Source of the DNA: an uncultured Acidimicrobiia bacterium
Lineage (GTDB): Bacteria > Acidobacteriota > Terriglobia > Versatilivoradales > Versatilivoraceae
Assembly: GCA_963786955.1 (NCBI GenBank)
Contig: CAWBAT010000006.1
Span: forward strand, 736,001 to 800,000
Reading direction: 5' to 3'
Length of the DNA stretch: 64,000 nucleotides
Part shown: piece by piece, positions 1 to 64,000 of the stretch
How positions within the stretch are numbered: the first letter of the stretch is position 1
Layout of the letters: every line of letters starts with the position of its first letter
Position numbers and translations under genes: made by a program
Notes under the pieces: model-generated
Database searches by the model: none
Seen by the model: only the letters and a program-made list of their open reading frames with translations
What the model was told of the DNA's origin: nothing

Positions 1-151
1 CGGCAAAGCTCAAGATAAAGTGCCAGGCCTGGCAAGCCAGGGCCAGAACAACCGTCACCCCGCTCAACCACAACGCATGCTGCTGCAAGCGCTTATCTAA
101 ATTGAAATAAACTGGATCTGCAAAAGACGGTTCAGGTCTTAGAGTTGTCAT
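1..151 (-). CDS. atpI: ATP synthase subunit I-like membrane protein, 5' part (runs off window start)
   Basis: Hand translation MTTLRPEPSFADPVYFNLDKRLQQHALWLSGVTVVLALACQAWHFILSFA; start overlaps the end of the AtpZ-like gene, the usual atp leader arrangement. Confidence 0.55.
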   Translation of the reverse strand, partial: MTTLRPEPSFADPVYFNLDKRLQQHALWLSGVTVVLALACQAWHFILSFA

Positions 152-374
152 CGTCCCGATCCATCCATTGGATCACTCTGAACAGATTAATAAACGCTGC
201 CGCGATGCCTAAGAACAGAAAAACTATTTTGAATATATTCTGCGTCCCACACCAACGGTCAAGCCAGTATCCTATCCCGTAACCGATTCCAGTACAGGCC
301 GGGAACATGATGCCTACCGACAAAAGCTCTCCAGCTTGATACTTAGGATTCGGAACGTTTTGAGGTGAATTCAT
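132..374 (-). CDS. AtpZ/AtpI family small membrane protein
   Basis: 80 aa, two TM helices, motif GYGIGYWLDRWCGT...LFLGIAAAFINL. Confidence 0.85.
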   Translation of the reverse strand: MNSPQNVPNPKYQAGELLSVGIMFPACTGIGYGIGYWLDRWCGTQNIFKIVFLFLGIAAAFINLFRVIQWMDRDDDNSKT

Positions 375-542
375 CTCGATATTTAGTTTAGGATATGGAG
401 CGGGGATTTAGCTTGGATTCATGAAGACCTAAATCATCCCAGGTGCAAGCCTATCTCGACCGGGAAACCTACACATCCACACCCTTTCATATGACTTTCT
501 CATTGAGGGGCCTTGTAATTCAAGAAAAAATTGGAGGACGCT

Positions 543-1136
543 ATGAGTGGAAAATTTGTTCTGCGCCTGACCGGCTGCCTTTTGATGATCTTTTCTTTCG
601 CCTGCTCTGCTCCCAAGGAATCTAAGGAGCCCTCCCTCCCTCCAGTGAATAGGGCGGCACCTGAACCCAAACCTGCCGAGATCAAGGTCTATGATATCAG
701 CAAGGAAGACATCACAAAAATTCCCGATATAACAAGTCGAAATATTTCAGTCGAGGGGGTTAAGTTAGGCGACCGCACTCGGGATGTTGACAAAATCCTG
801 GGAAATCCCATCAAGACGGAAACACTCCCCGAAGTTTATCGCAGCGCGTACAAGAATCACAGTCTCTACCTCGAATTCGATCGCCACACGGGAAAAGTAA
901 AAACCATTTATGTGAATAGCCTTTACAAGAATGCCAAAGGAGATCTCGCGGAGTTGCTAGCAAAGGGGAAGCTAGAGCTGCTGAAAAAGATATTTGGCGA
1001 CAACCCTGTTGAAACTCACCCGGAGCCCAAGATTACGATGTTTGAATATCCGGCCAAAGGAATCCAGTTCATTCATCAAGACCAACTGGAAGTAGGCAGC
1101 CACACGTTGAAGCTTGTAGAACCAAAAGGAAATTAG
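543..1136 (+). CDS. Hypothetical lipoprotein
   Basis: GGAGG RBS before ATG 543; signal peptide with lipobox-like FSFAC; GVKLGD..V.KILG.P motif. Confidence 0.7.
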   Translation: MSGKFVLRLTGCLLMIFSFACSAPKESKEPSLPPVNRAAPEPKPAEIKVYDISKEDITKIPDITSRNISVEGVKLGDRTRDVDKILGNPIKTETLPEVYRSAYKNHSLYLEFDRHTGKVKTIYVNSLYKNAKGDLAELLAKGKLELLKKIFGDNPVETHPEPKITMFEYPAKGIQFIHQDQLEVGSHTLKLVEPKGN

Positions 1137-1190
1137 ATTTCGGATTGTGGATTGCCAAAGTCCAAAATGCCGACTGACAAGTGCCAAATG
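1134..1190 (+). repeat. Degenerate heptamer tandem array upstream of the four-helix-bundle gene
   Basis: TAGATTT CGGATTG TGGATTG CCAAAGT CCAAAAT GCCGACT GACAAGT GCCAAAT. Confidence 0.6.
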
Positions 1191-1226
1191 AAGCTTCATA
1201 CGGCCTGCATTTGGTTGAACAAGCAG

Positions 1227-1616
1227 ATGAGTTTTGAAGATCTTAGAAAAAGAACCAAACAGTTAGGTCTTGGGATAATTAGAATGGCAGAAACTTTGCC
1301 AAGAACCTCTACAAGTTTTGTGATCGCGCGTCAACTCATCAGGAGCGGCACTTCCGTTGGTGCAAACTATCGAGCTGCATGCCGCGCCAGATCTCATGCT
1401 GAATTTATTGCAAAACTGGGAATCGTTGAAGAGGAGTGTGATGAATCCCTTTATTGGATGGAAATGCTTGTAGAGTCAGGACTAGTCAATCCCGAAAAAG
1501 TCAAAGAGGTAATGAAAGAAGGCACGGAGATTCTTGCAGTTATCGTTGCCTCTCGAAAGACCGCCAAGTCTCGGGGCCAGGCCCAGAAAAAAAACATTTT
1601 CGTAAGCCTGGTCTAG
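1227..1616 (+). CDS. Four helix bundle protein (23S rRNA IVS / S23-like family)
   Basis: Motifs QLIRSGTSVGANYRAA.RARS..EFIAKLGIVEEECDES.YW.E.L. Confidence 0.92.
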   Translation: MSFEDLRKRTKQLGLGIIRMAETLPRTSTSFVIARQLIRSGTSVGANYRAACRARSHAEFIAKLGIVEEECDESLYWMEMLVESGLVNPEKVKEVMKEGTEILAVIVASRKTAKSRGQAQKKNIFVSLV

Positions 1617-1657
1617 CCCCCTCAGGTTCGTTAAGACAAAGTCAAAAACGCAACACA

Positions 1658-1708
1658 AGACATTCGGCATTTGGCAATCAGCATTCTGACATTGGCCCTT
1701 GAGCATTA
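1658..1708 (-). repeat. Degenerate heptamer array, inverted relative to 1134-1190
   Basis: Reverse complement reads AATGCTC AAGGGCC AATGTCA GAATGCT GATTGCC AAATGCC GAATGTC. Confidence 0.65.
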
Positions 1709-3331
1709 TCAATGGCCATTTCGAACTTGGGAATCGGCGATCGGCAATGCCTTCACCTGGCTGGCCTGTTCTATCGGCCGCGAGAAAAATCCGGGCTGAA
1801 CTTTGGCGACAATCTGGTTGACCGGCTTCTCAATGATCCGGAAAAAAGGCTTGGGATAGATCCCGATCCAAAACGCCATGATGACGAGGGGAAAGAGGGT
1901 TGCAAATTCCCGCAGGTTAATGTCTTTAAGCTTCGCGTTCTTGGGGTTCGTAATCTGCCCAAACATCATGCGCTGATAGAGCCAAAGCATATACGCGGCC
2001 CCGAGCACAATTCCCAAACATCCCCAGGCTCCCCAAAGCATCTTCTTTTGAAATGCTCCCGCTAAAATCGTGAATTCTCCGATAAAGCCATTCAAGAGCG
2101 GCAGTCCAATCGATGACATGGTGATGATCAGGAACAAGGTTGCAAAGACCGGCATCACGTGGGAAAGGCCGCCAAATTCGGAAATCTCCCGCGTATGCCG
2201 GCGTTCATAGATCATTCCGACAATCAAGAAGAGTGCTCCGGTTGAAATGCCGTGGTTGATTTGTTGAATGATGCTGCCATTGATGCCGTTGGGATTGAGC
2301 GCAAATAACCCCAGCATACAAAAGCCTAAATGGCTGACGGAGGAGTAAGCGACCAGTTTCTTGGCATCCTTCTGCATTAGGGCCACCAGGGCTCCATAGA
2401 CGATCCCGACAATGGACAGGAAGACCATCAAATTCAAAATGCCAAATTGATGGTGAATCAACCCAAAAGTGAAATAGGAAAAATTGAGCGAAGAGGTGTC
2501 CTTGACGGCATCCGGAAACATCGGAAGGCTGAAGCGCACGAAACCATACGTTCCCATCTTCAGCAGAACCCCCGCCAGGATCACAGACCCTGCCGTCGGA
2601 GCCTCCACGTGGGCATCCGGCAACCAGGTATGAAAAGGAAACATGGGAACTTTGATGGCAAATCCCACGAAAAAAGCAAAAAACACCCAGAACTGATATT
2701 CCCAGGGTAAGTTCAGCTTTTGGATATCCGGAATGCTGAAGGAGTACGTGCCCGTCACCTTGTAGTTATAGAAATAAAGAGCCAGGATGCCCAGAAGCAT
2801 CAGCAAAGAACCAAACAAGGTATAGAGAAAGAACTTGATGGCTGCATAGAGTTTCCTGGGGCCGCCCCAAACCCCGATGAGGAAGTACATCGGGACGAGC
2901 ATCACTTCCCAGAAGAGGTAAAAGAGGAAAAAGTCGAGCGACATGAAGACCCCAAGCATCCCGGTCTGGAGGAGCAACATGAAGATGTAATACTCCTTCA
3001 CTCGATCCTCGATGGCACTCCAGGAAGACAGGATCGAGAGGAAGCCTAGCCCCGTTGTCAACAGAATCATCAAAAGACTGATGCCATCGATTCCCAGGTG
3101 ATAATCGACGCCGAGTCCGGGAATCCAGGAGTGTCTCTCGACAAATTGAAAGCCTTCCAGGTTTGGATCGAATCTGAGTGCCAAGGGAATCGACACCAGA
3201 AACCCGACGGCGCCCACAATATTGGCAAACCAACGGATGAAGTTTTTTTTCTCTTTATCAAAGAACAGGAGCAATAGCGCTCCAACCAATGGCGTGTAGG
3301 CAACAACGGATAGAAGGTGGTTTTGGAACAT
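1709..3331 (-). CDS. nuoM: NADH-quinone oxidoreductase subunit M
   Basis: 540 aa polytopic membrane protein; LFYLFWEVMLVPMYFLIGVWGG and KVPMFPFHTWLPDAHVEAPTAGS motifs. Confidence 0.95.
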   Translation of the reverse strand: MFQNHLLSVVAYTPLVGALLLLFFDKEKKNFIRWFANIVGAVGFLVSIPLALRFDPNLEGFQFVERHSWIPGLGVDYHLGIDGISLLMILLTTGLGFLSILSSWSAIEDRVKEYYIFMLLLQTGMLGVFMSLDFFLFYLFWEVMLVPMYFLIGVWGGPRKLYAAIKFFLYTLFGSLLMLLGILALYFYNYKVTGTYSFSIPDIQKLNLPWEYQFWVFFAFFVGFAIKVPMFPFHTWLPDAHVEAPTAGSVILAGVLLKMGTYGFVRFSLPMFPDAVKDTSSLNFSYFTFGLIHHQFGILNLMVFLSIVGIVYGALVALMQKDAKKLVAYSSVSHLGFCMLGLFALNPNGINGSIIQQINHGISTGALFLIVGMIYERRHTREISEFGGLSHVMPVFATLFLIITMSSIGLPLLNGFIGEFTILAGAFQKKMLWGAWGCLGIVLGAAYMLWLYQRMMFGQITNPKNAKLKDINLREFATLFPLVIMAFWIGIYPKPFFRIIEKPVNQIVAKVQPGFFSRPIEQASQVKALPIADSQVRNGH

Positions 3332-3349
3332 GAAGACAATTCCTCCCAG

Positions 3350-5408
3350 CTACCTCAAGAAAAAGTAACTCACGAGCAACACAATTCCCCCAATACTAAA
3401 GGCAAAATAATTTTGAATGATGCCTGTCTGTAAGCGTCGAATGGGATAACTCATGTAGAAAATCAAGTCGGATCGGCGCACGGCAAAATCCACCACCCAA
3501 TAATCGAAGAACCCGGAAACCGAAGCTGTGAGACGGGTCAGCCAGGCAGAACCATTCACACCGCCATCAATCACGCGCAGATCAAATTTGGCCAGGAAGG
3601 TCCCCAGGTCTTTGGTGCGATTCACAATCAACGCATCATAGATTTCATCGACCCAATACTTGTTGAGCAGGGTAAGATAGAGTCCGCGATAGCGGGTCAT
3701 GAGCCGTTCCGGCAACTCCGGATTCTCGACATAGAAGGCACGGGCCAAGAAGGAATCCCACGACGGCTATTCCCAACGCTACCCCCGTCATCCCCCACTC
3801 CATCGCCTCGCTCCCATGCAGCACCTCTTCCCCTAATGACGGTGCAAACACCGGCTCCATAAACCGCTCTAAAACATTCGGCACGTTTCCCAAATAATGC
3901 CCGATCAGCGGCGGAATCCCCAGCCAGCCGGCCACAATCGATCCGATCGCCAGAATCTGTAGCGGTCCCGTCATGCTCCCCGGCGATTCGTGCACATGAT
4001 GCTCCACCTCAGGCGACATCCGCGGCTTCCCGTAGAACGTCAAAATCAGCATCCGAAACATGTAAAACGACGTCATCCCGGCCGCCACTACCGCCACCAG
4101 CCATAACAGCCGGTGTCCGCTCGAAAACGTCCGCCACAAGATCTCATCTTTACTGAAAAATCCCGCCAGTGGCGGAAATCCTGCTATCGCCACCGTCCCC
4201 ACCAGCATCGTCCACCAGGTCGTCCGGATCTTGCTCTTCAACCCGCCCATCTTCCGAATGTCCTGTTCGCCTCCCATGGCATGAATCACACTGCCCGCTC
4301 CCAAAAATAGCAGTGCCTTGAAAAAGGCGTGGGTCATCAAGTGAAAAATGCCCGCCCCGAAGGCTCCCACCCCGCAACCCAGAAACATGTAGCCCAACTG
4401 ACTCACCGTTGAATAGGCCAGCACCTTCTTGATGTCGTTTTGCACCAGCCCGATCGAGGCCGCAAAGATGGCCGTCAACGCTCCCACCACCGCGACCAGT
4501 TCCATGGCCGTCGGAGCCAGCCCAAACAAGGCGTTGCAACGGGCCACCATGTAGACTCCGGCCGTCACCATCGTCGCCGCATGAATCAGGGCACTGACCG
4601 GGGTCGGGCCTTCCATGGCATCCGGCAACCAGACGTAGAGCGGGACCTGGGCGGACTTGCCCATCGCTCCAATAAACAACAGGATGCAGATGGCGGTCAG
4701 GACTGGATCCCCAGTCGCCAATGCGCCGTGGCTTACTTTCGCTTTTGCTGCAGCGAAGACAGTTGTAAAGTCCAGAGATCCAAAGGTAGTGAAAACAAGA
4801 AACATCCCGAGCATGAAACCGTAATCGCCCACCCGGTTGACGATGAATGCCTTCTTCCCGGCATCGGCAGCACTCTTCTTGTGAAAATAGAAACCAATCA
4901 GCAAATACGAACACAACCCCACGCCTTCCCACCCGACAAACATCAGGACGAAGTTATTGGCGAGAACCAAGGTCAGCATGGAGAACATGAACAGGTTCAG
5001 ATAAGCGAAGAAGCGGTAATACCCGCCTTCGTGCGCCATGTAACCGGTTGAGTAGATATGGATGAGAAAACCGATCCCCGTAACTACTAGGATCATGACA
5101 CTTGAGAGAGGATCAAGCTGGAAACCCCAAGACAAGACGAAAGGAGCCAACCCTCCGGAGCGGAGTTCTCCGAGGCCGGCAGAGATCCAGGGAAACAAAT
5201 TGATTTTGATCAGCCGCTCGTGAGCAGGCAATTCGAGGAGCTGACGGACGGCACCCAGTGAGAACAAGAAGGACAAGCCGACTAATCCGCAGGCTACATA
5301 ATTAATAACCTGTTTTGGAAGTCTCTTTCCGAGGACTCCGTTGAGGAATGCACCAGCTGCAGGAAACAGAGGGATTAACCAAATGAGTTCTAAGAAATTC
5401 ATGCCCAT
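3350..5408 (-). CDS. nuoL: NADH-quinone oxidoreductase subunit L (frameshift near 3745, probably assembly error)
   Basis: GKSAQVPLYVWLPDAMEGPTPVSALIHAATMV in ORF 3645-5408; C-terminal NKYWVDEIYD and RRLQTG in ORF 3350-3748. Confidence 0.93.
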
Positions 5409-5692
5409 CCTACCCGATCAGTTAAAACAGGCCTCTGGCCTGGAAGCTGGAAAGATGCTGTAACTTTAATCTAAGAATTACGAAACGCAGGATAATTGCT
5501 TTCTGGGGGATGACAGTTGTCAAAAAGTGGGATCTTTGCCACTAACCCATTTTCATCCAAGATGTTATCATTTTGGACCCATACGACTGGGTTTCTAGCA
5601 TAATCAACATTTCAAAGTCAACAAACGAATCGGGAATCCGCCCGATAGAAGATAGCTGAGAAGACGGCCTGCTGTTTCCCCGCCTGGGAGAG

Positions 5693-5812
5693 GAAGGCGT
5701 GAAAAGATCGTAGTAACGACTTCAGTCGTTCCAGAGTTGGGTTGAAAAGAAACGACTAAAGTCGTCACTACAAACACTCAAAAGGCCCTCCCATCAATTT
5801 TTGCATACCTTC
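5693..5812. mobile_element. MITE-like shell containing a GTAG-type REP doublet
   Basis: Ends GAAGGCGTGAAAAGA / TTTTTGCATACCTTC form an imperfect IR; inside, GTAGTAACGACTTCAGTCGTT (5710-5730) is inverted to AACGACTAAAGTCGTCACTAC (5751-5771). Confidence 0.65.
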
Positions 5813-6038
5813 ATAGGGGAGGATTGAAAGTGTTCCGCCGGGTCGTGAGACTCGGCCAACAACGTGTTTGCGTCTGGACTAAAGCCCAGAAAAAACTGGA
5901 CAAATGATTCGGGCGGTTGCATTTTATGTTTCTCTTCCAGAATTCAGAGATACTCGAGTGGATTGCGATGCTTACTGGCGCTTTTCTGAACTGAATTCAA
6001 ATGCTTTACCATCTCGCAAAGCGATTGGGAGGCAGTCA

Positions 6039-6449
6039 ATGAAAAGGAACCGAGCTGTAGAGATTAGTTACTGCTTGCTTCGAGTTGTCACGGGGTTGCT
6101 GTTCTTCCAGGTCGGCAGCATGAAACTCTTTGGATGGTTTGGCGGGATGCCAGGCGGGGGCACGGCACGATTGATGTCTCAGGTGGGCATCGGCGGGGTG
6201 CTTGAGGTCTTTGGCGGTATTCTGATCCTGCTCGGCCTCGTGACCAGGCCCGTGGCATTGATACTATCCGGCGAGATGGCTGTCGCGTATTGGCAGTTTC
6301 ACGCTCCGCACGGAGCGTGGCCGATTCTGAACCAAGGGCAGCCTGCAGTCTTGTTTTGTTTCATCTTCCTTTACATGGCGACGCAGGGCGCCGGCGAATG
6401 GAGCCTCGACGCATTGATTCGGCGCAAACGTGTGGCGCTACGAGTCTGA
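6039..6449 (+). CDS. DoxX family membrane protein
   Basis: GGAGG RBS; LLRVVTGLLF..G..KLFG, GVLEVFGG.LILLGL.TR, SGEMAVAY...H, GAG.WSLD motifs. Confidence 0.92.
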   Translation: MKRNRAVEISYCLLRVVTGLLFFQVGSMKLFGWFGGMPGGGTARLMSQVGIGGVLEVFGGILILLGLVTRPVALILSGEMAVAYWQFHAPHGAWPILNQGQPAVLFCFIFLYMATQGAGEWSLDALIRRKRVALRV

Positions 6450-6536
6450 TTTGCTAAAATACTCTTCATTAACGATTATTGTCGCGACACAACCTATTAA
6501 ATCCTGGGTCACCTATGTGATGAAAAGGAGGGAGGA

Positions 6537-7724
6537 ATGAGTGGAGTCAGAGTGCTGGTGGGGACACGTAAAGGCGCGTTTATCTTGTCATCGGACGGGA
6601 AGCGCAAACAGTGGGAGGTTGCTGGCCCCCACTTTGGGGGCTGGGAGATGTATCACCTCAAGGGTTCGCCTGTTGATCCGAACCGGCTGTATGCATCGCA
6701 GACCAGCGGCTGGTTCGGGCAAATTATCCAGCGCTCGAATGACGGGGGCAAGACGTGGGAGCAACCCGGCTTGAAGCCCGGCGAGTCGGCGACAACCCCG
6801 GAGGGCATGCCGAAAGCCGAGAGTAATAAATTCGTTTACGACGTTTCCCCTGAAAGCGGCAAGCCCCTCACAACTCACCAATGGTATGACGGTACACAAC
6901 ACCCATGGGAATTTAAGCGGGTGTGGCACCTGGAACCCTCGCTGAACGATCCGAACACCGTTTACGCAGGGGTGGAAGATGCCGCCTTATTTCGTTCAAC
7001 GGATGGTGGCCAGAACTGGCAGGAACTTTCCGGACTCCGTGGCCACGGTACAGGCCCCCAATGGCAGCCAGGGGCTGGGGGGTTGGGTCTGCATACGATT
7101 CTCCTGGATCCGAGCAACCCCAAGCGGATTTACATCGCTATCTCGTCGGCAGGCGCCTTTCGGACCGATGACGGTGGCAAAACCTGGCGCCCGATCAACC
7201 GTGGATTGAAATCGCAATACATCCCGGACCCGAATGCCGAGGTAGGCCACTGCGTGCACCGCATGGCGCTGCATCGAGAGCGTCCAAATGTCTTGTTCAT
7301 GCAAAAACACTGGGACGTCATGCGCAGCGACGATGCCGGCGATTCGTGGCGGGAGGTCAGTGGAAACCTGCCGACCGACTTCGGGTTTGTGATCGACGTG
7401 CACGCTCACGAACCGGAAACCATCTACGTCGTTCCCATCAAGAGCGATTCGGAGCATTTTCCCTTGGAAGGAAAGCTCACCGTCTATCGCAGCAAGTCAG
7501 GTGGGAATGAGTGGGAACCCCTCACGAAAGGTCTCCCGCAACGTGATTGCTACGTTAACGTACTGCGCGACGCGATGGCTGTCGATTCGCTCGACAAGTG
7601 CGGCGTGTATTTCGGCACCACCGGCGGGCAAGTCTATGCTTCGGCTGATGCCGGCGACAGTTGGGCACCCATCGTCAGAGATCTTCCGGCTGTACTTTCA
7701 GTGGAGGTTCAAACCCTGCCATGA
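6537..7724 (+). CDS. BNR/Asp-box repeat beta-propeller protein (exo-alpha-sialidase-like)
   Basis: Repeated Asp-boxes [40 protein letters not shown]; no signal peptide. Confidence 0.9.
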
Positions 7725-8017
7725 TCCGGGTCGTACTCCCGTTTCATTTGCGGACACTGGCGCGCGTTGAGGGCGAGGTAGAGCTCGATGTTAAGGGACC
7801 GGTCACTCAGAGTTCGGTGCTCGACGCGCTCGAGGCCCGCTATCCGGTACTGCGCGGGACGATCCGGGATCACGTCACCCACAAGCGGCGAGCGTTTGTG
7901 CGGTTCTTCGCCTGCCAGGAGGACCTATCTCATGAACCACCGGACACTCCGCTGCCCGAGGCCGTCGCGACAGGAGCCGAGCCTTACTTGATCATCGGGG
8001 CCATTGCGGGTGGCTAA
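7721..8017 (+). CDS. MoaD/ThiS family ubiquitin-like protein
   Basis: 98 aa beta-grasp-like sequence ending IIGAIAGG; ATGA overlap with upstream gene. Confidence 0.9.
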
Positions 8018-8026
8018 GTGCTAGCA

Positions 8027-8154
8027 GGTAGCCACGATTGAACGGCGCGTTTGGCCGGTCAATCGTGGATCGTGATGGAATGCAATAACCTGAGCAAACA
8101 ATCTCATAACACAATCCCACGATAGCCGCAAAAAGCGCGTCAATCGTGGCTACC
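8027..8154. repeat. REPIN (inverted pair of long GTAG REP hairpins) left of RAYT
   Basis: GGTAGCCACGATTGA...TCAATCGTGG at 8027-8068 and CCACGATAG...TCAATCGTGGCTACC ending 8154. Confidence 0.85.
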
Positions 8155-8171
8155 AGTGGCAAGATACATCC

Positions 8172-8681
8172 GTGTCCAAGATTCACAGGCTCAAGAACTC
8201 AGAGAAGATTTTTTTCATCACAACCAATTTGAACCTCGGTGAGCGGCCCTTTCACGAACCGGAATACCAAATCATTACAGAAACGATTATCAACACCCGA
8301 CGTCGGCTCGATTTCTTACTTTTTGGCTACGTCCTAATGCCAGATCACTGGCACGCCTTGATTTGGCCCAGATCGCCAGTCACGATATCCGACGTTCTGC
8401 AAAATGTGAAACGGGTCTCATCGTTGAAGATCAACCGCCTGCGACAGGCGCACGGGTCTCGGTGGCAGCATCAGTTTTGGGATCGTTTTGTCCGCCATTC
8501 CAAGGAGTTCGGGGATCGGTTGGAGTATATGCACATGAACCCTCTCCGCAAGGGTCTGATCGAAAAGCCCGAACAGTGGCGGTGGTCCAGTTACAATAAC
8601 TTCTCCCTCGACCATTCTGTTGTGGCCGCTTGCCCGATCCAGATTGACTATGTTCGCCTTCCCGACAATTACCGGGCATGA
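8172..8681 (+). mobile_element. REP-associated tyrosine transposase (RAYT, Y1 HUH)
   Basis: FFITT, YVLMPDHWHALI (HUH), WQ..FWD..VR, YMHMNP (catalytic Tyr), W.WSSY motifs. Confidence 0.93.
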
Positions 8682-8691
8682 AATAAAGAAG

Positions 8692-8831
8692 GGTAGACAC
8701 GATTGAACGGCGTGTTGAGCCGGTCAATCGTGGATCGCAAGTGACCGGCATTGGAGTGAAAGCAGCCTAAGCGCACAATCATACAACACAAGCCCACGAT
8801 AGCCGCACAAAGCGCGTCAATCGTGGCTACC
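8692..8831. repeat. REPIN right of RAYT, direct repeat of 8027-8154
   Basis: GGTAGACACGATTGAACGGCGTGTTGAGCCGGTCAATCGTGG ... CCACGATAGCCGCACAAAGCGCGTCAATCGTGGCTACC. Confidence 0.85.
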
Positions 8832-9000
8832 ACTCCTTATTTTGGAAAATCCCCTTTTGATTCTTGCGTTTGCAGATTGGCTCTACAAATAACAGACATT
8901 TTATACGATAATAGGTTAGCAAAGCCTCTACTTGAACAGAGAGGGGACTTTGTTGACTTATTGACAATTGATACGAAAGAAACAAGAAAGGAGCGTATCC

Positions 9001-9855
9001 ATGATGAACGCTACCCCAAACACCCCGCAGGACAAGATTACCCTTCCGAAGTTAATCGCTCGAAAAACTGAAAAAAGAAAGATCACCTGCCTTACGGCCG
9101 CGGATTATCCTTTCGCCCGACTGATTGACGAAGCAGGAATCGATTTGATCCTGGTGGGCGACTCCCTGGCCATGACCCGTCTAGGCTATTCCACCACCGT
9201 TCCAGTGAGCATGACGGAAATGATTATCCACCTTCAAGCCGTGCGGCGCGCCGTTCAGCGAGCTTTCCTCGTGGCCGATATGCCTTTTGGTTCTTACCAT
9301 GTCGGTCAAAAGGCCGCCATGCAGAATGCTGTCCGGCTGGTCAAAGAAGGAGGAGCTGAAGCCATCAAGCTCGAAGGCGGGCGAAAACGGGCCCGGCTAG
9401 TTCAACGACTGGTTGAAGCGGAGATTCCCGTCATGGGTCACATTGGCCTGACTCCGCAATCCGTCCATGCCATGGGAGGATATAAGGTCCAGGGAAAGAC
9501 CCCGGAACAAGCCCAAGAATTGATTGATGACGCCCTTACCTTGCAAGAGATTGGCGTGTTCTCCATCGTGTTAGAGGGTATTCCTCAGGAATTGGCTAAG
9601 GAGATTACCACCTTGCTGCGTATCCCCACTATCGGCATTGGCGCCGGTCTGCACTGTGACGGGCAGATCCTGGTCACCGAGGACTTGCTGGGCTTGACTT
9701 TCGCAAAGGCCCCTAAGTTCGTCCGGCGTTATGCCAACTTGCAGGAAATTATTCGAGAGGCCTTACACCACTTCTCCGAAGATTGTCGCGAAGAGAACTT
9801 CCCTTCAGCCGCGGAATCTTATTCTCTGGATTCGACAAAAGCCTCGGCCCGTTAA
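9001..9855 (+). CDS. panB: 3-methyl-2-oxobutanoate hydroxymethyltransferase
   Basis: LVGDSL, VADMPFGSY, KLEGG, GHIGLTPQS, PTIGIGAG..CDGQILV. Confidence 0.96.
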   Translation: MMNATPNTPQDKITLPKLIARKTEKRKITCLTAADYPFARLIDEAGIDLILVGDSLAMTRLGYSTTVPVSMTEMIIHLQAVRRAVQRAFLVADMPFGSYHVGQKAAMQNAVRLVKEGGAEAIKLEGGRKRARLVQRLVEAEIPVMGHIGLTPQSVHAMGGYKVQGKTPEQAQELIDDALTLQEIGVFSIVLEGIPQELAKEITTLLRIPTIGIGAGLHCDGQILVTEDLLGLTFAKAPKFVRRYANLQEIIREALHHFSEDCREENFPSAAESYSLDSTKASAR

Positions 9856-9864
9856 GAGACCTCC

Positions 9865-10719
9865 ATGGAACTGATCAAGACCATCCATGAATCGCGAGGA
9901 ATCCGAACTCAATGGCAGAATGAGCAGCGCCGTGTTTCGCTAGTGCCGACCATGGGGGCGTTGCATGCCGGCCACTTGAGCTTGGTCCGCAGAGCCCGAG
10001 AATTGTCAGATCGGGTCGTCGTTTCCATTTTCGTCAATCCCACCCAGTTTGGTCCCAACGAAGATTTTGAACGCTACCCGCGATCGTGGGACAAAGACCT
10101 GGATCTCATGAAGGAACATCTGGTCGATGCCGTCTATGCTCCCGAAGTGTCCGAGGTCTATCCCCCCGGTTTCCGCACCTTTGTCACAGTGGAAGAGTTG
10201 AGCCAGAAATTATGCGGTGTCACGCGTCCCGGTCATTTTCGGGGGGTGACGACGATCGTCTGCAAGCTCTTGACAGTCTGGCAGCCTCATCTGGCTCTTT
10301 TTGGTTGGAAAGATGCCCAACAATGTATCTTGATCCAGCGCCTGGTCGAAGACCTCTCCTTGCCCGTTGAGATCGTTCCCTGCCCGATCGTCCGTGAACC
10401 GGATGGCCTAGCGCTGAGTTCGAGAAATAGCTATCTCACTCGGGAGGAGAGATTGGCAGCGACGCGACTTCACCAATCTTTGCAATGGGCTAAGGAAAAA
10501 GTGAAACGAGGAGAAAAGTCTTCACGCCTATTGCTCGATGGCGTCAAGGCCCAACTCCGTGCCGAACCGCTCATCAGACTGGACTATGCAGAGATCGTGA
10601 ATACCCGCGACCTCTCGCCTCTAGAAACCGTTGATTCTTCTGCGCTGTTAGCTCTCGCCGCCTTTTTAGGGAAGACACGGCTCATCGATAACACTCTGTT
10701 GATGAGGGATGCGCCATGA
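9865..10719 (+). CDS. panC: Pantoate-beta-alanine ligase
   Basis: VPTMGALHAGH, SIFVNPTQF, RPGHFRGV, REPDGLALSSRN, RLIDN. Confidence 0.96.
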   Translation: MELIKTIHESRGIRTQWQNEQRRVSLVPTMGALHAGHLSLVRRARELSDRVVVSIFVNPTQFGPNEDFERYPRSWDKDLDLMKEHLVDAVYAPEVSEVYPPGFRTFVTVEELSQKLCGVTRPGHFRGVTTIVCKLLTVWQPHLALFGWKDAQQCILIQRLVEDLSLPVEIVPCPIVREPDGLALSSRNSYLTREERLAATRLHQSLQWAKEKVKRGEKSSRLLLDGVKAQLRAEPLIRLDYAEIVNTRDLSPLETVDSSALLALAAFLGKTRLIDNTLLMRDAP

Positions 10720-10882
10720 TTGGCCGCTGTTGAGATGCCGTCATTTGTTTGACTCAGGGTATGACGCCCAGTTCCCTCCCAATTTTCTATTTCTTATTTG
10801 CGATTTGGTGTTTGCTGCGGAATGAGCTTTTTTCTTGGACATTTTATTTCGAAAAAGCGAACCTCATTGACTCGGTCTAGTG

Positions 10883-11098
10883 CCCCCTCACCGGCTCTCC
10901 TCTCCCGCGTTGGGGAGAGGAGAGCCGGTGATTCATTTTTGCATTCCTCTCCCAGGCATGAACCGATCGGATGCTTCACCTGGCCTGGAGAGCAAAGTTC
11001 CACGAGGCCGCAGTTGTCTGCGTCGCAGAGCACCGCCCTCTACAGGTGTGCAGTCCCCCCTCACCTCCAGCTCCTCTCCCGCGTTGGGGAGAGGAGAG
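10883..11098 (+). repeat. Two CCCCTCACC..CTCTCCC..GGGGAGAGG hairpin repeats (10883-10924, 11055-11098)
   Basis: Near-identical to copies at 24811 and 24916, related to 35522; spacer 10930-11010 resembles 35572-35650. Confidence 0.8.
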
Positions 11099-11117
11099 CC
11101 GACGGCGAAAATTGCTT

Positions 11118-11615
11118 TCACGCGGCATTTCGTTTCATTCGCTTCAGGAGTTGAATTTGCCCGGCATGATAGATGTCGTGGAAAGCAATCCCCCGAATCA
11201 GAAATTCATTGCTGTTTTGACTGCCCTTCGGTGCCAGATCAAGATCCTTCTCCTTGAGCCCTGCCACAACCCCCCGCAACTCCTGGTGAAGCTTTTCAAG
11301 GATTCTCAGCTCCGCTTTCCAGGCTTTCTCCGAAAATTCAACCGGCCGGAGAAACCAGTTACTGCCTGCAATGTCAAAGGATCCACGCTTCTTTCCCAGA
11401 AGCCTTCTGAGGACAACATATTTCCAATAGGCTGCGTGTAGGGCAATTTCCCAAATGTTGTGCCGGTTTTTGCCGGGGCGCCAGGCTGCATCCTGCGAAG
11501 AAATGCCTCGCAAAGAGCCTTTCAAATTCGGTCCGTGCCATGCTCTCTTGTCATAAGCCTCGTCCATCATCTTCAAAAGGCTTTCTATTCGGATCGACAC
11601 TGTTGATGATTTCAT
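11118..11615 (-). CDS. DinB family protein
   Basis: WHGP, HNIWEIALH, GIAFHDIYHAGQI His motifs. Confidence 0.88.
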   Translation of the reverse strand: MKSSTVSIRIESLLKMMDEAYDKRAWHGPNLKGSLRGISSQDAAWRPGKNRHNIWEIALHAAYWKYVVLRRLLGKKRGSFDIAGSNWFLRPVEFSEKAWKAELRILEKLHQELRGVVAGLKEKDLDLAPKGSQNSNEFLIRGIAFHDIYHAGQIQLLKRMKRNAA

Positions 11616-11825
11616 GGCCTCTCTCCTCCTTACGACGTTCTTCTCTCATTTCTCCGCAGGGCTTAATGTCCCGTTAACCCCATCGCCCTGTAAGAGCCTC
11701 GGACAGCGCTCGAGGACTCTCCTGGGCCTGAAATTGGCTTGCTTTTTTCGGTTGCGAATCGATAGACTGACGTTTTGAGGTTCCGGTCAGTACGAAGGAT
11801 CATTTTCGCATGAAAGGGTTTATCC

Positions 11826-12485
11826 ATGGCAAAGTTTAAGAGTCGGGAAGACGCGGGGCGCGAGCTCGCCGGCCAGCTCTCTCAATGGCAATCCTTTAAC
11901 CCGATCATCTTGGGAATCCCTCGAGGAGGACTGCCGGTAGCCGCTTCGGTCGCTCAGGCGTTCAAACGCCCCTTTCTGCCACTGCCCATACGCCGGCTCG
12001 AAGTGCCCTGGGATGCCAAGATCGTTTTCGGATATGTCACCGATCAAGGAGAGTTACACTTGAATCAACCCTTAATCGGGCAAGTTCGGCTGACTCCCCC
12101 GGAGATTCAGAAGATCGCCAAGCAAGAACGCCTGAATCTCATGAAAGAACTCAGCAGTTGGGGAGCCACTCCTCTCCCTGCTTTGGAGAACCAATGCGCC
12201 TTGCTGATTGATGACGGGATGCACACCGGCTGGACTCTGTTCAGTGCCCTCGAAATGGTCAAGAACCTGGGCGCCCGGCAAACTCTTGTCGGCGTCCCCG
12301 TGAGCCACTTTCGTGCCAAACGCTTTATCAGCCACCATTGCGACGAAATGGTCTGTCTTCAGACCGAGGAGTTGGCGCTTTACGAGATTGGCAATTACTA
12401 CGAAGATTTTGCTCGGGTCAGTGACGAGCAGATTCGAGCCCTTTTAAAAACGGCTCCTTCCAATCCCAAACAAACGGCCGCCTGA
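11826..12485 (+). CDS. Phosphoribosyltransferase family protein
   Basis: F.SREDAGRELA, GIPRGGLPVA, LLIDDGMHTG PRPP motif, YYEDFARVSD. Confidence 0.9.
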   Translation: MAKFKSREDAGRELAGQLSQWQSFNPIILGIPRGGLPVAASVAQAFKRPFLPLPIRRLEVPWDAKIVFGYVTDQGELHLNQPLIGQVRLTPPEIQKIAKQERLNLMKELSSWGATPLPALENQCALLIDDGMHTGWTLFSALEMVKNLGARQTLVGVPVSHFRAKRFISHHCDEMVCLQTEELALYEIGNYYEDFARVSDEQIRALLKTAPSNPKQTAA

Positions 12486-12570
12486 ATCAGGCGCAGCGGC
12501 ATTCCGGATCGTGAACCCTTAAAATCCTTTGTCAACTCTCTGTGCCGGGTGTCCCCCCACTTCTTTCTAC

Positions 12571-12598
12571 TTGACAGACCGCAGAATGGATCTATAAT
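12571..12598 (+). promoter_or_regulatory. Sigma-70 promoter of the arg operon
   Basis: TTGACA (12571-12576), 16 bp, TATAAT (12593-12598). Confidence 0.8.
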
Positions 12599-12626
12599 TA
12601 TTCTTTTGTGTGAATAATTATTCATT
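12589..12626. promoter_or_regulatory. Tandem ARG boxes (ArgR operator)
   Basis: Perfect palindrome TGAATAATTATTCA at 12611-12624 plus a degenerate box (ATAATTATTC, 12594-12603) over the -10 element, directly upstream of argR. Confidence 0.85.
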
Positions 12627-12631
12627 GGACC

Positions 12632-13075
12632 ATGATCAAACACCGAAGACAATCGAAGATCCTTTCCCTGGTGCAGTCGCGGCCCGTCGCCAGCCAGGCC
12701 GCGCTCGCGCATCAGCTTTCCGTGGAGGGGATTCATGTCACGCAAGCCACCTTGTCACGGGATTTACACGAACTCAATCTCGTGAAGACCGTGGAGGGGT
12801 ACAAGCTTCCGGGACAGCTCTTGCCCCATGCTGCCAACTCCCAGCAGCAACAGCACACGATTGCCCAATTCATGACCGAAGCCCAAACAGCCGGGAACAT
12901 GGTGGTGGTCAAGACCAATCCGGGCAATGCCCCGCCGGTCGCACGCAGCCTTGACAATATCGGCTGGAATGAAATTATTGGAACCGTGGCGGGCGATGAC
13001 ACTATCATTGTCGTGACCAAAGGATCTCTGGCGGCGCGTACGGTGCGGAAACGATTGTTGGGAATGAGCCGGTAA
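12632..13075 (+). CDS. argR: Arginine repressor
   Basis: VTQATLSRDL.EL and GTVAGDDTI motifs. Confidence 0.95.
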   Translation: MIKHRRQSKILSLVQSRPVASQAALAHQLSVEGIHVTQATLSRDLHELNLVKTVEGYKLPGQLLPHAANSQQQQHTIAQFMTEAQTAGNMVVVKTNPGNAPPVARSLDNIGWNEIIGTVAGDDTIIVVTKGSLAARTVRKRLLGMSR

Positions 13076-13261
13076 AGGAAAGCTTTTGGAGGAACAAGAC
13101 GCAGAGGGGGTTTGCCGTGAAAGGACGAACCGCGCTCCCTACAATCAAACTTGAGGGAACAGGTCACAGAAGATGAACACTCACAGGGATCCGGTGCCTT
13201 CTCATTTTCCAAAACTAACAACAGGTGGAGACGTCTGGCATTTCCGAGAGGAGCAACACCA

Positions 13262-14305
13262 TTGAGTCAAGCCATCCAAAAGAGAGTTGCGATCATCGGC
13301 GCTAGCGGGTATTCCGGGGCGGAGATTGCCGCCTTGCTTCTCAAACACCCCTTTGTCGAATTGAATACGCTCATGACGGCCAACGCGGAACGGCATTCCG
13401 GCACCCCTCGCCATTTTAGCCAAGAGCTTCCCTCCTTTCTCGGGCGTTGTGACCTGGACATTGAACCGCTGAATATTGAATCACTGAACCAGCGTGAGAT
13501 TGCGATCGTCTTCGTGGCAACGCCCAACGAGACTTCGCATGAACTTGTTCCGGATCTCTTAGCCCATTCATTAAAGGTCATCGACCTGAGCGGTTCGTTC
13601 CGGTTGAAAGAAAATACTCTCTATCCAAAGTGGTATGGGTTTGAGCATCGTTTTCCGGACTTGCTCGAGGCAGCGGTTTATGGTCTCACGGAAATTCACC
13701 GCGACGCCATCCGGACAGCTCAACTGGTTGCCAATCCCGGCTGCTATCCAACTTCCGCGCTTCTGCCGCTAATCCCTCTGCAACGAGCGGAGTTGATCGA
13801 TTTGAGCATGGACATCATTTGTGATTCGAAATCCGGTGTCACGGGAGCCGGCAAGACCCCCACGGGGAATACGCATTTTTCCGAGGTGTCAGAAAGCTTC
13901 AAAGCCTATAACGTCAGGAAGCATCGTCATGCCCCGGAGATCTGGCAGGAATTGAATCATGACCATTTCATTTTCACCCCGCATCTATTGCCCATCAATC
14001 GTGGAATTCTATCCACCATTTATTTACGGTTGCGCAAAGGAGTGACCGAGCAAGATGTCTCTCATTGCTACCAGGACAACTATCAAGGCCGGCCCTTTAT
14101 TCGGATCTTTCCGAAGGGGGTTTATCCGGAAATCAAACATGTGGCGCACACCAACTACTGTGATATTGGATGGAGCCTTGACGCGGCGCGATCCAGTTTG
14201 ATCCTGATTTCAGCCATCGATAATCTACTCAAAGGGGCGGCGGGTCAGGCGGTTCAGAATATGAATGTCATGTTCGGGTTCGATGAAAAGACAGGTCTCA
14301 GTTAG
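13262..14305 (+). CDS. argC: N-acetyl-gamma-glutamyl-phosphate reductase
   Basis: GASGYSG, ANPGCYPT, SGVTGAG, DNLLKGAAGQAVQNMN; TTG start after GAGGAG. Confidence 0.95.
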   Translation: MSQAIQKRVAIIGASGYSGAEIAALLLKHPFVELNTLMTANAERHSGTPRHFSQELPSFLGRCDLDIEPLNIESLNQREIAIVFVATPNETSHELVPDLLAHSLKVIDLSGSFRLKENTLYPKWYGFEHRFPDLLEAAVYGLTEIHRDAIRTAQLVANPGCYPTSALLPLIPLQRAELIDLSMDIICDSKSGVTGAGKTPTGNTHFSEVSESFKAYNVRKHRHAPEIWQELNHDHFIFTPHLLPINRGILSTIYLRLRKGVTEQDVSHCYQDNYQGRPFIRIFPKGVYPEIKHVAHTNYCDIGWSLDAARSSLILISAIDNLLKGAAGQAVQNMNVMFGFDEKTGLS

Positions 14306-14321
14306 CCAAGAAAGGAAAGCC

Positions 14322-15113
14322 GTGCGGATCGTTGTTAAGTTGGGGGGAAGTTTATTGACGGATGTGGAGCTTCTCCATAGAATGGTCAGCCAAATTGTGG
14401 ATTTGCAGGATCGTGGCCACGAAATGGTGGTGGCTCACGGGGGCGGGAAGCAGATCAAACAGGTCCTTGAAAAACTATCCATCCCGAGTCATTTCCACCA
14501 GGGCCTTCGAGTCACCGATGCCGAAACGATGCAGGTGGTTCAAATGGTCCTTGCCGGCTGGGTGAATAAAGATATCGTCGCCCATTTTTTCCGCCAGGGA
14601 AAGCGTGCGGTGGGAATTTGTGGGGGTGATGGAGCCACCTTTCTGGCGCAGAAGTTTCAAGATCCGAAAGAATCCGAACCTTTCGATTACGGATTTGTGG
14701 GGGAAGTCATCGAAGGGGATCCCCGCTTGCTCGACCTACTACTTCAGCATCACTATTTCCCTATCATTGCCTGCACGGCTTTGGGGTCCGATGCTTCTTA
14801 TTACAACGTCAATGCCGATGAAATGGCTGCGGCGGCGGCGATTTTTTGCAAAGCCGACCGGTTGCTATTCTTGACGGATGTTCCGGGTATCTATGATGAA
14901 AACCAGCAAGTCATCCCACATCTTTCCCGGACTGCACTGGAACAACTACGCCATTCAGGCGTCATCAGCGAAGGGATGCTCCCCAAGTCTCGGGCCTGCG
15001 AGCGCGCCAAGTCCGCTGGAATTGAAAAAGTTCATATTGTTGGCGGCCGGGAAGAGAACTGTCTGGCCAGGGTTCTAGTCCTAGAGGAAGCTCTTGGAAC
15101 GGTCATTTCTTAA
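14322..15113 (+). CDS. argB: Acetylglutamate kinase
   Basis: VVKLGGS, HGGG.QI, GLRVTD, NVNAD, LTDVPG, GMLPK. Confidence 0.95.
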   Translation: MRIVVKLGGSLLTDVELLHRMVSQIVDLQDRGHEMVVAHGGGKQIKQVLEKLSIPSHFHQGLRVTDAETMQVVQMVLAGWVNKDIVAHFFRQGKRAVGICGGDGATFLAQKFQDPKESEPFDYGFVGEVIEGDPRLLDLLLQHHYFPIIACTALGSDASYYNVNADEMAAAAAIFCKADRLLFLTDVPGIYDENQQVIPHLSRTALEQLRHSGVISEGMLPKSRACERAKSAGIEKVHIVGGREENCLARVLVLEEALGTVIS

Positions 15114-15127
15114 ATAAGAGGGATTTC

Positions 15128-16370
15128 ATGAATTTGAAACAAATCGTGGATCTGGAATCAAAAGTATTGCTGGCCAACTACAAGAAATATCCTCTCTTTG
15201 TGGACAAGGGACGGAAATGCATCGTTTATGATCATGCCGGCAAACGCTACGTCGATCTTTTAGCGGGCATCGCCGTGAATGCGCTGGGATATAACCATCC
15301 CCGAATCACCAATATTCTCCGCAAACAGATCAAGAAGAGCATTCACGTCAGCAATCTCTTTTATCATCCCTACCAAGCATTGCTGGCAAAAAAACTGGTC
15401 GAACTCAGCGGATTGCAAAAAGTCTTTTTCTGCAACAGCGGTACGGAAGCCGTTGAAGCGGCCTTCAAGCTTGCGCGTGGATACTCCTACAAGAACAGAC
15501 TGGGCGAAGGGAAGTTCGAAATCTTGACGATGGATAACGCCTTCCATGGCAGAACCTATGGGGCCTTATCTGCGACGGCATCCGACAAATACCGAAAGCC
15601 ATTTGAGCCCCTGGTCCCCGGATTCCATTTTGTCCGCTTTAACGATGTGGAGGATTTGAGAGCCAAGTTTAGTGAAAAAGTATGCGGCATTATCATCGAA
15701 CCACTCCAGGGCGAAGGGGGCATTCACGCCTGCAGTGAAGAATTCTTGAAGGCAGCCCGACAACTCTGCGACCACTACAAAGCCCTGTTGATTCTCGACG
15801 AGATTCAATGCGGGATCGGCCGAACCGGACGCTACTTTTATTACGAAAAATTCGGCCTGCTCCCGGATGTCCTGACATTAGCCAAGCCTCTCGGATTGGG
15901 ATTGCCACTTGGCGCGGTGGTGACGACGGATCGGATCGCACCCACTTTTGGTCCGGGCGATCATGGGACCACCTTTGGCGGAGGCCCTCTCTCCTGCCGG
16001 GTGGGGTTCGAGTTCCTCAAGGTCATGCAGGAAGAAGGGATGCTCGAGAAAATCCGTGAACTAGGGCGATTACTTTAAGAGTAAACTCCTCTCCCTGAAA
16101 GATAAATACCCCTTCGTCAAGGAAGTTCGGGGAGAGGGTTTGATTCTCGGGATGGAGTTGAGCTTCCCTTGCCGGGAGGTTGTGAATCGTTGCCTTGAAG
16201 CGGGTTACATTATCAATGTGACCAGCGACAACGTCCTCCGTTTTTTGCCTCCTTATGTCATCTCCAAGAAGGAAATCGCCAAGTTCATTCAAGCATTGGA
16301 TCGGATCTTTAAAGAGTTGGACCCGGCACAGTTCAGCCCGAACCATCCGAGTGCCGGAGGAGTCCATTGA
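15128..16370 (+). CDS. argD: Acetylornithine aminotransferase (frameshift near 16070)
   Basis: FCNSGTEAVEAA, EPLQGEGG, LILDEIQCGIGRTG, HGTTFGG; C-terminal VLRFLPP in ORF 16140-16370. Confidence 0.92.
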
Positions 16371-17339
16371 CGATGTCATCCCGCAAGCCGAATTCCTCGG
16401 CCAGACCCCAGAGTGGAAAGCTCTCCGTTCAGGACTTGCTTTCACTGGCCTTAATGACTTCCAAAGATATCGAATTGGTTTTCACAACTGCCCAATCGAT
16501 CAAGCAGTCTCCAAAGAATTACGCGCAAGCCTTGCAGTCAAAAACCTTGGCCCTGATATTTGAGAAGCCCTCCCTCCGCACCCGCGTGACGTTTGACGTC
16601 GGAATGACGAGCATGGGAGGTCATGCCGTATTTCTCGATCACTCCGACACAAAGTTGGGTGAGCGCGAGTCTATCAAAGACGTGGCAAAGAATTTGGAGC
16701 GCTGGGTGGATGGCATTGTTGCCCGAACGTACAAAAACAAATCGGTTTGGGAGTTGGCGGAACATGCTTCCATTCCCGTGATCAACGGGCTGACGGATCT
16801 GCTCCATCCGTGCCAGGCACTCAGCGACTATTTCACGGTTCTCGAAAAATTCGGGTCCCTGAAAGGGCTCAAGTTTGCCTATGTCGGAGATGGCAATAAT
16901 ACCTGCCACTCCTTAATCGATGGCGCCGCGAAGCTGGGAGTGGAACTCTGGATTGCAACGCCTGAAGGATTTGGAGCCCAACCCCCGCATCGTCAATGAG
17001 GCCGAAAAAGTGATCAAGAAGACCGGGGGAAAGCTTGAAATTCAATACAGCCCGGAAAAGGCCGTTCGAGGAGCGAGTGTCGTGTACACAGACGTCTGGG
17101 CCAGTATGGGACAGGAGGCAGAAACAGAAGATCGCGCAGCCATCTTTTCCGATTACCAAGTGAATCGCAAGTTGATGTCGTTTGCCGCGCGGAACGCGGT
17201 TTTCATGCACTGCCTGCCAGCCCATCGGGGTTACGAAGTAGCTCCGAATGTGATTGACTCCCCTCAGTCCATCGTCTATGACCAGGCTGAAAACCGGCTG
17301 CACGTGCAGAAAGCGATCCTCTATCTTCTGATCTCTTAG
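16367..17339 (+). CDS. argF: Ornithine carbamoyltransferase (frameshift near 16970)
   Basis: FEKPSLRTR, HPCQ, YTDVWASMGQE, FMHCLPAHRG, DQAENRLH. Confidence 0.93.
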
Positions 17340-17363
17340 GCATTGAAATGTGAAAATTTCTCA

Positions 17364-17434
17364 GTAGAGGCAAAGCATTCGATGCGGTATACCGAGATGG
17401 GTCTCTCCCAGGCTGACGAATGCTTTGCCCCTAC
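17364..17434. repeat. GTAG-type inverted repeat element between argF and argG
   Basis: GTAGAGGCAAAGCATTCG ... CGAATGCTTTGCCCCTAC (17/18 IR). Confidence 0.75.
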
Positions 17435-17491
17435 AATAAGTGCAGAAGACAAAATTAATAGTAGCTCATCTTCTTAATAAGGAAAGATCCC

Positions 17492-18694
17492 ATGGTCAAG
17501 AAAGTCGTTCTGGCATATTCCGGCGGTTTGGACACATCAATCATCATCCCCTGGCTCAAGGAAAATTACCATTGTGAAGTCATCGCGATGGCAGGCGATG
17601 TCGGGCAGGAGGAAGAATTAGCGGGGCTTGAAGAGAAAGCCATTAAGACTGGGGCCTCGAAACTATATGTGGAGGATTTACGAGAGGAGTTTATTCGGGA
17701 GTACATCTGGCCGACACTCCGTGCAGGCGCCCTATACGAAAGGAAGTACCTACTGGGAACTTCCATGGCCCGGCCGATCCTGGCCAAGCGACAGGTCGAG
17801 GTTGCCTTGAAGGAAGGGGCGGATGCGGTCGCGCACGGGTGCACGGGGAAAGGCAATGACCAGGTCCGCTTTGAGCTGACGTACAAGGCCCTGGCCCCAA
17901 TTTGAAAGTGATCGCTCCCTGGAGAGAATGGGATATCAAATCCCGGGAAGATGCCATCGACTATGCCCACAAACACCAGATTCCAATCACCGCCACCAAG
18001 GAAAAGATTTACAGCGAAGATCGAAATATCTGGCATATCAGCCATGAGGGTGGAGTCCTGGAAGATCCTTCCTGTGAACCGGAGGAATCGATGTGGAAGC
18101 TCACGGCTTCTCCGGAGAAGGCCCCCAATCAGCCCCGTTACGTGGAAATTCTGTTTGAAAAAGGAACTCCCGTGGGGATCGACGGAGCCCACCTGGCTCC
18201 GATTGACTTGGTAAAACGGGCAAATTCGATTGGCGGAGAACATGGCATCGGTCGCATGGATCTAGTCGAAAACCGGTCTGGTCGGCATGAAGTCCAGAGG
18301 CGCTTATGAGACGCCTGGGGGAACCCTACTGGTTCAAGCTCATCGCGAACTGGAGTCGATCTGCCTGGACAAGGAAATTTTGCGAATGAAAGACCAATTG
18401 GCGTTGAAATATGCCGATCTGGTTTACAACGGTCAATGGTTTACGCCCATCCGGGAGGCGTTGGACGCGTTTTTCACGGCAACTCAAAAGACCGTGACAG
18501 GCAGCGTTCGACTAAAGTTATACAAGGGCAATATCATCTCTGCCGGACTCAAATCGCCCTACTCCCTCTATCGGGAGGATTTGGCCACCTTTGGAGAAGA
18601 GGCGGTTTATAACCAAAAAGACGCCGAAGGGTTTATCAACCTCTTTGGTCTTCCGGTAAAGGTCCAGGCGCTCGTCCAGAGGGCAAAGAAATAG
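17492..18694 (+). CDS. argG: Argininosuccinate synthase (frameshifts near 17900 and 18278)
   Basis: [44 protein letters not shown] across three ORFs. Confidence 0.93.
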
Positions 18695-18813
18695 GTTGTT
18701 CGGGCAAGGCATTCCCCCAAAGCTGTCGAGGTGAGCTTGGGGGCAGCGGACGAATGCATTGATCCCGATATGTTGAGCCGTTGGCAATTCACGTCGGCGG
18801 AAAGGTGTGGCAT

Positions 18814-20196
18814 ATGAAAATCTGGGGGGGACGATTCAGCGAGGGGATGGACGAAGCCTTTGAACGATTCAATCGCTCGCTTCCTGTTGATCGGCGCTTG
18901 ATTCAGGAAGACCTCGAAGGGTCTATCGCCTATGCCAAAGCACTGGAGAAAGCAGGGATCCTGAATTCCGAGGAACTCACTCAAATCGGTAAGGGTCTCG
19001 CTGAAATTAAGAAGAGAATGGATCGAGAGCCTGAATGGATCGAGAAGAGTACGGACGAAGACGTGCATAGTTTTGTGGAATCGCGATTGTTCGAACTCAT
19101 AGGGGATGCTGCCTCGAAACTGCACACCGGGCGGAGCCGAAACGACCAGGTTGCCCTGGATACCCGCCTCTTCATGAAAAGGGCAACGATTCGGGTTCAG
19201 GTCGAGATCAAAAATCTCATGCAGAACTTACTCAAGCAGTCGCGTTCCCACCTCGACGTAGTCATCCCCGGATACACGCATCTACGCAAGGCTCAACCAA
19301 TACTTTTCGCCCATTACCTGCTAGCTTATTTCGAAATGTTCCGGAGAGACTATGATCGTTTTCACGATTGTTTCCGGCGCACGGATGTCATGCCTCTTGG
19401 ATCGGGTGCGCTCGCTGGAAATGGTTTTGCGATCGACCGGGACTCGCTACGAATCGACCTGGGCTTCTCTCAACTGACCCGAAATAGCCTGGACGGAGTC
19501 AGTGATCGGGATTATCAATTCGATTTCATCTCGGCTGGCGCCATCACTCTCATTCATTTGAGCCGGCTCGCAGAGGATCTCATTCTCTATTCCTCTCCGG
19601 AGTTTGGTTTTGTCGAACTGGCCGATGCCGTGACGACGGGAAGTAGCATCATGCCCCAAAAAAAGAATCCGGATTCGTTGGAGCTTATTCGGGGAAAAAG
19701 CGCACGGGTTGTGGGCCATCTGTGCAGTGCTTTGACTCTCGTCAAGGGCCTTCCTCTGACCTATAACAAGGATCTCCAGGAAGACAAGGAGTTGCTCTTC
19801 GATACGCTGGACACTTTAGTGGACTGTCTCTTGGTCAGTCAGGTTGTCTTGAAGACACTCAAATTGAACCGGACCGTGGCGAGCAAGTCAGTGCAGACTG
19901 GATTCTTGAATGCTACCGATCTGGCAGATTACCTGGTTCGAAAAGGGATGCCGTTCCGAAACGCCCACGAATGTGTCGGGAAACTTGTCTTGCATTGTGA
20001 AAGCAAGGGGATTGAACTGCAGGATCTGCCCTTGACCGAACTGCAGGCTTTTTCGAGTCTGATCCAGGAAGATGTGTTCCCCGCCCTGGCGCTTGAGAAC
20101 GGGTTAGAAAATCATTCGGTAGTTGGAGGGACGGCGCCCAGTCGGGTCCGTGAAGCTTTGGATCAGGCAGATAGCGAACTGAATGCCTATTCATGA
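18814..20196 (+). CDS. argH: Argininosuccinate lyase
   Basis: WGGRF, LHTGRSRNDQV, GSSIMPQKKNPD, YNKDLQEDK. Confidence 0.96.
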   Translation: MKIWGGRFSEGMDEAFERFNRSLPVDRRLIQEDLEGSIAYAKALEKAGILNSEELTQIGKGLAEIKKRMDREPEWIEKSTDEDVHSFVESRLFELIGDAASKLHTGRSRNDQVALDTRLFMKRATIRVQVEIKNLMQNLLKQSRSHLDVVIPGYTHLRKAQPILFAHYLLAYFEMFRRDYDRFHDCFRRTDVMPLGSGALAGNGFAIDRDSLRIDLGFSQLTRNSLDGVSDRDYQFDFISAGAITLIHLSRLAEDLILYSSPEFGFVELADAVTTGSSIMPQKKNPDSLELIRGKSARVVGHLCSALTLVKGLPLTYNKDLQEDKELLFDTLDTLVDCLLVSQVVLKTLKLNRTVASKSVQTGFLNATDLADYLVRKGMPFRNAHECVGKLVLHCESKGIELQDLPLTELQAFSSLIQEDVFPALALENGLENHSVVGGTAPSRVREALDQADSELNAYS

Positions 20197-21425
20197 GGAG
20201 TGGCCCATTGAGCTGGACAATTGACACCCAGCAGATTCTATCCCCTCAAGGGTTTTTGGCGTCTGCGGCGGCTGCAGGGATCAAGAAGGTGGAGGACAGA
20301 TTAGATGTCGGGCTCATTTTTTCCACCCGACCTTCCATCGGGGCAGCGCGGTTCACGACGAATGTGGTTCAGGCCGCCCCATTATTAATTTGCCGGAAGA
20401 ATCTGGAGGATTCTGGCGGCGAGATTCGAGCCCTCATCGTCAATTCTGGAAATGCCAATGCCTGCACTGGCGCAGGAGGTCTTCAGGCCGCCACCCAAAT
20501 GGCAGAATTGGCCGGAACAATCCTTGGTATTTCTCCTCAGCAAGTTTTTGTTTCTTCAACCGGTGTCATTGGCGTTCCTCTTCCCATCGATCGGATCCAG
20601 AAGCAAGCCGCGACACTAAAGTCGAAGCTTCGTGCAGACGGTCTGGACGACGTCGCGAAAGCAATCATGACAACAGATACGGTCAAGAAGGTCTGCTCTG
20701 CCGAATCGAATAGTGGAGGCGCCCAGGTTCGGATAAGCGGCATGACGAAAGGGGCCGGAATGATTCATCCTCGTATGGCAACTACCCTGGGATTTGTCCT
20801 GACCGATGTCATGATTACCCGGGCTTTGCTGGAAGACGCTTTGGGGCTTGCCTGCGAGAAAAGCTATAACCGCATCTCCGTCGATGGGGACACCTCGACC
20901 AACGATACACTGGCGATTATTGCCAACGGAGCTTCAGGCGCTCCTTTGATTGATGAAAAAGACGAGCGTTACACCCATTTCTTGGAAGGTTTGACTTCAG
21001 TCTGTCAGAATCTCGCTCAGCAAATCGTTCGAGATGGAGAAGGCGCCGGAAAATTTGTGGAGATTCTGGTGACGGGCGCAGGGAGCGAAGCCGAAGCGAC
21101 GCAGATTGCACGGTCCATCGCCAACTCCGCTCTGGTGAAAACTGCCATTGCGGGTGAAGACGCCAACTGGGGAAGGATCTTGTGCGCAGCCGGCTATTCG
21201 GGAGTGAGGTTTGACCCGAACCGCGTGGATATTTGTATCGGCGAGTTGCCAGTATGCCGGAACGGCGCCGGAATCGCTTTTGACGAGCGCATAGCCAGGC
21301 GAATTCTCAGTCAGCGGGAGATTCGGATTCTCCTCAACCTGAACCAGGGCGAAGCAAAGTCAACCATGTGGACCTGCGATCTCACCAAGGAGTATATCCA
21401 CATCAACGCGGACTACCGGACATAG
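20193..21425 (+). CDS. argJ: Glutamate N-acetyltransferase (ornithine acetyltransferase)
   Basis: NSGNANACTG, IMTTDT, KGAGMIHP.MAT, VDGDTSTND, NADYRT. Confidence 0.96.
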   Translation: MRSGPLSWTIDTQQILSPQGFLASAAAAGIKKVEDRLDVGLIFSTRPSIGAARFTTNVVQAAPLLICRKNLEDSGGEIRALIVNSGNANACTGAGGLQAATQMAELAGTILGISPQQVFVSSTGVIGVPLPIDRIQKQAATLKSKLRADGLDDVAKAIMTTDTVKKVCSAESNSGGAQVRISGMTKGAGMIHPRMATTLGFVLTDVMITRALLEDALGLACEKSYNRISVDGDTSTNDTLAIIANGASGAPLIDEKDERYTHFLEGLTSVCQNLAQQIVRDGEGAGKFVEILVTGAGSEAEATQIARSIANSALVKTAIAGEDANWGRILCAAGYSGVRFDPNRVDICIGELPVCRNGAGIAFDERIARRILSQREIRILLNLNQGEAKSTMWTCDLTKEYIHINADYRT

Positions 21426-21499
21426 TCAACTGATGACAACTTATTGGCAACGTGCCTGCCTTGCCTTGTTATCCCAGCATATCTAAAATTTGAAAATTA

Positions 21500-22053
21500 A
21501 TGCGTATTCTCCCAACAGCCTTTAAAGTTTATTCGGCTCTCACACTGGTCAGTCTGATCTGGATCCGGTTTCAGAAACGTTTGACATTCGACCTTTTCTT
21601 CACCACGCAATGGGAGCCGTTTCTCAAAGTATTCATGATGGGGTTGGGAGCCGCTGGTTTCTTGATTGGATTGTTCCTCTATTCAATTCGAAATTTCCAC
21701 TGGGCACGCCAACTGGAAGCAGAGTTGTCCAGAATTCTTGTCCCGCTCCGCCCCTGGGAGATCGGAACCTTAAGCTTGCTGAGCGGATTTGCCGAAGAGT
21801 TGTTCTTTCGGGGAGCCTTGCAACCCATCATCGGCCTGATTCCCGCCAGTTTACTCTTTGGGTTGGCCCATTTTGTGCCACGGAGCCCATTTTGGCCGTG
21901 GGCGCTTCAGGCGGTTTTTGCAGGCTTCTTGTTAGGGAGCCTTTACGAGTTGACTCATTTGCTTTACCCTGTCATGGTGGCTCATATGGTAACCAATTTT
22001 GTCTTAATTCTGATCATGAACCGGCGGTATTCCACCAGGTCCAGACTATATGA
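21500..22053 (+). CDS. CPBP/Abi (CAAX protease-like) intramembrane glutamic endopeptidase; as assembled reads in frame into the next gene
   Basis: EELFFRG, FGLAH, AH...N motifs in the first ~180 aa of ORF 21500-22579; 3' end uncertain. Confidence 0.82.
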
Positions 22054-23247
22054 GAAAGGGAACTCTCCCTTGAAACTGAAGTTTCTACTCCCGATGGTCC
22101 TCACCACCCTTCTGCTGGCGGTGGGTTTACTCTACTGGCTTCCCAGCCAGTTCGACGCGCTGTTGTCAGAAGAACTTCTCTCGAGAGGAAAACTCATCAC
22201 GGAAGCTCTCGATAAGGCATCGATTGGCGGCTTGACGGTTTATGACCGCCAGGCCTTGGATCAACTGGCCAAAGGGTTCTTTCGTTCCAGAGAAATCCTT
22301 TATATTGTGATTATTGATAAAGATGGGCAGATCATGTCTGACAGCGGGCTGGGGAAGCAGGATCTGGCTGGCCTTAAGAATTTTATCGCTTATATCCAGA
22401 AGGTTGAATCCGATTACCACTACCGAAACCTCTGGGGGGCAACAAAAGAAGATTGTCTTCATATGGCGCGTCCCGTCTTTTTTGAAAGGGTCCGCGTGGG
22501 AACATCTTGCTGGGATTGTCCACAAGAGAGATTGTGGCCAGCGTCAAGAAGTTTCAGACGCTTGCAGGACTGTTGCTGATAGGAGTGTCCCTGGTTGGAT
22601 TGGTAGCTTCTTTTCTCGGTGCCAGCTCTCTCTCATCCCGGATTCTTGGGATCGCCTCGGGTCTTAGCCATTTGACGGACCCGGAGATGGAGGTTCTTGC
22701 CGGGAGAACCGGAGAACTGAATAAGCTCGTCGAAAGCATTTTGTATCAGAAAAACCTGTTCAAGAGCTCCTTAGTCGACCTGGAATCACAAACCGTACAG
22801 CTTGAAACGGATTTGTCGTTGTCCAAAGAGGAGTGCATTACCTTGTCGTCGCGTTTGAGTGTCATGTCCAAGCAAATCGAAGAACTGCAGGGAAAGCTCC
22901 AGACGATTCAGGAGCAATCCAAGGATTTAACGCAGTTTCTTCCCGTCCTTGAATTTGCGTCTGGCATAGCGCCTGAAATTGACAGCTCGATGCAGCAGGT
23001 CAGTCAAAGTGCCAGCCAACTCAGCGAGGACTTCGACCGGGTAAAGAATCTCATTGATCTTTACGAAAAAGCGCTTCCCCAGTCACCGGAAGACCTGGAA
23101 GTGATTCGGCAATACAAAGAATTCATCCGCTATGACACGATGAAAGAATCCCTGGATGAACTTGTTTCGACGATTCGGGGAGGTTCCAGTTGGGCCGAAC
23201 AACTAGCGGACATCCTCAAACAGCTCTCTATCGGCCGCACGCAATAA
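22050..23247 (+). CDS. Membrane sensor-like protein with degenerate HisKA domain and no HATPase (frameshift near 22505)
   Basis: TM, extracytoplasmic region (ILYIVIIDKDG), TM, coiled coil, then FASGIAPEI in place of the H-box; stops after LADILKQLSIGRTQ. Confidence 0.6.
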
Positions 23248-23328
23248 GACAAGAAGTACAAACTCTTTCCTCAAAGAAATACCAACGTTTGTTTTAAGGA
23301 TTTTCCTCCAGCGCACTCACCTCTTTTC

Positions 23329-24567
23329 ATGGCCCAGTGGCGACTCAATCAATTGGCAGTCATCATCTCGGCCGGCGCCATTTTTGCCGGATACACTTTA
23401 ATTCTCCCTTTTGTTCCGCTTTATATTCAAATGCTGGGAGTCCAGTCGCCGTCCCAAGCTGCGCTCTGGGCCGGAATCGTTTTGGGGATCAGTCCATTAA
23501 TCGCCGCTTTGATTGGCCCGCTCTGGGGACGACTGGCCGACCGTGTCGGTTTGAAAATCATGGCGATTCGAATCACTTTTGCTCTCGCTCTCATCTGGTT
23601 TCTCATGGCCTTTGCCCAAAACGTTTGGCATCTGTTTCTGTTGAGATCTCTCATCGGTGTCTTTGGAGGGTTCAACGCCTTTTCCATCGCTTTGGCAACC
23701 CAGCTCACACCTCAGGAAAAGGTAGGCAAAACAATCGGAACACTCCATGCCGTCCAGATCATCAGCACGGCGGTCGGACCTTTCATGGGAGGGCTTTTGG
23801 CCGGAGTGATTGGGATTCGAAGGACGTTCATTGTAACGGGGATTCTCTGCCTGTTCAGTCTGATCCTTTTTATCGTGCTCTACAAAGACAAGGAACGATC
23901 GGCTCTTCCCCTTCGGAGTCTGAAGACTCAACGGCCGAAACCCCGGAGTTTCAAAGAACTCATGCAGTTGCAAAATTTCATGCCATTAGCCGCCGTCCTG
24001 TTCTTAATCACAGTCATCGATCGCAGTTTTTCCCCGGTGATCCCTTTGTTTGTAGTCGCACTCGTCAAATCACCCATGCAGGCCGCTCGAAGCGCAGGGT
24101 TGATCATTTCTATCGCTTCCGTGGCAGAATGTTTGGCGGCGTGGTACTCCGGACGGAGAATCGCCACAGTTCCACCCAAGAAATTCTTGATGACCCGGCT
24201 CATCTCCGGAGGAATTGTTTCCACGGGCTTGATTTTTGCAGCGAGCGTGAATCAACTGCTAGCCCTAAGGGTTTTGCTGGCCTTGCTGGCAGGAGGGACT
24301 CTGACCATCGCCTACACGCTCGCGAGCCAGGTGATTCCCGAGAGCGATCGAGCGAGCGCATTTGGACTACTCTCGAGTTATTCAATGTTTGGTGGCGCTA
24401 TCGGGCCGCTGCTGGGTGGACTCTTGAGTTCACTGAATATCCGTGGGGTGTTTGTGGCCAATGCGTTAATCTATGCCGCGCTCATTGGCCTTGTGTGGAA
24501 GTTATTCCAGCCATTTAAAACCGGTCCGGAATCAGATCTACCACTGAGTTTTATGGAAGGGTCTTAG
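23329..24567 (+). CDS. MFS transporter (DHA1/MdtG-like)
   Basis: About 12 TM segments, motif A WGRLADRVGLK, GPFMGGLL. Confidence 0.93.
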   Translation: MAQWRLNQLAVIISAGAIFAGYTLILPFVPLYIQMLGVQSPSQAALWAGIVLGISPLIAALIGPLWGRLADRVGLKIMAIRITFALALIWFLMAFAQNVWHLFLLRSLIGVFGGFNAFSIALATQLTPQEKVGKTIGTLHAVQIISTAVGPFMGGLLAGVIGIRRTFIVTGILCLFSLILFIVLYKDKERSALPLRSLKTQRPKPRSFKELMQLQNFMPLAAVLFLITVIDRSFSPVIPLFVVALVKSPMQAARSAGLIISIASVAECLAAWYSGRRIATVPPKKFLMTRLISGGIVSTGLIFAASVNQLLALRVLLALLAGGTLTIAYTLASQVIPESDRASAFGLLSSYSMFGGAIGPLLGGLLSSLNIRGVFVANALIYAALIGLVWKLFQPFKTGPESDLPLSFMEGS

Positions 24568-24639
24568 CAGAGACTCACGTCGAGACCTTGCGCACCTTCG
24601 GCTCCCCACGCCCCAACGCGGGAGATCCCCAAGGGCAGT

Positions 24640-24755
24640 TCCCAAAGGGACTGTGACGAAAAGAGGGCAGGACCAGCGATCGCGGGAGGAAATGCCACGC
24701 AAGCTTTCGGCTAATGTATCCAAATGCCGGAGCTCTCGAGCGCGGGAAGTCAACA
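24640..24755 (-). pseudogene. Remnant of a DUF559 (Vsr-like endonuclease) gene
   Basis: Across two frames LTSRARELRHLDTLAE / KLAWHFL / RDR...VPLG resembles the DUF559 N-terminus (RARELR..T.AE.LW..LR.R...F..Q.P.G); rest absent. Confidence 0.6.
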
Positions 24756-24800
24756 AAAGAACGTTGGCTTCGTGTTGGCCTGATGACCATTGTCGTTGCA

Positions 24801-25020
24801 CAGTGGAGTTCCCCCTCACCTCCAACTCCTCTCCCACGTTGGGGAGAGGAGAGCTGAAAAAGTGTTTTGGATAGTCACTCATGAATTCAAGATGCAGGAA
24901 TTCCAGTGGGAAGTTCCCCCTCACCTCCAACTCCTCTCCCACGTTGGGGAGAGGAGAGCCGACAGCATGAAAAAGTGTACTGGATGGTCACTCATGAATT
25001 CAAGATGCAGATACTCCAGG
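24801..25020 (+). repeat. Tandem duplication of ~105-115 bp unit containing the CCCCTCACC hairpin
   Basis: Hairpins 24811-24853 and 24916-24958, each followed by GAAAAAGTGT..TGGAT.GTCACTCATGAATTCAAGATGCAG; inverted partial hairpin at 24600-24627. Confidence 0.85.
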
Positions 25021-25122
25021 TCCCCTCCGACCGAGGGGTTAGGGGTGGGTTCATGAGTGACAAAAAGTGGGCAGGATGCCCGGGTTCCAGGGAGGTTTCC
25101 GCTATCGCGGATAATCCCGGAT

Positions 25123-25972
25123 TTAACCAGCCCAGTATTCGCCTTGACAGATTAGTCTGGCCGGCCCTTTGAGGTAAAGATGTTGGTCCTCACTCCATTG
25201 GATTTCAAGCATGCCACCCAACGTGCTTACGGAAACTTCACGTTCAGTCAATCCATTGAGGATGGAGGCGACGACGGCCGCACTGGCACCGGTCCCGGAA
25301 GATAACGTCTTGCCTACGCCCCTCTCCCAAAATCTCACCTCAATGTTCCTGCGGTCAATGACGCGTACAAATTCGACATTGGTTCGTCGTGGGAACAAAT
25401 CATGGGTTTCGAGGTGCTTACCCGTATCGTCCCAATCCGTCCGGCCAAAATCGTCCACAAATAGGGTGCAGTGTGGATTTCCCATGGAAGTCAGGGTAGC
25501 TTGCACCGTCCTGGTTCCCGAGAGAAATCGCGCGGCCAATGAGACTCTCGGAGCCCTCAGAGCCCTTGAAATCAAGGCGTGAAGGCTTCAAGATCGGCTG
25601 CCCCATGTCGACTAGAAACCAATAAATCGGATGAGACGTGGCAATCCGTTTCAAGAAATGTTCTCCGGAGACGGTGTCTATTGAGAGTTTGTCGGCTTTC
25701 AACTCTGGACCGGCACAAAGATGCGCGGCGAGGCAACGAAGCCCATTGCCTGAAACTTCGGCTTCGCTCCCGTCTGCATTGAATATTCTCATCTGGTAGG
25801 AACCCGGCGGACGATGCGGCAAAGCCTGATAAATCAGCAGGCCATCGGCGCCAATGCCAGTGTGCCGCTCGCAAATTGTGCAGGCTAGCGCGCTCCAATC
25901 AGAGGGCTCCAACGATCTCTGGTCAATAATGATAAAATCGTTTCCAAGCCCTTCGGCTTTCGAGAATTGCAT
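25123..25972 (-). CDS. dapF: Diaminopimelate epimerase (frameshift near 25510)
   Basis: GLGNDF, GIGADG, NADGSEAEVSGNGLRC, MGNPH, NVEF, WERGVG.T.SSGTGA. Confidence 0.92.
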
Positions 25973-26040
25973 GAATAAGTGGGGATAATCAAAGACGTCT
26001 GATGGTATGGATTCTCACGTTCGCTGCTCTTCTGGACTCG

Positions 26041-26962
26041 TCAGGCAAAAGAATGATCGTTTTCAAAATGAGTCAATTCTTTGAACTGCCGATAGCGTTC
26101 CCGGATCTCTGACGGCCTTAGCTTCTTGAGCCGGTTCAGACTAAATTCCTCAACGTTAAAAGAGGCCATGACTGATCCATAGACTACCGCTCTACGTAAA
26201 CAGTCTTCATCGAGGCGGCCTACTTTGGCCAAATAGCCCACAAATCCCCCGGCGAAGGTATCTCCAGCACCCGTAGGATCGAACACCTCCTCTAGAGGAA
26301 AGGCCGGGGCTCCAAAGATAGACTCGTCCGTAAACATGGCAACCCCGTATTCGCCCTTTTTGACGACCACAATCTTCGGTCCCCAGGAAGAAATCAATCG
26401 AGCCGCTTTGGTCAGATTGGACTGGTCTGCGAGCATCCGGGCTTCGCCATCGTTAATGATTAAAATATCAACCAGGGCAAGTGTCTTTTTGAATTCATCC
26501 GGCTTTGAAGAGATCCAAAAATTCATCGTGTCGCAAGCCACAAATTTCGGTTTATTGACCTGCTCGAGGACTTTGCGTTGCAGGACTCGGATCAATGTTT
26601 CCGAGAAACACATAATTGCAATCTCGATACTCCTTTGGGATTTCCGGGCTAAAGGCTTCGAAGACGTTTAACTGTGTCTCCAGAGTTTTGGCTTCATTCA
26701 GAGCTAAACCATACTCTCCTCTCCAGCGGAAGGTCTTCCCCGAGGCCTTCTGCAGACCCTTTGTATCGACCGAAAAATCACGGAATAATTTCAGGTGTTG
26801 GGGCGGGAAGTCCTCTCCGACTACAGCCACCAGCTTCACGGGAGCAAAAAAGCTGGCTGCGATAGAGAAATAGGACGCCGACCCGCCCAGCACTTCATCC
26901 ACTTCTCCAAAGGGGGTTTTCACCGAATCAAAAGCCACTGAACCGACGACAAGGATCGACAT
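26041..26962 (-). CDS. PfkB family carbohydrate/nucleoside kinase (frameshift near 26585)
   Basis: VVGSVAFD..KTPFG, GGSA.Y, DPTGAGDTFAGG. Confidence 0.92.
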
Positions 26963-27103
26963 AGGATGATCTTACACTCCGACAGATGGGATTGGGGATT
27001 GCTCTTGCTTCAATTTCGTCTAGTCCAAAACCACGCATGAACTCGATGCGCTAAAGTCTTGGACCACGTTGTCCATTCCAGCGCAGTTTCTGGAGAACTA
27101 TTT

Positions 27104-27967
27104 TTACTGCATATATTTCCCGATGATCATGCTGAGCTTCTCTTTCGTTGCAGCCGGGACCACTGCCGGATCGGTTAAAATCGCCGATTTCAATGCAGAA
27201 CCACACTTGCAGGGACGTTGGGAATCCAACCCTCGCACCGTCTCCCGAATGACTTTTTGGGCATTCACACTGTTTTGATTCAACACCGAGATAATTTGAT
27301 CGACGGTCACCGCATCATGTCCAGGATGCCAGCAGTCATAATCGGTAACCAGGGCCAAAGTGACATAACAGATTTCCGCTTCTCTGGACAGTTTAGCTTC
27401 CTGCAAATTGGTCATCCCGATGACGTCCATGCCCCAACTACGATAGACTTTCGATTCTGCAACCGTGGAAAACGCAGGACCTTCCATACACAAATAGGTC
27501 CCTCCGAGTTTCACCAGAACACCTGTTTTCGTTCCGGCTTCAACAACCTTCTCAGAAAGATGAGGGCAGACCGGGTGGGCAAAACTGATATGAACCACCA
27601 AGCCTTCCCCAAAAAAAGTCGAAATTCTTCCCCGAGTCCAATCAAAAAATTGGTCTGGAAGGATGATTCCGAGCGGTTTATGTTTCTCTTTCAGGGATCC
27701 GACTGCACTCGCAGAGATAATCCGTTCCACTCCAATTTTCTTCATGGCATAAATATTGGCTCTGAAATTGAGCTCAGACGGTAAGATCCGGTGCCCTTTC
27801 CATGCCGTGCCAAAAAAGCAACTCGCTTCCCTTCCAATGTGCCAACGGTCAGCGGGTCGGAGGGATCCCCAAACGGGGTCTCCACTCGTAGTTCTTCAAT
27901 ATCGAGTTAAACCTGCCATCTGGTAAAGTCCACTGCCGCCAATCACTCCAATGGATATTTTTTCCAA
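27104..27967 (-). CDS. mtnP: S-methyl-5'-thioadenosine phosphorylase (frameshifts in 5' third)
   Basis: Hand-read N-terminus [24 protein letters not shown]; ORF has [31 protein letters not shown]. Confidence 0.9.
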
Positions 27968-28112
27968 GCTGCCTCTCCACGATCATTTGACAGAATTTCT
28001 CCCCAGTCCGCGTCTGGGTCTCTGGAAGAGAGGGATCCTGAGTTGAAATGCGTTTAGCCTGATTTAATGAATGACGTGATGAGCCGCGCTAACTCAAAAA
28101 CACTACCGTGGA

Positions 28113-28512
28113 CTATTCCATTTCCTCCACCAATTCAATCAGCACACCATGGGTTGATTGTGGATGCAAGAAGGCAATCTTTCGATCCTGGAGCCCAAGA
28201 CATGGGAGTTTCGTTTAACAATTTGATGGAGCTTGATTTCAACTCGTCCAATTTTCGGTCGATCTCTTCCACTCTAAAGCAAAGATGATGAACCCCTTCG
28301 CCTCTTTTTTCCAAGAATCGCGAGATCGGCGAATCGCCTCGGATAGGTTCCAAGAGTTCAATGCAGCTCTCTCCACAAGGCAATACGGCAACTTTTACGC
28401 CTTGTTCTTCGATCGTTACAATTTCATGCAACTCAAATCCCAGATGATCCTTATAAGTTTCGAGCGCAAGTTTCAAAGAACGTACGGCGATTCCAACGTG
28501 ATCCAGTTTCAT
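28113..28512 (-). CDS. mce: Methylmalonyl-CoA epimerase (frameshift near 28190)
   Basis: DHVGIAV, IELLEP, FLEKRGEGVHH; shifted frame ends IAFLHPQSTHGVLIELVEEME. Confidence 0.9.
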
Positions 28513-29448
28513 TCAAAGCCCTTCGACAATGTTATCGATGGCGGAATAAGGATCTATTTTCCGCTCGCTTACTGCCACCGAAGCGGCTTGGAGTTTATCC
28601 CAAACTGCATTTTTCTGAATAGCTTTTTCTAGCAGGCGTTCTTTGAGCAATTCACGAAGATTGTCTTCGACAATTTGCCTTCGCCGGGCACCCCAATCAG
28701 GAGAATCTCGACGAAATGATTGAAGAGATCGACTTGTTGAACCAAGATCGCGGACGCCTTGGCCTTCGTGTCGCAATCGTCCTCACAATGGCCGGGGTCC
28801 AGCCATCGCCGACGTGTCGCCAGGGAAAGAGCAGATTCCAATTCTCTTTGAACTTTCTCGACCAAAGGTTGATCGGATTTATTGATCACGAAAATATCGG
28901 CGATTTCCATGATGCCGGCTTTAAACGCTTGCAGGTCATCTCCCATCCCCGGGAACCAATACCACCAGGCAGACATCGGCGACTCGGACGATCTCGACTT
29001 CGTCCTGTCCAACGCCCACGGTTTCCACCAAAATCAAGTCAAAGCCGCTACTATCCAGGACGGTGATCATTTTTTCTGTGGTTCGGGCTAATCCACCGAG
29101 ATGCCCACGGGTGGCCATAGATCGGATAAAAACTCCTTCGTCGGCGTAGTGACGGCTCATTCGAACCCGATCCGCCATGATGGCCCCCCCACTGAATGGG
29201 CTGGTCGGGTCGACGGCAACAATGCCTACTTTTTTCCCTTGAGACCGATATTCCTGGATCATGACATCGACCAAGGTACTCTTTCCACTTCCAGGAGCTC
29301 CCGTGATCCCAACCACAAGCGCGTTTCCGGTTTTGTGAAATAAGGATTTCAGGAGCTCTCGCGCGGAAATGGATTCATTCTCAATGAGAGTCATGGCTCG
29401 GGCAATAGCTCGCGAATTCCCACTCAGGATTTCTTCAGTTAAAGACAT
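28513..29448 (-). CDS. meaB: Methylmalonyl-CoA mutase-associated GTPase (several frameshifts)
   Basis: GITGAPGSGKST, AVDPTSPFSGGA, RSMATRG.LGG, ETVGVGQDE, KAGIMEIAD..VINKSD, DPYSA. Confidence 0.9.
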
Positions 29449-29457
29449 AAGAAATTA

Positions 29458-29492
29458 GATTGTCAAATTCCGTTTGCCAAATGCCGAATGCC
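29458..29492 (+). repeat. Solo heptamer array
   Basis: GATTGTC AAATTCC GTTTGCC AAATGCC GAATGCC. Confidence 0.6.
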
Positions 29493-29666
29493 AGGGCGTT
29501 CTTCGAGTCATTTGAATCACTGCACCAAAAGCGGGATCTGTCCAAAGTAAATGGTCAATCGAAAACCAATAATAGCAGATTGGGCTGAAGTTTGGCCTGC
29601 TGACCTCATTCAAGTTTTCATCTCTACCCGGATGGGCAGAATTCTAATGCCAAATCATGTCTCCAT

Positions 29667-31260
29667 CTATTGGGCATCTCTGGCGCAGCGGAAACCGGTT
29701 GCGAGAGTGGCTCGGTCGGGTTAACTTCCAGCCGTACGAGACAACGCGCCTTTCGACCATCGACTGCGTAAGTTCCTCCACGAAGAACGCGGGGGCCGTC
29801 CGCCTTCAGATCTTCTCGACCATCATCTTTCCGGTATGGATAGGCGGCATATAAGCTGCTCGTCCACTCATTGACATTCCCGGTCATATCATAAAGCCCA
29901 AACTCATTCGGACGATAGGAGCCCACGGCCATGGTCTTTCCTTGTTCCGTATTGGCCTTCTTCGGATCATAGGCATTCCCGTAGGCATACCGGGTGCTAT
30001 TGGGTCCCTTGGCGGCCCTCTCCCATTCCACTTCAGTTGGCAGACGTTTTCCAGTCCACCGGGCATAAGCCAGTGCGTCCTGCCAGCTGACCTGTACAAC
30101 GGGAAACTTCTCCAAACCAGGAGGAGAGTGATTCCCTTTCCAGTATAGCGGAGGGCGATGTCCCGGTAGCCGTGCAGAACATTTGATAGCCCTCATTGGT
30201 CACTTCGAATTTATCTATGTAAAAACTTTGGACCAATACTCGATGCACTGGTTTTTCAGGATCGCTGGTTTCGTCGGATCCCAGCGTGATATCGCCTTCT
30301 GGAATCAACAGCATGCCATCAACCTCTTTGGGGAGAAATTTTCTTTGGAACGAGAAGGGGCCGTAAGAGTCTCTGTTTCATAGCCTGCCTGCACAATCGT
30401 ATCGGATGGGTTTCCGGTTTGGATGCTGGGTTCTCCGAATCTTTACGCCTGTAGATCACAACATCCTTTTCATTTTGCGGGTGGTCTATAGATGACGAAT
30501 GGGATGAACCGCCGACGGACTGAGGACGAGAATTTTTTTCGGCCTCTCCAGGCAAGCGCCGTCTCAGAACAGGACGGTTTCCAGAAGAAAGATTCGTGTC
30601 CTTATCCTCGGCCGATTCATTGTCTGGCGCAGGTGGGCTTGATCGTGGAGGGGTCGAATGTGACGTCTGATGCGCCGGTTCTCTCGGAGCTGTAGCCGAT
30701 TGAGGCACTAAGGAGGGTTGCATGACTATGATTGGTTATTTGCTGATCTTTTTTCTCCAATTGCTCCGTCCTGACTCACAAAATCGACGGCTCCCGGGGA
30801 ATAGGTTTTCCCGGGCTGACTCTGCAAGGCTGGCGTAGATTAAAGTGATCTCCACGATCCCTTCACTGCCAACTTCCGCTTTGGAGCACACTCCCGTAAA
30901 GTACTTGACCCTTTCCAAGACTTCTGGGGATCCTCGATACTTACAAGATCGAACAAACGAACAAGATACTTTCCTTGCGCACCGAAAGTCAGAACCGCAT
31001 TTTCCGGCTATTTCCGTCAATATGGAGAAATCGTCCCTTCCCAAAGACCAGCCGGTCATAAATTTCAAGTTTTCGGTTTGTTTCAGGGTTCGCCAATAAA
31101 GATTCAATGGAACGTATAAATTCTTCGGTTAATTCAAGCTCCCGCGGGCTGCTGATGGCTTGGCTCTGGAGCGCCAAAGTCAAGGGAACATCCCACGTGA
31201 ATCATCACGAAAACAAAAGCATTGGTAGGATTTTGTAAAATAACCGAACCGTCAATGTCT
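29667..31260 (-). CDS. FGE-sulfatase (SUMF1/CLec) domain protein, probably one exported gene broken by many frameshifts; 5' end approximate
   Basis: FYIDKFEVTN, PVVQVSW.DA..YARW.GKRLPTE.EWE, NEFGLYDMTGNVNEW, RVLRGG, shifted TGFRCARD; Pro/Ser-rich linker and Cys-rich fragments upstream. Confidence 0.65.
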
Positions 31261-31387
31261 ATTGCCCCTCTAACCCAAAGTGTAAAGGCATCGGCATGGA
31301 CCTGCAACTAATCGTCATTCATTCATGCTGTGTTTTTTCTGACGATCCGGAGGGTCGATCAACAGTATAATTTGGCAGGAGTGCGAA

Positions 31388-31650
31388 ATGCCCTACCCAA
31401 CTTTAATGTATATGCATTATGTGATGGAGGCCCAGGACTATTTTCGTGAGGCACTGCAACAATCATACTGCGACCATAAGCTCGACAGGCTCAAGGATGC
31501 ACTTAAGCTCTGGACAATGCCAGTGATTGCGGGGCTCCGTCAGAAACCATCCATGAAATGAGGATGCGATATTACGAGGAATTCATCAAAATCGCCGAAA
31601 GCGAACAGCCGCCTCCCGCGCCGGGGAATCAATCGGAAGACATTTCTTAA
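31388..31650 (+). CDS. Small hypothetical protein (~87 aa after one frameshift near 31510), absent from ORF track
   Basis: TATAAT 31366-31371, AGGAG RBS, MPYPTLMYMHYVMEAQDYFREALQQSYCDHKLDRLKDALKL then LDNASDCGAPSETIHEMRMRYYEEFIKIAESEQPPPAPGNQSEDIS. Confidence 0.5.
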
Positions 31651-31735
31651 AACCGAAATTCTCGTTCTCATGCCGGAAGAGGGCATACTTAAGGGGTAAC
31701 CTAGTGCTAAGTTGCACAAATTCGCGTTAATTGTT

Positions 31736-31758
31736 GTAGCTGGGGTCGTTGACCCCGG
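31736..31758 (+). repeat. Solo GTAG REP hairpin
   Basis: GTAGCTGGGGTCGTTGACCCCGG. Confidence 0.55.
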
Positions 31759-31924
31759 GCCTAAACAGTGGGGTTAGTTACAACACGCGGGTGGCGAAGA
31801 CATGCATTTTTTGCATGTCTTCGAAGCAGGTGTCCTTTCAAAGAACGATGATAAAAATGAGAATACAGCCGACGATGATCTCAAACGTCGTCAGGGTGCT
31901 ACATCCATTGGAGGGAGAGACTCG

Positions 31925-32194
31925 ATGCTCTACATGATCGTGGAACACTTCAGAGGTGACCCTGTTCCTGTGTATCGACGATTTCGAGAACACGGACGTC
32001 TGGCACCCGAAGGGCTGCGGTACATCTGCAGCTGGGTTTCCCAAGACCTGCAGCACTGCTTTCAGATTATGGAGTGTCATGATCCTCACCTTCTGCAAGA
32101 GTGGATTAACCGATGGAAGGATCTCGTTGACTTCGAGATCACGCCCGTCGTGACGTCAGAAGAAGCGGCAGCCATGATGACACCTCGCCTATGA
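31925..32194 (+). CDS. DUF3303-like small protein
   Basis: GGAGG RBS; MLYMIVEHF...VYRRFRE.GR..PEGL.Y..SWV...CFQIME...W...WKDLVDFEI.PV. Confidence 0.8.
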   Translation: MLYMIVEHFRGDPVPVYRRFREHGRLAPEGLRYICSWVSQDLQHCFQIMECHDPHLLQEWINRWKDLVDFEITPVVTSEEAAAMMTPRL

Positions 32195-32298
32195 TGGCGA
32201 TTCTGTGTAATAGGGAATGGTGTTAGGATGGGTCCTGAGAAAAAGTCCGTGAAAAGAATTTGTATCTATCCCGTCATTTCTTCATTAAGGAGGCAGAC

Positions 32299-32730
32299 AT
32301 GAAAATGATGAGTTGGATCATTCTTGTAATAGTTGGAGCCCTGACACTTCTTGTGAGTCTCGGCTCAGTAGGTCGCGCCTACAGTTCGGCCGGGGACCAG
32401 ATAGGCCCTGCCAGCCTAGCCGAGCTATCGGGTGGGAGACCGGAGGTGGTGGCCGCGGTTAGGGCGCGTCGGGCGACGGCGGCCGCCTACGCTGCCGGGT
32501 TCGCAACGCTCTTCCTGGCCATCACCCTTGGCCCCTACCGCCGAGGCGACGTGTGGGCATGGTGGGCGCTCTTAGCTGGCACGCTCGTGGTTTCGCTGTT
32601 GATCCTGCTCCGGATCCCCTTCCTCGGCGTTCGGCTCGGGGCGCCAGCGGCTTTCATCCTGCTGGTAGTGGTTGGCCTCGGCCTGGCCCTCGGCGCTGGT
32701 CGCTTGCGAGGCAGCAACCCTCCTGCCTGA
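32299..32730 (+). CDS. Hypothetical 4-TM membrane protein
   Basis: AAGGAGG RBS; hydrophobic segments, GPYRRGDVWAWW; GC-richer than neighbours. Confidence 0.75.
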   Translation: MKMMSWIILVIVGALTLLVSLGSVGRAYSSAGDQIGPASLAELSGGRPEVVAAVRARRATAAAYAAGFATLFLAITLGPYRRGDVWAWWALLAGTLVVSLLILLRIPFLGVRLGAPAAFILLVVVGLGLALGAGRLRGSNPPA

Positions 32731-32834
32731 GCCGACTCAGTGACGTCAGCATCTACGCCGAATCCTATTCGTAGCCCCCCGGCCGCTTGCTGCAACTGAT
32801 TGCTGAAACACGCGGCGGCTGCCTTCTAGGTTAG

Positions 32835-32971
32835 GAACGGGGTGAAAAAATTCCGCCGGGTCGGGTGACCCGGCCTACAACACGGTGGCAAGCCCTTCGA
32901 AATCATTGTAGGGGTGGGGCTTTCTCAAAGCGTAAACCTCACGCGGCGTACACCATTTTTTTCGCACCTTC
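32835..32971. mobile_element. MITE-like shell containing a REP hairpin
   Basis: Ends GAACGGGGTGAAAAAA / TTTTTTCGCACCTTC resemble 5693-5812; inside CCGCCGGGTCGGGTGACCCGGCCTAC; interior similar to 5835-5862 and 35240-35325. Confidence 0.6.
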
Positions 32972-32999
32972 AGGGGAACCGCCGGAAAGCGAGTTTTTG

Positions 33000-33467
33000 A
33001 TGACAAGAGTCCCAGAATCAGTCGCACGGTTCCTTAGCGGAACCCGCATCGCTGTTGCGGGCGTCTCGCGGCACGCAGACGTCGCCGCCAACACTGTGTT
33101 CAAGAAACTGAGGGATTGCGGGTACGAGGTCTTCCCGGTAAACCCCAACGCCGAAGAAGTCGAAGGTGTGCCGTGTTACCCGAACGTCGCATCCATACCA
33201 GGTGAGCTCGATGGTGTTGTGATTGCCACCCACTCCAGTGTCTCACTCTCGATCGTTCGCCAGTGCAAGGAGCGCAGTGTGAAGCGGATCTGGTTTCATC
33301 GATCCTTTGGAGAGGGCAGCGTCTCGAAAGAGGCGGTCCGCGAGTGCGACCTTCTGGGAATGGAATGTATCGTTGGAGGCTGTCCTCTCATGTTTTGTGA
33401 TCCTGTCGACCTCGGGCACAAGTGTATGAGGTGGTGGCTCCAACGGTCGGGGCAAGTTCCGAAGTGA
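33000..33467 (+). CDS. CoA-binding domain protein
   Basis: RIAVAGVSR, GYEVFPVNP, CYPNVASIP..LDGVVI, IWFH, GGCPLMF. Confidence 0.9.
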   Translation: MTRVPESVARFLSGTRIAVAGVSRHADVAANTVFKKLRDCGYEVFPVNPNAEEVEGVPCYPNVASIPGELDGVVIATHSSVSLSIVRQCKERSVKRIWFHRSFGEGSVSKEAVRECDLLGMECIVGGCPLMFCDPVDLGHKCMRWWLQRSGQVPK

Positions 33468-33650
33468 CGTCCGTATCATCCTGTTTAGGGCTCCGGTCGC
33501 CGAGAAAAGACACTCCACCGTAGGGCAGGAAAAGCAAGAAAACTGAACACTCTTCCAGAAATCGGGGGATGCCGACGTAGGAAAAATCATCAAGGGGCGT
33601 TCCTACAAGATGAAGACGGACCTGAAGGCCAAAAAGGTTATTCCTGATGC

Positions 33651-33788
33651 TAATACAAGCGCATGAAGTAAAGTTAAACTTTAGGTCATCCTCGAATCGT
33701 TCTCCCTCACCCGGTCCTGACGGACCACCCCAAGGGAGAGGGGCTGGAGGAGGGGGAAATTGTCACAATACATAATGCTTTTGTATTA
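33651..33788. mobile_element. MITE-like element, copy 1 (copy 2 at 40068-40211)
   Basis: Ends TAATACAAGCGCATGAAGT / ACATAATGCTTTTGTATTA; body aligns with 40068-40211. Confidence 0.7.
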
Positions 33789-33828
33789 CTTACGAAAAGA
33801 TTGCTGGGATGATCATCGCCAATCATAA

Positions 33829-33955
33829 TTGGCGGCGCAAGTAAGGGTTGCCCTAGTTGGATTCACTGTTGCCATCATCGCCTGTCAGTGTCTCTGGGCT
33901 GAGGACTTCAACGGAGACACAATCAGCGTCCTCAATGATGGCAGAGCCGTTGACA
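33829..33955 (+). pseudogene. Thermonuclease (SNase-like) gene remnant
   Basis: Signal peptide then AEDF / NGDTISVLNDGRAV, like AEDF..KVV.V.DGDTI.VL..G with an internal deletion; similarity then lost. Confidence 0.45.
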
Positions 33956-34055
33956 ATGGTTCCGAGCTGTTGCTAGCATTCCTACTTACTCTCGGGATCC
34001 CAGATCTTAGTTCGAGGTATGGATTTTCGAAATTCAAGTATTCAAGGAGATCTCA

Positions 34056-34745
34056 ATGATGAAAAGGGGAACCAGAATCATTGTTGTTTGTTTCGTTCTT
34101 GTGGCCTTCGGGTTGACATTGGGCTGCGGTAAGAGCGTTGAACAGAAACAGGCGGAACAGACCGCCAAAAACCTGGCTGAGGCGGGGAAGAAGATGGAAG
34201 AAGCTATGAAGCAGGGTGGCGAAGGGGTGGGCGAGGCCATGAAGAAGATGGGGGAGGCCATGAGTGCCGGGAAGAAAGTGGACCCCGTCGACTTCCGTCT
34301 GCTCAAGTCTCTGCTACCGGAGTCCTTGCCCGGCATGAAGCGGACCAGTGCTAGCGGGGAGAAAAATGCCGCCATGGGAATCAACATTTCCAAGGCTGAA
34401 GCAAGATATGAGACCGAGGGAGAGAAAGGCCGAATTGACCTCGATATTACGGACATGGGCTCGATGTCGGGACTTACAGCCATGGCGGCTTTTGGATGGG
34501 CCATGACCGAGATCGATCGGGAAACCGAATCAGGGTATGAGAAAACTAGCACCTACGGGGGCTTTAAAGCACTCGAGAAGTACGACAAGAATAATCAGGA
34601 CGGGGAGATCCAGGTCCTGGTTGGCAATCGCTTCTCAGTAGAAGTCAAGGGCAACGAGGTAACAATGGATCAGGTCAAAGCTGCCTTGGGAAAGATCGAT
34701 TTAGCCAAACTGGACGGAATGAAGACGCAAGGGGTACAACCCTAG
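34056..34745 (+). CDS. Hypothetical lipoprotein
   Basis: AAGGAG RBS; lipobox LTLGC; helical linker then PVDFRLLKSLLPE.LPG domain. Confidence 0.8.
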   Translation: MMKRGTRIIVVCFVLVAFGLTLGCGKSVEQKQAEQTAKNLAEAGKKMEEAMKQGGEGVGEAMKKMGEAMSAGKKVDPVDFRLLKSLLPESLPGMKRTSASGEKNAAMGINISKAEARYETEGEKGRIDLDITDMGSMSGLTAMAAFGWAMTEIDRETESGYEKTSTYGGFKALEKYDKNNQDGEIQVLVGNRFSVEVKGNEVTMDQVKAALGKIDLAKLDGMKTQGVQP

Positions 34746-34860
34746 CTTCTCCCAGCAACGCAGGAGCACAATCCACGATAAAGGATCTATTCTTGCCGCC
34801 AATATCGCCAATCCTGATTGTGTCTACCCGAAGAAAAGTATAGGGTCAGGTCTTGGCATT

Positions 34861-35023
34861 AGATTCTGCTGCAAAACCCATACCCGAGCTGATTTCGCCA
34901 AACTATGGAAAAAATAAATCACTCTAGGATGCCCCACAATGCAATTCTAAGCGGTCTGGATACATCGATGATCACCTCAATATTTTGAAGGTTTTAAGAA
35001 CAAGGGGTTTTGCAGCGGAATCT
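34861..35023. mobile_element. MITE with 19-bp terminal inverted repeats
   Basis: AGATTCTGCTGCAAAACCC / GGGTTTTGCAGCGGAATCT (18/19), no ORF inside. Confidence 0.75.
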
Positions 35024-35125
35024 TCTAATGTTGAGATATGAGCTCTTTCCCTTTTTTTGTTCGAGACATGATCATTCTCTTGATCTAAGGGAATCCAGAT
35101 GACTCGTGCCATTCTGATCTTTCTT

Positions 35126-35745
35126 TACAGGTCGCTCCTATGGAGCTTCCAAGAACAATAGCCCCCGATAACTATAAAACGGAGGCCCCTAACGGAGCCC
35201 GTGGGTGATTAAAGGTTTAAGAAAGGCGGAAATTTTATTGCCGGCTACGCTTGGTCAGCGAACCGGTCTTACAGCACAGTAGTAAGCCTATTGAAACCAT
35301 TGTAGGATTGCGGCTTTCTCAAAGGAGATAGCGCAGAGTCGATTTCAGACTCTGCGGCTTTTTGAAACCGGTGACGAGAAAGGCCGCGGACCCGGAAATC
35401 GGGTCCGCTCTACAGTCTCGGAAAGCCGCGAAGTGGCGGCGCGGAGTTTCGCCCTCCATTGGAGTGCCATTCCCCCTTGTATATTCATTCTCGAGGGATG
35501 AGTGTGCAAGATTATGCAGTTCCCCCTCACCCCCAAACCCCTCTCCTGCGTTGGGGCGAGGGGGGCCGATAATTCATTATTGTTTTCGTCTCGCTAATAT
35601 TAAACGATCCGTACTTCATCTGGTCTTAAGGACCAAATGCTACGTGGCCGTGTTTCATCATTCCCTTGATCTTGCAGCTCGAGACCCTGCACCAACCCAC
35701 CCCTGGCGCCTGAAAGCGCCTACCCCTCCCAAGAGGGGAATCAAC
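35126..35745. repeat. Cluster of heterogeneous REP-like hairpins
   Basis: ACAGGTCGCTCCTATGGAGC, GCAGAGTCGATTTCAGACTCTGC, GCGGACCCGGAAATCGGGTCCGCTCTAC, GGCGGCGCGGAGTTTCGCCCTCCA, CCCCCTCACCCC hairpin at 35522-35565, CCCCTCCCAAGAGGGG. Confidence 0.65.
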
Positions 35746-35800
35746 GGGAAGCGCTTTTCAAAGCGTAGCAAATCCAAAAGGAGACCAAAGCGGAATGAAA

Positions 35801-37015
35801 TCAGTGCATGAATTCGGTAAAGACTTCATTGGAAAGCATCCATCCGTGAGGGGTCAGGCGAAGCGACTCCGGGCTCATTTCGATCAGTCCGGCATCCAGC
35901 AGATGATCAATATTGCTTCGAAATCGGGTCCGCAGGTCAAAGCCAAATCTTTCTTGAAACGAATTGAATTCAATTCCACTCATGAGCCGCAAGTCCCAGG
36001 AAGAGAGCTTCCTCCTGACTGTTCCGCCTCATTGAGGTCATGGCGAGAGACAATGGCAATGCCGATTCAGTTCCATAAGTTCGATATACCGGCCGACACT
36101 CCGTTCATTTCCCCAGCGTTTCCCGTCCAGATAAGAATAGGCCCCGCAGCCAAATCCCAAAAATGACTTATCCGTCCAATATTTCAAGTTATGACGCGAT
36201 TCAAATCCGAGTCGCCCAAAGTTGGAAATTTCATATTGTCTCCAACCAGCCTTTTGCGAAGTCTATCCACCGCTTGGAAATAAAATGCCTCCACCAAATC
36301 GTCATCAGCAAATCGGGGAGAGTGGTCGCTTCACTCTTTTGACTTCCTAATATTGCTGCGGGCCGTAGACTTTCCCAAAATGAGTATTCTCGTGGACCTC
36401 TAGAATATACATGGAAATGTGTTCGGGATTCAGCCGATGGACCTGTTCTAAGTTGTCAGACCATTCCTTTTGGCTCTGAGACGGAAGACCGAGAATTAAA
36501 TCAAGGCTGATATTCTCGATGCCAGATTCCCTGTAGAGATTGTAGGTTTCAATGGAATCAGCAACACTATGGCTTCTCCCAATTCTTCGTAGCAGGTGAT
36601 CCTGAAAAGTCTGCATTCCAATGCTTACCCGATTCACGCCTATCGCGACGTGGGCTTTCGCTTTTTCCGGACTCACGGTTCCCGGATTCACTTCGAGAGT
36701 CATTTCCACATTCCCGGCCAAGTCAAAAACTTCTTTTAAGACTTGGATGATTCCAGCGATCCGCTCGGCAGAAAGCAAGGAAGGTGTCCCACCTCCAAAG
36801 TAAACCGTATCGACAACGCGTGAGTCGATCTCTCCCCGATCAATGCCCAACTCCCGACAAATTGAGCCAGCACCCTGGATCTCTGCTCGAAGAGCGTCCA
36901 GATAAGGAAGGATCATGGAATCCGGATAGACCCCGGAGGCAAAATTGCAGTAACTGCACTTTGATTCACAAAACGGGATGTGAATGTAAATGCCTAAGGG
37001 AGGCTTGCTCTTCAT
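35801..37015 (-). CDS. hemW: Radical SAM heme chaperone HemW (several frameshifts in 3' half)
   Basis: YIHIPFCESKCSYCNF, YFGGGTPS; shifted frames give YEISNF, SRHNLKYW and RLTPHGWMLSNEVF. Confidence 0.9.
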
Positions 37016-37129
37016 GATTGATCATTCCTGGCTCTCGGAGATTGCGGACATTCCGATGATGCGAATCGTCGTGGCGTATTTTCCGGTGCTTATCCCCATA
37101 AAATCCTAGGTTGATTTGTCGAAACCAGG

Positions 37130-38104
37130 CTACTGGCGGCATCTTGACAGGTCCTCGTAGGCCCTTGCAAGCAACAGATCCTTGGTTGTGCCCGAATGAG
37201 GGAACGTTGCGCCGCCGCACGCTGCCGCGAGTTTCGTTTTTGAGTTGTGGGCAGCCAACTGTTCATTGAGCCTGTCGACTCTATGTCGAATCCGAGTGGT
37301 CACTGCTTGAAGACCTAGTTCTCCGGATTCGGGAAGCAGAAATGCAAATTCGTCATAAGCATAGCGAGCAATGAAGTCAATTTGGCGGCATGAAGCACGG
37401 AGGAGATGCGCAATAAATTTCATCGCACGGTCTCCATTAAATGCGGGATGGCCCGTATTGGTGTCGGCATCTTTCAAACCTTGAATTCCGGCCAATAAGA
37501 GACCACAGGAATGTTCGTATCGCCGGCAGCGAGCAATTTCATGAGCCAGCAAAAACTGAAAATAACGATTGGAAAAAAGTCCGGTTTCATCGTCAAAACG
37601 AGGAATGTCCATTTGGTGTCGTTCAACCCGGAGTTTTCTTTCGAGCACCCTCTTTTCGACCAACCGATCGATTGACCTTCGAAGCAGATCAAGGTCAAAG
37701 GGTTTTGAAAAATACTCCGCTGCTCCTAAACGCATTGAAGCCACTGCAGTATCCACCGTGGGAGATCCCGTGATGATGATCACATCACAATTCGGAGTGA
37801 TGACCTTGACCGCCTTGATTAAACCCATGCCATCAAAATCGCCCAACCGGATATCCGTCATCACCATCCCAAAATCTTCACGTTTGATGAGGTCTAGAGC
37901 CTCGGGCCCGGAAGCGCAAGCGGTCGTCGGGAACCCACTGGTATCGAGAAAACTCACCATTTGCTGGCGGGTGGCCTGATCCTCATCCACCACTAAGACT
38001 CTGGTGTTGCGCCTTTCAAAAGTGAAGATCGTATCTCGATCTTTTTCTCTCGTATTCGGGGATCTATCACCCAGATCGGATTGATTACTGGCTCTCTCTT
38101 CCAT
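37130..38104 (-). CDS. Response regulator with degenerate GGDEF domain
   Basis: REC domain (VLVVDED, TDIRL, KPF) then DETGLFSNRYF...RQIDFIARYAYDEF. Confidence 0.85.
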   Translation of the reverse strand: MEERASNQSDLGDRSPNTREKDRDTIFTFERRNTRVLVVDEDQATRQQMVSFLDTSGFPTTACASGPEALDLIKREDFGMVMTDIRLGDFDGMGLIKAVKVITPNCDVIIITGSPTVDTAVASMRLGAAEYFSKPFDLDLLRRSIDRLVEKRVLERKLRVERHQMDIPRFDDETGLFSNRYFQFLLAHEIARCRRYEHSCGLLLAGIQGLKDADTNTGHPAFNGDRAMKFIAHLLRASCRQIDFIARYAYDEFAFLLPESGELGLQAVTTRIRHRVDRLNEQLAAHNSKTKLAAACGGATFPHSGTTKDLLLARAYEDLSRCRQ

Positions 38105-38287
38105 GAAGCTCCTCCAGTCAAGGGGAACTCAGAAGGGGTTTCACTTGACTACTAGCGGCAACAAATCCGGTGAAACGACGCTTCCTCAGATTTAGATAGT
38201 AGCTGGTTTCATCTAACGCTGGCAAGAATTGTCGCTGTATGTGGGAGTCTGGAGAATGACGGCCCGGCAACAATGAATACGTTTGGA

Positions 38288-39919
38288 TTAGCTCAACTGG
38301 AGCAGTCGGTGGCCTGGGTCGTTGAGATCAATTTCCTCAAAGAGTTGCGCCAAAAGATCCATGCCGTAACGCGAGAGAAAGTAAAAAATATTCAGTCGCC
38401 TTTCCTGAAGAGTTTTGACCGGGTAGAGCAGGGAGGAAGCCTTTTCGATCTGCCGCTTCAAGACCTCGTGATGGCGGGTCTCCGCCAGAACAAACTTCGA
38501 CCGCAGGTGGTTGAGTTGGTAGAGAACCTTTTGCTGGGTCGTCTTGAGCGCTTCGGCAAGAGTCTGATCCACTGATTTTAGCGGGCCTTCCAGTTCACTG
38601 AGCTTTTGCTGCATCTCCTGTTCGAGAAGTGAAAACTTCTGGGCCAGGGTTTGATCGAGATTCTGCTCGATGACTTTCATCATCAGTGCTTCGGGTCCCA
38701 TGAGAATGGCTTCGAAATTCAGGGAATATTTTTCAAGGATCTTTCCAATTTTTCTTTCGATAATGGTAAAGCTAAAACGAGGAAAAACGATTGGCGGTTT
38801 TCTACCAAACTCCGCATACAATGGATCCACCTGGGCAAGATAAGCCATCTCCGAAGGCCCCGCTATCGAAGCCAGAGTGGGCAATAATAAATCTTGAAGC
38901 AAGGGTCGAAACAAGACATTCGGGCTCCACAACGCGGGCTCTTCCCGAATCCATTTCAAAATTTCAATCAGCGTCAGCCTTCGATCGGTGCCGCGCAGCT
39001 TCCATTGATCGCCGTCTCGCACCAAAGCCCTTCTCTTTCCTTCTTCCGTCACAAAAAGCCCCATGACGTCCGACTCCACCGTGACCTGGGCATGATAGCC
39101 CCCATCGATCAAGCGCTGGCTCTGCTGTCGAATTTTAGACATCAATTCTTCTGAACTGCCGGCCACTTGTTCTAACCATGGGGCCGTAATCTGTTTGAGG
39201 CGGACATCCAATGGATCGACGAGGATGAGGCCGTAGTTCTTGAAAAGCCAGGCGAACAATTCTCCAAAAGAAGATGCAAACGTGCGTCCTGGAAGATAAC
39301 TGGCCCGCACTCTGGATTCGATCTCTTGCTTAAATTCCGATTCCGGCATCCCATTCAAAAGCAGCTGGGACGTCGCCTCAATGGACTGATTAAACGTCAC
39401 CTTCCCCACGGGCTTCAGAGCATCTTCCAGCTGGGATTCATAATGGATCCGCACGAGTTGAGAATCCGTATCGGCAAGATAGCAGTGGTCGACTTCTGCG
39501 AGATCATGATCCTCCGTCGCCATCCAAAATATAGGGACGGTTTTGACCCCGCGGCAGTTGTAGTGTGCTGCCAGCTTGATGGCGGTCAAGGCCTTGTAGA
39601 TTGTATAGGCAGGCCCTGTAAACAAACCCACTTGTTGTCCTGCGACAACGGCACAACAGTCACTTCCTTTGAGTTTTTCGATATTTTCCAGGGTTTTTTC
39701 CCCGGCGCCAAAGGAATGGTTTTGCGCATGCAAAACTTCGCAGAGCACGTCCCGATGAGGCAGAGAAGATTGTTGCGCAAGATTCTCCTCCCGGAAGTGG
39801 CTCAATTCATAATGGCAGGGAAGGAATCCCTGGACCTTTGAATAATCGTAGAGATAGTCCCTGTAGAGGGCAGAAGTCTTGGGAATCTCTCTAAAATCCA
39901 GGCTGCGAGTTTGAGTCAT
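38288..39919 (-). CDS. bshC: Bacillithiol biosynthesis cysteine-adding enzyme
   Basis: AGQQVGLFTGPAYTIYKA, FWMATEDHDLAEV, SPNVLFRP, AGPSEMAYLAQ, LQER. Confidence 0.93.
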   Translation of the reverse strand: MTQTRSLDFREIPKTSALYRDYLYDYSKVQGFLPCHYELSHFREENLAQQSSLPHRDVLCEVLHAQNHSFGAGEKTLENIEKLKGSDCCAVVAGQQVGLFTGPAYTIYKALTAIKLAAHYNCRGVKTVPIFWMATEDHDLAEVDHCYLADTDSQLVRIHYESQLEDALKPVGKVTFNQSIEATSQLLLNGMPESEFKQEIESRVRASYLPGRTFASSFGELFAWLFKNYGLILVDPLDVRLKQITAPWLEQVAGSSEELMSKIRQQSQRLIDGGYHAQVTVESDVMGLFVTEEGKRRALVRDGDQWKLRGTDRRLTLIEILKWIREEPALWSPNVLFRPLLQDLLLPTLASIAGPSEMAYLAQVDPLYAEFGRKPPIVFPRFSFTIIERKIGKILEKYSLNFEAILMGPEALMMKVIEQNLDQTLAQKFSLLEQEMQQKLSELEGPLKSVDQTLAEALKTTQQKVLYQLNHLRSKFVLAETRHHEVLKRQIEKASSLLYPVKTLQERRLNIFYFLSRYGMDLLAQLFEEIDLNDPGHRLLQLS

Positions 39920-40067
39920 GAGTTAGGTGATTTGGCATTCATGCTGCGGATCAGAGTGTGCAGCCGCAGAGTCACAGCTTGTCTCGAAGGTCTTGGCGAC
40001 TTATCGCCACTCCACGAGGAGTTAAGGGTAAAGGATATTCGTATCTGAGTGATTGAGACCATGTTTC

Positions 40068-40211
40068 TAGTACAGGCGCCGTAAGTAAAGTTACACTTTG
40101 GGTCACACTCAAATCGTTCCCCCTCACCCGGCCTTTTGGCCACCCTCTCCCCAAGGGAGAGGGGCTGGAGGTGAGGGGGAAATTGTCACAAGACTTACTC
40201 CGTTTGTATAA
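40068..40211. mobile_element. MITE-like element, copy 2, with CCCCTCACC hairpin inside
   Basis: Ends TAGTACAGGCGCCGTAAGT / ACTTACTCCGTTTGTATAA; inside CCCCTCACCCGGCC..CTCTCCCCAAGGGAGAGGGGCTGGAGGTGAGGGGG. Confidence 0.72.
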
Positions 40212-40261
40212 ATCCAAACTGGCTTCCCTTGTGTGCGTAAGCGAGCGGCAGAATTCAGGAA

Positions 40262-41116
40262 TTAGCCCGAACTCCCGGCCGTCTCTTTGATTATGGCATC
40301 GATCCGTTTCAATTCTTTGAGCAAACTTTCAAGTCGTTTCAACGGAAGCGAATTGGGTCCATCACTGAGAGCTTTTGCCGGATTATCGTGGATCTCCATA
40401 AAGAGGCCATCAATGCCCGCGGCAACACCGGCTCGGGCCAAAACGTCAATGTACTGGGATTGCCCCCCTGAAGTGACCCCCAAACCTCCGGGTAATTGCA
40501 AGCTATGTGTGACATCAAACAGGACCGGATAGCCAAATCCACGCATGACCGGGAAAGAACGAATATCAACCACCAGGTTGTTATAACCAAAGGAAGTCCC
40601 GCGTTCGGTCAAAAGAATTTGTTGGCAACCGTTTCGCTCCAGTTTTTCCACGACCTGCTCGATATCCCAGGGCGCCAAGAACTGTCCTTTCTTCACATTG
40701 ATGGCCCGTCCGCTTTTGGCCGCCGCCACCAAAAGGTCCGTTTGTCTGCAAAGGAAGGCCGGAATTTGGATACAATCAATCTCCGCCGCAACAGGCTCGA
40801 TTTGGTTGATTTCATGAATATCGGTGAGAATCGGCACAGCCAATTGCTTGCGAATCGATCTCAGGATCCTTAGCCCCTCTTGGAGCCCTGGCCCACGAAA
40901 TGAATCTAAGGCGGTGCGATTGGCTTTGTCGAAAGAAGCTTTAAAAATGAAGGGGACCTGACAGCGCCGGGCAATTGCCTGAATCTCCTTGGCCATGAAT
41001 TGGCAGTGTTCCTCCGATTCAATGACACAAGGACCAGCAATCAGAACGAGAGGGTGGTTCCCTCCAACGAGAACCTCCCCCACGCGAAATTCATGGGTCC
41101 GCAGCATGGAACTCAT
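40262..41116 (-). CDS. kdsA: KDO 8-phosphate synthase
   Basis: IAGPCVIE, KASFDKANRT, QIPAFLCRQTDL, KKGQF, ERGTSFGY, SDGPN. Confidence 0.96.
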   Translation of the reverse strand: MSSMLRTHEFRVGEVLVGGNHPLVLIAGPCVIESEEHCQFMAKEIQAIARRCQVPFIFKASFDKANRTALDSFRGPGLQEGLRILRSIRKQLAVPILTDIHEINQIEPVAAEIDCIQIPAFLCRQTDLLVAAAKSGRAINVKKGQFLAPWDIEQVVEKLERNGCQQILLTERGTSFGYNNLVVDIRSFPVMRGFGYPVLFDVTHSLQLPGGLGVTSGGQSQYIDVLARAGVAAGIDGLFMEIHDNPAKALSDGPNSLPLKRLESLLKELKRIDAIIKETAGSSG

Positions 41117-41119
41117 TCT

Positions 41120-42784
41120 CTAGATCGTCTTCTTCTCGGCCAGTCCTGTGACGGCTGATGAATTGCCCGTTGTTTCCTGGGAACGTTGCTTCCGGTGCGC
41201 ATAGGCAGCACCAATGAACGCTCTAAACAACGGGTGTGAGGTTAAGGGCTTGGATTTGAACTCCGGGTGAAACTGGCAACCTACAAACCAGGGATGATTC
41301 TCGACTTCAACCACTTCAACAAAATTGTTGTCCGGAGAGACTCCTACAATTCTCAACCCATGCGCCACTAAAGTCTCTTCATATTCCCGATTGAATTCGT
41401 AACGGTGCCGATGCCGTTCCGAAATTTCCAGTTGGTCATAAGCCTCTTGGGTTTTGGAGCCCGGCGTCAACATACAGGGGTAGGCTCCCAACCGCATGGT
41501 TCCACCGAGATCATCAATTCCTCGGAGTTCTCGCAACTTATAAATCACGCGATGCGGGGTTGCCGGATTGAACTCCGAACTGTCAGCGTCTACCAGTTCA
41601 CACACGTTTCGGGCAAATTCGATGACCGAACATTGCATTCCTAAACAAATTCCAAAAAATGGAACTCTTTCCTCTCTAGCATAACAGATGGCACGGACCA
41701 TTCCTTCAATGCCACGCTTGCCAAATCCTCCGGGAACCAGGATGCCGTCATACCGACGCAACTGTTCTCTCCAACTCTCCCCTTCCACGCCTTCCGCCTC
41801 TATCCAGCGAAGCGAGGTTCGGAGATTATGAGCTAACCCGGCATGGACGAGCGCTTCTTTTAAACTTTTGTAAGACTCCTCGAACTCAACATATTTTCCA
41901 ACAATCGCAATTTCTACCTCGTCCGCAGGGTTCTTGATCCGTTCCATGAGTTCGTGCCACTGGCTCATGTTCGATTCACGAACGGGGAGATTCAAATGTT
42001 TCAAGATGATCTCGTCGAGGCCTTCCGCCGCGAGTACCAGAGGAACTTCATAGATCGATTCCACATCTTTTGCCGTGATCACGGCGTCATCGTCCACCGA
42101 GCAAAACAGGGCGATTTTGGATTTCAGATCCTTGGGCAGAAACCGGTCCGTGCGGCACAACAAAATGTCGGGTTGAATACCAATCTCGCGCAATTGCTTC
42201 ACACTGTGCTGGGTAGGCTTTGTTTTCAGTTCGCCGGCCGCGCCAATGAACGGAACCAATGTTAAATGGACAAACAGTGAGTTTTCTCTCCCCACATCTT
42301 GCCGCATCTGGCGGATGGCTTCCAAAAAGGGTAAGGATTCGATATCTCCAACCGTGCCGCCAATCTCAACAATGGCGACATCCACATCGACACTGATCTT
42401 CTTAATGGCCGATTTAATTTCATTAGTGACATGGGGAATGACCTGAACCGTCTTACCCAAATAATCGCCACGCCGTTCTTTGTGAATGATAGATTCATAA
42501 ATCTTGCCGGTAGTCAGATTGTGATCCCGTGTCAATCGTGAATTAGTAAACCGCTCATAATGGCCCAAATCCAAATCCGTTTCCGCTCCATCGTCTGTCA
42601 CAAACACTTCGCCGTGCTGGTAAGGACTCATGGTCCCCGGGTCCACATTCAAATAAGGGTCGAACTTTTGCAGAGTCACCCGGTAACCTCTGCTTTCTAA
42701 CAACCTCCCGATGGAGGCAGCCGCCAAGCCCTTCCCCAATGAGGACACTACACCACCCGTCACGAAGATGAATTTTGTTGCCAT
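41120..42784 (-). CDS. pyrG: CTP synthase
   Basis: [51 protein letters not shown]. Confidence 0.98.
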
Positions 42785-43533
42785 GCTTGCTCCTTTAAGA
42801 ATTCGTTGATCCGTTCGAGATCATCCGGCGTATCCACGGCCAAGGGTTGATAGGTTGTATTGATGACTTTGATCTGATAACCATTTTCCAAAAAACGGAG
42901 TTGTTCCAGAGATTCCGAGTCTTCCAAAGATGATCTCTCGAGCTTGGGGAGTTGCTCGAGAAAAGACTTCCGATACGTGTAGAGTCCCATATGCCTCTTG
43001 AAAACCGAAGCACTCTTTAGAACTAAATTCGAGTGGGGTGAATAGGGAATCGGGGATCTGGAAAAATAGAGCGCGAAGCCTTTTCGGTCCGTCACGACTT
43101 TGACGATATTCGGGTTGTAAAGGTCATCCTCCAAAGTAATGGGATGACACAACGTAGAAATCATTAACCCCGGCTCCGTATCAAAGGGTTCAATCATCGC
43201 GTCAATACAAGCCGGATCGATAAAAGGCTCATCCCCTTGCACATTCACAATGAGATCGGCTTCCTGCTGACAGGCAACTTCTGCAACCCGGTCGGTGCCG
43301 GAAGTGTGCCCGGTCGAAGTCATCCAGGCCTCCCCTCCAAATTCTTCGACAACTCTCAGGATCCGATCATCATCGGTCGCAACGATCACGCGCCCTATCC
43401 GAGAGGACTGGCAAACCTTTTCGTACACATGCTGAATCATGGGTTTCTGGTTAATGGCCACCAGGGGTTTTCCAGGGAAGCGGGTGGAATGGTACCGGGC
43501 AGGAATTATGGCGATCGCCTTCTGCGGATTCAT
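42760..43533 (-). CDS. kdsB: CMP-KDO synthetase
   Basis: [43 protein letters not shown]. Confidence 0.96.
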
Positions 43534-43948
43534 GGGTTCGATGGGGTTGATTTCACTTTCGTCCTTCCTGAAACACGTGCGCGTGACACGAAATTGAAAA
43601 CATGAGTTCTCCGGGCAGGCATTCACCCTCTCACAATTTTTTCATCTTTGTTCAAATTGGCATCAAGATCAAGAGATTTTTCCGGAGGGACGAATCATGA
43701 TTGAGAGACATTTTTGAGATCCATGCAACGCTCCCTCCCATCCCATTTTGGGACGATTTTCTCAGCCATACGCGACTTCCTATTTGATTCAGGGGACACT
43801 CAGCGAGGACAAGTCATTCCCGGTTTTCCAAGATCCCATTATCCCAAATGCGGGCTACCTGACTGCGCGCATCCTAATTGGAAAACTCAATGACAAATCT
43901 GATAACATTATTGGAAATTCTCTCCATAGTCGGAGGTCGCTGAGACAG

Positions 43949-44272
43949 ATGAAACCAATACCCAATGCCGGGATGGCACTACTCCAGGCCATGGCCACTT
44001 TGGTGGAGTTTCCGCTCCTGGCGACTTTTCCATTTCTAGTCTTAACCGGTCTGTACTGGTGGACCAAACGACGTTTTATTCTCATGGTCGCCCTGTGCTG
44101 GGTTTGCTATGTTCCCTACGAATATGGGATGAAATGGCGCTTGTTTTGTAGTGGGGAGTGTAACATTCGGGTCGATCTTTTGCTCATTTACCCGGCCTTG
44201 GCGCTGATGTCAGTGATTTCAATCGGGTTGGCAATTCGTGCCCTCTTTACAATCACTCTCACTGAGAATTAG
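43949..44272 (+). CDS. Hypothetical membrane protein
   Basis: Three hydrophobic segments with YE...CSGECNIRVDLLLIYP; start uncertain. Confidence 0.65.
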   Translation: MKPIPNAGMALLQAMATLVEFPLLATFPFLVLTGLYWWTKRRFILMVALCWVCYVPYEYGMKWRLFCSGECNIRVDLLLIYPALALMSVISIGLAIRALFTITLTEN

Positions 44273-44284
44273 GAGGTTGATCCG

Positions 44285-44680
44285 ATGCCGCACCTTGACG
44301 GCGTTTTGGAAACATCTCTCTATGTCACCGATCTGGAATGTTCTGTCCAATTTTACAGCAAGATCTTTGGCTTTGAAATCATTGACGCTGGCGAGAGGCT
44401 GTATGCCCTGGGTGTTCCGGGCCGGCAAATCCTGCTCTTGTTTAAAAAGGAGGCCTCCGCGAACCTGGCATTGGGAGCCCACGATGGGGATGGCGAGTTG
44501 CATCTGGCATTTGCTATTCCGAAAGCTGAACTGGTGGCTTGGGAAGTCTGGCTCGAGCAGCAAGGAGTGGTCATTGAATATCGGCGAGTGTGGGAACGAG
44601 GAGGACACAGCTTATATTTCCGAGATCCAGACAGGCACCTGATCGAATTGGCGACACCTGGCGTCTGGTCCATCTATTAG
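44285..44680 (+). CDS. VOC/glyoxalase family protein
   Basis: AGGAGG RBS; ETSLYVTDL..S..FY, HLAF, SLYFRDPDRHLIELATPG. Confidence 0.92.
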   Translation: MPHLDGVLETSLYVTDLECSVQFYSKIFGFEIIDAGERLYALGVPGRQILLLFKKEASANLALGAHDGDGELHLAFAIPKAELVAWEVWLEQQGVVIEYRRVWERGGHSLYFRDPDRHLIELATPGVWSIY

Positions 44681-45072
44681 GCCGAGTTCACAGGGAAAAT
44701 GGGTGCCTGCCTGAATAGGTCGATTGGTCACTTCCGGATACGATTCAGCCGGCTCATTTCCCTCATGACCATTCCAATCGTGAGGATTCATCAAGGGTTA
44801 GAGGGCCTTAAAGCTGCCTATGCTCTGTCACCAGCGAGAGGAAGAATATTTCGATAAAGATTTCTCCTCCTCGCTGCTGTCATTGCCTTTAAAAAGCCAC
44901 TTTCCTTAGACCCGTTCATGAGCCGTTATGGACTGCTCACCGCTTTCTTCTGCCTGCAGAACTTTCCCGTGGTAGCATAGAATTTGGGGTAGGAGTTTGA
45001 AGAATCTTGTCTAAGCGGCAACGAGGTTGCAGAAGTTGCCACTCCAACTATTTTTATCTATAATTCTTCCGG

Positions 45073-46149
45073 GTGCAGAGGATGCGTAAACGAAATTCTC
45101 CATCCTTCAGAGTGGCCTTGCAGAGAATCTTCTTCAAGGGTCCGTTGGAGATTGGAGTAAGCGATCGAAGCAGAAAAAGGGGACTAGGGTTTTGTCGCCT
45201 TGTGCTGCTGATTTTCGTTTTCTTTATGGGAGGACGGATCTATCGGCATTATGCCCAGGAAGCCACCCCACCGCACACCAGCGAATCCATTTCAGAACAG
45301 AAAACCCCAACCCCTTCCATCAAGGTCGATGTCGATCTCGTTTTGATCAACGCTACGGTCACGGATCCGAGCAACCGCTTTGTCACAGGACTTGAAAAGG
45401 AGCATTTTCAGCTCTTTGAAGACAAAGTCGAGCAAAAAATCACTGAATTCAGTAACGAAGATGTTCCGACCTCCATTGGCGTGTTATTTGATGTCAGTAG
45501 CAGCATGAGCGACAAGATAGGCCGAGCCAAAGATGCCGCTATCGCATTTTTGAAAACAGGGAATCCCGAAGACGAATTTTTCCTGATTACCTTTGCTGAT
45601 CGCCCTCAAGTGGACGAAGAGTTTACCAGCGACCTCAGTTCTATTCAGAACCGTTTGGCCTACAAAGCCGCCAAAGGTTGCACCACGATATATGACGCGG
45701 TTTATCTTGCTTTGGAGAAGATGAAGAAAGGACACAATCCCAAGAAGGCAATCCTGGTCGTTACGGATGGCGAGGACACTTGTAGCCGGTACTCGCTCGT
45801 CAATGTCCGAAATGCCGTGAAAGAATCGGATGTTCAAATCTATGCCATTGGGATCGTGAGCTCTTTTTACTCTGATTTTGCGCAGGGCCGCTCCGGAAGG
45901 GCTGTGCTCGAGGAAATGACAGAAATTACTGGAGGAAGGGCCTATTTCCCAAACTCAGTTTACGAACTGGAAGATATCTGTACGAAGATCGCTATTGAGT
46001 TGAAAAACCAATATATTCTCGGCTACTCTTCCTCCAATACCTCCAAAGATGGGCGGTGGCGCAAGGTAAAGGTAAAATTAATTACCCCCAAAGGGTTGCC
46101 TTCCCTTTCTATCCGTGCCAAGACTGGCTATTTTGCACCCAGTGGTTGA
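45073..46149 (+). CDS. VWA domain protein, acidobacterial type (start uncertain)
   Basis: IKVDVDLV...TVTD...VTGL..F.LFED.V.Q.I, MIDAS DVSSS, TDGED, QY.LGY. Confidence 0.88.
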   Translation: MQRMRKRNSPSFRVALQRIFFKGPLEIGVSDRSRKRGLGFCRLVLLIFVFFMGGRIYRHYAQEATPPHTSESISEQKTPTPSIKVDVDLVLINATVTDPSNRFVTGLEKEHFQLFEDKVEQKITEFSNEDVPTSIGVLFDVSSSMSDKIGRAKDAAIAFLKTGNPEDEFFLITFADRPQVDEEFTSDLSSIQNRLAYKAAKGCTTIYDAVYLALEKMKKGHNPKKAILVVTDGEDTCSRYSLVNVRNAVKESDVQIYAIGIVSSFYSDFAQGRSGRAVLEEMTEITGGRAYFPNSVYELEDICTKIAIELKNQYILGYSSSNTSKDGRWRKVKVKLITPKGLPSLSIRAKTGYFAPSG

Positions 46150-46197
46150 GGAGTTGCCTTTACCAATTCTTGCATTTTCTGAAGGAACGAGCCCTCG

Positions 46198-47139
46198 ATG
46201 ACAAAACGTCACTATGCTCTTTTGCTCTTTATCCTTTCCATTTACTTACTGGGTGCTCCATTTGCTGCCCAAGAGAAGAAGAAAGGTAAGGACTCCGACT
46301 ACACCCTGAGCGTGGAGGTCAATTTTGTTCTGCTCCACGTTTCTGTGTTCGACGACAAAGATCATCTTTTGAAGGGCCTCAAAAAGGAAGATTTTGAAGT
46401 CTTTGAAGACAAGATTCAGCAGGATGTGTCGCTTTTCAGAGAGGAAGATGCTCCCGTCTCGTTGGGTCTGGTGATTGACAATAGCGGCAGCATGCGAACA
46501 AAAAGGGAGCGGGTCAATAAGGCCGCGATGACTTTTGTCAAGACTTGCAATCCACAAGATGAGATTTTTCTGATTAATTTCAACGATCAAGTTTATATCG
46601 ACCAGGATTTCACGAAGAACATCGATGACCTGGCTGAAGTCCTGGACAACATAGACACTCGAGGTGGAACGTCCTTGTACGACGCTCTCTACCTCTCCTT
46701 GGAACACATCCGGGAAGGCAAGGAGGATAAGAAAGCGCTGTTGGTCATCTCTGACGGCGAAGACCGTGATAGTCGTTATAAATTTGAGACAGTTCTTGAA
46801 ATTGCACGGGAGTCGCAGGCCTGCATTTACGTGGTGGGCCTTTTCGACAAGGAAGGAGAGCGATCCAGGGCTCAGAAGAAGGCGGTTAGCAATTTCAAAG
46901 AATTGGCAGCAGACTCCGGCGGGAAATGCTTCTTCCCGGAGTCTGTCGACGAAGTTGAATCCATTTGCCGCCAGATCGCCCATGAAATCCGCAATCAATA
47001 CACGATCGGATACAAACCAACCAATGCCAAACGCGACGGAACATGGCGAACCGTATCAGTCCGTCTGAACGCCGCCAAAAACTCCAAGAAGCTGGTCGCT
47101 CGAACAAAGCGTGGGTATTATGCTCCGACTGAGAGTTAA
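46198..47139 (+). CDS. VWA domain protein, acidobacterial type
   Basis: Signal peptide, MIDAS DNSGS, TSLYDA, SDGED, QYTIGY; paralogue of upstream gene. Confidence 0.9.
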   Translation: MTKRHYALLLFILSIYLLGAPFAAQEKKKGKDSDYTLSVEVNFVLLHVSVFDDKDHLLKGLKKEDFEVFEDKIQQDVSLFREEDAPVSLGLVIDNSGSMRTKRERVNKAAMTFVKTCNPQDEIFLINFNDQVYIDQDFTKNIDDLAEVLDNIDTRGGTSLYDALYLSLEHIREGKEDKKALLVISDGEDRDSRYKFETVLEIARESQACIYVVGLFDKEGERSRAQKKAVSNFKELAADSGGKCFFPESVDEVESICRQIAHEIRNQYTIGYKPTNAKRDGTWRTVSVRLNAAKNSKKLVARTKRGYYAPTES

Positions 47140-47284
47140 TGCTCTCCAGAGGGAATAGGGTCAAAGAAGCTTTGGAAACTTGGCAAATGTGGGTAATACC
47201 TGAGTGCTTCCCGCCGCACCGAGCGACGTAAGTTTCCTGATCTCCCGGACGATGAAAGTAATCCGTCAAGGGCCGCATGACTTA

Positions 47285-47422
47285 GAGCTGCGTTTCATAA
47301 ATAAACTCACACAACTTCGAACTGGCCGCAGAGAGTGTTGGGACGCGCGCGGGAGCGTGCGTCCCAACCATTAGACAGCCGAAATCCTATCAATCCGTGG
47401 CCGTATTTATGAACCGGAGCAC
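47285..47422. mobile_element. MITE with TTA target duplication and internal hairpin
   Basis: TTA-GAGCTGCGTTTCATAAATA ... TATTTATGAACCGGAGCAC-TTA; inside GTTGGGACGCGCGCGGGAGCGTGCGTCCCAAC (47337-47368). Confidence 0.75.
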
Positions 47423-47595
47423 TTAGGGATTACTCCGCCCAATGTTCCTTTTTCCACATGACGAAATCCTTAAATCCATTAATCGGGAAAGAAGAGTTGT
47501 GGCTTGACTCCCAGATGCCGAGGCGTTGCCAATCGCAACCTATTCGAGTTACTATGTAGCCGCGACTCAATCCCTTTCAACAGGAGGAAAATGCG

Positions 47596-48018
47596 ATGGG
47601 CATGATGAAAGAATTCAAGGAATTTGCGGCGAAAGGCAACATGCTGGATATGGCCGTCGGCATCATTGTAGGCGCGGCTTTCGGAAAGATTATCACTTCT
47701 TTAGTGAGCGATGTTTTGATGCCTCCTGTCGGACTGATCATTGGAGGTGTCGACTTTAAGACTCTGAAGCTGACATTGAAGCAAGCAGTAGGAGACACCG
47801 CGGCAGTAACGCTGAATTATGGAGTCTTCATCCAGACAATCGTCGATTTCGTGATTGTCGCCTTTGCCATTTTCCTTCTCATCAAAGGTGTCAATGCTAT
47901 GAGGAAAAAGCAGGAAGAAGCCCCTGCGGCGCCTGCACCTCCCACTCAGGAGATTTTGCTCGGTGAAATCCGTGACCTCCTGAAGATTCGTTCCCTGGGC
48001 ACCGGTTCCTCGCGGTGA
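47596..48018 (+). CDS. mscL: Large-conductance mechanosensitive channel
   Basis: [42 protein letters not shown]. Confidence 0.96.
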
Positions 48019-48111
48019 AAACCTGAGCCCATTCATTAGATCGGGCCAATGGAGAACTTGACTGTAAGCCGTGTAGGGATATCCTCGTGTTTCATTTTCG
48101 ATTTCTTGAAT

Positions 48112-49827
48112 TTATTTCTGGATCAGCTTCAGGAATTGATTCAGAGGAAGGGTATTGGCAACGTCCGACTTCTCCAGCCAGCCGCGGCGGGCTTGATCAA
48201 CTCCATATCGCATATACTGAAGATCAGAACTTCGATGTGAATCGGTATTGATAACGATTTTCACCCCTGCCTGTTTGGCTAACTGCAGATGATAATCCTG
48301 TAGGTCCAATCGCTCCGGGTGAGCATTCGCTTCCAGCAAGACACCTTCTTCCTTCGCAATCCTAACGACTTCTTCTATATCCAAAAGATAAGGCTCTCGC
48401 TGATTGATCAGCCGGCCTGTTGGGTGGCCCAGGATATTGACCTTGGGATGACGCATTGCTCGGATAATGCGACGGGTCATTTCGGCCTTAGTCAGATTGA
48501 ATTTAGAATGGACTGAAACTAAAACCACATCCATCTGTTCGAGAATCGTGTCTTCAAGGTCCAGTGAGCCGTCGGCAAGGATATCTATTTCAGCTGACTT
48601 AAGGATTCGAATTTCCGGGAAGCGTTTCTGCAGTCGGTCTATTTCTTTAAATTGCTTCTTGAACTCCTCAGGTTTCAAGCCGCCTGCTACCCGAACCGCC
48701 TGACTGTGGTCTGTCAAGGCCATGTATTGGTACCCGCAACGGCCACACGCTTCGATCATCTCGGACAAGGTGTTCTTACCGTCGCTGTATTTCGAATGCA
48801 TCTGCAGGTCGCCCTTGATGTCCTTCAATTCAACCAGCTTGGGGAGACGCCCGCTGGCAGCCGCCTCGACTTCTCCACGGTTTTCCCTAAGTTCGGGAGG
48901 AATCCATGAAAGCCCGATGGAATGGAAGACTTCTTCTTCTGTTTTTCCCCCGACTTGATCGTCCCCACGAAAAACACCGTATTCGTTGATCTTCAATCCC
49001 TGATTGTGCCCGATCCCGCGAATGGCAATATTGTGCGCCTTGGAGCCTGTAAAGTAATGCATGGCGGCTCCATAACTTTCCTGGGAAAGTAATCGAAGGT
49101 CAACCTGAAGGCCGGAATGCAAGCGGACAGAGCTTTTGGTAGAGCCTTGTGCCAAAACCTCTTTGATTTCTGAAAATCTGATGAAGTGACTCATCATGTC
49201 AGAATTTCCAGAAGTGGTCGCAAGAATGTCGAGGTCTCCGACCGTTTCACAACGGCGTCGATAACTGCCAGCCGGTTCCAAAGCGACGATTCCTTGGGCG
49301 TTTCTGAGAAAATCCAATAGCAATTTGACATAATGATCCGCGTCAACAATTCGGAATCGACCGATTCTTGACTTAACCTCTTCAATGCCTTTGAGGATCG
49401 AGGTTTTCAAGGCTTCCCCGAATCCTCGAAGTCCATCCAGCTTCCCACTCCCAACCGCTTCACTCAACTGATCCATCGTTGTGATCCCGAGCGACTGCCA
49501 GAGCTGGTTGACCCGTTTCGCCCCCAAGCCAGGGATTCTCAGGATTTCCAGCAAGGACGGGGGGACTTGGGCACGCAGATCTTTGAGAAACTGCAGTTCG
49601 CCGGTCCGATGGATCTCGACAATCTTAGCGGCCAGATCTTTGCCAATACCAGGAATCTCGGTCAGTGACATTTCCCCTCGAAGCAAAAGAGGTTCCACGG
49701 ATTGTGTCAATGTCTCCAAAGTCTTGGCAGCATTTCTGTAAGCGCGTATCCGGAAAGGATTGGCTTTTTCAATTTCCAGAAGGTTGGCGATTTCCTCGAA
49801 GATATAGGCATAGTCAATGTTTTCCAT
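48112..49827 (-). CDS. polX: DNA polymerase X with PHP domain
   Basis: NPFRIRAY, GSYRR..ETVGDLD, QVDLR, YFTGSKAHN, PPELRE; PHP motifs TDHS, HPTGR, TDSH. Confidence 0.95.
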   Translation of the reverse strand: MENIDYAYIFEEIANLLEIEKANPFRIRAYRNAAKTLETLTQSVEPLLLRGEMSLTEIPGIGKDLAAKIVEIHRTGELQFLKDLRAQVPPSLLEILRIPGLGAKRVNQLWQSLGITTMDQLSEAVGSGKLDGLRGFGEALKTSILKGIEEVKSRIGRFRIVDADHYVKLLLDFLRNAQGIVALEPAGSYRRRCETVGDLDILATTSGNSDMMSHFIRFSEIKEVLAQGSTKSSVRLHSGLQVDLRLLSQESYGAAMHYFTGSKAHNIAIRGIGHNQGLKINEYGVFRGDDQVGGKTEEEVFHSIGLSWIPPELRENRGEVEAAASGRLPKLVELKDIKGDLQMHSKYSDGKNTLSEMIEACGRCGYQYMALTDHSQAVRVAGGLKPEEFKKQFKEIDRLQKRFPEIRILKSAEIDILADGSLDLEDTILEQMDVVLVSVHSKFNLTKAEMTRRIIRAMRHPKVNILGHPTGRLINQREPYLLDIEEVVRIAKEEGVLLEANAHPERLDLQDYHLQLAKQAGVKIVINTDSHRSSDLQYMRYGVDQARRGWLEKSDVANTLPLNQFLKLIQK

Positions 49828-49949
49828 GGATTTATCGGCGACTGGATATTTCAATACCATTCAAAGGGGATCCATCCTGCCCGACTCCCGCTTCGAGAGA
49901 CCAGTCCGAAACTATGCCTGCTACGATCCTGTCCTTCACTAGTTCAGTC

Positions 49950-50663
49950 TTACGGAAGGCTGCCCTGGGCCAACAGCCAGGGATGAATCTCAATCGCGAA
50001 TCGGCCCGCCTTAACGGCCGGGTCGGTTTCGGACCAGGATTTTGCTTCCTGTAATGAATTCAATTTGAACACATAGATCCCTCGTAATTGCCCTCCATTT
50101 TCGAGAGGCCCAGCGATGACGAGTTTGCCTGTCTCCCCCATCCTCCTAATGTTCGCCATGTGCGCTTCCTGAAGTTTCTTGACCTCAGGTGTAATCTCAG
50201 GCGTCCATTCGGGGCCGCGAACCAGCAAACCGAAAAAGTAGGTCTCCTTAGGAGTGACCACTTTTGGCTTTTTCATGATCCCTGTCCCTGCATACCACGC
50301 ATAGATTTCAGCCCTCAGCATCCCCACTTGAACCGCTGGATCGCTTTCGACGATGGATTGGGCCTGTTGCATGGTCGTCGCACTCGATACGATGATGGCC
50401 CGCAGATCACTTTCATCTGTTACGAACCCTGAAACCAAAACTTGGTCCGATTGGATCAAGCCATCGAAAAATTCTTGATGGGCTACCTCTATAGATTGGA
50501 CTTCTGTTGACGACCTTGCCTTCCAATCTGGATTTCTTTTTATAAAGACCAGCTGAAAGGTCGTCATTTCCTCAACTGCCTCCCCTACTATTTTGGCAGT
50601 ATTGATCCACGAGAAAACGGTGATTAAAGCAAGGGTGACCCAGTAGGATAGCCCTACTCTCAT
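49950..50663 (-). CDS. Exported tandem YciI-domain protein
   Basis: GGAGGAG RBS, signal peptide, two repeats ending DPAVQVG and DPAVKAG; AHMANI...GKLVIAGP. Confidence 0.82.
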   Translation of the reverse strand: MRVGLSYWVTLALITVFSWINTAKIVGEAVEEMTTFQLVFIKRNPDWKARSSTEVQSIEVAHQEFFDGLIQSDQVLVSGFVTDESDLRAIIVSSATTMQQAQSIVESDPAVQVGMLRAEIYAWYAGTGIMKKPKVVTPKETYFFGLLVRGPEWTPEITPEVKKLQEAHMANIRRMGETGKLVIAGPLENGGQLRGIYVFKLNSLQEAKSWSETDPAVKAGRFAIEIHPWLLAQGSLP

Positions 50664-50910
50664 GGACTCCTCCAAAAAAATAGCTCTTACTTGTACGCGT
50701 TCCAGGATTCTCGAATTCGAATTGAAGGTGAATGAGTTTCGAACTGGCGCCGCAATTGTGTTCCTTCGACCAACTTGGTATCCTTTGGGTTTCTGTTCCT
50801 TCCCATGTAAGCAGCTATTCTGTTTCTATGGATTGAGGATAGCCAAAATCTTCAGTCTTTTGTAGTAAATGATTCAGCAATTAACCGTTTATTGAAAAGG
50901 GACCCGTCCC

Positions 50911-52500
50911 ATGATTGTTCCGCTGACCCCGCTCTCATTTCTGCGACGGGCTGTAAAGCTTTACGGCCGGAAGATCGCTGTCATCTGTGGAGAGACCCGT
51001 TTTACGTATGCCGAATTTAACGGGAGGGTTCAGAGGCTCTCACACTGCCTAGACACGCTCAACATCCGTCGAGGGGAGGTTGTCGCCTTTCTTTCGCGGA
51101 ACTGCCATCGATTGCTCGAAGCTTATTACGGGGTCACCCATACGGGGGCGATTCTCTTACCCCTCAATTGTCGTCTGGCAGGAGACGATTTTACTTATAT
51201 CTTGAACCATTCTGAAGCCAAGTTATTGTTTCTGTCTTCGGAATTTATTCCAGTTGTCGCCTCGATTCGCCAATTCCTTCGACCAGACTTAAGGTGCATC
51301 CCACTTGACGATGGCGCCTCCTACGACTGGCTTGACGGCTACACATACGAAGAATATCTGGGCAAATCTTCCTCTCTTCCTTTCCCCGTAGCGAGATTTG
51401 ACGAAAATGAAGCGAGTGAACTCTTCTATACGAGCGGGACCACGGATCGCCCCAAAGGGGTGTTGTTGACTCATCGGAATCTTTATCTTCACGCACTGAA
51501 TGTCATTTGGGCACTTCAAAATAGCGAGAGCGATGTTCAATTGCACACCATCCCTCTTTTTCATGCAAACGGGTGGGGTGCCACTCAGACGATTACAGCG
51601 GTGGGGGGGACGCATATCATGATTCCTCATTTCTACCCCCGGACCGTGTTTCAAGTTATCGCCAAAGAGAAAGTGACCACCTTTAATTTGATCCCGACGA
51701 TGGGGACGATGCTGCTCCAGGCACCGGCGGGCATTCAAGAGGATCTTTCAAGCTTGCGTTTGATCCATCTCGGCGGTTCATCGGTACCCAAGGAAATGGT
51801 GAAGCAACTTCAGCAACGTTTTCGATGTGAAGTGACTTGTGGTTATGGCCTGACGGAAGCTTCCCCCGTCATGACGGTTGCCCATCCCAAGTCTCATCTG
51901 GAAGAAGACGAAGAACGCTTTTATTACCGATCCGCCATGACGGGACTTGAGTTGCCCGGAAGTGAAGTCCGAGTCGTAGACGAAAACGGTGCCGATGTCT
52001 GCAATAATGGGAATTCCATTGGAGAGATTATCTTGCGAAGTAACACGGTAATGAAAGGCTATTGGAAACAACCGGAAGAAACCGCCGAAGCCATTCGGGA
52101 TGGCTGGCTCTATACGGGAGATCTGGCTACCGTGGACCGGGAGAATTATCTTCTGATTGTCGATCGGAAAAAGGATATCATTATTCGCGGTGGAGAGAAC
52201 ATCGCCTCAATCGAAATTGAGAGAATCCTTTATTCTCATCCAGCGGTGCTGGAATGTGCTGTCATCGCCGTCCCCGACAGCCGGTGGGGGGAATGCCCCG
52301 TGGCTTTTGTCGTGCTTCGTGTGGGGCACCCATGCACTTCCGAGATTCTGATGCAATATTGCCGGTCCCATCTTGCCTCATTTAAAGTGCCTGACAGAAT
52401 CGAGTTAGTCAGTTCGCTACCCAAAGGCGGCACGGGCAAAATTCAGAAACGAGTTCTTCGAGAGAGCTATTGGGCAAAGAAAGACAAACAGATTTCTTAG
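50911..52500 (+). CDS. Acyl-CoA synthetase (AMP-binding)
   Basis: YTSGTT..PKGV, GYGLTE, GWLYTGD, DRKKDIIIRGGENI, LPKGGTGKI. Confidence 0.94.
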   Translation: MIVPLTPLSFLRRAVKLYGRKIAVICGETRFTYAEFNGRVQRLSHCLDTLNIRRGEVVAFLSRNCHRLLEAYYGVTHTGAILLPLNCRLAGDDFTYILNHSEAKLLFLSSEFIPVVASIRQFLRPDLRCIPLDDGASYDWLDGYTYEEYLGKSSSLPFPVARFDENEASELFYTSGTTDRPKGVLLTHRNLYLHALNVIWALQNSESDVQLHTIPLFHANGWGATQTITAVGGTHIMIPHFYPRTVFQVIAKEKVTTFNLIPTMGTMLLQAPAGIQEDLSSLRLIHLGGSSVPKEMVKQLQQRFRCEVTCGYGLTEASPVMTVAHPKSHLEEDEERFYYRSAMTGLELPGSEVRVVDENGADVCNNGNSIGEIILRSNTVMKGYWKQPEETAEAIRDGWLYTGDLATVDRENYLLIVDRKKDIIIRGGENIASIEIERILYSHPAVLECAVIAVPDSRWGECPVAFVVLRVGHPCTSEILMQYCRSHLASFKVPDRIELVSSLPKGGTGKIQKRVLRESYWAKKDKQIS

Positions 52501-52569
52501 GCTTAGAGAGAAGGAAGGAACTCTCCCTGAACCGGGGAGTCCTCAGAGGGAATGACTAGGAGGAAATCT

Positions 52570-55278
52570 ATGAGAAAAAACTGGTTTATTTGGATCCCCA
52601 TTCTTTTCGTCGTCCTGTTAGCCTTCTCAAACGGAATCGCTTCGCTCTGGGTGGACTGGCTGTGGTTCCAGGAATTGGGCTATCCGGTTTTATTTACTCG
52701 CCAACTGATGGCCCAGTGGTCATTGGGAGCCACCTTTGGAGTGTTTTGTTTCATCACACTTTACGGAACGGTTTTAATCGCGAGGTATCTGGCCGGGCGT
52801 GATCCACAATTAAGCCACTCCACGGTCATCGAGTTCCCTCAATTTCCAATGCTGAAAACTGGCATTCGAGGAATCCTCCTTTTTGCTTGCTTGATCATTT
52901 CCTATTTGATCGGGTATTGGGCTGGGAGCCAATGGGATGACTATCTCCGCTTTCGACACGCGGTCCCGTTTGATGTTAAGGACCCGCTATTCGGCCAGGA
53001 CATCGGGTTCTATTTCTTCCGATTGCCATTCTTGACGTTTCTCTATGCATACAGCCTGTTGCTGGTCATCTTTTCTCTAATTGCCAGCCTCTTGGTTTAC
53101 GTTGTCGAGGGAGGCATTTGGATGACGCGGCGTGGCCCTCGGATCGGACGCTCCCCGCGAGTTCACTTGTTCTTAATGAGCTCTATCGTGTTCTTTCTGT
53201 GGAGCATCCATTACCGTTTGGAGATTCTTGATCTTCTCTTTTCAGACCGTAGCATCGTGTATGGCGCCAGCTATACAGATGTGCATGCCGAGTTGCCAAT
53301 GCTACGCTTCCTGAGCTATTTCAGTTTGCTGGTCGGCGCGAGTTTCCTTTGGAGTGGGTTCAGGCGAAGTTACAAGCCGGTGATTATCGCTTCGGGTGCT
53401 CTGTTAGTCGTCTCCATTCTGGGCCGCAGCCTGTATCCTGAATTCATGCAGAAATTCCAAGTCGCACCGAATGAGATCAATATGGAGAGCCCCTACATCG
53501 GCTTAGAGATCAAGTTTACGAATATGGCTTACGGGATCGACCAGGTTAAAGAGCAAGAGTTCCCTGCCCTGGATAACTTAACTGCCGAAGACATTAAGCG
53601 CAATGACCTCACATTGCAGAACATTCGCCTGTGGGATCATCGCCCGCTGCTTCGCACCTACAGCCAGCTGCAAGTGATTCGATCGTATTACGATTTTGTG
53701 GATGTCGACAATGACCGCTACTGGATCAATGGCAATTACCGCCAGGTCAGCCTTTCCCCGCGAGAACTCTCTTCGGAAAAATTGCCCAGTCGCATTTGGA
53801 TCAATGAACATCTAACCTATACCCATGGTTTCGGCTTGTGTATGGGACCCGTTAACCAGACCAGTAAGGAAGGCCTGCCGGAGTTCATGATCAAGGACAT
53901 TCCGCCCGCCGCCAGCACCAATATTGGGGTCAAGCGTCCTCAAATATATTTCGGAGAAAAAACCCAGTCCTACTGCTTTGTGAACACACAGGCCAAGGAA
54001 TTCGATTATCCTTCTGGAGACGAAAACGTTTATACCACCTACCAAGGAAGCGGGGGGATCCCTGTCTACGGCTTATGGCGCAAGCTGCTCCTTAGTTTTC
54101 ATTTTAAAGAGCCCAAGATTTTTCTCTCGACAGACATCCGTCCGGAAAGCCGTTTGCTCTATGTTCGTTCGGTTGCCGAGCGCGTCGAGAAGGCACTCCC
54201 CTTTCTGAAATTCGACCGGGACCCTTACATGGTGATCTCCGATGATGGATTGCTGTTCTGGATTATTGATGGCTATACGACCGGTAACGCTTATCCCTAT
54301 GCAAGGCCGACTCCCGGAATGGGCAACTATATCCGGAATTCTGTAAAAATCACGGTGGATGCTTACAACGGAACCACGCAGTTCTATGCGAGTGACCCTA
54401 AAGATCCAGTCCTCCAGGTCTACACCAGGATTTACCCGGGGGTTTTTCAGGGATTCAACGCCATGCCTAAAGATTTACGGCAGCATATTCGATATCCGGA
54501 AGATTTGTTCACGATCCAGGCCAACATGTATGCCACTTACCATATGCGTGACCCCCAGGTCTTTTATAATAAAGAAGACTTGTGGCACATCCCCAGCTTA
54601 TCTTTTGACGGCCAAGACACGCCACTGGAACCCTATTACACCGTCATGAAACTGAATTCAGAGATGGGAAAAGAAGAGTTCATTCTCATGACTCCCTTCA
54701 CTCCCACCAAAAGACAGAACATGATTGCCTGGCTGGCTGCCCGCTGTGATGATCCCCATTACGGGCAATTATTTGTTTATAATTTCCCGAAACAGAAGTT
54801 AGTATACGGCCCAACCCAGATCGTCAGCCGGATTAACCAAGATTCGGAGATTTCAAAGCTGCTGACGCTTTGGGATCAACGGGGGTCGGCCGTTATCCGG
54901 GGCAGCCTGTTGGTCATTCCTATTGAAAATTCCATCCTTTACATTCAGCCTCTGTACCTAGCGTCGTCACAAGAAGCTGGGATTCCGGAATTGAAACGTG
55001 TGATTGTCGCTTATGGAAACAACATCGCCATGGAGGAGTCGCTGGAGCTTTCACTCGAACGCATCTTCGTCGGCTCTAGCCATGGAAAACCGGTGGAAAC
55101 CAAAATGGAACCTACGACCGCCACCGAAAGCGGTTCACTCAAAATTCTGATCCAGCAGGCAGGCAACTGTTATCGACAAGCTCAAGATGCCCTACGGAAA
55201 GGGGAATGGGCAAAATATGGCGAAGAGATGCAGAAACTGGAAAACACCCTAAAGGAAATGAACGCAAAAACTCCCTAA
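52570..55278 (+). CDS. UPF0182 family membrane protein
   Basis: DWLWF.ELGY, DPLFGQDIGFY.F.LP, NIRLWD, YTHG, NYIRNSVK, H.RYPEDLF. Confidence 0.93.
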   Translation: MRKNWFIWIPILFVVLLAFSNGIASLWVDWLWFQELGYPVLFTRQLMAQWSLGATFGVFCFITLYGTVLIARYLAGRDPQLSHSTVIEFPQFPMLKTGIRGILLFACLIISYLIGYWAGSQWDDYLRFRHAVPFDVKDPLFGQDIGFYFFRLPFLTFLYAYSLLLVIFSLIASLLVYVVEGGIWMTRRGPRIGRSPRVHLFLMSSIVFFLWSIHYRLEILDLLFSDRSIVYGASYTDVHAELPMLRFLSYFSLLVGASFLWSGFRRSYKPVIIASGALLVVSILGRSLYPEFMQKFQVAPNEINMESPYIGLEIKFTNMAYGIDQVKEQEFPALDNLTAEDIKRNDLTLQNIRLWDHRPLLRTYSQLQVIRSYYDFVDVDNDRYWINGNYRQVSLSPRELSSEKLPSRIWINEHLTYTHGFGLCMGPVNQTSKEGLPEFMIKDIPPAASTNIGVKRPQIYFGEKTQSYCFVNTQAKEFDYPSGDENVYTTYQGSGGIPVYGLWRKLLLSFHFKEPKIFLSTDIRPESRLLYVRSVAERVEKALPFLKFDRDPYMVISDDGLLFWIIDGYTTGNAYPYARPTPGMGNYIRNSVKITVDAYNGTTQFYASDPKDPVLQVYTRIYPGVFQGFNAMPKDLRQHIRYPEDLFTIQANMYATYHMRDPQVFYNKEDLWHIPSLSFDGQDTPLEPYYTVMKLNSEMGKEEFILMTPFTPTKRQNMIAWLAARCDDPHYGQLFVYNFPKQKLVYGPTQIVSRINQDSEISKLLTLWDQRGSAVIRGSLLVIPIENSILYIQPLYLASSQEAGIPELKRVIVAYGNNIAMEESLELSLERIFVGSSHGKPVETKMEPTTATESGSLKILIQQAGNCYRQAQDALRKGEWAKYGEEMQKLENTLKEMNAKTP

Positions 55279-55398
55279 CCTGCTGATTTCTTTGCACCGG
55301 GCCGTTGTGTCCTCTCACGGCATCTTCTTGCCTAGGCCAGCTCATGCTGCCAGCCATAAGGCGCATGAATTCGGTTCCTCTGCTAGAATAGAAGAGAT

Positions 55399-56994
55399 AT
55401 GTTAAATAGATTTTCACTGCCAGCAAAAGTTACTTTGCTTCTTTCATTGGTCGTGTTTGGTGTCGTAATCGCCCTAACCTACTTCATGGCTCAGAGCGCC
55501 AAAAGCGTTATCGAAAGTGATTATCGGAAACGTTCGAATTCAGTGGCAGACCTGCTCGCCGATAAGCTGGATGATCATCCACAACTTCCTCCCAAAGAAG
55601 ATCTCGAAGACCTTGTTTTCGGAGCCAGTGAGAAAAACCTCAGCATTTCAGAGATATCGATATTCATGCATGACGGGAAGAATATTGTCCTGGCAGCAAC
55701 CTCGATCAATGAGGAAAATTCTCCCGTTCCTAATGAAGCCAGTGAAGTGATCCTTGGGGAAAAGAGGATCGACCGGGTGGCCTTTGACGGCAAGGAGAGA
55801 TTCTGCCAGATTGGGGTTCCGATTGTTTACCATAGCCCAAAGGGAAAGCTCGCCCAACGTAGAGTCCTCGGGTGTATTATTGTTTATACCTCGCTGGAAC
55901 AGGCTGACCAGATTATCGCCAAGAACTTCAAAGTGGCTTTTCTGTTCGCTCCCCCTGCTATCCTTATCCTCATTCTGCTGCTTAATGTCCTCTTCCGGTT
56001 CATCATTCATAAGCCTGTCAAAACCATTCAGGAAGCGATGGCCAAAGCAGAAGCTGGCGACTTGATGGCTGATGTGAATCTGAATTCCTCCGACGAACTG
56101 GGGAGGATTGCCGCAAGTTACAACCGGATGCTGCACCAGATTCGCGAAGTCACGACAGAACGAATAAAGCTCATTGAGAAGGTCGGCAATTTCAATATTG
56201 AACTCAAGTCGGAAGTAGCCAGCGCCACGGCTGAATTGAAGAGACGTAACCAGGAACTCCGTGACCTCAATACCCGACTTCTGAAAATGCAGTTGGAATT
56301 GGTCCAACTGGAGCGGCTGGCCGTGGCAGGGCAACTGACAGCAACTTTTGCACATGAAGTCGGAACTCCATTGAACCTGATTTCCGGTCATGTCCAATTG
56401 CTGATCGAATCTTTCAGTGACAATGAATTGATTCGTAGAAAACTATCCTTGGTTCAATCCCAAATCCGACGCCTCAGCGAAATTGTCAGACGCCTGTTAG
56501 ATGCGACCCGGAGGCCCAAACTTGAATTGGCGCCGGTCAACTTAAACGAACTCATCCAAACTGTCGGCGCTTTAATTAGACCGACTCTACAAACGCACAA
56601 TATCCAATACGTGGAAGTCCTGCAGTCGGAATTGCCCTTGATTCAAGCAGACCAAAAGCAATTGGAACAAGTTCTTTTGAACTTCATCAATAACAGTCTC
56701 GACGCCATGCCCAATGGGGGGGAACTGAAGATTGAAACACAGTCGGGACTTGAAAATAAAGTTTATGTCCGGGTAACCGACACCGGAACTGGGATCCTGC
56801 CTGAACACCTTGAAAAACTATTCGAGCCCATGTTTACGACCAAAGAGATCGGGCAAGGGACTGGCCTTGGGTTGAGCATTTCCCGGGATATCATTAAAGA
56901 ACATGGTGGAGAGATTGAAGTTAAAACGGTTTCGGGCGAAGGAGCTACCTTCACCATTCTCTTGTCGGCCGAGGTCCCTGTGTTACAGAGTTAA
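55399..56994 (+). CDS. Sensor histidine kinase (2 TM, HAMP, HisKA, HATPase)
   Basis: DELG.IA.SYN.M, FAHEVGTPL, QVLLN...NSLDAM, DTGTGI, FTTK..GQGTGLGL. Confidence 0.95.
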   Translation: MLNRFSLPAKVTLLLSLVVFGVVIALTYFMAQSAKSVIESDYRKRSNSVADLLADKLDDHPQLPPKEDLEDLVFGASEKNLSISEISIFMHDGKNIVLAATSINEENSPVPNEASEVILGEKRIDRVAFDGKERFCQIGVPIVYHSPKGKLAQRRVLGCIIVYTSLEQADQIIAKNFKVAFLFAPPAILILILLLNVLFRFIIHKPVKTIQEAMAKAEAGDLMADVNLNSSDELGRIAASYNRMLHQIREVTTERIKLIEKVGNFNIELKSEVASATAELKRRNQELRDLNTRLLKMQLELVQLERLAVAGQLTATFAHEVGTPLNLISGHVQLLIESFSDNELIRRKLSLVQSQIRRLSEIVRRLLDATRRPKLELAPVNLNELIQTVGALIRPTLQTHNIQYVEVLQSELPLIQADQKQLEQVLLNFINNSLDAMPNGGELKIETQSGLENKVYVRVTDTGTGILPEHLEKLFEPMFTTKEIGQGTGLGLSISRDIIKEHGGEIEVKTVSGEGATFTILLSAEVPVLQS

Positions 56995-57162
56995 GACCGA
57001 GACATTTCTCTAACTAAGACACATGGGTCGGAACAAGCTGCGGTCTTCAGGGGACCATAAAGATAGCCCGGGGGCTCCGCCAACCTGGACGACTAAACCG
57101 TCTGGCCAATTTACCGCTATGAAAACAGGTCCATACTCCATACGGGATAGACACCTCACCTC

Positions 57163-58521
57163 ATGCAAAAAGTCTTAATCGTTGATGACGACAAACTCAC
57201 TTGCGACTTCATTGCGGAGTTGCTGGACGATTTCAAAGTGGACATATCATCGACGCAAAACCCTGCTGAGGCCATTGAGCTCGGCCAGAAGTCAAAGTTT
57301 GATCTAATCATCAGCGACATCAATCTGCAAAATCGTTTGACAGGACTCGATGTCCTCAAGAGCTTTAGAAAATATCTGCCCGAGTCTGAGGTGATTCTAA
57401 TCAGCGGGTTTGGCACACTGGAAACTGCTATTGAAGCGGTTCGTGAGGGCGCCTTCGACTATATCAGCAAACCTTTTAACATTAACGAAGTCAAAGCCGT
57501 CGTCAAGCGTGCCCTCGAAAAGAAACAGCTGATTAAGGAGAATGAGCAGCTCCGGACCCAGCTCGACAATTTACCACCCTCTGCGACTCTGATTGGCAGT
57601 AGCCCCAAAATGTTAGCCGTCTATAAATCGATCGCCAGCGTCGCGCAGTCAAAGTCGACGGTACTGATTTATGGAGAAAGCGGGACGGGGAAAGAGCTGG
57701 TAGCCCGGCAGGTCCATAATAACAGTTCAAGGAAACAAAGAGGGTTCTTGGCTATCAATTGTGGTGCCCTTTCAGAATCGCTGTTGGAAAGCGAACTTTT
57801 TGGTTACCAGAAAGGAGCATTCACAGGAGCCAATACTGACCGAATTGGCTTATTTGAGGAAGCCGATGGCGGAACACTCTTCCTGGATGAAGTCGGCGAT
57901 ACCACCCCAGCCATGCAAGTAAAATTGTTACGGGCACTCCAGGAACAGGAAATTAAGCGAGTCGGTGGCGTCAAGACGATTAAGGTGGATGTTCGACTCA
58001 TTGCCGCTACTAATCAGAATCTGGAGGACCTTGTCAAGGAAGGTAAATTCCGAGAAGACTTGCTCTATCGGTTGAGCGTGATCACAATCACTGTCCCCCC
58101 TCTGAGAGAGCGCCGAGATGATGTTCCAACTCTCATTTCCCATTTTCTGAGAAAACACAGCCTGGACAAAAGGGCCCAGCCCAGTATCTCGCAGGAAGCC
58201 ATGAATGCATTATCTAGTTACTCGTGGCCAGGAAACGTGCGGGAGCTTGAAAACACGATCGAACGGGTCTGCCAGTTTTCAAAAGGAGGAATCATCACAC
58301 TGGATGACCTCCCGGCAAAGATGAATACCCAGGTTAAATTTCACCAAAGTCATCTTTATGATAACTTGCCCAGCTTGGATGAACTGGAAAAACGCTACCT
58401 GCTCCATATCTTGGAACATACTAAACATAACAAAAGCCATGCTGCTGAAATCCTTGGAATCAACCGAAGGACGCTTTATCGGATGGCCGAACGCTTTGGG
58501 ATTGATTTAAAAGAAGATTGA
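57163..58521 (+). CDS. Sigma-54-dependent NtrC-family response regulator
   Basis: REC, GESGTGKE, ESELFG..KGAFTGA, LFLDE, FREDLLYRL, WPGNVREL, Fis-type HTH. Confidence 0.96.
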   Translation: MQKVLIVDDDKLTCDFIAELLDDFKVDISSTQNPAEAIELGQKSKFDLIISDINLQNRLTGLDVLKSFRKYLPESEVILISGFGTLETAIEAVREGAFDYISKPFNINEVKAVVKRALEKKQLIKENEQLRTQLDNLPPSATLIGSSPKMLAVYKSIASVAQSKSTVLIYGESGTGKELVARQVHNNSSRKQRGFLAINCGALSESLLESELFGYQKGAFTGANTDRIGLFEEADGGTLFLDEVGDTTPAMQVKLLRALQEQEIKRVGGVKTIKVDVRLIAATNQNLEDLVKEGKFREDLLYRLSVITITVPPLRERRDDVPTLISHFLRKHSLDKRAQPSISQEAMNALSSYSWPGNVRELENTIERVCQFSKGGIITLDDLPAKMNTQVKFHQSHLYDNLPSLDELEKRYLLHILEHTKHNKSHAAEILGINRRTLYRMAERFGIDLKED

Positions 58522-58522
58522 A

Positions 58523-58555
58523 GGACCAAACTGCCCCATAGGACAAATTGCCTCA
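58523..58555. promoter_or_regulatory. Putative tandem enhancer sites for the sigma-54 activator
   Basis: GGACCAAACTGCCCCA and GGACAAATTGCCTCA, two similar imperfect palindromes ~165-195 bp upstream of the -24 element. Confidence 0.5.
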
Positions 58556-58716
58556 GTTGTTAACTATAAGTAAATAAATGGCTTACTGATGTCGAAATTC
58601 AAAAGAACCGGGCTGCCTCACTTTCTGAAACGAACTTCCTCCCCTTTCCAGATTAGCCAACCGCTAACTTATTCAAATTAATAGACTTATTTGTGATGTG
58701 CCTGCGTGGGTGTCTT

Positions 58717-58732
58717 TGGCCGTTCCCTTGCT
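58717..58732 (+). promoter_or_regulatory. Sigma-54 (-24/-12) promoter
   Basis: TGGCCGTTCCCTTGCT, exact GG-N10-GC spacing, ~90 bp before the small gene. Confidence 0.78.
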
Positions 58733-58823
58733 AATGGTATGTTCATGAAGGATTAAAGATTCCATTCCAAACCCGGCCAATAGGAAACCCCTCGCGGCCG
58801 AACAATTACAAGGAGAAAGTCCC

Positions 58824-59009
58824 ATGAAGAAATTACTATCCTTAATCATCGTTGCCATGATTGCTCTTACCATGAGCTTTGGCACATTCGCATCGGAAGA
58901 GAAGTCCACCGATAAGTCAACAGCCAGCACCAAGAAGTCCAAGAAAGCAAAGAAAACTTCCACAAAGTCGACCGCCGAAAAAGCTCCCGCAGCGGCTCCC
59001 TCCAAGTAA
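58824..59009 (+). CDS. Small secreted Lys/Ser/Thr/Ala-rich protein (Asr-like composition)
   Basis: AAGGAG RBS; Sec signal peptide MKKLLSLIIVAMIALTMSFGTFA; basic low-complexity mature part. Confidence 0.82.
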   Translation: MKKLLSLIIVAMIALTMSFGTFASEEKSTDKSTASTKKSKKAKKTSTKSTAEKAPAAAPSK

Positions 59010-59032
59010 CTTTCTGCGGTTTCTGTTGATTC

Positions 59033-59080
59033 GAAAAGCCAGCCTTCCATTTCATCAATGGGAGGCTGGCTTTCTTATTT
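59033..59080. terminator. Intrinsic terminator hairpin
   Basis: AAAGCCAGCCTTCCATT-TCATC-AATGGGAGGCTGGCTTT followed by CTTATTT. Confidence 0.8.
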
Positions 59081-59240
59081 AAATATGACAGTACTGTTGT
59101 TTTCACTCAAATCATTTACCGCAGACCAAGCTTTAATGTGGTCAAGCAGCAAAGTCGATACAAATCCTAGCGCATAAAACCTGTTCGGCCATTCAACTTA
59201 CACCTTTCTGACCCAAACTCCCTCTTGAAAAAATCGGGCA

Positions 59241-60116
59241 CTAATTTTGCTTCGTAATTCCGCATAACCAATCCAGCGCCTCATACAATTTGGCACGAAA
59301 CTCATTGCGCCCGCCGCTGAAGCGATGATTCCGCGCCGAGACAGAATAAAACTTCTTAAATGTTGTGTCTGCCCCGAACAAAGCATGGGCTTTTTCCGCA
59401 GGTAAGTATTCGTCATGGCTTGACTGGATCAAGGCCGTCGGAAGTAAAGCCATCGAAGAAAACAGATCGTAGGTGTCAAAAATGATGTACTGGTGCTTCG
59501 AGGAGCGCTCCAAGATAACAATCTCCCTGTCATGGCGGCGAATGTCCAACTCTTCTTTGTGAGGCAGGCCGATGGCAAGAACCCCAAGCAGCCCTTGCTC
59601 CGAAGACTTATCTGCCCCCACCAAGACACCAAAGGCCGCCCCGCGTGACCAGCCCGAAAGTACTGTCTTTGTGTCTCTCGCTAGATTGAGGTTTTTCTTG
59701 GCCTCTTCGATAATCAGTTGATAATCTTTGATGAGTTCTTCCAAAGTGACCGGCTCCTGGCTGCGGTTTAGAATCTTCATATAGGAGCGAGAGCTAAAAC
59801 CAACTGTCGGATACCCGAACGCTGAAATTTCCTCGAACATCCCGACAGCCTCTCCATACCATCCTCCGTCCCCACTTGCGTACAAAACGAGAACGGGAGG
59901 CACGGCGTGTGTCCCTAAATCGCTCAAATAAAGCTCCAGCGGTTGCCCATGGAGAACGACCTTGCTCACGAAGGGTTTTATCTCTCGTTCATAAGCATTT
60001 ACTTCCATTCGCAGCCAGAAAATAACTGCGAGGTTCAGACAGATGGTCAGCAGCGTCTTCCGAATGATGACTCGAACTAAAACATATGGCATCAATTCAT
60101 CTTCTCTAAAGGCCAA
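59241..60116 (-). CDS. AcvB/VirJ-like alpha/beta hydrolase
   Basis: YASGDGGW, VGFSSRSY, LSGWSRGA (GxSxG), C-terminal NHRFSG. Confidence 0.8.
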   Translation of the reverse strand: MAFREDELMPYVLVRVIIRKTLLTICLNLAVIFWLRMEVNAYEREIKPFVSKVVLHGQPLELYLSDLGTHAVPPVLVLYASGDGGWYGEAVGMFEEISAFGYPTVGFSSRSYMKILNRSQEPVTLEELIKDYQLIIEEAKKNLNLARDTKTVLSGWSRGAAFGVLVGADKSSEQGLLGVLAIGLPHKEELDIRRHDREIVILERSSKHQYIIFDTYDLFSSMALLPTALIQSSHDEYLPAEKAHALFGADTTFKKFYSVSARNHRFSGGRNEFRAKLYEALDWLCGITKQN

Positions 60117-60196
60117 GATGTATCATGGATTTGCGGAGAAAGTTTTTCTTCTGCAGGGGGTCCGAGGCATCCCGATTCGTGATCCGCATCCCCTTC

Positions 60197-61093
60197 TCAT
60201 CGTTTCACGCTTTTGATCCATGACAATGCTTCCAAAATGGAATTATTCAGCCCCACATGATTGTCACTGAAGCGGTGATTGGCAGCCTCGACAACCCACA
60301 TTCTTTTGGGCTCTTTGGCCAGGGCAAACAGCACCTTTGCCTTTTCCAAGGATAGGAATTCATCATGAGTGGAATGGATCTCGGCTAAAGGGACAGGGCT
60401 AATCTGCTGGATGATATCTTCAACCATAAAGCTGGGTTCATCAGGAGTCTTCTTGGTGATCCAGATTGTAAAGTCCTGCCATTTCCATCCCAGCTCATTC
60501 TGATCAGGCAAACCCAAGCCAAGGATTCCCGCAATGCCATCCCTGACCAAAGAGTCTGTAGCCGCTAGAACAGAGAGTCCTGCCCCCTCGGAAACTCCGC
60601 TCAAAATGGGTTTCACGGGGGAGAAGCGTTTCGCATAGTGGATCAGCTCTACATAATCCCTCGGCACGTCCTGAGGCGTCAAAGTACCAGTTCTCGTAGT
60701 AAAACTACTCAGGTAGGCCCGGCTATTGAACCCGATCACTTGATATCCGTTCCTCGAATAAAATTCGGCGACATGGGTCACGAGACCTGCCCAGCCAAGA
60801 TCTCCACTGGAAAGAATGATGGCCGGGTTTCCTTGCTTCCCGTATATAGAGAGTTCCTGGGCTTTTCCTCGAAGCATAATATTGACTAGTGATTGCCCTT
60901 GAAGCGGTTCCGCTAATAAGATCAAGAAAAGCACTATGGGACTGAGCCCGATCAATCGGGATTTTCTGGGCCCACCGGAACGGAACCGGCATGGAAGTTG
61001 CATCTGTCTTCCTGGAATAACAATTCCTCGCCGGATAAATGACCCAAAGCTCTCCTCATTGGCGAGAGTCACTTGTATTGAGGATATGGTCAA
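60197..61093 (-). CDS. AcvB/VirJ-like alpha/beta hydrolase
   Basis: LSSGDLGW, IGFNSRAY, LSGVSEGA, C-terminal NHRFSD; AGGAGAGG RBS before TTG. Confidence 0.8.
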   Translation of the reverse strand: MTISSIQVTLANEESFGSFIRRGIVIPGRQMQLPCRFRSGGPRKSRLIGLSPIVLFLILLAEPLQGQSLVNIMLRGKAQELSIYGKQGNPAIILSSGDLGWAGLVTHVAEFYSRNGYQVIGFNSRAYLSSFTTRTGTLTPQDVPRDYVELIHYAKRFSPVKPILSGVSEGAGLSVLAATDSLVRDGIAGILGLGLPDQNELGWKWQDFTIWITKKTPDEPSFMVEDIIQQISPVPLAEIHSTHDEFLSLEKAKVLFALAKEPKRMWVVEAANHRFSDNHVGLNNSILEALSWIKSVKR

Positions 61094-61109
61094 GCAGGCC
61101 TCTCCTTTA

Positions 61110-63309
61110 TCACTTCATTAACAGTTTTAACAATCCGCCGGAAACATGAATCGCCGTCATGGCGTATGCGACTCGAGGCAAGTCTGCTCCTTTAGGATAA
61201 ACCAGATAGCGGCCTTCCCAACGAGGAGCGAATTTTTTCTTGAATTGGAAGAGGTTCTTATACCCGTAGAATGCATTCAAGTTTTCAAAAAGAAGCTCAA
61301 CACCACGCTCCAAGGTATCTGTAGGCCCTATCACATTGGCAAGAGGGGCATTGGCTAAGCTTGCCTCCGTACGACCCGAAGCCTTGAGCAGGAGCAGCGA
61401 ATGGGCCAGGAGAAAATCCATCGTCCCCGCAGCTGCGGTCTTACGCTTCCTCATAATATCCAATACTACCGCCTCTCCTCGACGGTAGGGCAACCAGGTA
61501 CAGAAGGCATCAATTTTCTCATTTTGCCCACAGATAAAGACCTGAAGCTCATTCAGCGCCTCGAGCGAGAAGCGCCCCAAGGTGAAACTCATTTCACCCA
61601 ATTTTTTTTCTCTCAGCCATTCCTGAGAAATATCTTCCAGCTGTTCGTCGAGCACAGCATCCGCATGGCACTTCCGCTCATACAGTCGAACCTCTGCTCC
61701 GGTTTTCGCTACTTTATTGACATGGGCTCGCAAATTTGCCCGCGCCCCGCCAGCCAAGCTAAATCCAGGAAGATCAATTAATGCCTCTTCGGCAATTTTC
61801 AATGATCGAAGTCCCACAGAATGATAGGCGGCGAGTCTGGATTCTGCAGCCTCATAAATGCAGGGGGTCCAGCCGTTCTTCCGGCAATATGTGAGAAATT
61901 CTTCAACGGCGCGGACAAATTCAACTTGCGGAGCCATTGGATCTCCACAAGCGATTGCAACTCCTTTTTGAGTCGCGTATGCCACCATCGCACTTCCACC
62001 GGCAATCAAAAGATGATTCTTGTCTGTCTGAATGGCAAAGGCAGAAAGAGATTGAACACCGTTCTGATCGAATATCTGTCGAATCTTATCCGGGGGGGCT
62101 TCCTGCCGATTACGCAGGATCACTGGCCGGAGCAGCATCACCAACAAATAAAAACGCGCAATCCAACCAGTGATTTCGAGAGAATTAAGGAATAGCAAGG
62201 CATGGGGAGTCTTGGGTATGAGCTTAAGTCCAGCGATGAGGATGCCGGCATCGAATGCTTGGTTCAGGGGGGTGGCGCCAGGAAGCCATTCAAACTTTTG
62301 ATAAAGATGCTGCAATCCTATGAACCCATACAAAAGCACAACCAGAGTCAGTAGGGGAAGCAGCAGCAGTGCTCTTCTCGCTGACACGGGGTCACTTCGT
62401 GCATAGAAGCGCCGTCTAAAATAAATCAAATAGCTTAACAACAAACCTGCGACGAGGGAATTGTGCAGATTCAATCCGCGGGTAATATGGAGCAAAAAGG
62501 ACACCGAAAGAGAGATGGTCGCCACATACCAGGCCAGCTCTTTCTCCTGGCCAGATTCCGTGTCACCTGCAGAAGAGCGACCCCTGCGAAAAGCATGAGC
62601 GGTCGGCTGTGCTGAGTGACTTCCAGGGGAAGCCAGCTCTCGACTGCTGCCATAGAATGCTGAGAGCGAGGCCAGATGGCTGAGACCAGATTGAGAAGTC
62701 CCATCACCCCCATTGCAAAAGGAGCCAGCAAGTGCAGATCGGCAGCTCGAAGATCCTCAACCCACTCCGCTCGCTTCAAGTGACGAATGAGCAGAACCGA
62801 TAGGGCTCCGATCAGGAACGTGAAAACGATCCAGAGCTCGTAGCGGTATGCCTCTGCAAGCAAGAGCTCTGCAGCGTGTCCGAAATAGAAGCCCAAGAGG
62901 GCTGTGGGGACTGCCCAGATTATGCTGGCGAGCAAGTTAATCAGGCAGAACTGAACTGGCGCCATGCCCAAGGCGCCGCAAGCGGCAGGAATGATGATCC
63001 TGAACCCAAAGGCGAAACGACTGGCCAGGAGGAGCCAATACGCATACCGCGACATCAGGCTCAGACAACGGTGATAGTGCGGGTTCTGCTGGAAGCGACG
63101 ATCCAGCCACTTTCGACCGCGAACTCGAGCAATCGCAAAATAAATCTGGTCCGCCGCGGAGTTGGAGAGGACTGCTGTCAGAATGACCAGCCCGAGGCGG
63201 AATACCCCCGATGCGCCAAGTAGGAACCGGCAAGCAGAAAGGCTTCTCCCTCGATGGCAACGCCGAAGAAGAGAATCAGGTAACCATACTTTAACAGGAG
63301 AAATTCCAT
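61110..63309 (-). CDS. DedA/VTT - aminoacyl-phosphatidylglycerol synthase (MprF C-terminal/DUF2156) fusion; frameshifts near 63200 and 62540
   Basis: N-term YGYLILFFGVAIEGE..LLAG.YLAHRG, DQIYF, SRFAFGFR...P.ACG (DedA); then TM block and AIACGDP, KIAEEA.IDL.GFSL.G, EMSFTLG, LDIMRK, GTMDFL, SLANAP, FYGYKNLFQFKKKFAPRWE.RYL. Confidence 0.85.
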
Positions 63310-63355
63310 AGGCTTGGACGAATCGAGATGATGCGCTCGCGCAGATCTGTAAGTT

Positions 63356-64000
63356 CTAATCAACCAAGAACGCTAGCACCGTTTGATCGTCCCTCCAATC
63401 ATTCACGCCAATGGGTCCAACCCCTATTCACCAATTTTAATATGATTCACAAATCCCCTGTGGATTTTGATCCTGAGACTTTCTTAGGATTGCTCCTCGC
63501 AGGAATTCTGGCAAGGAATCGGCTTCTATCGGGAGAACTTCACCGATCCCGTCGGTAAAGAGGACACCCAGAGCCCCGCCTTCGAAAGACAATGTGCATT
63601 TTTGATAATCGCTGTTTGGGAACATACCGGGCAGGGGTGCCGCCGCGATCGAGAAGATGATCGCCGTCGTGGCTAAAGACAATTCCAGGGGGGTGACCGG
63701 CATTGACATAGGTCAATGATTTTTCTCGAGAATTAATGACCCCTAGGGTACAAGTCAGATAAACAACCCCCTGATGTTCGGCATAGAAGGCTGAGGAGAT
63801 CTTGCCTAATAGATCTGAAGGATCGTGGGTCTCTCTCGAAACATTCGGAAAAGGGTTCGTATCGAAGTCAGCGTTAACGCTGCCGGTATGCCTTTGCCTG
63901 AGATGTCTGCGTCAGCACGAGATAGGTGTTCGGATCGAGCGATATGAAGTCATAGAAATCTCCCCCAATCTTTCCGGCGGGTTTGAGGACTGCTCCCCAG
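63356..64000 (-). CDS. PP2C/SpoIIE (RsbU-like) phosphatase, 3' part, frameshifted
   Basis: Hand-read GGDFYDF, ADISGKGIPAAL, YVNAGHPP, FTDGI.E, DDQTVL. Confidence 0.85.

What the first reader, a model, noticed from the sequence alone, without database searches (positions are those of the whole stretch)
61110..63309. DedA flippase-like domain fused to an aminoacyl-PG synthase: a non-canonical MprF
Seen: restoring two single-base deletions gives one ~733-aa protein: DedA/VTT domain, TM block, DUF2156 synthase. The DedA-to-TM junction lies within one unbroken ORF (62471-63055), so the fusion does not depend on the corrections. The usual N-terminal MprF flippase domain is absent. Known: MprF couples tRNA-dependent lipid aminoacylation to flipping; several DedA proteins are lipid flippases or scramblases. 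Inference: DedA has replaced the MprF flippase, and with two AcvB-like hydrolases forms a synthesise-flip-remove system for membrane charge control. Best candidate for an undescribed system in this window.
Basis: partly seen in the sequence, partly recalled or inferred. Interest (0 to 1): 0.82.

Follow-up and report, generated by a model that had tools for sequence, protein, structure and literature searches.

The report
DedA-fused aminoacyl-lipid synthase, frame-broken in assembly
This is a membrane-lipid-modifying enzyme in which a DedA lipid-transporter domain takes the place of the usual MprF flippase part; the design is real and conserved but was already noted in print in 2023, and the two breaks in this copy look like sequencing errors.

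Summary
On the minus strand, 61110-63309 reads as one ~733-aa gene in three frames: a DedA/VTT domain, six MprF-type membrane helices, and an LPG_synthase_C (DUF2156) domain. One unbroken frame crosses the DedA-to-MprF junction. Of the 120 best database homologs, 110 carry both Pfam domains, most at 733-735 aa.

The two breaks are one-base shortfalls in short homopolymers. The same window has housekeeping genes split the same way. A same-genus relative carries a different private indel in this gene. dN/dS is 0.11-0.15 in all three frames. Assembly error is therefore much likelier than a pseudogene.

The fusion keeps MprF Subdomain 2 and the synthase and swaps only Subdomain 1 for DedA. A VirJ-family serine hydrolase gene follows it in every relative where the flank is readable; the second one occurs only in this genus.

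Roney and Rudner (PNAS 2023, Discussion and Fig. 5 legend) reported DedA-MprF fusions and drew the same conclusion, and a 2025 MprF paper repeats it. I found no experimental test. Verdict: a new member of a known but uncharacterised architecture; moderate interest.

The parts
63203..63309 (-). Fusion gene, frame A: ATG start at 63307-63309 and the first ~36 residues of the DedA/VTT domain
   Evidence: ORF and sequence. Matches P0002 residues 1-40 at 85% identity. dN/dS 0.11 against the same-genus relative.
63201..63202 (-). Break 1: TT here where the relative has TTT, one base short; shifts frame A to frame B
   Evidence: DNA alignment to L005/L048. A contig of run X1, a ~90%-identical relative, also has one extra base behind 63199.
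62544..63200 (-). Fusion gene, frame B: rest of the DedA/VTT domain, linker, and the first two MprF-type helices (TM9-10 equivalents); contains the DedA-to-MprF junction
   Evidence: PF09335 at E 1.5e-14. Single open frame matching P0002 residues 30-258. P0002 residue 193 onward aligns to RtMprF residue 346 onward. dN/dS 0.12.
62541..62543 (-). Break 2: AAA here where the relative has AAAA, one base short; shifts frame B to frame C
   Evidence: DNA alignment to L005/L048. No laid contig bridges this place.
61110..62540 (-). Fusion gene, frame C: remaining MprF Subdomain-2 helices (TM11-14 equivalents) and the cytoplasmic LPG_synthase_C tandem-GNAT domain, with the stop codon
   Evidence: PF09924 at E 7.8e-70, full model length. 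It is the only PF09924 match in the genome. The synthase part of the homolog's model matches 4v36, 4v34 and 5vrv at target-normalised TM-score 0.80-0.82. dN/dS 0.15.
60197..61093 (-). VirJ-family alpha/beta serine hydrolase A, candidate exported aminoacyl-PG hydrolase; starts within about 20-110 nt of the fusion's stop, depending on the start codon chosen
   Evidence: PF06057 at E 7.6e-8, 32.9 bits against a cut-off of 22. A profile of the seven homologs hits AcvB 9xhm at E 1.6e-11. SGDxGW, GxSxG Ser168, Asp244 and His273 are invariant. An ortholog sits directly downstream of the fusion in 5 of 5 readable relatives. The model is an alpha/beta-hydrolase fold.
59241..60116 (-). VirJ-like hydrolase B, a paralog of A at 29% identity; found only in this genus
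   Evidence: PF06057 at E 3.5e-4, 21.0 bits, just under the 22-bit cut-off. Shares all invariant motif residues with A. An ortholog at 82% identity is present only in L048.
59035..59073 (.). 17-bp-stem hairpin between the convergent small + strand ORF and hydrolase B; a likely terminator closing the operon
   Evidence: Terminator-like site. Consensus scan only: 6 such sites found in the region against 6.2 expected.
55399..58521 (+). HAMP-HisKA-HATPase histidine kinase (55399-56994) and NtrC-type sigma-54 response regulator (57163-58521), convergent with the operon; possible regulators
   Evidence: Pfam. Homologs of both lie within a few kb of the fusion in 3 of 6 relatives' loci (L045, L047, L049). 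No sigma-54 promoter was found upstream of the fusion.

Best explanation
The locus encodes one ~733-aa inner-membrane protein, a DedA-MprF fusion. Its C-terminal tandem-GNAT domain uses an aminoacyl-tRNA to esterify phosphatidylglycerol on the cytoplasmic face. Which amino acid it transfers is unknown. Six membrane helices homologous to MprF Subdomain 2 hold that domain at the membrane. [quoted passage not shown] One or two exported VirJ-family serine esterases encoded just downstream then remove the amino acid again, so surface charge is set by synthesis against hydrolysis, as in lpiA-acvB. The two frame breaks in this copy are most likely homopolymer deletion errors of the assembly, so the gene is probably intact in the organism. 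Shown here: the domain order, the junction in one frame, conservation of the fusion, the linkage to the hydrolase gene, and purifying selection. Inferred: enzymatic activity, the amino acid used, flipping by DedA, and export and substrate of the hydrolases.
For: Architecture: PF09335 plus PF09924 in the window's frames and in P0002. P0002 residues 193-732 align to RtMprF 346-868, which is Subdomain 2 (Ser334-Arg530) plus the synthase (Pro539-Gly860) as that paper defines them. P0002 Arg305, conserved in at least 90% of 39 aligned fusions, aligns to RtMprF Arg456, the conserved residue that bridges to the synthase domain.

Conservation: 110 of the 120 listed homologs have both domains. In the 40 relatives searched, the fusion is in one open frame in 4 genomes, is split over two contig ends in 1, and carries frame breaks in 2. 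Of 10 long 50%-identity representatives tested, 8 carry both domains. Charged DedA residues E20, R98 and R104 are invariant and D54 is at least 90% conserved.

Modularity: in other genomes of the same class and phylum, the Subdomain-2-plus-synthase gene is followed by a separate PF03706 gene. L007 has synthase, VirJ-like hydrolase, then PF03706. L008 has synthase, then PF03706. The slot DedA fills is thus filled elsewhere by the known flippase module, in cis or in trans.

Hydrolases.

Errors rather than decay: both breaks lie in homopolymers. OTCase, MeaB, PfkB and DapF in the same window are split across overlapping frames. There are 15 single-base indels against the relative in 5 kb of mostly coding DNA, and the window is the shorter sequence in 11 of them. 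The relative has its own private break in this gene. dN/dS is 0.11, 0.12 and 0.15 in the three frames, against 1.3-1.4 for wrong-frame controls.

Print: the same inference is drawn in PMC10193950 and PMC11980842.
Against: No reads of this strain were available. The best run held only 0.25 of the sampled words, and no contig bridged break 2, so a real, recent pseudogene is not excluded. Low dN/dS cannot exclude very recent inactivation.

Flipping by the DedA domain rests on position and analogy only. The genome also has two stand-alone PF03706 genes that could act in trans.

The AlphaFold model of the homolog has pTM 0.48, with pLDDT 37-60 across residues 181-310. It therefore says nothing reliable about how DedA packs against the MprF helices.

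The hydrolases are remote from AcvB. Sequence matches stop shortly after the nucleophile. AcvB's Asp340 position is Gly in hydrolase A and Ala in hydrolase B. AcvB did not appear among the listed ranks 1-50 of the Foldseek hits; its entry may postdate that library's 8 April 2026 cut-off.
Confidence: 0.62

Rival explanations
1. The gene is a true pseudogene in this organism. The two one-base deletions are real mutations, and the cell makes only fragments, for example the 471-aa C-terminal ORF.
For: There are two breaks in 2.2 kb. No read or contig from the strain itself contradicts them. The fusion is patchy in the family: it was not found in 8 of 8 genomes of genus g189 with this query, so loss does occur.
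Against: Both breaks are homopolymer length changes. Housekeeping genes in the same window are broken the same way. The window is one base short at 11 of 15 single-base differences from the relative, and run X1 agrees with the relative at 63418 and 63443. The relative has a different private break in the same gene. There are no in-frame stops, and dN/dS is 0.11-0.15 in each frame.
Confidence: 0.13
2. The fusion is a working aminoacyl-PG synthase, but the DedA domain does not translocate the product. It might supply or scramble bulk PG, anchor or regulate the synthase, or carry another lipid such as a polyprenyl phosphate. In that case aminoacyl-PG would cross the membrane through a stand-alone PF03706 protein or unaided.
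For: Two stand-alone PF03706 genes exist in the genome. Passages of PMC8131360 report that S. aureus Subdomain 1 works in trans when co-expressed. The DedA part's only NCBIfam hits are weak matches to UptA undecaprenyl-phosphate transporters, E 2.5e-4 and 7.5e-4, far below cut-off. PaMprF is reported as a promiscuous scramblase, so specificity of the transport module may not matter.
Against: Neither stand-alone PF03706 gene lies near an aminoacyl-lipid gene. One sits between a sugar kinase and a carboxypeptidase; the other sits beside a GT2 glycosyltransferase. Where relatives use PF03706 in trans, it lies in the same operon as the synthase. In this family DedA occupies that slot, and its charged intramembrane residues are invariant.
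Confidence: 0.22
3. The frame changes are programmed: ribosomal frameshifting or transcriptional slippage at the two homopolymers gives regulated full-length protein.
For: Both shifts are in the same direction and lie at short homopolymers.
Against: Homologs are encoded in a single frame at these places: 110 of the 120 listed, and 4 relatives' genomes in one open frame. The runs are only 2 and 3 bases long. The same kind of break hits unrelated housekeeping genes.
Confidence: 0.01

Closest known systems
DedA-MprF (DedA-LPG synthase) gene fusions noted by Roney and Rudner, PNAS 2023 (PMC10193950, Discussion, Fig. 5 legend, Methods; passages read, figure and supplements not seen)
   Same: The same Pfam architecture, PF09335 N-terminal to the lysyl-PG synthase domain, and the same inference that DedA replaces the MprF flippase domain.
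   Different: That report is a domain-architecture note from InterPro with no experiment. It does not state, in the passages I read, which MprF helices are kept, the linked VirJ-like hydrolase, or the split-operon relatives. The window's copy is frame-broken in the assembly.
Canonical MprF/LpiA (R. tropici 6lvf/7duw; P. aeruginosa 9goe, 9j8q; NCBIfam NF033480)
   Same: Subdomain 2 (TM9-14 equivalents) and the tandem-GNAT synthase domain are homologous: E 2.2e-42 to 6lvf over P0002 residues 193-732. The conserved Arg456 equivalent is kept. The operon includes a periplasmic hydrolase.
   Different: Subdomain 1 (TM1-8, PF03706), which holds the lysyl-PG cavity C, is absent and a DedA/VTT domain takes its place. 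NF033480 matches only model positions 287-838 and scores 356.7 bits against a cut-off of 600.
Split MprF operons in the same class and phylum (L007, L008)
   Same: The same Subdomain-2-plus-synthase core, at 31-32% identity to P0002 residues ~193-721. L007 also has a VirJ-like hydrolase next to it.
   Different: The translocation module is a separate PF03706 gene downstream rather than an N-terminal DedA domain.
AcvB / VirJ lysyl-PG hydrolases of Agrobacterium (9xhm; PMC13197417 passages; PMC13135905 listing only), and PA0919 of P. aeruginosa (recalled, no call)
   Same: The SGDxGW motif and the GxSxG nucleophile align with AcvB's C-terminal catalytic domain. The gene lies directly downstream of the synthase gene. 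There is an N-terminal hydrophobic segment consistent with export (read by eye).
   Different: These are single-domain proteins of roughly 250-300 aa, not AcvB's two domains. AcvB Asp340, needed for Lys-PG hydrolysis, is Gly or Ala here. The residue after the nucleophile is Glu in hydrolase A and Arg in hydrolase B. Sequence similarity covers only the first half of the domain.
DedA-family lipid transporters (PetA, UptA, TMEM41B/VMP1), as described in PMC10193950 passages
   Same: A VTT domain scoring above the Pfam cut-off, with invariant intramembrane Glu and Arg residues.
   Different: Those are stand-alone proteins. Here the domain is covalently joined to a lipid-modifying enzyme. The substrate is not known.

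Membership tests
Aminoacyl-PG synthase domain (Pfam PF09924 LPG_synthase_C / DUF2156) | Full-length match to the tandem-GNAT synthase domain above the curated cut-off | tested here: met
   Window frame C: E 7.8e-70, 235.7 bits against a cut-off of 27.5, model positions 2-298 of 298. The homolog's model matches 4v36, 4v34 and 5vrv at target-normalised TM-score 0.80-0.82.
Aminoacyl-PG synthase domain (Pfam PF09924 LPG_synthase_C / DUF2156) | tRNA-dependent aminoacylation of PG, and which amino acid is transferred | not testable with these tools
   Needs lipid analysis of an expressed intact homolog.
Bifunctional MprF (NCBIfam NF033480 equivalog) | Subdomain 2 membrane helices (TM9-14) preceding the synthase | tested here: met
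   P0002 residues 193 to ~400 align to RtMprF 346 to ~530 (boundaries from PMC8131360). There is also a weak PF16995 match at E 1.4e-5, below cut-off.
Bifunctional MprF (NCBIfam NF033480 equivalog) | N-terminal Subdomain 1 / PF03706 flippase region (TM1-8) | tested here: not met
   No PF03706 match in any frame or in P0002. NF033480 matches only model positions 287-838 and scores 356.7 bits against a cut-off of 600.
DedA / VTT domain (Pfam PF09335) | Match above the gathering score | tested here: met
   55 bits against 33.9 in window frame B. 52.6 bits in P0002, residues 21-140.
DedA / VTT domain (Pfam PF09335) | Conserved membrane-embedded acidic and basic residues (the E, D, R, R set described for E. 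coli YqjA; that description is recalled, not from a call) | tested here: inconclusive
   E20, R98 and R104 are invariant and D54 is at least 90% conserved in 39 fusions. I did not align them to YqjA, so equivalence is inferred from motif context only.
DedA-MprF fusion class (Roney and Rudner 2023) | DedA domain and LPG synthase domain in one polypeptide, with DedA in place of the flippase domain | tested here: met
   The junction lies in one open frame in the window. 110 of the 120 listed homologs have both domains. 4 relatives' genomes have it in one open frame. In the window itself the full-length reading needs two one-base corrections.
VirJ / AcvB aminoacyl-PG hydrolases (Pfam PF06057) | Pfam VirJ match above the cut-off | tested here: inconclusive
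   Hydrolase A meets it: 32.9 bits against 22. Hydrolase B scores 21.0 bits, just below. The seven-sequence profile hits AcvB 9xhm at E 1.6e-11.
VirJ / AcvB aminoacyl-PG hydrolases (Pfam PF06057) | Catalytic Ser and His (AcvB Ser336 and His433) and acidic head-group residues Asp271, Asp340 and Asp370 (PMC13197417 passages) | tested here: inconclusive
   The GxSxG Ser168 and the Asp of SGDxGW align with AcvB's GYSFG serine and SGDGGW aspartate. That these are Ser336 and Asp271 is inferred from the paper's Ser336-Phe337-...-Asp340 spacing, because chain numbering is offset from the paper's numbering. The Asp340 position is Gly in A and Ala in B. An invariant His273 exists but lies beyond the aligned stretch. 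Asp370 could not be placed.
VirJ / AcvB aminoacyl-PG hydrolases (Pfam PF06057) | Two-domain architecture of AcvB (N-terminal plus C-terminal alpha/beta domains) | tested here: not met
   ORFs of 298 and 291 aa. The model of hydrolase A shows one alpha/beta-hydrolase domain. The profile matches each AcvB domain with the same single stretch.

The most novel reading that the evidence does not exclude
This lineage offers a natural three-way series around one conserved synthase core: PF03706 in cis, PF03706 as a separate operon gene, and DedA in cis. In it, DedA would be a true functional substitute for MprF Subdomain 1. In addition, the genus-specific second VirJ paralog, with Arg rather than Glu next to the nucleophile, would act on a different aminoacyl head group. 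The locus would then make and trim more than one aminoacyl-lipid, possibly under the adjacent sigma-54 two-component system.
Probability: 0.12. Interest if true: 0.6.

Novelty: new member of a known kind. Interest (0 to 1): 0.35.

Why it matters
DedA proteins are near-universal, and their lipid-transport role is still being worked out. A protein in which a DedA domain sits exactly where a structurally defined flippase module sits in MprF is a clean natural test of whether the two are interchangeable. That value has already been recognised in print. What this locus adds is context. It defines exactly which part of MprF is kept. It shows a conserved downstream single-domain VirJ-type hydrolase. 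It identifies relatives in which the same slot is filled by a separate PF03706 gene. It also provides intact close homologs suitable for expression. The window's own copy should not be used as it stands, because it carries probable assembly errors.

Tried and rejected
Reads. No public run holds the strain; the best share of sampled words was 0.25. Contigs laid from four runs covered parts of the stretch only. None bridged break 2: 99%-alike contigs of run X1 end at 62536 and restart at 62541 and 62544. This says nothing either way about break 2.

ORF-junction heuristic. A count of overlapping same-strand frames gave 2.66 per 10 kb in the window against 0.5-2.5 in four 20-kb control stretches from complete relatives. 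It also missed known breaks, so I dropped it as uninformative.

Sigma-54 promoter. No GG-N10-GC site scoring well against the consensus lies in the 400 nt upstream of the fusion in the window or in five relatives. The window holds 4 near-consensus sites against 3.83 expected by chance, none upstream of the gene. The link to the neighbouring two-component system therefore rests on adjacency alone.

Structure. The AlphaFold2 model of P0002 with 39 aligned sequences has mean pLDDT 70.6 and pTM 0.48. The MprF helices are poorly modelled, so I drew no conclusion on DedA-to-Subdomain-2 packing. The Foldseek search with the hydrolase A model returned generic esterases and dienelactone hydrolases, with no AcvB entry among the listed ranks 1-50. 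That library stops at 8 April 2026 and may not hold 9xhm.

Distribution. With P0002 as query, none of the other 300 sampled genomes of the phylum matched from the DedA part through the synthase in one place. These are samples searched with one query, so this is not proof of absence.

Taxonomy. One homolog is named by its source as from an Acidobacteriota MAG. The record title of L005 names a different group. I did not resolve this.

Complex prediction was not used: neighbourhood alone did not justify it.

Literature. Searches found 12 papers holding both 'DedA' and 'MprF'. I read passages of 4 of them (PMC10193950, PMC11980842, PMC13703766, PMC11698083). Only the first two mention the fusion, and neither tests it. 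The other 8 I saw as listings only. Supplements are closed, so Roney and Rudner's SI, which may list the fusions and their taxa, was not seen. The counts printed in their Fig. 5 were also not visible.
Full report
WHAT IS THERE

On the minus strand between 63309 and 61110 there are three overlapping open frames. The first starts with ATG at 63309, reads MEFLLLKYGYLILFFGVAIEGEAFLL..., and stops at 63178. The second is open from 63355 to 62471. The third is open from 62756 to 61110.

Pfam places a VTT/DedA domain (PF09335, E 1.5e-14, 55 bits against a cut-off of 33.9) in the second frame. It places a full-length LPG_synthase_C domain (PF09924, E 7.8e-70, model positions 2-298 of 298) in the third. 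No frame matches PF03706, the MprF flippase region.

An intact 734-aa database protein, P0002, matches the three frames in order in the window's own genome. Residues 1-40, 30-258 and 254-733 match at 85-89% identity, with no stop inside any piece.

The key point also holds. The middle frame alone spans P0002 residues 30-258. P0002 residues 193-732 align to Rhizobium tropici MprF residues 346-868. The DedA-to-MprF junction is therefore encoded in one unbroken frame.

THE TWO BREAKS

A DNA alignment to a same-genus relative (L005/L048, 86.6-88.5% nucleotide identity) pins each break to a one-base shortfall in a homopolymer. The window has TT where the relative has TTT at 63201-63202, and AAA where the relative has AAAA at 62541-62543 (coding-strand letters).

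Several lines point to assembly error.

- Housekeeping genes in the same window are split across overlapping frames. The OTCace domain is cut into model positions 1-41 and 36-157. MeaB is cut into 1-159 and 155-205. A PfkB kinase has only its C-terminal part in one ORF. The two DapF domains lie in overlapping frames.
- Over the 5 kb that align with the relative there are 15 single-base indels in mostly coding DNA, and the window is the shorter sequence in 11 of them.
- At 63199, 63418 and 63443, a contig of an unrelated public run agrees with the relative against the window.
- The relative has its own private one-base difference in this gene, near P0002 residues 662-675, where the window is intact.
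- dN/dS between the window and the relative is 0.11, 0.12 and 0.15 in the three frames. The same stretches read one base off give 1.3-1.4.

No run holds the strain itself: the best share of sampled words was 0.25. Nothing bridged break 2. A very recent real pseudogene therefore cannot be excluded. I put it at about 13%.

IS THE FUSION REAL AND CONSERVED?

Yes. Of the 120 best homologs listed, out of 463 with E at or below 0.001, 110 carry both PF09335 and PF09924, most of them at 733-735 aa. The other 10 are the window's own 471-aa ORF plus nine shorter proteins of 462-649 aa, all on contigs of 1.5-5.4 kb.

Among the 40 relatives searched, the fusion is in one open frame in four genomes: G317, G306 and G303 at 60-62% identity, and G326 of another family at 49%. 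It is split over two contig ends in one genome (G311) and frame-broken in two (G302, G304). It was not found in 8 of 8 genomes of genus g189.

In a sample of 300 other genomes of the phylum, no place matched from the DedA part through the synthase.

I also searched 1.84 billion 50%-identity representatives with the junction-bearing frame. This found 17 proteins at E at or below 1e-30. Eight proteins of 412-799 aa matched across the whole junction. Of 10 long representatives checked with Pfam, 8 carry both domains, including more distant forms of 770 and 827 aa.

The family is thus narrow in sequence space but common in environmental data.

WHAT EXACTLY WAS REPLACED

Passages of Song et al. 2021 (PMC8131360) define three parts of RtMprF. 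Subdomain 1 runs from Leu24 to Arg325 (TM1-8, with the two inverted half-helix motifs and most of lysyl-PG cavity C). Subdomain 2 runs from Ser334 to Arg530 (TM9-14). The synthase runs from Pro539 to Gly860.

The same passages recall that an S. aureus MprF lacking most of Subdomain 1 still makes Lys-PG but translocates it poorly, and that Subdomain 1 can work in trans.

The fusion keeps Subdomain 2 and the synthase and replaces only Subdomain 1. P0002 Arg305 is conserved in at least 90% of 39 aligned fusions. It aligns with Arg456, the conserved residue that bridges to the synthase domain.

NCBIfam's MprF equivalog model matches only its positions 287-838 and scores 356.7 bits against a cut-off of 600. 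The protein works like an MprF in its C-terminal two thirds, but it is not an MprF by that definition.

In the DedA part, E20, R98 and R104 are invariant and D54 nearly so. That these correspond to the essential charged residues of E. coli YqjA is my recollection plus motif context; I did not align them.

SURROUNDINGS

Two VirJ-like genes follow on the same strand, at 60197-61093 and 59241-60116. A 17-bp hairpin comes after them.

Hydrolase A passes Pfam's VirJ cut-off. Hydrolase B falls just short, at 21.0 against 22 bits. A profile of seven homologs hits the AcvB structure 9xhm at E 1.6e-11, but only up to just past the nucleophile. SGDxGW, GxSxG (Ser168), Asp244 and His273 are invariant in both paralogs. 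The model of A is a single alpha/beta-hydrolase domain.

Passages of the 2026 AcvB paper (PMC13197417) name Ser336 and His433 as the catalytic pair, and Asp271, Asp340 and Asp370 as needed for Lys-PG. Here the Asp340 position is Gly in A and Ala in B. The residue after the nucleophile is Glu in A and Arg in B.

An ortholog of A lies directly downstream of the fusion in 5 of 5 relatives whose flank is readable (L044, L045, L046, L048, L049). The sixth locus, L047, ends at a contig end. B occurs only in the same-genus relative.

A histidine kinase and an NtrC-type regulator lie beside the operon in the window. Homologs of both lie near the fusion in 3 of 6 relatives' loci. I found no sigma-54 promoter upstream of the fusion.

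The genome has only one PF09924 match, this gene. It has two stand-alone PF03706 genes elsewhere. One lies beside a GT2 glycosyltransferase. The other sits between unrelated genes.

A USEFUL COMPARISON

In the same class and phylum, some genomes have a synthase gene with Subdomain 2 but no N-terminal module. A separate PF03706 gene follows it. L007 has synthase, VirJ-like hydrolase, then PF03706. L008 has synthase, then PF03706.

The slot that DedA fills in this family is therefore filled elsewhere by the known flippase module, either fused or as an operon partner. This is the best indirect support I found for the idea that DedA does the same job. It remains an inference.

COMPARISON WITH WHAT IS KNOWN

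The architecture is in print. [quoted passage not shown] Their Fig. [quoted passage not shown] I read passages only; the figure and supplements were not visible.

The 2025 paper on P. aeruginosa MprF as a scramblase cites this as a sign that DedA and MprF transport domains are interchangeable (PMC11980842).

Among the 12 papers in the searchable library that hold both 'DedA' and 'MprF', I read passages of four. I saw no experimental test of such a fusion; the other eight I saw as listings only.

The synthase-plus-hydrolase operon is the known lpiA-acvB arrangement.

VERDICT

This is a new member, frame-broken in the assembly, of a noted but uncharacterised DedA-MprF class, with an ordinary MprF-type hydrolase partner.

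My confidence in each part is as follows:

| Claim | Confidence |
|---|---|
| Identity and anatomy of the gene | about 0.9 |
| The breaks are assembly artefacts | about 0.85 |
| The DedA domain translocates the aminoacyl-lipid | about 0.5-0.6 |

Noticed in passing
window 16367-17339 (+), 25123-25972 (-), 26041-26962 (-), 28629-29448 (-): Housekeeping genes (ornithine/aspartate carbamoyltransferase, DapF, a PfkB kinase, MeaB GTPase) are each split over overlapping frames, so the assembly carries frequent one-base indel errors.
   Followed up: partly
window 63437-64000 (-): A SpoIIE/PP2C-type phosphatase gene upstream of the fusion is in several frame pieces. Six single-base indels against the relative fall within it.
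   Followed up: partly
window 58824-59009 (+): A 61-aa ORF with a signal-like N-terminus and a Lys/Ser/Thr/Ala-rich tail lies just after the NtrC-type regulator gene and before a 17-bp hairpin. It has a weak, sub-threshold NCBIfam hit to the acid-shock basic protein Asr (E 0.0024).
   Followed up: no
L007 1-3207 (-); L008 442-3144 (-): Relatives have split MprF operons: a Subdomain-2-plus-synthase gene followed by a separate PF03706 gene. L007 has a VirJ-like hydrolase gene between the two.
   Followed up: partly
window 55399-58521 (+); L045, L047, L049: A HAMP histidine kinase and an NtrC-type sigma-54 regulator recur within a few kb of the fusion in 3 of 6 relatives' loci, in different orientations. 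No sigma-54 promoter was found upstream of the fusion.
   Followed up: partly
P0149 (519 aa): In this representative, VTT_dom (residues 25-140) is followed by LPG_synthase_C from residue 192, apparently without the Subdomain 2 helices. It could be a real short form or a broken gene model.
   Followed up: no
G000 C3 38349-39110 (L051 1306-3302): A stand-alone PF03706 (PplT/YbhN-like) gene overlaps the start of a GT2 glycosyltransferase gene. This pairing fits what the PplT preprint reports for Acidobacteria.
   Followed up: no
L005 and P0057: Source labels disagree at a high taxonomic level. One homolog is named as from an Acidobacteriota MAG, while the record title of the closest relative's contig names a different group. 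The window's NtrC-type sigma-54 regulators fit the former better (my own knowledge).
   Followed up: no
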